In this document: piece by piece, positions 1-13,076 of the stretch
How the letters are laid out: every line of letters starts with the position of its first letter
How positions within the stretch are numbered: the first letter of the stretch is position 1
Virus record (IMG/VR): IMGVR_UViG_2778261393_000007
Coordinates: 1 to 13,076 of that record
Source of the DNA: a virus
Lineage: Duplodnaviria > Heunggongvirae > Uroviricota > Caudoviricetes
Strand: one strand, 5' to 3'
DNA: 13,076 bases
The notes under the pieces: generated by a model
Seen by the model: the letters and a program-made list of their open reading frames with translations, nothing else
The model's database searches: none
What the model was told of the DNA's origin: nothing
Translations under genes and position numbers: made by a program

Positions 1-5871: not shown

Positions 5872-7640
5872 TTTTCATGGATTTTTGGCACAGCGGGTAA
5901 CCATTCATTAGCACTGTCAGCCAGCTCCATGTTGTAGCGCATTCCGACATTGGTCTTTGCCTTCTTATACTCAGCCCCATATTCTTTCATCACTTTTGGG
6001 AAATCTTTGCCAAAATTAGTTAGATTTAATGGCTTATCGAAACCATAAGCATCCATATATGCAAGATATGCATGGTAAAGATAAATTCGAGGGGCTCTTG
6101 GATATATATTCAGGTTTCCCATGAACATTCCTACAGCTTCACCAAGTTCGACAATATGGTTACAAAAAGCATATAGCGGATCAGTATGGCGTTTTACTTC
6201 CATTGCTTCTTCACCATCACGTTGTTCGAGCAGTAATGTTCTTGCTTTTTCGGGATCTGAAAAATTTACCAACAGCCTACGGACTATTACCGGAATTTCC
6301 GCTGCAATTTTTTTGGGTAAACATGTGTCCTTGTTTTCTTCCGCTATCGGATTATTGAACTGAAAAATAACCCTACGGCGTGAAATACCTCCCGCTCTTT
6401 CTGTAAAAACCATCGGTTTATTATTTGTTATCAAAACAACTGAGCGTAAGACAGTGGTGTATCTTTTTTCATATTTCGGGTTAATTTGCAGAGGATCCCC
6501 ACCTGTTATAGCTTTAATACCATTACCTTCACCAAAATATTTAGGTTGGTCCGGTAAAATAATCAGACTTTTACCAACTAGTTGCTCACGTCCACCAGCA
6601 TCATCTAACGCTTTCATATCACTGCCTGCGGTGTTCTGCTCACCCGCCAACATTCTGGCAATTTGAGTAAACATACTTTTACCACTTCCACCTTCGCCAG
6701 TTGCTTCAATGAATAATTGCCAGTCGTAGCGATTAGCCAAAACCATAAACAGAGCAGCACATATCCGCTTCATCTTTGATGAATCGTATCCTGCTGCATG
6801 TGACAGCCAACGATGAAAATGGGGCGCATGGTCATGAATATTTTCACCAGGCGCAGGTGGCGTATAATAAATTCCATTATGCGAAGTGATCCAGTGCTCT
6901 GGTGAATGAGGTAAAAATCTACCACTTGTTATGTCATAAACTCCATTTTCAAAAGGTATTATGGTGTCACTCTGTTCTCTCATTACGGGTACAGATATTT
7001 TTAAAGCATCAACCGCATTACTAATTGCCCGCTTACTGAAATTTGTCTTGTTTTTTTCGTAAATTGATACCATTTTACGACTCAACTCCATATCAGATAT
7101 TTTTTCCCACACTCCAGAACAGTATGCATAAGCAAAATTGTTACCCGGGTGAACAGCTATTTCCTCAAAGCATTCAGCCAAAAGTGAAGCTCGCTCGTTA
7201 TCCGCCATTCTGGAAAGAGAGATTTTGTGTTTTTTCTCAGTCCTTCCTGACAGAATATCCCCGCGCTCTGCCTGTTCGCGGATCCGTTGCAGGTAATCGC
7301 GCCAGTTCTCCGGTTCCCGGTCGGTGATGCCTTTGTATAATTTCGCCTCCTGTACGCCAGCCAGCGCCAGTTTTTCAGCGATAGCATTGATCTGGATTGG
7401 TTCGATCTCCCCCGCGAGATAGACACGCGCAAAGCGGCGTTCATCGTCGACAATGCGGATATTCACCAGGTCTGCCAGTTGCTTTGGCCCCAGGTAAACA
7501 GGTGGTACGTTATCGCCGTGTTTTCGTCCTTCGCTTTCAATCCAGTGTTGAGCATGGGGGTAAGCGTCCGTCCCGGCAAAAATGATTACCTCGGTGAATT
7601 TATCCTTCGGCTGATATTTTAAATTCGGTGCGTTTTTCAC
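5868..7640 (-). CDS. phage/satellite primase-helicase (Toprim-like N-terminus + P-loop NTPase), P4 alpha-like
   Basis: 590-aa ORF. Walker A GEGGSGKS; N-terminal TEVIIFAGTDA ... IRIVDDE consistent with a Toprim acidic motif. GTG start at 7640 with GGAGG SD; GTGA overlap with upstream stop. Confidence 0.88.
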   Translation of the reverse strand: MKNAPNLKYQPKDKFTEVIIFAGTDAYPHAQHWIESEGRKHGDNVPPVYLGPKQLADLVNIRIVDDERRFARVYLAGEIEPIQINAIAEKLALAGVQEAKLYKGITDREPENWRDYLQRIREQAERGDILSGRTEKKHKISLSRMADNERASLLAECFEEIAVHPGNNFAYAYCSGVWEKISDMELSRKMVSIYEKNKTNFSKRAISNAVDALKISVPVMREQSDTIIPFENGVYDITSGRFLPHSPEHWITSHNGIYYTPPAPGENIHDHAPHFHRWLSHAAGYDSSKMKRICAALFMVLANRYDWQLFIEATGEGGSGKSMFTQIARMLAGEQNTAGSDMKALDDAGGREQLVGKSLIILPDQPKYFGEGNGIKAITGGDPLQINPKYEKRYTTVLRSVVLITNNKPMVFTERAGGISRRRVIFQFNNPIAEENKDTCLPKKIAAEIPVIVRRLLVNFSDPEKARTLLLEQRDGEEAMEVKRHTDPLYAFCNHIVELGEAVGMFMGNLNIYPRAPRIYLYHAYLAYMDAYGFDKPLNLTNFGKDFPKVMKEYGAEYKKAKTNVGMRYNMELADSANEWLPAVPKIHEK

Positions 7641-7927
7641 TTCTTACCTCCCGCAACCAACATTGCCCGGATTTTTTTAATATTCGTGGCTGCACGTCTC
7701 GCCACCGCCTGTTGTTTGTTTTCAACCAGAATAAAATCACGCTCAAACTGACGGCGCGGCATTACGCAGTCATATTCGTAAGCCTCACGGCGGTAGGTGA
7801 TATTGCCTGGCGTAACGTGACGAATAACCACCCGTCCCCCGCGTCTGGTGTCCCGGAAAATATCACCGGGGCGGATTTCAGGCCGAGAGAGGCCGCTGGC
7901 AGTAAAGCCAGAATTTTTCTTTTTCAT
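7637..7927 (-). CDS. hypothetical small protein (96 aa)
   Basis: ORF ending in GTGA overlap with the primase start; 4-nt gap after the upstream gene. Confidence 0.6.
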   Translation of the reverse strand: MKKKNSGFTASGLSRPEIRPGDIFRDTRRGGRVVIRHVTPGNITYRREAYEYDCVMPRRQFERDFILVENKQQAVARRAATNIKKIRAMLVAGGKK

Positions 7928-7931
7928 GGTT

Positions 7932-8132
7932 TTATTTTCCTGTCAGCAGTTCCGGTTTTATTTCCGCACGAATACAAAGTTCAGAAAAAAATTCAGGAGA
8001 ACCAACAATCTCATTACTTTTCAGTCGGCATTGTGATTTCACTTTCCCTTTATCCAGGTAAACCAGTACGCGTCCGGTGAAATCATCTGGCACATTAAGC
8101 ACTACGGGTACATGCGCTTCATGATTATGCAT
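7932..8132 (-). CDS. hypothetical small protein (66 aa)
   Basis: ATG 8132 with GGAGG SD; ATGCATAA start/stop overlap with upstream gene. Confidence 0.55.
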   Translation of the reverse strand: MHNHEAHVPVVLNVPDDFTGRVLVYLDKGKVKSQCRLKSNEIVGSPEFFSELCIRAEIKPELLTGK

Positions 8133-8358
8133 GACTTACATCCTCCGTGAATTTTCTTCTGTAACGCGTCTCTGCCACATATTCCGCATAGTCCGACGCA
8201 ATACTAAGAATCATTTCACCCTCTGACTTGTAGCCATTGGTATTGATAAGAAAACATGCAGCTTTCATCATGTCAGCAACGCTCAACAATGCGCCCGATG
8301 TATCTTCCGGTGCGCCATCAAACTCCCGTTTCAGGGAATTAAAACGATCATCACGCAT
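8125..8358 (-). CDS. hypothetical small protein (77 aa)
   Basis: ATG 8358 preceded by GGGGGGGAA SD; ATGCGTGA overlap with upstream stop. Confidence 0.6.
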   Translation of the reverse strand: MRDDRFNSLKREFDGAPEDTSGALLSVADMMKAACFLINTNGYKSEGEMILSIASDYAEYVAETRYRRKFTEDVSHA

Positions 8359-8716
8359 GTTTCCCCCCCTGAATGACCTGATAACCGCAACTGGTCAGCA
8401 ATTCGATAAATTCCGGCAATGTGCCGAAACAGTAATCATCACGCAGACGTTCGCGGGATACTTCAACGCCGTTTTCGTAGTGACTCACCATACACCCGGT
8501 AAAATGCAGATCATCATCGTGATGGCTCGTTGACGGCTTAATCAGTCGCGCACGTTCCGCCAGTTCCAGCAATGCTTCAACGCTTCCGGCAATTGCACCA
8601 TCCGGCAGGTGGTAATTACGCACTATGCGCCCGTTCTCCACATTGACCAGCAACTGCCCGGTAAATTTCTCGTCAAACTGAATGCTGTTAAGGTCAGAAA
8701 TTGACAGGTTATGCAT
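8351..8716 (-). CDS. hypothetical protein (121 aa)
   Basis: ATG 8716 preceded by AGGAGG (6-nt spacing); ATGCATAA overlap with upstream stop. ORF-track start at 8734 lacks an SD. Confidence 0.6.
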   Translation of the reverse strand: MHNLSISDLNSIQFDEKFTGQLLVNVENGRIVRNYHLPDGAIAGSVEALLELAERARLIKPSTSHHDDDLHFTGCMVSHYENGVEVSRERLRDDYCFGTLPEFIELLTSCGYQVIQGGKHA

Positions 8717-8933
8717 GGTGCACCTCCTGCACATCAGCCATGATAATTTTTCCGGTCTTATCCAGTGCCTGATCGGCTTTTAGCTGCACAAATGCTAAAT
8801 AATGGGAGATGCATTCTGATTCTCTGGCTGCGTGTTTATGCGCCACACCAGCGATAGCAGAAATCTCAATAAGTGAATCCATCAGCGTTTTGATAGCGTC
8901 TACCGCTGCATCAGGCCATGTTGCATTACACAT
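8709..8933 (-). CDS. hypothetical small protein (74 aa)
   Basis: ATG 8933 preceded by AGGAGGTGG SD; ATGTGTAA overlap with upstream stop. Confidence 0.6.
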   Translation of the reverse strand: MCNATWPDAAVDAIKTLMDSLIEISAIAGVAHKHAARESECISHYLAFVQLKADQALDKTGKIIMADVQEVHHA

Positions 8934-9129
8934 GCTCCACCTCCTGGCGAATACGGGCAGCGAATACCATCACGCAGCCATCAGGAGATTGCTGGCGTGC
9001 TTCCTGTTCGCTGGTGACCTCGATGTGAATTACGCGCGGTTGTGCCGTGCTCAGGGCGATAAAACGCCAGATGTATTTATTCAGGTTGTGCGAGTCCCGC
9101 CCTTGCGGGTGTGTGGTATGATTTCTCAT
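8926..9129 (-). CDS. hypothetical small protein (67 aa), first gene of the leftward replication operon
   Basis: ATG 9129 preceded by GAGGTAGCT SD. Lies immediately left of the AT-rich divergent regulatory region. The ORF track merges it into a 284-aa ORF, which I reject as a single gene. Confidence 0.5.
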   Translation of the reverse strand: MRNHTTHPQGRDSHNLNKYIWRFIALSTAQPRVIHIEVTSEQEARQQSPDGCVMVFAARIRQEVEHV

Positions 9130-9208
9130 AGCTACCTCGATACTCTTGCTATCGTTGGTGGTTAGACGCCCTGCATGTGTTGCGAGCACTGCGGGGCGTT
9201 GCTCTTTC

Positions 9209-9322
9209 AGGTGTATTTCACCTTTGCTTTTTAATTTACTCACTGGTGAAATACACTTCAAGCCTTTTTTTATCATTTTTTTTGCGTATACTGACATACA
9301 CCAATTTTTAGGAGATCCAGAA
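9209..9322. promoter_or_regulatory. divergent promoter/operator region with 12-bp perfect inverted repeat
   Basis: GTGTATTTCACC (9211-9222) and GGTGAAATACAC (9245-9256) separated by 22 bp. T-rich tract and TATACT (9287-9292) upstream of the plus-strand small gene; AGGAG SD at about 9311-9315. Confidence 0.5.
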
Positions 9323-9502
9323 ATGGCAACTGGTGCAAAGAACGCAAAATCACAAATGACAACTGTCAGAATCCCACATGAAGTAATGGATGATATTGAG
9401 CAACTTAAAGAACCTGGCGAAAGTACCGCTGGTTTTTTAGTTACTGCCGCAAAAGGCGAGATCAAACGCCGCCAGCGGCGCAAGGCCAAAGAACAGGAGT
9501 AG
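9323..9502 (+). CDS. small putative regulator (59 aa, RHH-like)
   Basis: ATG 9323 with AGGAG SD 7 nt upstream and a -10-like TATACT. TTVRIPHEVMDDIEQL...STAGFLVTAAKGEIKRR is compatible with a beta-strand plus two helices (RHH), by eye. Divergent from the leftward operon. Confidence 0.55.
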   Translation: MATGAKNAKSQMTTVRIPHEVMDDIEQLKEPGESTAGFLVTAAKGEIKRRQRRKAKEQE

Positions 9503-9772
9503 TTGATCAGCACCTGGCAACCTGACAAAATCGCATCAGTCACGCCACCAGCAAAATTTTTTGCTTTCCGGACAGCGTGGCCAACGGCATTTTGCAGCGA
9601 AATATTCTGCATTTCTGGCGTGCTGTAGTAACGGTGATCAGTGCCTTCACTCTGTGCGACCACAACGCTATAATCTGCCTCGTAGACAGTAAGCAATATG
9701 GCGCAGTAGGCTATTCGTTCACAAAGGCGCTCCGGCAACGGGGCGCTTTCTCTTTTTGTAACGGTCAGAGCG

Positions 9773-10573
9773 TTACACATGGCTGTTTTCCTCCATGCGA
9801 CGGGCTAACCAACGCTGCGAAAGACGAATTAATTCAGCTTTCCGCTGGTGGTAGCCCTGGCCTAACTCAATCAGCGTGATATTGCTCTGCTCAAGGTAAG
9901 AAAGGTGCTCAAGCTGCAACGTGCTCATGTGGTCGCGTGGTTCGCCTGTGATGCCGTTCGCCTGCGCCCACTGTTTTGCAGTCATGCCACCCAGCACGAT
10001 ACGCGCCAGCATATTGGCTTCCGTGGTGTAGTGGTGCTGGAACGTGTTTTTACCCAGTTCAGCCCGGTACGCCTCCAGCGCGGCACACATTGGCTTAAAG
10101 TAGCTGGCAACGGTGATACGGGCTTTCAGTTCCCGGCGTAATGCTGCGGAACGCACTGGCGCTACCTTGTGTAGCTCCTCCTCGCATTTGATAAAGTACT
10201 GGCGAACGGCGCGGCCCTGTTCGGTACGTTCGACCATCGCCAGTTCTTTCGCCATGTTCACTGTGATGATGTACTCAAGAGCGGTTTGCTGGCGAGATTT
10301 TGCGCTCACCGGATCGGGTCGGCTCAAATATTCAACAACCTCATAATCCACGCCTTCCGTGAACCCGTATTCTTCAATGCGCCCCTTGATCCACGAACGG
10401 AAAACGCGCCCTACACCTAACGCCTTATGTAACGCTCTGGCGCTAACAATAGTGGTTTCACGCCCACCAATAACGCCGGAAATAACCGGGATAATTTCAC
10501 CAAAATTTTGCAGATTCTGGTTTTCAGGCCGAACGAAGCCCTGCCCCTGTACGGGCGTTTTTGGAAATTTCAT
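9773..10573 (-). CDS. AntA-like phage antirepressor family protein
   Basis: 266-aa ORF. ATG 10573 with AGGAG SD (8-nt spacing). SARALHKALGVGRVFRSWIKGRIEEYGFTEGVDYEV matches the AntA/AntB N-terminal domain pattern (by eye). Confidence 0.7.
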   Translation of the reverse strand: MKFPKTPVQGQGFVRPENQNLQNFGEIIPVISGVIGGRETTIVSARALHKALGVGRVFRSWIKGRIEEYGFTEGVDYEVVEYLSRPDPVSAKSRQQTALEYIITVNMAKELAMVERTEQGRAVRQYFIKCEEELHKVAPVRSAALRRELKARITVASYFKPMCAALEAYRAELGKNTFQHHYTTEANMLARIVLGGMTAKQWAQANGITGEPRDHMSTLQLEHLSYLEQSNITLIELGQGYHQRKAELIRLSQRWLARRMEENSHV

Positions 10574-10652
10574 AAAAAACTCCTGCTATCGAATCTGGTT
10601 AATTGCTGTTTGCTGGTGGATAGCTGGGGCGCCTGGTCCCGTAGCTGTTTTA

Positions 10653-10871
10653 TCAGGCTGATGTGTTTCGGCGTTCTTCCAGCCAGCGATTAATCTCTAC
10701 CGCATCGAATGCAGTGCTTTTCTCACCCAGTTTGATGGGCTTAGGCATCTTCCCGCTACGTACCCAACGATCGAGCGTTGATAAGCTGGTACCCAGCAAT
10801 TCAGCCAGGCGATAGCGGCGGATATAGCCAGTTGCAGGGATTGCGGTTTGAAGTATTGGTTGGTTTTTCAT
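10653..10871 (-). CDS. alpA: AlpA-family transcriptional regulator / excisionase-like protein
   Basis: YRLAELLGTSLSTLDRWVRSGKMPKPIKLGEKSTAFDAVEINRWLEER is the classic AlpA HTH signature. Start chosen at ATG 10871 (72 aa); alternatives ATG 10880 or ORF-track 10964. Confidence 0.85.
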   Translation of the reverse strand: MKNQPILQTAIPATGYIRRYRLAELLGTSLSTLDRWVRSGKMPKPIKLGEKSTAFDAVEINRWLEERRNTSA

Positions 10872-10983
10872 ATGCCCCATTACCTTTGTTGTTGGTTTGT
10901 GATTTGTAATAGGGGCATTAAATAACAAATGAAATGATGTGTGTGTGAGTTTTAGAAAAAACACTGTGACTTTTCTTATTTCA

Positions 10984-11766
10984 CTATCTAAAACGCTCTC
11001 GCCAGCTTTTCCAAGTGTTCTTATCTGGTTGTGGGATTACAATGCCTTTTTGAGCACCTATTTGTGCAATTTTTTTATTTAACTTGTTAGGCGGCAAAGA
11101 TATTATCTCATTGTCTGTTAACCCGGCAATTCTTAATAATCCATATATCATTTTAAATTGATGTATTGTTAATCTTGGTAACTTGTGATTTTCTTTTTTT
11201 ATAGTGTTGTTTATGGAGTAAATTGGAAATCCATTTGTTATTGATTTATAAAGGTTGTCAATGTGCTCTCTGGTTATTAATAATGAATCAGGTGTAATCT
11301 TAATGTTGCCGCTTGTTTTTGCATGGCATGAAAAAATAAATGTGGGATTCGCAGTGCGACGTGAAAGCGGTATGGATGTATTCATAGAGATAGTTTTGTT
11401 TCTTACTATAGTCTCTTGAATATCAAAAACTCCAGAAACCTTTGCCTCAAAAATAACACCATTTTCTTTTATTTCATCACTATATTCATGAATAATTATG
11501 CCAAGAGAGGAAATTTCTTTTTTGATGAGAAAAGAAATAAAATCAATATAGTCTTCATCCTTTGGCCATGTAAAATCACGATAACCAAAATACCCCTCAC
11601 AGTAAGCATTTTTTATTTTTGTGGCAAAATTAATTCTGTTAATATCCTGCCAATGCCATAAATCATCTATTTCACATTCTAAAATTTGAGCTGCTCTATC
11701 TAAAGAGCAGAATTCTAATGGAGGTAATTGTTTTTTTTGCCATATTGTTTCATTAATATTTGTCAT
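10984..11766 (-). CDS. hypothetical protein, AT-rich orphan cargo gene (260 aa)
   Basis: Uninterrupted 260-aa ORF between int and alpA in the same orientation. Strikingly AT-rich by eye (roughly 30% GC versus about 50% in flanking genes; not computed). N/K/I-rich; no family recognised; weak SD. Confidence 0.65.
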   Translation of the reverse strand: MTNINETIWQKKQLPPLEFCSLDRAAQILECEIDDLWHWQDINRINFATKIKNAYCEGYFGYRDFTWPKDEDYIDFISFLIKKEISSLGIIIHEYSDEIKENGVIFEAKVSGVFDIQETIVRNKTISMNTSIPLSRRTANPTFIFSCHAKTSGNIKITPDSLLITREHIDNLYKSITNGFPIYSINNTIKKENHKLPRLTIHQFKMIYGLLRIAGLTDNEIISLPPNKLNKKIAQIGAQKGIVIPQPDKNTWKSWRERFR

Positions 11767-11822
11767 GATTGCACTACCGTTATGAAAAAATATATTCGTT
11801 AATGAATTAGCCTTAATGTCTA

Positions 11823-13076
11823 TTATTTATTAGATTGCGTGATGTCAGAACATATCATGTTTTCTAAATTCACCAGCAAATCAGTCCACTGTGCCAGCGC
11901 CGCTTTGCGCTCATCAAAATATTGATGGCGGTTATAAATGCCCTCTACGCCTTTTATGCGGTGGTTAAGGCATCGTTCAGCAACGATCGGGTCAACTCCC
12001 AATGCTGCTAAATGTGTTCGTGCTGTTCGCCGGAAGTCGTGAATTGTAAAGTTGGGGACGTTCGGCATTTCTGCTCTGACTTTTGCCAATGCAACAGGAA
12101 GGGTGCTTTCCTGGATGTGAGGGATCATTCTGTGCTGCATTTTTCTGGCAGGTAATACCCATGCGCTATTGCATGAAAATGTGTGCAATTCTCGCAACCA
12201 TTCTATGGTCGCTGGTGGTAATGGTATGTCGATAGCATCGCCATTTTTAGTTCGTTGTTCTGGTAGATGCCAAATCGCGCCATCTAAGTCGAATTCATCC
12301 CACCTGGCGGCGCATAATTCCATTTTTCTGACACACAATGCTAAGAGCAACTTAAAGGTTAATTCGTTCTGGCGGCTGAATCCTTTGGCTTTACGCATGG
12401 CCTGAAAAAATTGGATTAATTCGTCACGGTTCAGCCAGCGATCACGAGATAATTCTTTCCCACCAGCATCTGATACTTCAAAAGCTGAGCAGGGGTTAAC
12501 CTCCAAAGCAAGGCGTTTAATACCGTAGTCAAATATTCGACGTGTCCACCGAAGAACGTCAGTAGCAATTGTTGGAGCGCCTCTATCAACAATGCTTTTA
12601 AGCATGGCATCAATATGGCGTGGTTTTACATCTTCAACCTTCATGTGGCCTATGGCAGGATTTATGTCTTTATCAATGCGCCTGCGGAGAATATCTGGGT
12701 GTTTCCATCGGGGAAGTATTTGCCGTGCAAAGTATTCGGCGGCAAGTTCAGAAACATGCAGCGCGTTTTTTTCAGCTTCTATTTTTGCCAGTGCTTCGGC
12801 TTTACGCTGCTGTTTTTCTGCGGCTACGTCATATCCCAAAGCAACTCGTGCGGAAAGTTCTTTTGCCAGTTCCCTGGCTTTTGATAACGATAATTCAGAA
12901 TATGAACCAATAAGCATGGCACGAGATTTTCCTGCCAGTTTATATCGAAACCGCCATGTCGGGGATCTATCCACCTCTCTATACCGGAGATATAGCCCAC
13001 CACCATCAGCACGACCTTCGAAATGTTCTCCGGCTTTTATCCATGCGCGGATCTGCATATCTGTGAGTTTTGGCAT
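11823..13076 (-). CDS. int: P4-type tyrosine integrase (DUF4102-like arm-binding N-terminus + catalytic domain)
   Basis: 417-aa ORF with ATG at 13074-13076. N-terminal GGGLYLRYREVDRSPTWRFRYKLAGKSR and C-terminal HDFRRTARTHLAALG...YNRHQYFDERK match P4/CP4-57-type integrases. Its RBS and the attachment site/tRNA lie beyond the window. Confidence 0.92.
   Translation of the reverse strand: MPKLTDMQIRAWIKAGEHFEGRADGGGLYLRYREVDRSPTWRFRYKLAGKSRAMLIGSYSELSLSKARELAKELSARVALGYDVAAEKQQRKAEALAKIEAEKNALHVSELAAEYFARQILPRWKHPDILRRRIDKDINPAIGHMKVEDVKPRHIDAMLKSIVDRGAPTIATDVLRWTRRIFDYGIKRLALEVNPCSAFEVSDAGGKELSRDRWLNRDELIQFFQAMRKAKGFSRQNELTFKLLLALCVRKMELCAARWDEFDLDGAIWHLPEQRTKNGDAIDIPLPPATIEWLRELHTFSCNSAWVLPARKMQHRMIPHIQESTLPVALAKVRAEMPNVPNFTIHDFRRTARTHLAALGVDPIVAERCLNHRIKGVEGIYNRHQYFDERKAALAQWTDLLVNLENMICSDITQSNK

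What the first reader, a model, noticed from the sequence alone, without database searches (positions are those of the whole stretch)
8926..9780. An 855-nt stop-free frame runs through a small gene, the switch region and the antisense of the plus-strand regulator
Seen: the minus-strand frame that starts with ATG at 9780 (coupled to the AntA stop) has no stop codon until 8926. It spans a plausible gene start (9780), the antisense of the 9323-9502 gene, the AT-rich switch region (low-complexity K-rich translation) and a well-supported small gene (9129-8926). A random open frame of this length in roughly 50% GC DNA is improbable (order of 1e-6 under a uniform model). Possibilities: a real gene beginning at 9780 whose true end is masked; an overprinted or programmed read-through product; or a frame kept open by constraints of the opposite-strand gene. 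I could not resolve which applies.
Basis: partly seen in the sequence, partly recalled or inferred. Interest (0 to 1): 0.45.

Follow-up and report, generated by a model that had tools for sequence, protein, structure and literature searches.

The report
Read-through frame across a satellite's switch
The 855-nt open frame is real and conserved: it looks like the counterpart of phage P4's nested eta/kil genes, a frame kept free of stop codons so ribosomes can travel from the upstream operon through the element's on/off switch into a small Kil/Icd-like gene, here running backwards through the regulator gene itself.

Summary
The minus frame 9780..8926 (284 codons) has no stop, while the other five frames of the same stretch have 9-21.

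From this window alone the evidence is only moderate. Shuffles of the whole window give stop-free runs up to 259 codons, against 293 here. The comparative evidence is what decides it:
- In 77 complete loci found only through the 67-aa Icd-like core, the same frame stays open upstream for a median of 293 codons, and for at least 130 in 75 loci. It does so through many unrelated mosaic modules.
- All 97 alleles of the retained opposite-strand ORFs (at least 6-8 families) sit in the one phase where wobble positions coincide.
- The extension shows no codon-position periodicity (23/23/22 and 13/12/16, against 16/13/34 in the Icd core). Stops are excluded, but the amino-acid sequence appears unconstrained.

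The core belongs to the same NCBIfam family as P4 Kil. P4 Eta is the experimentally described in-frame upstream extension of Kil, and its translation prevents termination.

Best reading: an eta/kil-type nested pair in a PICI-like satellite. P4's RNA immunity region is replaced here by a divergent YlcI/YnfO gene with operator-like repeats. I rate it a new variant of a known kind. The mechanism is inferred, not shown.

The parts
8926..9780 (-). Long open frame (eta-like form), 284 codons, from ATG 9780 to TAA 8928-8926.
   Evidence: One search lists the ORF. One search finds 0 stops here against 9-21 in the other frames. The frame is conserved in 75 of 77 complete loci anchored only on the Icd core.
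9790..9794 (-). GGAGG Shine-Dalgarno sequence, 9 nt before ATG 9780. The ATG overlaps the AntA stop (ATGTGTAA, TAA at 9775-9773).
   Evidence: Sequence. The junction is identical in 22 AntA-type sequences (this window included). Other junction types also carry an SD and an ATG beside the upstream stop. P4 eta starts the same way (ATGA overlap with the vis stop).
9773..10573 (-). AntA/AntB-family gene. It is the upstream co-oriented gene to which the long frame is coupled.
   Evidence: Pfam AntA, E 2.5e-23. RefSeq annotation in L001 and L248.
9724..9759 (+). Hairpin plus T run. It looks like an intrinsic terminator for the plus-strand YlcI unit. It lies inside codons 11-19 of the long frame (SAPLPER).
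   Evidence: Found. The plus-strand RNA folds at -22.6 kcal/mol (z -5.3) and is followed by a U run. The minus-strand RNA folds at -15.7 (z -2.8) with a poor U run. The SAPLPER motif recurs at the start of the frame in different upstream contexts.
9503..9723 (-). Stop-free stretch with no known gene on either strand.
   Evidence: P(no stop) = 0.017 in shuffles. Variable sites by codon position are 13/12/16, so there is no periodicity. No family hit.
9323..9502 (+). YlcI/YnfO-family gene (59 aa), probably the switch regulator. It is read antisense by the long frame, with wobble positions coinciding.
   Evidence: NF041551, E 9e-18. phrog_949. AGGAG at 9310-9314. The variability pattern 20/36/47 fits plus-strand coding.
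9287..9292 (+). TATACT, probably the -10 box of the YlcI promoter.
   Evidence: Its complement CAGTATAC is a conserved block in alignment A1 across otherwise diverged intergenic alleles. This is a consensus match only.
9233..9261 (-). Probable internal promoter for the short form: -35 TTGAAG 9261-9256, 17-nt spacer, -10 TAAATT 9238-9233. It would be the counterpart of P4 PLE.
   Evidence: TTGAnn is conserved in all 11 aligned alleles (TTGACG, TTGAAG, TTGACA or TTGAAA). A TAnnnT-type box follows at the right spacing in most of them. The stricter scan did not report it. Inferred, not mapped.
9211..9256 (.). 12-nt inverted repeat, GTGTATTTCACC (9256-9245) and GGTGAAATACAC (9222-9211), flanking the -10 box. 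Probably an operator.
   Evidence: Found. Several of the aligned alleles carry two copies of a different GTG-N5-CAC sequence at the same places. Binding was not tested.
9127..9199 (-). Leader of the short form. It has a hairpin at 9199-9166 with compensatory changes, then a block of about 40 nt (9166-9127) that includes the SD GAGG (9138-9135) and ATG 9129. Outside a variable hairpin loop of about 7 nt the block is nearly invariant.
   Evidence: fold z -2.6; 6 of 15 pairs with changes on both sides. Outside that loop the block barely varies, wobble positions included, so the constraint is on RNA or DNA rather than on protein.
8926..9129 (-). Short nested gene (67 aa), a Kil/Icd-like protein. 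It forms the C-terminal part of the long frame.
   Evidence: NF033153, E 7e-19. P4 Kil hits the same family at E 1.6e-21. Third-position excess 16/13/34. RefSeq annotates it in L001.

Best explanation
The stretch is a nested gene pair of the phage P4 eta/kil type, sitting in the 'Bro zone' of a PICI-like satellite. The element's gene order is int, AlpA, AntA, switch, small genes, D5-type primase.

The short form (9129-8926) is a Kil/Icd-like protein. It has its own SD and ATG and is made from a promoter inside the switch region. That promoter probably lies at 9261-9233 and is flanked by operator-like repeats. It is presumably controlled by the divergent YlcI/YnfO protein.

The long form starts at ATG 9780. 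It is coupled to the AntA stop and can only be translated on transcripts that come from the upstream alpA-antA operon.

Its proposed job is to be translated, not to supply a particular protein sequence. Ribosomes would follow RNA polymerase through the hairpin at 9749-9724, the antisense of ylcI, the promoter and operator region, and the structured leader. The transcript would then not be left naked for Rho or hairpin termination. The downstream replication operon could therefore be expressed whatever the state of the switch.

Shown here:
- the frame, its start signals and its family membership;
- its conservation across mosaic relatives;
- the absence of a detectable amino-acid-level signal in the two stretches where that could be tested;
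- the phase-locking of the opposite-strand genes.

Inferred by analogy with P4:
- translation of the long form only on upstream transcripts;
- suppression of termination;
- YlcI acting as the repressor.
For: Family link:
- The window core and P4 Kil both match NF033153 (E 7e-19 and 1.6e-21). They align at 26% identity, E 0.008.

P4 precedent:
- In P4 the frame 8168-8812 contains Kil as its last 65 codons. It runs through the C4/CI RNA gene, the isrK-like match and the c4-a1b1 targets.
- It starts with an ATGA overlap on the vis stop.
- PMC10111431, summarising Forti et al. 1999, states three things. Kil is a truncated Eta made from an internal constitutive promoter. Full Eta needs the upstream late promoter and is coupled to the alpA homologue. 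Eta translation prevents termination.

Conservation:
- 77 complete loci found only through the Icd core have a median of 293 open codons upstream, and 75 have at least 130.
- The sequence in those open stretches that shows no blastn similarity to other loci adds up to 2223 codons. The two off-frames of that sequence carry 138 and 168 stops.
- The same test recovers the experimentally known P4 eta in 76 of 80 loci.

Start signals:
- SD plus ATG beside the upstream stop occurs in several independent junction types.

No detectable amino-acid constraint:
- Variable sites by codon position are 23/23/22 (intergenic) and 13/12/16 (9503-9723), against 16/13/34 in the Icd core.
- The extension has 4.6% Cys, 11.1% Ser and 6.4% Asp+Glu, which resembles antisense translations.

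Fusion is not required:
- In Edwardsiella (L005) a 239-codon in-frame ORF covers the switch and stops 5 codons before the kil ATG.

Phase-locking:
- 97 of 97 retained opposite-strand ORF alleles are wobble-aligned. Zero antisense stops are observed against 65 expected under synonymous resampling.

Internal promoter and operator-like repeats are conserved inside the frame.
Against: - There is no expression, ribosome or termination data for this element. The mechanism rests on analogy with P4.
- The P4-specific parts are absent: no Phage_ASH domain and no C4/isrK RNA in the window or in 20 relatives.
- No Rho-dependent terminator has been identified here.
- About a third of related loci have no ATG with an obvious SD near the 5' end of the open frame (classes such as L044 and L032). 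Entry into the frame is unclear there.
- The loci are mostly E. coli relatives sharing more than 88% identical cores. They are therefore not independent, although their upstream modules differ.
- 'Zero stops' is partly by construction, because open segments were defined by the first stop.
- A convergent YlcI transcript and its terminator lie in the path of the proposed read-through.
Confidence: 0.6

Rival explanations
1. The long frame encodes a real multi-domain protein of the domain-swapping 'Bro network'. Its middle part has a sequence-dependent function, and the small opposite-strand genes are overprinted on it.
For: - In some relatives the frame begins with a true BRO-N or AntA N-terminal segment and runs without a stop to the Icd-like end (L031, L036, L025).
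- PMC10111431 classes P4 eta and Phage_ASH as Bro-network genes.
- GenBank records annotate forms of 284-435 aa.
Against: - The stretches that overlap no known gene show no third-position excess (23/23/22 and 13/12/16).
- The extension's composition resembles antisense translation.
- No family matches anything outside the Icd core.
- The middle part is replaced wholesale by unrelated modules between loci.
- The conserved 'residues' coincide with promoter, operator and SD elements, which are invariant at wobble positions too.
- In L005 the long ORF ends before the kil ATG.
Confidence: 0.15
2. The frame is translated, but the purpose is to act on the regulator. Ribosome-coupled antisense transcription through ylcI would silence the repressor by transcriptional or RNA interference and so commit the switch. 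Rescue from termination would be secondary.
For: - The frame always covers the whole plus-strand unit, from its terminator hairpin to its promoter.
- All opposite-strand genes are kept in the compatible phase.
- The two promoters face away from each other, about 30 nt apart.
Against: - P4 eta has the same signature without any antisense gene, so antisense silencing cannot be the general reason.
- Nothing here measures YlcI levels.
- This reading is compatible with the best explanation rather than exclusive of it.
Confidence: 0.15
3. The frame is a by-product with no function: a chance open frame, helped by the codon make-up of the opposite-strand gene and by shared ancestry of the loci.
For: - The YlcI antisense segment is open 59% of the time by chance.
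- Antisense ORFs of 150-186 aa occur elsewhere in this window.
- Shuffles of the window reach 259 stop-free codons.
- The sampled loci are related to one another.
Against: - The frame is open in 75 of 77 complete loci, through modules that share no detectable similarity. The off-frames carry about 6.8 stops per 100 codons.
- Intergenic alleles down to 74% identity show 72 inferred changes but no stop.
- All retained opposite-strand ORFs share a single phase.
- SD and ATG are coupled to the upstream stop.
- The few broken cases look like recent frameshift, nonsense or insertion events.
Confidence: 0.05

Closest known systems
Phage P4 nested genes eta and kil (Forti et al. 1999, J Bacteriol 181:5225, known to me through PMC10111431 and my own recollection; the paper itself was not available)
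   Same: - A small Kil/Icd-like gene of the same NCBIfam family, with its own start, lies downstream of an internal promoter.
- An in-frame upstream extension starts at the stop of the preceding co-oriented gene, with an SD and overlapping start and stop.
- The frame runs through the element's immunity or switch region.
- The frame is conserved among relatives.
- The element layout matches: int, AlpA-type gene, eta/kil, small genes, primase.
   Different: - P4's extension carries the Phage_ASH domain and contains the CI (C4) RNA gene and its seqA/seqC targets. Here there is no ASH domain and no C4 or isrK match.
- Here the frame instead runs antisense through a divergently transcribed YlcI/YnfO protein gene, its terminator and a promoter/operator region.
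- It is coupled to AntA rather than directly to the AlpA homologue.
- It is 284 codons here (up to about 650 in relatives), against about 197 in P4.
Phage P1 immI operon (c4 RNA, icd, ant1/ant2) - from my own knowledge
   Same: - A small Icd-type gene is the first translated gene of an operon controlled by the immunity system.
- It is translationally coupled to neighbouring genes.
- An antirepressor-type gene lies in the same operon.
   Different: - In P1, icd lies upstream of ant and is controlled by the c4 antisense RNA.
- I know of no long in-frame upstream extension through a divergent protein gene in P1.
- P1 Icd itself was not compared here.
Gram-negative PICI 'Bro zone' (Integration-Bro-Replication-Late layout, PMC10111431)
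   Same: - int, AlpA, AntA and a D5-type primase/DUF5906 occur in that order and orientation.
- Bro and AntA segments fused in frame with the long ORF in relatives fit the described domain swapping.
   Different: - That paper describes immunity RNAs inside Bro genes.
- In the parts I read, it does not describe a frame running antisense through a YlcI/YnfO gene, or the phase-locking of opposite-strand genes.

Membership tests
P4 eta/kil-type nested gene pair | The C-terminal part is a Kil/Icd-like domain. | tested here: met
   NF033153 matches the window core at E 7e-19 (67.6 bits, cut-off 25) and P4 Kil at E 1.6e-21.
P4 eta/kil-type nested gene pair | The short form has its own ribosome-binding site and start, downstream of a promoter that lies inside the long frame. 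| tested here: inconclusive
   GAGG at 9138-9135 and ATG 9129 are invariant. -35/-10-like boxes are conserved across diverged alleles. The strict promoter scan did not report this promoter, and no transcription start has been mapped.
P4 eta/kil-type nested gene pair | The long form is in frame, starts upstream of that promoter, and is coupled to the stop of the preceding co-oriented gene. | tested here: met
   ATG 9780 overlaps the AntA TAA, with GGAGG 9 nt upstream. P4 has ATGA overlapping the vis stop.
P4 eta/kil-type nested gene pair | The long frame is conserved among relatives. | tested here: met
   75 of 77 complete loci keep at least 130 open codons. The P4 control gives 76 of 80.
P4 eta/kil-type nested gene pair | The extension carries the Phage_ASH (PF10554) region. 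| tested here: not met
   P4 Eta residues 37-161 match PF10554 at E 4.5e-23. The window ORF and the relatives P0110 and P0075 give no match at E up to 0.1-1.
P4 eta/kil-type nested gene pair | The CI/C4 immunity RNA and its target sites lie inside the long frame. | tested here: not met
   C4, isrK and c4-a1b1 are found in P4. None is found in the window at E up to 1 or in 20 relatives at gathering score.
P4 eta/kil-type nested gene pair | Translation of the long form prevents premature (Rho-dependent) termination of upstream transcripts. | not testable with these tools
   This needs transcript and termination assays. Only the selective signature (stops excluded, amino-acid sequence apparently free) is shown.
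P4 eta/kil-type nested gene pair | The short product is toxic or inhibits cell division. | not testable with these tools
   Only family membership is shown.
YlcI/YnfO family (plus-strand gene 9323-9502) | A match to the family's N-terminal model above the curated cut-off. | tested here: met
   NF041551, 64 bits against a cut-off of 30. phrog_949, E 2e-20.
Gram-negative PICI-type satellite | Co-oriented int, AlpA, Bro-type gene and primase modules, followed by late genes. | tested here: met
   Pfam finds Phage_integrase, Phage_AlpA, AntA, D5_N/Pox_D5/DUF5906, and then ProQ and DUF2213. att sites and helper dependence were not examined.

The most novel reading that the evidence does not exclude
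The switch region may be a phase-locked two-strand coding unit.
- Any regulator or cargo gene that settles on the plus strand must sit with its wobble positions aligned to a minus-strand 'transit' frame.
- That transit frame is selected only to stay open.
- Ribosome-coupled polymerases coming from the alpA-antA operon would use it to run head-on through the repressor gene. This would bypass the repressed promoter and shut down the repressor, committing the satellite to replication.

If so, this would be a general rule of construction for a large class of enterobacterial satellites, and a clean natural case of selection for translation as such rather than for a protein.
Probability: 0.3. Interest if true: 0.75.

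Novelty: new variant of a known kind. Interest (0 to 1): 0.6.

Why it matters
- Long antisense ORFs are normally dismissed as artefacts. Annotation pipelines treat this one inconsistently: the same kind of locus is called as 67, 123, 134 or 284 aa and longer.
- Here the frame is conserved across dozens of mosaic alleles, yet the two stretches that could be tested show no sign of selection on the amino-acid sequence. That points to selection for ribosome passage itself.
- If the P4 logic holds, many PICI-like satellites of E. coli and its relatives have a built-in way to express their replication genes past a protein repressor.
- The opposite-strand regulator genes would then be constrained in phase and in codon choice by a frame that encodes nothing in particular.
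- The idea can be tested directly with point mutations that are silent in YlcI.
- It would also give annotators a rule for these loci.

Tried and rejected
- Rfam scan of the window at E up to 1 gave only two sub-threshold, unrelated hits, far from the finding. Twenty relatives gave only int-alpA RNA, far upstream. A P4-type RNA immunity region is therefore rejected.
- tblastn of the Icd core against the phage collection did not find P4. The link came from the NCBIfam profile instead.
- The genome-contig scan gave only 3 loci, because the peptide patterns were too specific.
- A scan with a four-sequence alignment returned the same 80 loci as before and added nothing.
- Forti et al. 1999 could not be read.
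- Two literature searches for YlcI/YnfO, Icd-like, ash family and similar terms found no description of this arrangement.
- A search for a trans-acting partner complementary to the near-invariant leader found only the local 12-nt inverted repeat.
- 'A separate small gene 9780 to about 9510' was rejected.
- 'Constraint from YlcI alone' was rejected.
- Structure prediction was not run. A shallow alignment of near-identical sequences would not discriminate between the readings.
- One search failed because a search term was too short. One search timed out and was rerun.
Full report
**Observation**

The minus-strand ORF 8926..9780 (284 aa, ATG start) exists exactly as described.
- Its ATG overlaps the stop of the AntA-family gene (ATGTGTAA, TAA at 9775-9773) and is preceded by GGAGG at 9794-9790.
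- The frame is open from 9804.
- It crosses four stretches: 9503-9780, which has no known gene; the antisense of a YlcI/YnfO-family gene (9323-9502, +; NF041551, E 9e-18); the 41% GC intergenic region 9130-9322; and an Icd-like gene, 9129-8926 (NF033153, E 7e-19).
- The other five frames of these 855 nt carry 9-21 stops each.

**Is it more than chance?**

For the pre-specified frame, dinucleotide shuffles give P(no stop) = 0.006 for 9503-9780, 0.012 for 9130-9322, and 0 of 20000 for 9130-9780.

Two cautions apply.
- Random shuffles of the whole 13-kb window already contain stop-free runs with a median of 161 codons and a maximum of 259 in 300 shuffles, against 293 here.
- The antisense of YlcI is open 59% of the time under synonymous codon resampling. 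In that phase a stop needs a His, Gln or Tyr codon preceded by a particular wobble base.

The window alone is therefore suggestive but not compelling.

**Comparative evidence**

A protein search with the 284-aa translation returned many full-length forms of 283-286 aa (73-99% identity) and longer forms of 327-485 aa. Sources name them 'Icd-like' or 'ash family'. That ranking favours open frames, so I built a sample anchored only on the 67-aa core. It has 83 loci from viral and genome collections.
- In 77 loci not cut by a contig end, the core's frame stays open upstream for a median of 293 codons. The range is 5-586, 75 loci have at least 130 and 70 have at least 200.
- The upstream parts are strongly mosaic. 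They include at least eight different intergenic alleles, one to three opposite-strand genes, different regulators, and different upstream genes.
- After removing everything that shows blastn similarity to another locus, 2223 codons of open frame remain. The two off-frames of the same sequence carry 138 and 168 stops. Zero stops is partly by construction, because segments end at the first stop.
- The exceptions look like recent damage or prove the rule. L040 has a frameshift that splits the ORF. L028 has a nonsense change plus a frameshift. L051 has a cargo insertion. In Edwardsiella (L005) a 239-codon in-frame ORF covers the whole switch and stops five codons before the Icd ATG.

**What kind of selection?**

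Variable sites were counted by codon position of the long frame:

| Segment | pos 1 / pos 2 / pos 3 | Reading |
|---|---|---|
| Icd core | 16/13/34 | Normal coding |
| Next gene, in another frame | 42/25/25 | Excess at that gene's own third position, a control that behaves as expected |
| Antisense of YlcI | 20/36/47 | The pattern expected for YlcI on the plus strand |
| Intergenic 9130-9322 | 23/23/22 | No periodicity |
| 9503-9723 | 13/12/16 | No periodicity |

- Stops are therefore excluded, but the two stretches that overlap no known gene show no amino-acid-level signal.
- The extension has 4.6% Cys, 11.1% Ser and 6.4% Asp+Glu. That resembles antisense translations of real genes, not the window's real proteins.
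- No Pfam, NCBIfam or PHROG family matches anything outside the core.
- Of 138 distinct opposite-strand ATG-ORFs of at least 45 aa inside the open frames, 97 lie in the phase where wobble positions coincide with those of the long frame. These 97 include the YlcI-type family (47 alleles), a second family (31 alleles) and several smaller ones, at least 6-8 families in all.
- The other 41 ORFs (33 in a second phase, 8 in the third) I judged spurious from their composition alone.
- Synonymous resampling of the 97 predicts 65 antisense stops. None is seen.

The constraint thus seems to run from the long frame to the opposite-strand genes, not the other way round.

**Start signals**

- The AntA-type junction (GGAGG, 9 nt, ATGTGTAA) is identical in 22 sequences, this window included.
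- Other junction types also carry an SD and an ATG within about 22 nt of the upstream stop. Examples are the AlpA type with GTGAGG, Klebsiella with GGAGG and an ATGA overlap, and a GGGGGAG type.
- About a third of loci lack an obvious ATG at the 5' end of the frame. This remains unexplained.

**What lies inside the frame**

Alignment of 11 diverged alleles shows conserved blocks that are regulatory rather than coding.
- One block is the complement of the YlcI start.
- Another is CAGTATAC, the complement of a TATACT -10 box at 9287-9292 (+).
- There is a -35 box TTGAnn (TTGACG in most alleles, TTGAAG here at 9261-9256). A TAnnnT-type box follows 17 nt later in most alleles (9238-9233 here).
- Two copies of an allele-specific GTG-N5-CAC sequence flank the -10 box in several alleles. 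In the window they form a 12-nt inverted repeat, 9256-9245 and 9222-9211.
- The leader carries a hairpin with compensatory changes.
- A block of about 40 nt ends in GAGG-5 nt-ATG 9129. Apart from a variable hairpin loop of about 7 nt it is nearly invariant, wobble positions included.

At the other end, the hairpin at 9724-9749 followed by a T run is a good terminator for the plus-strand unit (-22.6 kcal/mol, z -5.3). It is weaker on the minus strand (-15.7, poor U run). It sits 31-56 nt after ATG 9780, where translating ribosomes would melt it.

**Comparison with what is known**

- P4 Kil (the last 65 codons of the P4 frame 8168-8812) matches the same NCBIfam model (E 1.6e-21).
- That P4 frame starts with an ATGA overlap on the stop of the AlpA homologue vis.
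- It runs through the CI (C4) RNA gene and its targets.
- Its N-terminal part is the Pfam Phage_ASH family.
- PMC10111431 summarises Forti et al. 1999 as follows. Kil is a truncated Eta made from an internal constitutive promoter. Full-length Eta is translated only from the upstream late promoter and is coupled to the alpA homologue. [quoted passage not shown]
- As a positive control, P4-Kil-anchored loci show the same comparative signature: 124-160 open codons in 76 of 80.
- The window element has the matching layout: int, AlpA, AntA, this region, small genes, D5-type primase, then ProQ and DUF2213.

**Conclusion**

The ORF is best read as an eta/kil-type nested pair.
- Same as P4: the Kil family, the nesting, the coupling to the upstream gene, passage through the switch, and conservation of the frame.
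- Different from P4: no ASH domain and no C4/isrK RNA. The frame instead runs antisense through a divergent YlcI/YnfO gene, its terminator and a promoter/operator region.

I found no description of this variant in the searchable literature. Annotation is inconsistent: RefSeq calls the Icd-like gene as 67 aa in L001, 134 aa in L002 and 123 aa on DNA identical over 9130-9790 (L248), while GenBank has forms of 284 aa and longer.

The proposed mechanism is that translation from upstream transcripts protects them from termination and bypasses the repressed internal promoter. This is inferred by analogy and from the selective signature. It has not been shown.

Confidence:
- that the frame is under selection to stay open and is translated: about 0.85;
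- in the specific anti-termination or bypass role: about 0.6.

Noticed in passing
window 9211-9256: A 12-nt inverted repeat (GTGTATTTCACC / GGTGAAATACAC) flanks the putative -10 box of the internal promoter. Several of the aligned alleles carry two copies of a different GTG-N5-CAC sequence at the same positions. This looks like an allele-specific operator, presumably for the YlcI-type protein.
   Followed up: partly
window 9127-9199: The leader of the Icd-like gene has a hairpin with compensatory changes. It is followed by a block of about 40 nt that barely varies, wobble positions included, across alleles and genera (E. coli, Edwardsiella). The exception is a variable loop of about 7 nt in a small CGATA/TATCG hairpin that abuts the SD. 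No complementary partner was found in the window.
   Followed up: partly
window 9773-9780, 8926-8933, 8709-8716: Successive genes of this operon are joined by the same 8-nt start/stop overlap: ATGTGTAA twice, giving the N-termini MCNA..., and ATGCATAA once. This suggests a chain of translational coupling and may mark recombination junctions between modules.
   Followed up: no
L009, L020, L044, L006 and others, inside the long frame (absent from the window): A recurrent element translated as ...KTKAT...(15-25 codons)...AAGGQ... is found in most longer relatives, including Klebsiella. Its ends look complementary, and on the opposite strand a T run follows. It could be a second terminator or a small RNA of the plus-strand unit.
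   Followed up: no
L005 2266-2985 and 3001-3219: In Edwardsiella hoshinae a 239-codon ORF in the same frame covers the antisense of YlcI and the switch, but it stops five codons before the Icd-like ATG. Translation through the switch is kept without making a fusion protein.
   Followed up: partly
L001, L002, L248 and proteins P0005-P0120: Annotation of the Icd-like gene is inconsistent: 67 aa, 134 aa, 123 aa on DNA identical over 9130-9790, and 284-485 aa in GenBank. The PHROG label 'transcriptional repressor' (phrog_6196, phrog_1743) looks like a legacy of the old P4 'cI protein' annotation. I infer this from NC_001609, which still annotates its old 'cI gene product' CDS (8168-8584) as a transcriptional repressor.
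   Followed up: partly
window 2591-3151 (+) and 7628-8080 (+): Two other long antisense ORFs (186 and 150 aa) lie opposite real minus-strand genes (the DUF2213 gene and small genes). I did not check whether they are conserved, so they may simply be shadow ORFs.
   Followed up: no
window 4292-4361 (-): Two tandem GC-rich hairpins, each followed by a U run, gave a sub-threshold Rfam hit to ncr1175 (32 bits against 60). They lie downstream of the ProQ/FinO-family gene (4649-5227) and probably form a terminator.
   Followed up: no
L004 117-185 and L024 32-99: The Rfam int-alpA RNA motif (RF02996) lies about 2.9 kb upstream of the Icd-like gene in two relatives. The window gave no such match at E up to 1.
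   Followed up: no

Follow-up and report, generated by a model that had tools for sequence, protein, structure and literature searches.

A predicted control region of the replication operon in an Escherichia coli phage satellite, with candidate operators for a YlcI-family protein and a putative antisense RNA

Genes and features of the icd-ylcI region

The analyzed DNA, a stretch of 13,076 nucleotides referred to below as the window, represents a PICI/P4-type phage satellite of E. coli. Its genes follow the order int, alpA, antA, ylcI divergent from icd and further small genes, and then primase, and the presence of int, alpA, a primase operon and packaging-redirection genes within about 12-15 kb is characteristic of Gram-negative phage-inducible chromosomal islands (PICIs) of the EcCICFT073 type. 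The same ylcI-icd module, in another class, is found in the CFT073 island located beside pepT/roxA, which is probably EcCICFT073 itself. The icd-like gene is the first gene of a leftward operon that extends, with overlapping stop and start codons, to the gene for a D5-type primase (5868-7640), whereas antA and alpA lie on the other side of ylcI, and it is probably from these genes that transcription reads through into the region. To our knowledge, the activator AlpA is the only regulator known for Gram-negative phage-inducible chromosomal islands. According to published work, E. coli PICIs are activated by AlpA, overexpression of AlpA alone induces EcCICFT073, and the ORF downstream of alpA in that island shows AlpA-dependent expression (PMC6092414).

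The distance between the ATG of the icd-like gene (9129, minus strand) and the ATG of ylcI (9323, plus strand) is 193 bp (Table 1), close to the value of about 190 bp in the original prediction, which described an AT-rich intergenic region with a perfect 12-bp inverted repeat, T-tracts, and a strong SD sequence preceding the 59-aa gene. Direct reading and a repeat search both returned the inverted repeat, composed of GTGTATTTCACC (9211-9222) and GGTGAAATACAC (9245-9256) with a 22-nt spacer, whose arms can be extended to 17 nt at 88% complementarity. The T-tracts are present at 9264-9286, and the SD sequence AGGAG (9310-9314) is located 8 nt before the ATG. The AT-rich character applies to the right part of the gap (9200-9322, 32.5% GC) and not to the left part (9130-9199), which has 57% GC because of a hairpin; similarly, the gap between the two divergent genes is real, but it is not free of potential coding sequence, since a conserved stop-free frame crosses it on the minus strand. 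No perfect inverted repeat of 12 or more arose when the 193 bp were shuffled 2000 times with dinucleotides preserved (the longest, 11, was obtained once), and perfect 12-bp inverted repeats with spacers of up to 40 occur only three times in the whole 13-kb window. The arm sequence recurs a third time, as TGACATACACC, at 9292-9302.

When the whole window and positions 9050-9350 were scanned with Rfam, no known RNA was detected at the inverted repeat; weak matches to ToxI, SAM-II, and ST7-OT4 were taken as chance. The interpretation of the repeat as a cosB-like packaging site, which originated from the adjacency of ylcI and nohD in lambdoid prophages, was dropped; the window does not contain the cosN sequence of lambda.

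Table 1. Positions of genes and predicted regulatory features in the icd-ylcI region of the window
Feature	Positions	Strand	Sequence and remarks
icd-like gene (67 aa)	8926-9129	-	NCBIfam NF033153, 67.6 bits; Icd-like in RefSeq
Long stop-free frame, eta-like	8926-9780	-	284 codons; ATG at 9780 overlaps the antA stop, GGAGG upstream
Predicted antisense-RNA promoter, extended -10	9114-9122	+	TGgTATGAT; inside the first icd codons
Predicted antisense RNA, ~80 nt (R1162-like countertranscript)	9129-9207	+	Complements the SD and start region of icd; 5' hairpin 9138-9154, linker GUUGGUGGUUAG, terminator-like hairpin 9166-9199, then UUGCUCUUUC
Operator box 1 (predicted)	9210-9222		GGTGTATTTCACC; left arm; ~+4 to +16 of the predicted leftward transcript
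Predicted leftward promoter PL	9233-9261	-	-35 TTGAAG (9261..9256), 17-nt spacer, -10 TAAATT (9238..9233), start near 9226
Operator box 2 (predicted)	9245-9257		GGTGAAATACACT; right arm; fills the PL -35/-10 spacer
Predicted ylcI promoter PR, -10 element	9287-9292	+	-10 TATACT; without a good -35; T-tract upstream
Operator box 3 (predicted)	9290-9302		ACTGACATACACC; overlaps the 3' end of the PR -10 and the predicted start site
ylcI-family gene (59 aa)	9323-9502	+	SD AGGAG; predicted ribbon-helix-helix DNA-binding protein
Intrinsic-terminator-like hairpin with T-run	9724-9759	+	Downstream of ylcI
antA	9773-10573	-	Pfam AntA, 2.5e-23
alpA	10653-10871	-	Pfam Phage_AlpA, 1.8e-8

The YlcI-family protein, its candidate operators and the predicted divergent promoters

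The plus-strand gene encodes a member of the YlcI/YnfO family (NCBIfam NF041551; score 64 bits, curated cutoff 30, E 9e-18 over residues 9-50), and the identical protein WP_000190457.1 carries the YlcI/YnfO name in RefSeq. A structural model of the monomer has the beta-alpha-alpha arrangement of the ribbon-helix-helix (RHH) fold, and its best structural match is the DNA-binding domain of the CopG-family antitoxin CopASO (6iya); the model thus favors the RHH-like nature that had been proposed for the small regulator. No RHH family of Pfam was matched at E up to 0.1, a search of PDB sequences with a profile of 52 sequences produced no match at E up to 10, and YlcI had no tblastn match in 50,697 phage genomes. 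A literature search on YlcI returned nothing specific. Among 5426 complete E. coli genomes, about 1200 contain a ylcI match.

Comparison of about 70 related loci (about 66 of them distinct) demonstrated three boxes per locus, each 11-13 bp long and of the pattern (G)GTG-N5-CAC(C). The N5 core is common to all boxes within a locus and differs between loci, so that at least 12 box classes can be distinguished among the about 66 distinct loci; in nearly all of them box 3 is located at -36/-29 relative to the ATG and shares the core of box 2. Each box class corresponds to one beta-strand sequence, the core tracking residues 11-17 of the adjacent YlcI/YnfO protein: QMTTVRI is found with (A/C)ATACAC, QQLNARF with AATCGCAC, KKLEARV with TCAGCCAC, and QALKARV with TGGCCCAC. 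Proteins that have residues 12 and 14 in common are accompanied by near-identical cores, namely AATCG or AATAG for Q/N, and ATACA or ACACA for M or L at residue 12 with T at residue 14. One locus (L021) carries an identical T-to-C change in all three boxes alongside the substitutions M12L and T13F in the protein. In an alignment of a single class, the boxes and the promoter hexamers are invariant, whereas the spacers are scrambled. To judge from the adjacency of operator and gene, their co-variation is in part co-inheritance; what argues for YlcI as the binding protein is the concordance of the three boxes, the conservation of the boxes against variable spacers, and the dissociation of the box class from the other neighboring genes.

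The candidate operators are placed on two predicted divergent promoters. The -35 element of PL (TTGAnn) occurs at a fixed position in all 66 loci, followed at 17-18 nt by a -10 element (TAnnnT) in 61 of them; up to 11 of the 12 consensus positions are matched in relatives, compared with 8/12, a weak match, in the window. The -10 element of PR, TATACT, is found at -36 in 52/66 loci and is invariant in the class alignment. A simple promoter and terminator scan called neither PL nor PR nor the 9166-9199 hairpin, and the assignment of all three is based on comparative conservation. Since boxes 1 and 2 bracket the conserved PL, YlcI most likely represses both PL and PR. An operator of a divergent switch bound by a small RHH-like regulator, as originally proposed, is thus well supported comparatively, by the co-variation of core and beta-strand, the RHH model, and the location of the boxes on conserved divergent promoters.

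Two other readings of the repeat have to be weighed against binding by YlcI. The repeat might act as a nucleic-acid hairpin, i.e., an RNA stem-loop, a terminator, a processed immunity RNA of the P4 kind, or a DNA cruciform: its arms form 12 perfect base pairs, a small plus-strand hairpin with a T-run was flagged in the left arm (9209-9223), and in P4 the corresponding position is occupied by an RNA immunity factor. The orientation of box 1, however, differs between classes: with box 2 it forms an inverted repeat in some of them but a direct repeat in many (CFT073, AATCGCAC, TCAGCCAC, AACACCAC, and more), and hence no hairpin is conserved. The spacing of the boxes ranges from 22 to 38 bp across loci, and the PL transcript would contain one arm only, its predicted start being located between the two. 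Moreover, the Rfam models C4/CI, isrK, and c4-a1b1 gave no match in 9050-9350 at E up to 10, whereas all three were found in P4, which served as a positive control (C4 scored 74.9 bits and isrK 60.8 bits, both exceeding their gathering scores, while c4-a1b1, with 44.1 bits, fell just short of its own, 46.7). The comparative data thus largely refute a hairpin function, which we regard as highly improbable; the inverted repeat itself would not be the functional unit but two of the three predicted boxes in opposite orientation. Binding of the boxes by another protein of the element or the helper (AlpA, the Icd-like protein, AntA, or the primase, with the boxes as origin iterons) appears very unlikely as well, although AlpA, the known activator of E. 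coli PICIs, must act somewhere (PMC6092414), short repeated boxes could be iterons, and the PHROGs label of the Icd-like family reads "transcriptional repressor." This label most likely derives from the obsolete "cI" ORF of the P4 record, which is annotated in the same words. The box class is independent of AlpA, Icd, and AntA: one locus (L003) has a 100% identical YlcI and identical boxes, yet its AlpA is only 28% identical, and three loci (L002, L068, and L069) have Icd proteins at 88-92%, yet differ in both boxes and YlcI. A single box class is combined with primases of different types, D5/Pox_D5 in the window and DUF927 in L072 and L073. Variation within YlcI is concentrated in its predicted DNA-reading strand, and a helper factor would leave at least 12 box classes tied to a cis-encoded protein unexplained. 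AlpA, which had been named as a possible binder of the operator, is therefore disfavored in this role, and the independence of the box class speaks against Icd and AntA too.

The predicted antisense RNA and the stop-free frame

To the left of the candidate operators, the compared loci share a predicted plus-strand RNA structure in which 97.3% of cells are paired, 15 of the 23 pairs show compensatory changes, and which was equaled by 0 of 500 shuffles; its predicted folding energy is -38.7 kcal/mol (z -5.0). The -10 element of the putative promoter, TAnnnT, has invariant T1 and T6 in 62 sequences and A2 in more than 90% of them, and it is kept though the overlapping icd codon varies between His, Ser, Leu, Cys, Asp, and Phe, always as NNT. 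The tail after the terminator-like hairpin is only moderately U-rich, with a mean of 5 T in 10.

This structure resembles the 75-nt countertranscript of the IncQ plasmids R1162/RSF1010 in searches in both directions. The Rfam model RF00043 matches the window at 9128-9201 with 18.4 bits (E 0.62), far below its gathering threshold of 55, while it matches an RSF1010-type plasmid with 94.9 bits. In the reciprocal search, the model R1, derived from the loci studied here, matches the RSF1010-type comparison plasmid (L071) at 525-607 on the minus strand with 33.4 bits (E 1.7e-6, model positions 1-80), which is the antisense strand of the repA leader, covered at full length; a second plasmid (L070), a hybrid without the native repA leader, was set aside. 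Both the window and the RSF1010-type leader carry UAACCACCAAC between the GC hairpin and the SD hairpin. The RNAs of P4 (C4/CI; RF01695 and RF03163) have no match in the window at E up to 1, and a literature search on antisense RNA in PICIs returned nothing specific. The suggestion that a P4-like processed small RNA might be encoded here is thus borne out insofar as a cis-antisense RNA is predicted, whereas its kind (IncQ R1162 in place of CI/C4) and its place (~9129-9207, to the left of the repeat) are different.

The long minus-strand frame passes antisense to ylcI and onward over the candidate operators and the leader, enters icd in frame, and remains open up to the stop at 8926. The corresponding phase lacks stops over the 185 intergenic nt in 57/66 loci, the other two phases having ~5 stops each, and it contains no stop inside ylcI in any of the 66 loci; the long frame is out of frame with icd in about 30% of loci and is interrupted in 9/66. 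An origin of the open frame as a by-product of base composition or conserved motifs was rejected because the other minus-strand frames have ~5 stops each and every variable segment is separately depleted of stops. A strict requirement for 3n indels was also discarded: the distance from the linker to the ATG falls in two residue classes, and the frame is therefore kept open lineage by lineage and not by triplet indels. In its upstream start, its coupling to antA, and its continuity with icd, the frame has the gene layout of P4 eta/kil.

A model for control of the replication operon and its relation to known systems

We consider it likely that the replication operon is controlled through positions 9114-9322 by YlcI, acting as an RHH repressor of both promoters, together with an antisense RNA and possibly with read-through. 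The region would thus be the control region of the replication (early) operon, operating at two levels and possibly at three. Dimers of YlcI would bind the three 11-13-bp boxes, the outer GTG/CAC being probably read by a conserved arm and R16, and the N5 core probably by the beta-strand residues 12 and 14. Binding to box 3, over the -10 element and start site of PR, would result in autorepression of ylcI, whereas binding to box 2, within the PL -35/-10 region, and to box 1, just past the start, would repress the operon from icd to the primase gene. A constitutive plus-strand RNA of ~80 nt, extending from the icd start codon to the 9166-9199 hairpin, may pair with the icd leader and ribosome site and block icd translation, and this block would lower the downstream primase through coupling and polarity; such a step would correspond to the action of the IncQ R1162/RSF1010 countertranscript on repA. 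Induction is the least certain step: AlpA induced by the helper would drive transcription of alpA-antA onward into icd, and translation of the stop-free ORF across ylcI and the operators, in frame into icd, would bypass both brakes, as eta translation does in P4. In P4, according to Forti et al. (1999) as outlined in PMC10111431, transcripts initiated at the upstream promoter escape termination when the long ORF is translated. In this way, the module may control induction of the satellite. We put forward only tentatively that this amounts to a third arm, one not described for PICIs, in which AlpA transcripts are carried by translation of a bridge ORF ending as an N-terminally extended Icd, ribosome-protected read-through overrides both the repressor and the antisense RNA, and YlcI types constitute immunity groups.

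The same components can be read in two other ways. YlcI and the antisense RNA might form a plasmid-style copy-number module that throttles the replication genes after induction, quiescence then resulting only from the lack of AlpA. The relationship of the RNA to the IncQ countertranscript agrees with this role, as does the control of repB in pMV158 by an RHH repressor combined with an antisense RNA (PMC4485353), and the sufficiency of AlpA overexpression for induction of EcCICFT073 (PMC6092414). The anatomy of the region, however, fits both roles equally, and the two are not mutually exclusive, while the many specificity classes resemble immunity types more than copy control; a purely copy-controlling module is possible, if somewhat doubtful. 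Less probable is a role of the 9166-9199 hairpin as a stabilizer or structural element of the sense icd leader, with no antisense RNA being made. The hairpin does lie within the 5' leader of the predicted PL transcript, and its plus-strand tail is an imperfect U-tract. Against this unlikely alternative, G.U pairs on the plus strand account for 192 cells in 16 pairs, compared with 5 A.C cells, equivalent to G.U on the minus strand; 97.3% of cells pair on the plus strand and 84.2% on the minus strand; the conserved -10 element is located ~7 nt upstream of the RNA 5' end; and the proven R1162 countertranscript is homologous.

Control by YlcI together with an antisense RNA combines traits of several known systems. 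The left operon of P4, whose immunity region comprises the alpA homolog vis, the nested genes eta and kil, PLE, and the CI RNA, similarly consists of int, an alpA-like gene (vis), a long ORF coupled to the upstream gene, small genes, and primase, with an internal promoter and a short kill/division-inhibitor gene nested at the 3' end of the long ORF and an RNA-level brake on the first translated gene; the 284-codon frame of the window corresponds to eta and icd to kil. The window, however, is devoid of CI/C4 RNA and of seqA/seqC-type targets, its predicted RNA is a cis-antisense RNA of another family (the model from these loci finds nothing in P4), and P4 Kil and the Icd-like protein show hardly any similarity (E 0.13); P4 lacks a protein repressor at this place, whereas the window has a predicted RHH gene on the opposite strand, with candidate operators, inside the eta-like frame. 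Shared with IncQ R1162/RSF1010 are the GC hairpin, the linker UAACCACCAAC, and a small SD/anti-SD hairpin just before the AUGGCU of the first gene of the replication operon, as well as the reciprocal covariance-model match, of full length and on the antisense strand, and a small autoregulating repressor (F in the plasmids, as predicted for YlcI) on the same operon. The differences are the low score of the window (18.4 bits against a gathering threshold of 55), the downstream gene (icd-like instead of the repA helicase), the divergent position and RHH YlcI type of the repressor, and the host element, an integrated satellite.

Dual control by an RHH repressor and an antisense RNA, in combination with divergent promoters, is also known from P22 immI (Mnt, Arc, and sar RNA). 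The CopG/RNAII system of pMV158 likewise has a small RHH repressor on pseudo-symmetric promoter boxes and an antisense RNA over the ribosome site, but CopG has no detectable sequence relationship with YlcI, and copG shares a transcript with its target; ylcI, by contrast, is divergent and has three dispersed candidate boxes with swappable cores. The Omega repressor of inc18 plasmids differs in its contiguous 7-bp heptads from the 11-13-bp boxes of the window, which are 22-45 bp apart. SaPI Stl and PICI Rpr are small regulators divergent from the replication operon, beside int, and of diverse sequence types, as is YlcI; they are helix-turn-helix proteins, in contrast to the predicted RHH fold of YlcI. 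Stl and Rpr are the master repressors of Gram-positive islands and are counteracted by helper phage proteins (PMC6092414). With the immI region of P1 (c4-icd-ant), the window shares the icd-like domain (NF033153, 67.6 bits), but it has no c4 RNA, and its antA is upstream in the alpA operon and not downstream of icd.

The proposed mechanism would make ylcI a widespread candidate for the repressor still missing in Gram-negative phage-inducible islands and would provide the YlcI/YnfO proteins, an uncharacterized family of small proteins with a predicted RHH fold, with a candidate function. It would also extend the IncQ countertranscript family to chromosomal satellites and link the regulation of PICIs to the eta/kil mechanism of P4. 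If the bridge-ORF reading is true, the eta principle of P4 would operate on an immunity cassette composed of a protein and a countertranscript, with the gene embedded opposite a translated ORF. Matched classes of protein and box could serve as orthogonal repressor-operator pairs, and the YlcI/box classes may predict the mutual immunity or compatibility of satellites.

Island setting and gene order

The window is organized like the phage-inducible chromosomal islands (PICIs) of Gram-negative bacteria, with an overlapping leftward gene chain headed by an Icd-like gene (icd) and a divergent 59-aa gene (ylcI), their start codons being separated by 193 bp. An island beside yicC/rph in E. coli ABU 83972 is nearly identical to the window, and the same ylcI-icd module, at ~70% DNA identity, is present in the CFT073 island beside pepT/roxA, probably EcCICFT073. 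At the far island end (window 1-1244), a DUF3800-like ORF (1-762, plus strand, judged by eye) and an overlapping 163-aa ORF occupy the strand opposite to the leftward genes and may be cargo with an accessory or defence role. Two tandem GC hairpins with U-tails (4285-4361, minus strand), weakly matching Rfam ncr1175 (32 bits) and R1, the covariance model built from our comparison loci (15.5 bits), are probably a double terminator closing the PerC/ProQ-like gene block.

Features of the island and of the icd-ylcI control region
Feature	Position	Strand	Remark
Tyrosine integrase	11823-13076	minus	right end of window
260-aa ORF			between integrase and alpA in gene order
alpA			left of 260-aa ORF in gene order; Pfam Phage_AlpA
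AntA/AntB antirepressor gene (antA)	9773-10573
Stop-free frame	8926-9780	minus	includes icd
ylcI	9323-9502	plus	59-aa protein
Box 3	9290-9302		predicted operator
Box 2	9245-9257		predicted operator
Box 1	9210-9222		predicted operator
Predicted promoter PL	TTGAAG 9261..9256, TAAATT 9238..9233	minus	17-nt spacer; conserved position
GC hairpin	9166-9199	plus	folded strand predicted
Small hairpin	9138-9154	plus	folded strand predicted
Predicted antisense RNA	~9129-9207	plus
TATGAT hexamer	9117-9122	plus	preceded by TGg
Icd-like gene (icd)	8926-9129	minus	head of tightly overlapping leftward gene chain
Five small ORFs			leftward chain between icd and primase; one is a DUF4222 gene
D5/Pox_D5-type primase-helicase	5868-7640		end of leftward overlapping chain
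PerC-like, ProQ/FinO-like and packaging-related genes			beyond primase, left side of window

Putative operator boxes and their predicted binder

The 12-bp perfect inverted repeat on which the original prediction centered is real: its arms, GTGTATTTCACC (9211-9222) and GGTGAAATACAC (9245-9256), are fully complementary across 22 nt, and none of 2000 dinucleotide-preserving shuffles of the 193-bp gap contained a perfect inverted repeat of at least 12 bp. Each arm is itself palindrome-like (GGTG-N5-CACC), and a third related copy, TGACATACACC, is located at 9292-9302. The comparison set comprised 65 loci (one genome per species) and ten E. coli loci, covering Escherichia, Yersinia, Pectobacterium, Dickeya, Xenorhabdus, Serratia, Hafnia, Proteus, Morganella, and other genera. 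One architecture is common to all collected loci, with three (G)GTG-N5-CAC(C) boxes in a gap of ~184-205 bp. In every locus, the ylcI -10 hexamer, TATACT, is followed by box 3 (-36/-29 relative to the ylcI ATG) and box 2 is at -74; box 1 lies 22-38 bp to the left of box 2. The N5 core is identical among the boxes of one locus and different between loci, with at least 12 classes. Relative to box 2, box 1 is inverted in the window class, TCTTACAC, and AATGCCAC, among others, and direct in CFT073, AATCGCAC, TCAGCCAC, and AACACCAC, among others, so that no hairpin is conserved. Judged from this comparison, what appears in the window as an inverted repeat is a predicted protein-binding box in two copies. 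Besides this one, the window has just two perfect 12-bp inverted repeats with spacers of up to 40 nt: at 5614-5644, in an AT-rich stretch just downstream of the primase gene (it could be an origin or terminator), and at 2014-2053, just past the stop of a gene for a 174-aa HTH protein (2099-2623, minus strand).

By its NCBIfam score (64 bits), the 59-aa protein is a member of the YlcI/YnfO family. Its homologs are 80-95% identical while their DNA is ~70% identical, and the differences among them cluster in residues 11-17. Each box class, including those of additional E. coli loci, pairs with one version of this segment: QMTTVRI with (A/C)ATACAC, QQLNARF with AATCGCAC, KKLEARV with TCAGCCAC, QALKARV with TGGCCCAC, QK(L/V)QARA with G(A/G)(C/A/T)TCCAC, and QS(I/V)T(V/A)R with TCTTACAC. 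Proteins sharing residues 12 and 14 have near-identical box cores (AATCG or AATAG for Q/N; ATACA or ACACA for M or L with T), and in Serratia oryzae a single T-to-C change in all three boxes accompanies the replacements M12L and T13F. This class-by-class correspondence argues for the small regulator as the predicted operator-binding protein, as first proposed.

Some association between ylcI and the boxes is expected from co-inheritance alone, since they are adjacent. A functional link is argued by the concordance of the three boxes of each locus, by the invariance of boxes and promoter hexamers within one class while the spacers are scrambled, and by the separation of box class from every other neighbour. 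AlpA, also put forward as a binder, is disfavoured by the E. ruysiae locus, where YlcI and the boxes are identical and AlpA is only 28% identical. Three loci (L002, L068, L069) encode Icd proteins 88-92% identical, yet have other YlcI types and other boxes, and AntA is often absent among the compared loci.

YlcI matches were found in ~1200 of 5426 complete E. coli genomes, and the subfamily was not found in 50,697 phage genomes. Among the E. coli genomes, island DNA homology breaks sharply near window position 9200, where the predicted antisense-RNA hairpin gives way to box 1, and a second time where ylcI ends at its stop codon; together, ylcI and its operators thus behave as an exchangeable cassette, resembling in this a lambdoid immunity region. 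A terminator-like hairpin (9724-9759) lies 220 nt past the ylcI stop, with no plus-strand gene in 9503-9723; in CFT073, E47, 2014C-4135, and S40, ylcI is followed there by another small hypothetical gene on the plus strand (57-67 aa).

Predicted promoters, candidate antisense RNA and stop-free frame

A minus-strand TTGAnn hexamer occupies a fixed place (-67) in all 66 loci and is followed 17-18 nt downstream by TAnnnT in 61 of them, with consensus matches of up to 11/12. Box 2 fills the spacer of this predicted promoter of the icd-to-primase operon (PL), and box 1 lies at or just past its predicted start site; where a class has narrower spacing, box 1 sits directly against the PL -10, a mirror image of the position of box 3 at PR, the ylcI promoter. 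YlcI at the boxes would repress both promoters. The T-tracts noted in the original prediction are the minus-strand A-tract upstream of the PL -35, which resembles an UP element. The PL and PR of the window itself are weak, neither being called by a simple promoter scan.

To the left of the boxes, two hairpins are conserved and rich in compensatory changes: pairing is kept in 97.3% of cells, both sides have changed in 15 of 23 pairs, none of 500 shuffles did as well, and slid controls were 30-47% paired. G.U pairs on the plus strand (192 cells over 16 pairs), as against would-be G.U pairs on the minus strand (5 cells), indicate that the folded RNA is the plus strand, antisense to icd. A TAnnnT hexamer, with T1 and T6 invariant and A2 nearly so across loci, precedes the predicted RNA 5' end by seven nt, and the icd codon over it varies (His, Ser, Leu, Cys, Asp, Phe) but always ends in T. 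The predicted RNA (-38.7 kcal/mol, z -5.0) is complementary to the icd SD and start codon and would block translation of icd, the first gene of the replication operon; since the icd-to-primase genes overlap stop to start, the block should propagate downstream.

Rfam gave only a weak match to the R1162-like plasmid antisense RNA family (18.4 bits). The covariance model of these loci found the antisense strand of an RSF1010-type plasmid repA leader at full length (33.4 bits, E 1.7e-6), a stretch scoring 94.9 bits with RF00043. In both leaders, UAACCACCAAC separates the GC hairpin from the SD hairpin, after which comes AUGGCU; from the reciprocal matches and this common layout, we regard the predicted RNA as distantly related to the IncQ countertranscript. 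A processed RNA of the P4 type, earlier thought conceivable, finds no counterpart: the Rfam scan detected no CI/C4 RNA, isrK, or c4 targets in the window and readily found them in P4 itself, where our model had no match.

Upstream of the icd ATG, the minus-strand frame of icd contains no stop for 225 codons, crossing the icd leader, the operators, and the antisense strand of the entire ylcI. It reaches back to an ATG (position 9780), preceded by GGAGG, that overlaps the stop codon of antA. Stop codons were counted in all three minus phases of 66 distinct loci. The icd phase has no stop in 57 loci over the 185 nt upstream of ylcI (means of 5.0 and 5.4 in the other phases), in all 66 inside ylcI (2.8 and 3.8), and in 45 over the first 150 nt downstream (3.6 and 3.7). 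Depletion of stops is present separately in every variable segment. Six further E. coli loci show the same pattern: five lack stops in all three of the counted segments, and the sixth (L074) has two, both intergenic. In approximately two-thirds of loci the long frame continues in phase into icd, and in others it ends near the icd start or continues in another frame; in many loci the first ATG of the long ORF has a strong SD. PGAP sometimes annotates the long frame as 'Icd-like protein' (157 aa in CFT073, 134 aa in S40, 116 aa in JNE21-009).

By analogy, this arrangement matches the eta/kil layout of P4, in which kil is reportedly the 3' part of eta, and eta is said to start upstream of the early promoter and to be coupled to the alpA homolog. 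The phrog_6196 label 'transcriptional repressor' on the Icd-like protein should not be taken to mean that Icd binds DNA; judging by the product name in the P4 record, the label seems to go back to the obsolete 'cI gene product' ORF of P4 (locus L076, 8168-8584), which is in fact eta/kil and which the Icd-like protein matches only at E 0.13. As PMC10111431 summarizes the work of Forti et al. (1999), eta translation in P4 prevents termination of upstream-promoter transcripts. In EcCICFT073, an ORF downstream of alpA is expressed AlpA-dependently (PMC6092414), which would fit read-through from the alpA promoter.

Regulatory model

The kinds of component are already known: an RHH repressor with operators, a countertranscript, and eta/kil nesting. 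The repressor of Gram-negative PICIs is stated to be unclear (PMC6092414), and our literature search found no paper naming one, none giving YlcI/YnfO a function, and no report of this icd-antisense RNA.

In the resting island, YlcI would repress both PL and PR, with the predicted antisense RNA shutting off whatever icd translation leaks through. Once a helper induces the island, transcripts driven by AlpA would be translated across the control region and enter the operon, such read-through bypassing both brakes and interfering with ylcI expression. The resting-state part is well supported by the sequence comparisons, and the induction step is what we infer. Plasmid-like copy control by YlcI and the RNA is a live alternative or additional role, with parallels in CopG with RNAII, a repressor and an antisense RNA, and in IncQ protein F with its countertranscript.

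A more divergent, 65-aa family member, presumably closer to the YlcI of the K-12 prophage DLP12, is encoded at the same position in E. coli JNE21-009 (L069, 1896-2093) and has its own palindromic boxes, TGTGCGCACA, in three copies. The YlcI/YnfO proteins of lambdoid prophages may therefore be operator-binding RHH regulators as well.

What the first reader, a model, noticed from the sequence alone, without database searches (positions are those of the whole stretch)
10984..11766. Strongly AT-rich 260-aa orphan gene inserted between int and alpA
Seen: a 783-nt ORF whose base composition (by eye about 30% GC) differs sharply from the flanking int and alpA genes. It has no recognisable catalytic motif, is N/K/I-rich, and has a weak SD. 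In P4-like elements int and alpA are usually close neighbours, so a compositionally foreign gene here looks like a secondary insertion. Inference: single-gene cargo, for example an abortive-infection or defence protein, or alternatively a satellite repressor.
Basis: partly seen in the sequence, partly recalled or inferred. Interest (0 to 1): 0.6.

Follow-up and report, generated by a model that had tools for sequence, protein, structure and literature searches.

The report
Unnamed DNA-binding gene between int and alpA
The AT-rich gene is real but is not an orphan or a chance insertion: it belongs to a large, unnamed family of predicted DNA-binding proteins that sits between the integrase and alpA genes in every related phage-satellite island sampled, which makes it a testable candidate for the unknown switch that controls these islands.

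Summary
The ORF at 10984-11766 (minus strand, 260 aa) has 31% GC, against 46% for int and 51% for alpA. The "orphan cargo insertion" reading does not hold.

An exhaustive profile search finds 391 family representatives. In 12 of 12 context look-ups, and in most other loci fetched, a family member lies int -> gene -> alpA on one strand. This is true across very divergent integrases, at least five integration sites and several enterobacterial genera. All sampled members are AT-poorer in reverse terms: each has lower GC than its flanks (mean -11 points), so low GC is a family trait.

The family has a conserved N-terminal MerR/Xis/AlpA-like winged helix, a barely alignable ferredoxin-like middle, and a helical C-terminal module. 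It has no enzymatic domain, no Pfam, NCBIfam or PADLOC match, and no full-length structural analogue.

Many relatives carry the Rfam "int-alpA RNA" just upstream of the gene; the window does not. A conserved palindrome follows the stop codon only in islands with this C-terminal type.

Related E. coli islands carry other family alleles or an unrelated 216-aa gene, so the slot varies but not freely.

Best reading: a satellite regulator or sensor acting on the alpA switch (confidence 0.4). Main rival: phage-interference cargo.

The parts
10984..11766 (-). 260-aa gene, a member of an unnamed protein family ('FAM') that sits between int and alpA
   Evidence: ORF and translation. 391 family representatives. 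AF2 model with mean pLDDT 82.9 from a 92-sequence alignment. Present at >=99.6% identity in 12 of 5426 complete E. coli genomes and annotated as hypothetical protein.
11626..11724 (-). Residues ~15-47: conserved N-terminal winged helix-turn-helix (PLEFCSLDRAAQILECEIDDLWHW); C20, R24, A25, L29, C31, D35 and H38 are at least 90% conserved
11287..11625 (-). Residues 48-160: poorly conserved central alpha/beta domain, ferredoxin-like in the model
11227..11286 (-). Residues 161-180: second conserved motif (LLITREHIDNLYKSITNG), a strand followed by a helix
   Evidence: Found in 137 of 155 retrieved family proteins. pLDDT is 93-95.
10987..11175 (-). Residues 198-260: 'type-1' C-terminal four-helix module (RLTIHQFKMIYGLLRIAGL...PQPDKNTWKSWRERFR)
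   Evidence: pLDDT is 93-97. It is 52-61% identical to the closest homologues. Other family members carry different C-termini.
11767..11822 (-). 56-nt AT-rich spacer between int and the gene; the Rfam int-alpA RNA found here in relatives is absent
   Evidence: RF02996 lies at this position in 9 related loci. There is no match in the window even at E<=1. Only the part next to the ribosome-binding site still resembles the relatives.
10947..10964 (.). Imperfect palindrome GAGTTTT-N4-AAAAACAC as written on the + strand (GTGTTTT-N4-AAAACTC on the coding strand), 20 nt after the stop codon and about 76 nt before the alpA ATG; candidate protein-binding site
   Evidence: The same motif (<=2 mismatches) lies within 60 nt of the stop codon in 9 of 10 islands with a type-1 C-terminus and in 0 of 10 with other C-termini. 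The background rate is 0.003 per 60 nt.
10872..10918 (-). alpA leader hairpin of 12 pairs, whose 3' arm abuts the alpA AUG and covers the Shine-Dalgarno region
   Evidence: Seen in the centroid fold. An equivalent stem is present in relatives, with 3 compensatory pairs.
10653..10871 (-). alpA, the master activator of Gram-negative PICIs
   Evidence: Pfam Phage_AlpA E=7.4e-9. Its role is taken from PMC6092414.
11823..13076 (-). P4-type tyrosine integrase
   Evidence: Pfam Arm-DNA-bind_3, Phage_int_M and Phage_integrase. The island lies between yicC and dinD in E. coli.

Best explanation
The gene encodes a satellite-specific DNA-binding regulator or sensor that belongs to the int-alpA control module of a clade of enterobacterial phage satellites. 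These are PICI / P4-like islands that carry int, alpA, antA or Bro-N, DUF4222 and a primase.

Shown:
- The family is large.
- In every locus sampled it lies in the int -> gene -> alpA position.
- It has a conserved MerR/Xis/AlpA-type winged helix at the N-terminus, a poorly conserved central alpha/beta domain and a helical C-terminal module.
- It has no detectable enzymatic domain.

Inferred mechanism:
- The protein binds island DNA next to the alpA promoter and leader. The best candidate site is the palindrome at 10947-10964.
- The variable central domain senses a signal, most plausibly a helper-phage protein.
- In this way the protein sets when alpA, and with it excision and replication of the island, is switched on.
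- Different alleles and tandem paralogues would give different helper specificities.
- The family-wide low GC would reflect fast turnover and exchange of alleles, or xenogeneic silencing, rather than a recent insertion.
For: - Synteny: 12 of 12 context look-ups. Of 27 distinct family genes, 23 have a same-strand P4-type int directly upstream and 22 have alpA directly downstream. The remaining cases are cut contigs or int-less remnants.
- The integrases range from E=1e-289 to 1e-14 against the window's. The att sites include yicC, der, mipA, tRNA-Arg and tRNA-Pro.
- Spacing to alpA is mostly about 100-130 nt.
- No enzymatic or defence domain.
- A dedicated conserved upstream RNA element, RF02996, occurs in 9 family-bearing loci and in 0 of 5 family-lacking islands.
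- The palindrome after the stop codon tracks the C-terminal type and not the alpA type.
- The slot holds only this family, one other family, or nothing in the loci seen. This differs from the open diversity of a defence hotspot.
- The literature states that a global repressor in Gram-negative PICIs is unclear, and that alpA induction depends on the helper phage by an unknown route (PMC6092414).
Against: - There is no experimental evidence for any family member.
- Closely related islands do without the gene. They have the 216-aa gene instead. In EcCICFT073 alpA appears to follow int directly, as read from PMC6092414. So the gene is not essential for the basic satellite cycle.
- The palindrome sits 20 nt from the C-terminal coding region, so their co-occurrence could be plain linkage.
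- Most relatives already carry C4/isrK-type RNA immunity elements, so a protein repressor is not obviously needed.
- Low GC, a poorly conserved middle and tandem paralogues are also typical of defence or interference genes.
Confidence: 0.4

Rival explanations
1. It is accessory phage-interference or defence cargo. The variable central domain would recognise a component of an infecting phage, and the protein would block phage or rival-satellite development, for example by binding phage DNA or titrating a phage regulator. It would benefit the host or the island without controlling the island's own cycle.
For: - GC is 10-17 points below the backbone in the window and lower than the flanks in every homologue.
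- The middle is poorly conserved and two islands carry tandem paralogues.
- The gene is dispensable, because related islands carry another gene in the slot.
- PICIs and P4-like satellites are known carriers of immune systems (PMC11364771; PMC9122126).
- A few family members give marginal hits to the PADLOC candidate PDC-S05 (best E=5e-4). A member of that candidate family was reported to protect against T4, T5 and T7 (bioRxiv 10.1101/2024.09.26.614923).
Against: - The window protein has no PADLOC hit even at E<=10. The PDC-S05 hits are marginal, involve at most a handful of the 92 members, and the RhuM Pfam domain of PDC-S05 is not detected in any member.
- No effector domain is present.
- The family was never seen outside the int-alpA slot in the sampled loci, whereas defence genes usually move between many contexts.
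- No homologue is found in 50,697 phage records.
- The described 5' defence hotspot of PICIs is between att and int.
Confidence: 0.27
2. It is a recombination-directionality or integrase accessory factor. The Xis-like N-terminal domain would bind att arm DNA and modulate Int-mediated excision or integration.
For: - The gene lies immediately downstream of int on the same strand, overlapping the int stop codon in L028 and L033.
Against: - As general knowledge, directionality factors are usually small (about 50-100 aa) and co-evolve with their integrase. Here the N-terminus stays nearly constant while the integrases diverge to E=1e-14.
- AlpA or Vis already fills the Xis-like role in these elements (PMC6092414).
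- Islands with very similar integrases lack the gene.
Confidence: 0.1
3. It is a silenced or decaying passenger ORF with no current function.
For: - The gene is very AT-rich, has a weak Shine-Dalgarno sequence and no sigma-70-like site upstream on its own strand.
- The upstream RNA element found in relatives has been lost.
- This allele is rare, in 12 of 5426 genomes.
Against: - The gene is full-length with both conserved termini intact, and shows no frameshifts in 12 genomes at >=99.6% identity.
- A 260-codon open frame at this composition is very unlikely without selection.
- Family-wide conservation of specific residues.
Confidence: 0.05

Closest known systems
AlpA / Vis / excisionase winged-helix proteins (Pfam PF05930 Phage_AlpA, PF12728 HTH_17)
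   Same: The N-terminal ~35 residues align in register with the AlpA helix-turn-helix, including the conserved Trp of the recognition helix. The fold resembles Xis and AlpA structures. Both are encoded next to int in the same islands.
   Different: The protein is four times larger, with two extra domains. No Pfam match is found for the window protein or for 92 family members. It has two nearly invariant cysteines and a histidine inside the HTH.
MerR-family one-component regulators
   Different: In the model a beta-strand domain follows the wHTH directly, with no long coiled-coil dimerisation helix. Only 1 of 92 members touches Pfam MerR_1, at E=0.002.
Stl / Rpr master repressors of Gram-positive PICIs (SaPIs)
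   Same: Both are encoded next to int in a phage satellite. Both have a DNA-binding head and a highly variable remainder. Allelic diversity could set helper specificity (role of Stl as described in PMC6092414).
   Different: Stl is transcribed divergently from the genes it represses, whereas this gene is co-directional with int and alpA. No sequence comparison with Stl was made here. Binding of a phage protein is untested.
Rfam RF02996 'int-alpA RNA'
   Same: It marks the same int-alpA interval of the same islands. In 9 loci it ends about 20-25 nt before the start codon of a family member.
   Different: It is an RNA element, not the protein, and it is absent from this window. Its name hides the fact that a protein gene lies between it and alpA.
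Defence hotspots of P4-like satellites and PICIs
   Same: The locus varies between otherwise related satellites, and its content is compositionally distinct.
   Different: The described hotspots are int to psu/delta/sid in P4, att to int and the 3' end in PICIs, and next to pri. The slot here holds mainly one protein family rather than many unrelated systems.

Membership tests
AlpA / HTH_17 excisionase-type wHTH (PF05930, PF12728) | Match to the Pfam profile at or above the gathering score | tested here: not met
   No hit for the window protein at E<=1. None among 92 family members at E<=0.01.
AlpA / HTH_17 excisionase-type wHTH (PF05930, PF12728) | Winged-helix fold with the recognition helix in register | tested here: inconclusive
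MerR family regulators | Pfam MerR / MerR_1 profile match | tested here: not met
   No match for the window protein. 1 of 92 members matches at E=0.0022, below the cut-off.
MerR family regulators | wHTH followed by a long coiled-coil dimerisation helix | tested here: not met
Known or candidate anti-phage defence systems (PADLOC-DB v2) | Profile match to a defence protein model | tested here: not met
   0 families at E<=10 for the window protein. Only marginal PDC-S05 hits (best E=4.6e-4) in a few of the 92 relatives.
Stl/Rpr-type PICI master repressor | Transcribed divergently from the lytic/replication operon it represses | tested here: not met
   Same strand as int, alpA and the downstream genes in all loci.
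Stl/Rpr-type PICI master repressor | Repression lifted by binding a helper-phage protein | not testable with these tools
   This needs genetics or biochemistry.
Gram-negative PICI / P4-like satellite (the host island) | int + alpA + primase-replicase, no virion or lysis genes, about 10-15 kb, own att site | tested here: met
   int, AlpA, AntA, DUF4222, D5-type primase and ProQ are found in the window. The island lies between yicC and dinD in the matching E. coli genome and carries no annotated structural genes there. No Pfam structural-protein family was found among the window ORFs scanned, although one ORF matches DUF2213.
Rfam RF02996 int-alpA RNA (presence in this window) | Covariance-model match between int and the gene | tested here: not met
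   No match at E<=1 in the whole window. Nine relatives score 48.6-61.8 bits, against a gathering score of 35.8.

The most novel reading that the evidence does not exclude
The family is the missing helper-phage sensor of Gram-negative satellites and works like Stl. The conserved winged helix, together with the type-1 C-terminal module, would hold the alpA promoter or leader shut at the GAGTTTT/AAAACTC palindrome. The variable central domain would bind a specific helper-phage protein and release the DNA. Each allele or tandem paralogue would then define which helper phages can induce the island. The Rfam int-alpA RNA would be the gene's own regulatory leader.
Probability: 0.2. Interest if true: 0.8.

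Novelty: new variant of a known kind. Interest (0 to 1): 0.5.

Why it matters
How Gram-negative phage-inducible islands sense their helper phage and switch on alpA is an open question. [quoted passage not shown]

This work gives a concrete candidate that can be tested directly:
- a large, unannotated family of predicted DNA-binding proteins, found immediately upstream of alpA in every locus sampled;
- a poorly conserved candidate sensor domain in the middle of the protein;
- a candidate operator just after the stop codon;
- a link to an orphan Rfam motif.

It also shows that RF02996, 'int-alpA RNA', lies just upstream of this protein gene in every locus where it was found, and so may be its leader. 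That changes how the motif should be studied.

If the protein turns out to be interference cargo instead, it would be a new single-gene system with no known effector domain.

Tried and rejected
- YfjH, the gene between intA and alpA in E. coli K-12 CP4-57, is on the opposite strand and shows no visible sequence resemblance to the family.
- The 216-aa alternative occupant of the slot (WP_001059729 and WP_000608239) was tested for a shared C-terminal module. hmmsearch gave E about 0.2 and hhalign a probability of 1.7%, so no relationship is supported.
- I considered that the window gene might be a fusion of the tandem paralogues seen in Leclercia and Pluralibacter, prompted by blastn collinearity. 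I dropped this because the C-terminus is equally similar to both paralogues, at 59-61%.
- The first structure prediction, with 5 sequences, was unusable (pLDDT 40).
- Foldseek against the PDB and against BFVD viral structures gave nothing at E<=0.001. The afdb50 library was not available.
- A profile search against PDB sequences gave only spurious repeat hits to designer PPR proteins.
- PHROGs gave only function-less marginal hits.
- tblastn against 50,697 phage records found no match.
- The genome-contig scan returned only 3 loci, because the pattern derived from the alignment was narrow.
- The generic repeat and promoter/terminator scans around the gene gave nothing decisive. There is no intrinsic terminator between int, the gene and alpA on the coding strand.
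- The Fillol-Salom 2022 Cell paper and the supplement of Weinberg 2017 are not held, so their exact statements could not be checked.

Full report
**1. The observation**

The window is a ~13-kb integrase-bearing island read on the minus strand. In transcription order it carries:
- int (11823-13076);
- the ORF in question (10984-11766, 260 aa);
- alpA (10653-10871; Pfam Phage_AlpA);
- an AntA-type gene (9773-10573);
- a DUF4222 gene;
- a D5-type primase (5868-7640);
- a ProQ/FinO-like gene and others.

In complete E. coli genomes the island lies between yicC and dinD. Its make-up is that of a Gram-negative PICI / P4-related satellite.

The ORF has 31.2% GC (GC3 24.5%), against 45.7% for int and 50.7% for alpA. 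The two spacers around it are equally AT-rich. The protein is rich in N, K, I, F and Y: 38.8%, against about 22% in its neighbours. A 260-codon open frame at this composition has a chance probability of about 2.5e-10. Homologues exist at E=1e-38 to 1e-41.

**2. It is not an orphan**

The word-indexed search found only six clusters. An exhaustive HMMER search with a profile of those sequences found 391 representatives (50%-identity clusters) at E<=1e-3, and 157 at E<=1e-10. These are mostly proteins of 260-350 aa that match at both ends.

The family has no Pfam, NCBIfam or PADLOC model and no named PHROG. Conservation is strongly uneven:
- Residues ~11-50 are the best conserved. C20, R24, A25, L29, C31, D35 and H38 are at least 90% conserved.
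- Residues 51-160 are barely alignable.
- A second motif at 161-180 (LxITRxDIExIY..G) is found in 137 of 155 proteins.
- The last ~65 residues form a module shared by many, but not all, members.

**3. Position**

All twelve context look-ups, including distant members near the bottom of the hit list, showed the same arrangement. A P4-type integrase (Arm-DNA-bind_3 / Phage_int_M / Phage_integrase) comes first, then the family member, then alpA, all on one strand.

I then pooled these with the IMG/VR and genome loci and scanned them with my own HMMs. Of 27 distinct family genes, 23 have such an int directly upstream and 22 have alpA directly downstream. The exceptions are contigs cut at the gene or int-less remnants beside tRNA-Arg.

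The integrases range from nearly identical to E=1e-14 against the window's. Integration sites include yicC, der, mipA, tRNA-Arg and tRNA-Pro. Hosts include Escherichia, Leclercia, Raoultella, Pluralibacter, Pectobacterium and Serratia. Two islands carry two paralogues in tandem.

Every family gene has lower GC than its flanking int and alpA (mean -10.9 points, range -2 to -17). Low GC is therefore a property of the family, not a sign of a recent insertion into this island.

**4. The slot varies, but within limits**

E. coli islands at the same yicC site with a 76%-identical int carry one of the following:
- an unrelated 216-aa gene that overlaps the int stop codon;
- other, very different family alleles of 321 and 281 aa, confirmed with the family HMM at E=1e-39 and 1e-22.

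Counts among 5426 complete genomes are:
- window allele: 12;
- the other two family alleles: 77 and 38;
- one type of the 216-aa gene: 112.

Against such a relative, homology breaks at about 10845 and 11870. The exchanged block therefore runs from the 3' end of int into the first codons of alpA.

**5. Structure**

With the 92-sequence alignment, AlphaFold2 gave a confident model (mean pLDDT 82.9, pTM 0.68). It has:
- an N-terminal winged helix (pLDDT >94);
- a central alpha/beta domain;
- a strand-helix motif;
- a four-helix C-terminal module (pLDDT 93-97).

No enzymatic domain is detectable. The only function-bearing feature is therefore a predicted DNA-binding head.

**6. Linked non-coding elements**

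(a) *The int-alpA RNA.* In nine family-bearing loci the Rfam motif RF02996 ('int-alpA RNA') lies between the int stop and the family gene, ending about 20-25 nt before its start codon. It is absent from five family-lacking islands at the same site. It is also absent from this window, where the spacer is only 56 nt. In every locus where it was found, the motif lies just upstream of this protein gene rather than of alpA, so it may be that gene's leader.

(b) *The palindrome.* Right after the stop codon, islands whose family member has the type-1 C-terminal module carry the palindrome GAGTTTT-N(1-6)-AAAACTC. It is present with <=2 mismatches in 9 of 10 such islands and in 0 of 10 islands with other C-termini. 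The background rate is 0.003 per 60 nt.
- In the window it lies at 10947-10964, 20 nt after the stop codon and about 76 nt before the alpA ATG.
- It does not follow the alpA type. L002 and L039/L040 share an almost identical alpA leader but differ in both the C-terminal type and the palindrome.
- The half-site sequence itself is conserved, rather than just the ability to pair. That favours a protein-binding site, although physical linkage to the adjacent coding region is a trivial alternative.

(c) *The alpA leader.* It folds into a hairpin (10872-10918) whose 3' arm covers the ribosome-binding region. Relatives keep the stem, with some compensatory changes.

**7. Interpretation**

I rank a regulatory or sensor role in the int-alpA switch first (0.4). 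The supporting points are:
- the family was found only in this slot in the loci sampled;
- the DNA-binding head stays conserved while int and alpA diverge;
- there is no effector domain;
- the gene has its own conserved upstream RNA;
- there is a linked candidate operator.

Gram-negative PICIs are induced through AlpA. [quoted passage not shown] A protein with a constant DNA-binding head and a poorly conserved middle is what a helper-sensing regulator like the Stl repressors of SaPIs would look like. Membership of the Stl kind is not claimed, because the orientation differs and phage-protein binding is untested.

The main rival (0.27) is interference or defence cargo. In its favour are the low GC, the poorly conserved middle, the paralogues and the fact that the gene is dispensable. 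Against it:
- there is no defence signature;
- the PDC-S05 hits are only marginal;
- there are no homologues in phage records;
- the family was not seen in other contexts;
- the published 5' defence hotspot of PICIs lies between att and int.

An integrase-accessory (Xis-like) role (0.1) and a functionless passenger (0.05) are less likely.

**8. Caveats**

- All functional statements are inferences from sequence, a predicted structure and gene context.
- The context sample is biased toward what the look-up tools return.
- The wHTH assignment is weak in score, although consistent across methods.
- Most relatives also carry C4/isrK-type RNA immunity elements, which this window lacks. Control of these islands is therefore likely layered and may differ between them.

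**9. Verdict**

The finding is a real and clearly delimited gene, and the composition contrast is correctly observed. The 'orphan secondary insertion' reading is not supported. The gene is a rare, unusually AT-rich allele of a large, unnamed, satellite-specific family that is probably regulatory. That is moderately interesting, because it offers a testable handle on how these satellites are switched on and reassigns an orphan Rfam motif.

Noticed in passing
L039:3372-3438, L013:1594-1660, L017:5914-5979, L004:9914-9980 and five other loci; absent from window 11767-11822: The Rfam motif RF02996 ('int-alpA RNA') always lies between the int stop and the start of the unnamed family gene. It is absent from family-lacking islands and from this window. 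It consists of an outer stem enclosing two hairpins followed by a U-rich stretch, so it may be a terminator or attenuator ahead of the gene.
   Followed up: partly
window 10872-10918 (minus strand): The alpA 5' leader forms a 12-pair hairpin whose 3' arm abuts the AUG and covers the Shine-Dalgarno region. Equivalent stems with some compensatory changes occur upstream of alpA in relatives, including islands that lack the family gene. This suggests translational control of alpA.
   Followed up: partly
window 10947-10964: The palindrome GAGTTTT-N-AAAACTC lies just after the stop codon and is conserved only in islands whose family member has the same C-terminal module. It is independent of the alpA type.
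   Followed up: yes
whole window; compare L002:13027-13254, L004:12620-12847, L017:8443-8670: Most related islands carry isrK and C4 antisense RNA genes (P1/P4-type RNA immunity) downstream of the antirepressor genes. This window has no match to either, even at E<=1, although closely matching E. coli islands carry an annotated Icd-like gene in the corresponding region.
   Followed up: partly
L007:3700-4350, L008:3090-3740, L038:2791-3441, L041:2775-3425: An unrelated 216-aa hypothetical protein (WP_001059729 / WP_000608239) occupies the int-alpA slot in other yicC-site islands. One type is present in 112 of 5426 genomes. It overlaps the int stop codon by 4 nt and leaves a gap of about 390-470 nt before alpA. 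Its function is unknown.
   Followed up: partly
L002:10001-11569 and L003:10001-11572: Leclercia and Pluralibacter islands carry two tandem paralogues of the family. They share the C-terminal module, but their N-termini are only partly similar and their middles are unrelated.
   Followed up: partly
window 11626-11724 (residues C20, C31, H38): Two cysteines and a histidine inside the predicted helix-turn-helix are at least 90% conserved across 92 family members. This is unusual for Xis/AlpA-type domains and might indicate metal or redox dependence.
   Followed up: no
window 1-5600 versus L001: The distal half of the island is mosaic relative to the E. coli EcPF14 copy, matching only in patches at 65-93% identity. 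It encodes a DUF3800 protein (1-762, + strand), an HTH_17-like 174-aa protein (2099-2623), a DUF2213 protein (2630-3301) and a ProQ/FinO protein (4649-5227). In EcPF14 the distal end instead carries a 662-aa protein annotated as 'RNA-binding domain-containing'.
   Followed up: no
window 9773-10657 versus many E. coli genomes: The antA gene matches many genomes at about 95% identity, and the match ends just inside the 3' end of alpA (about 10657). The int / family gene / alpA block is therefore exchanged as a unit relative to the rest of the island.
   Followed up: no
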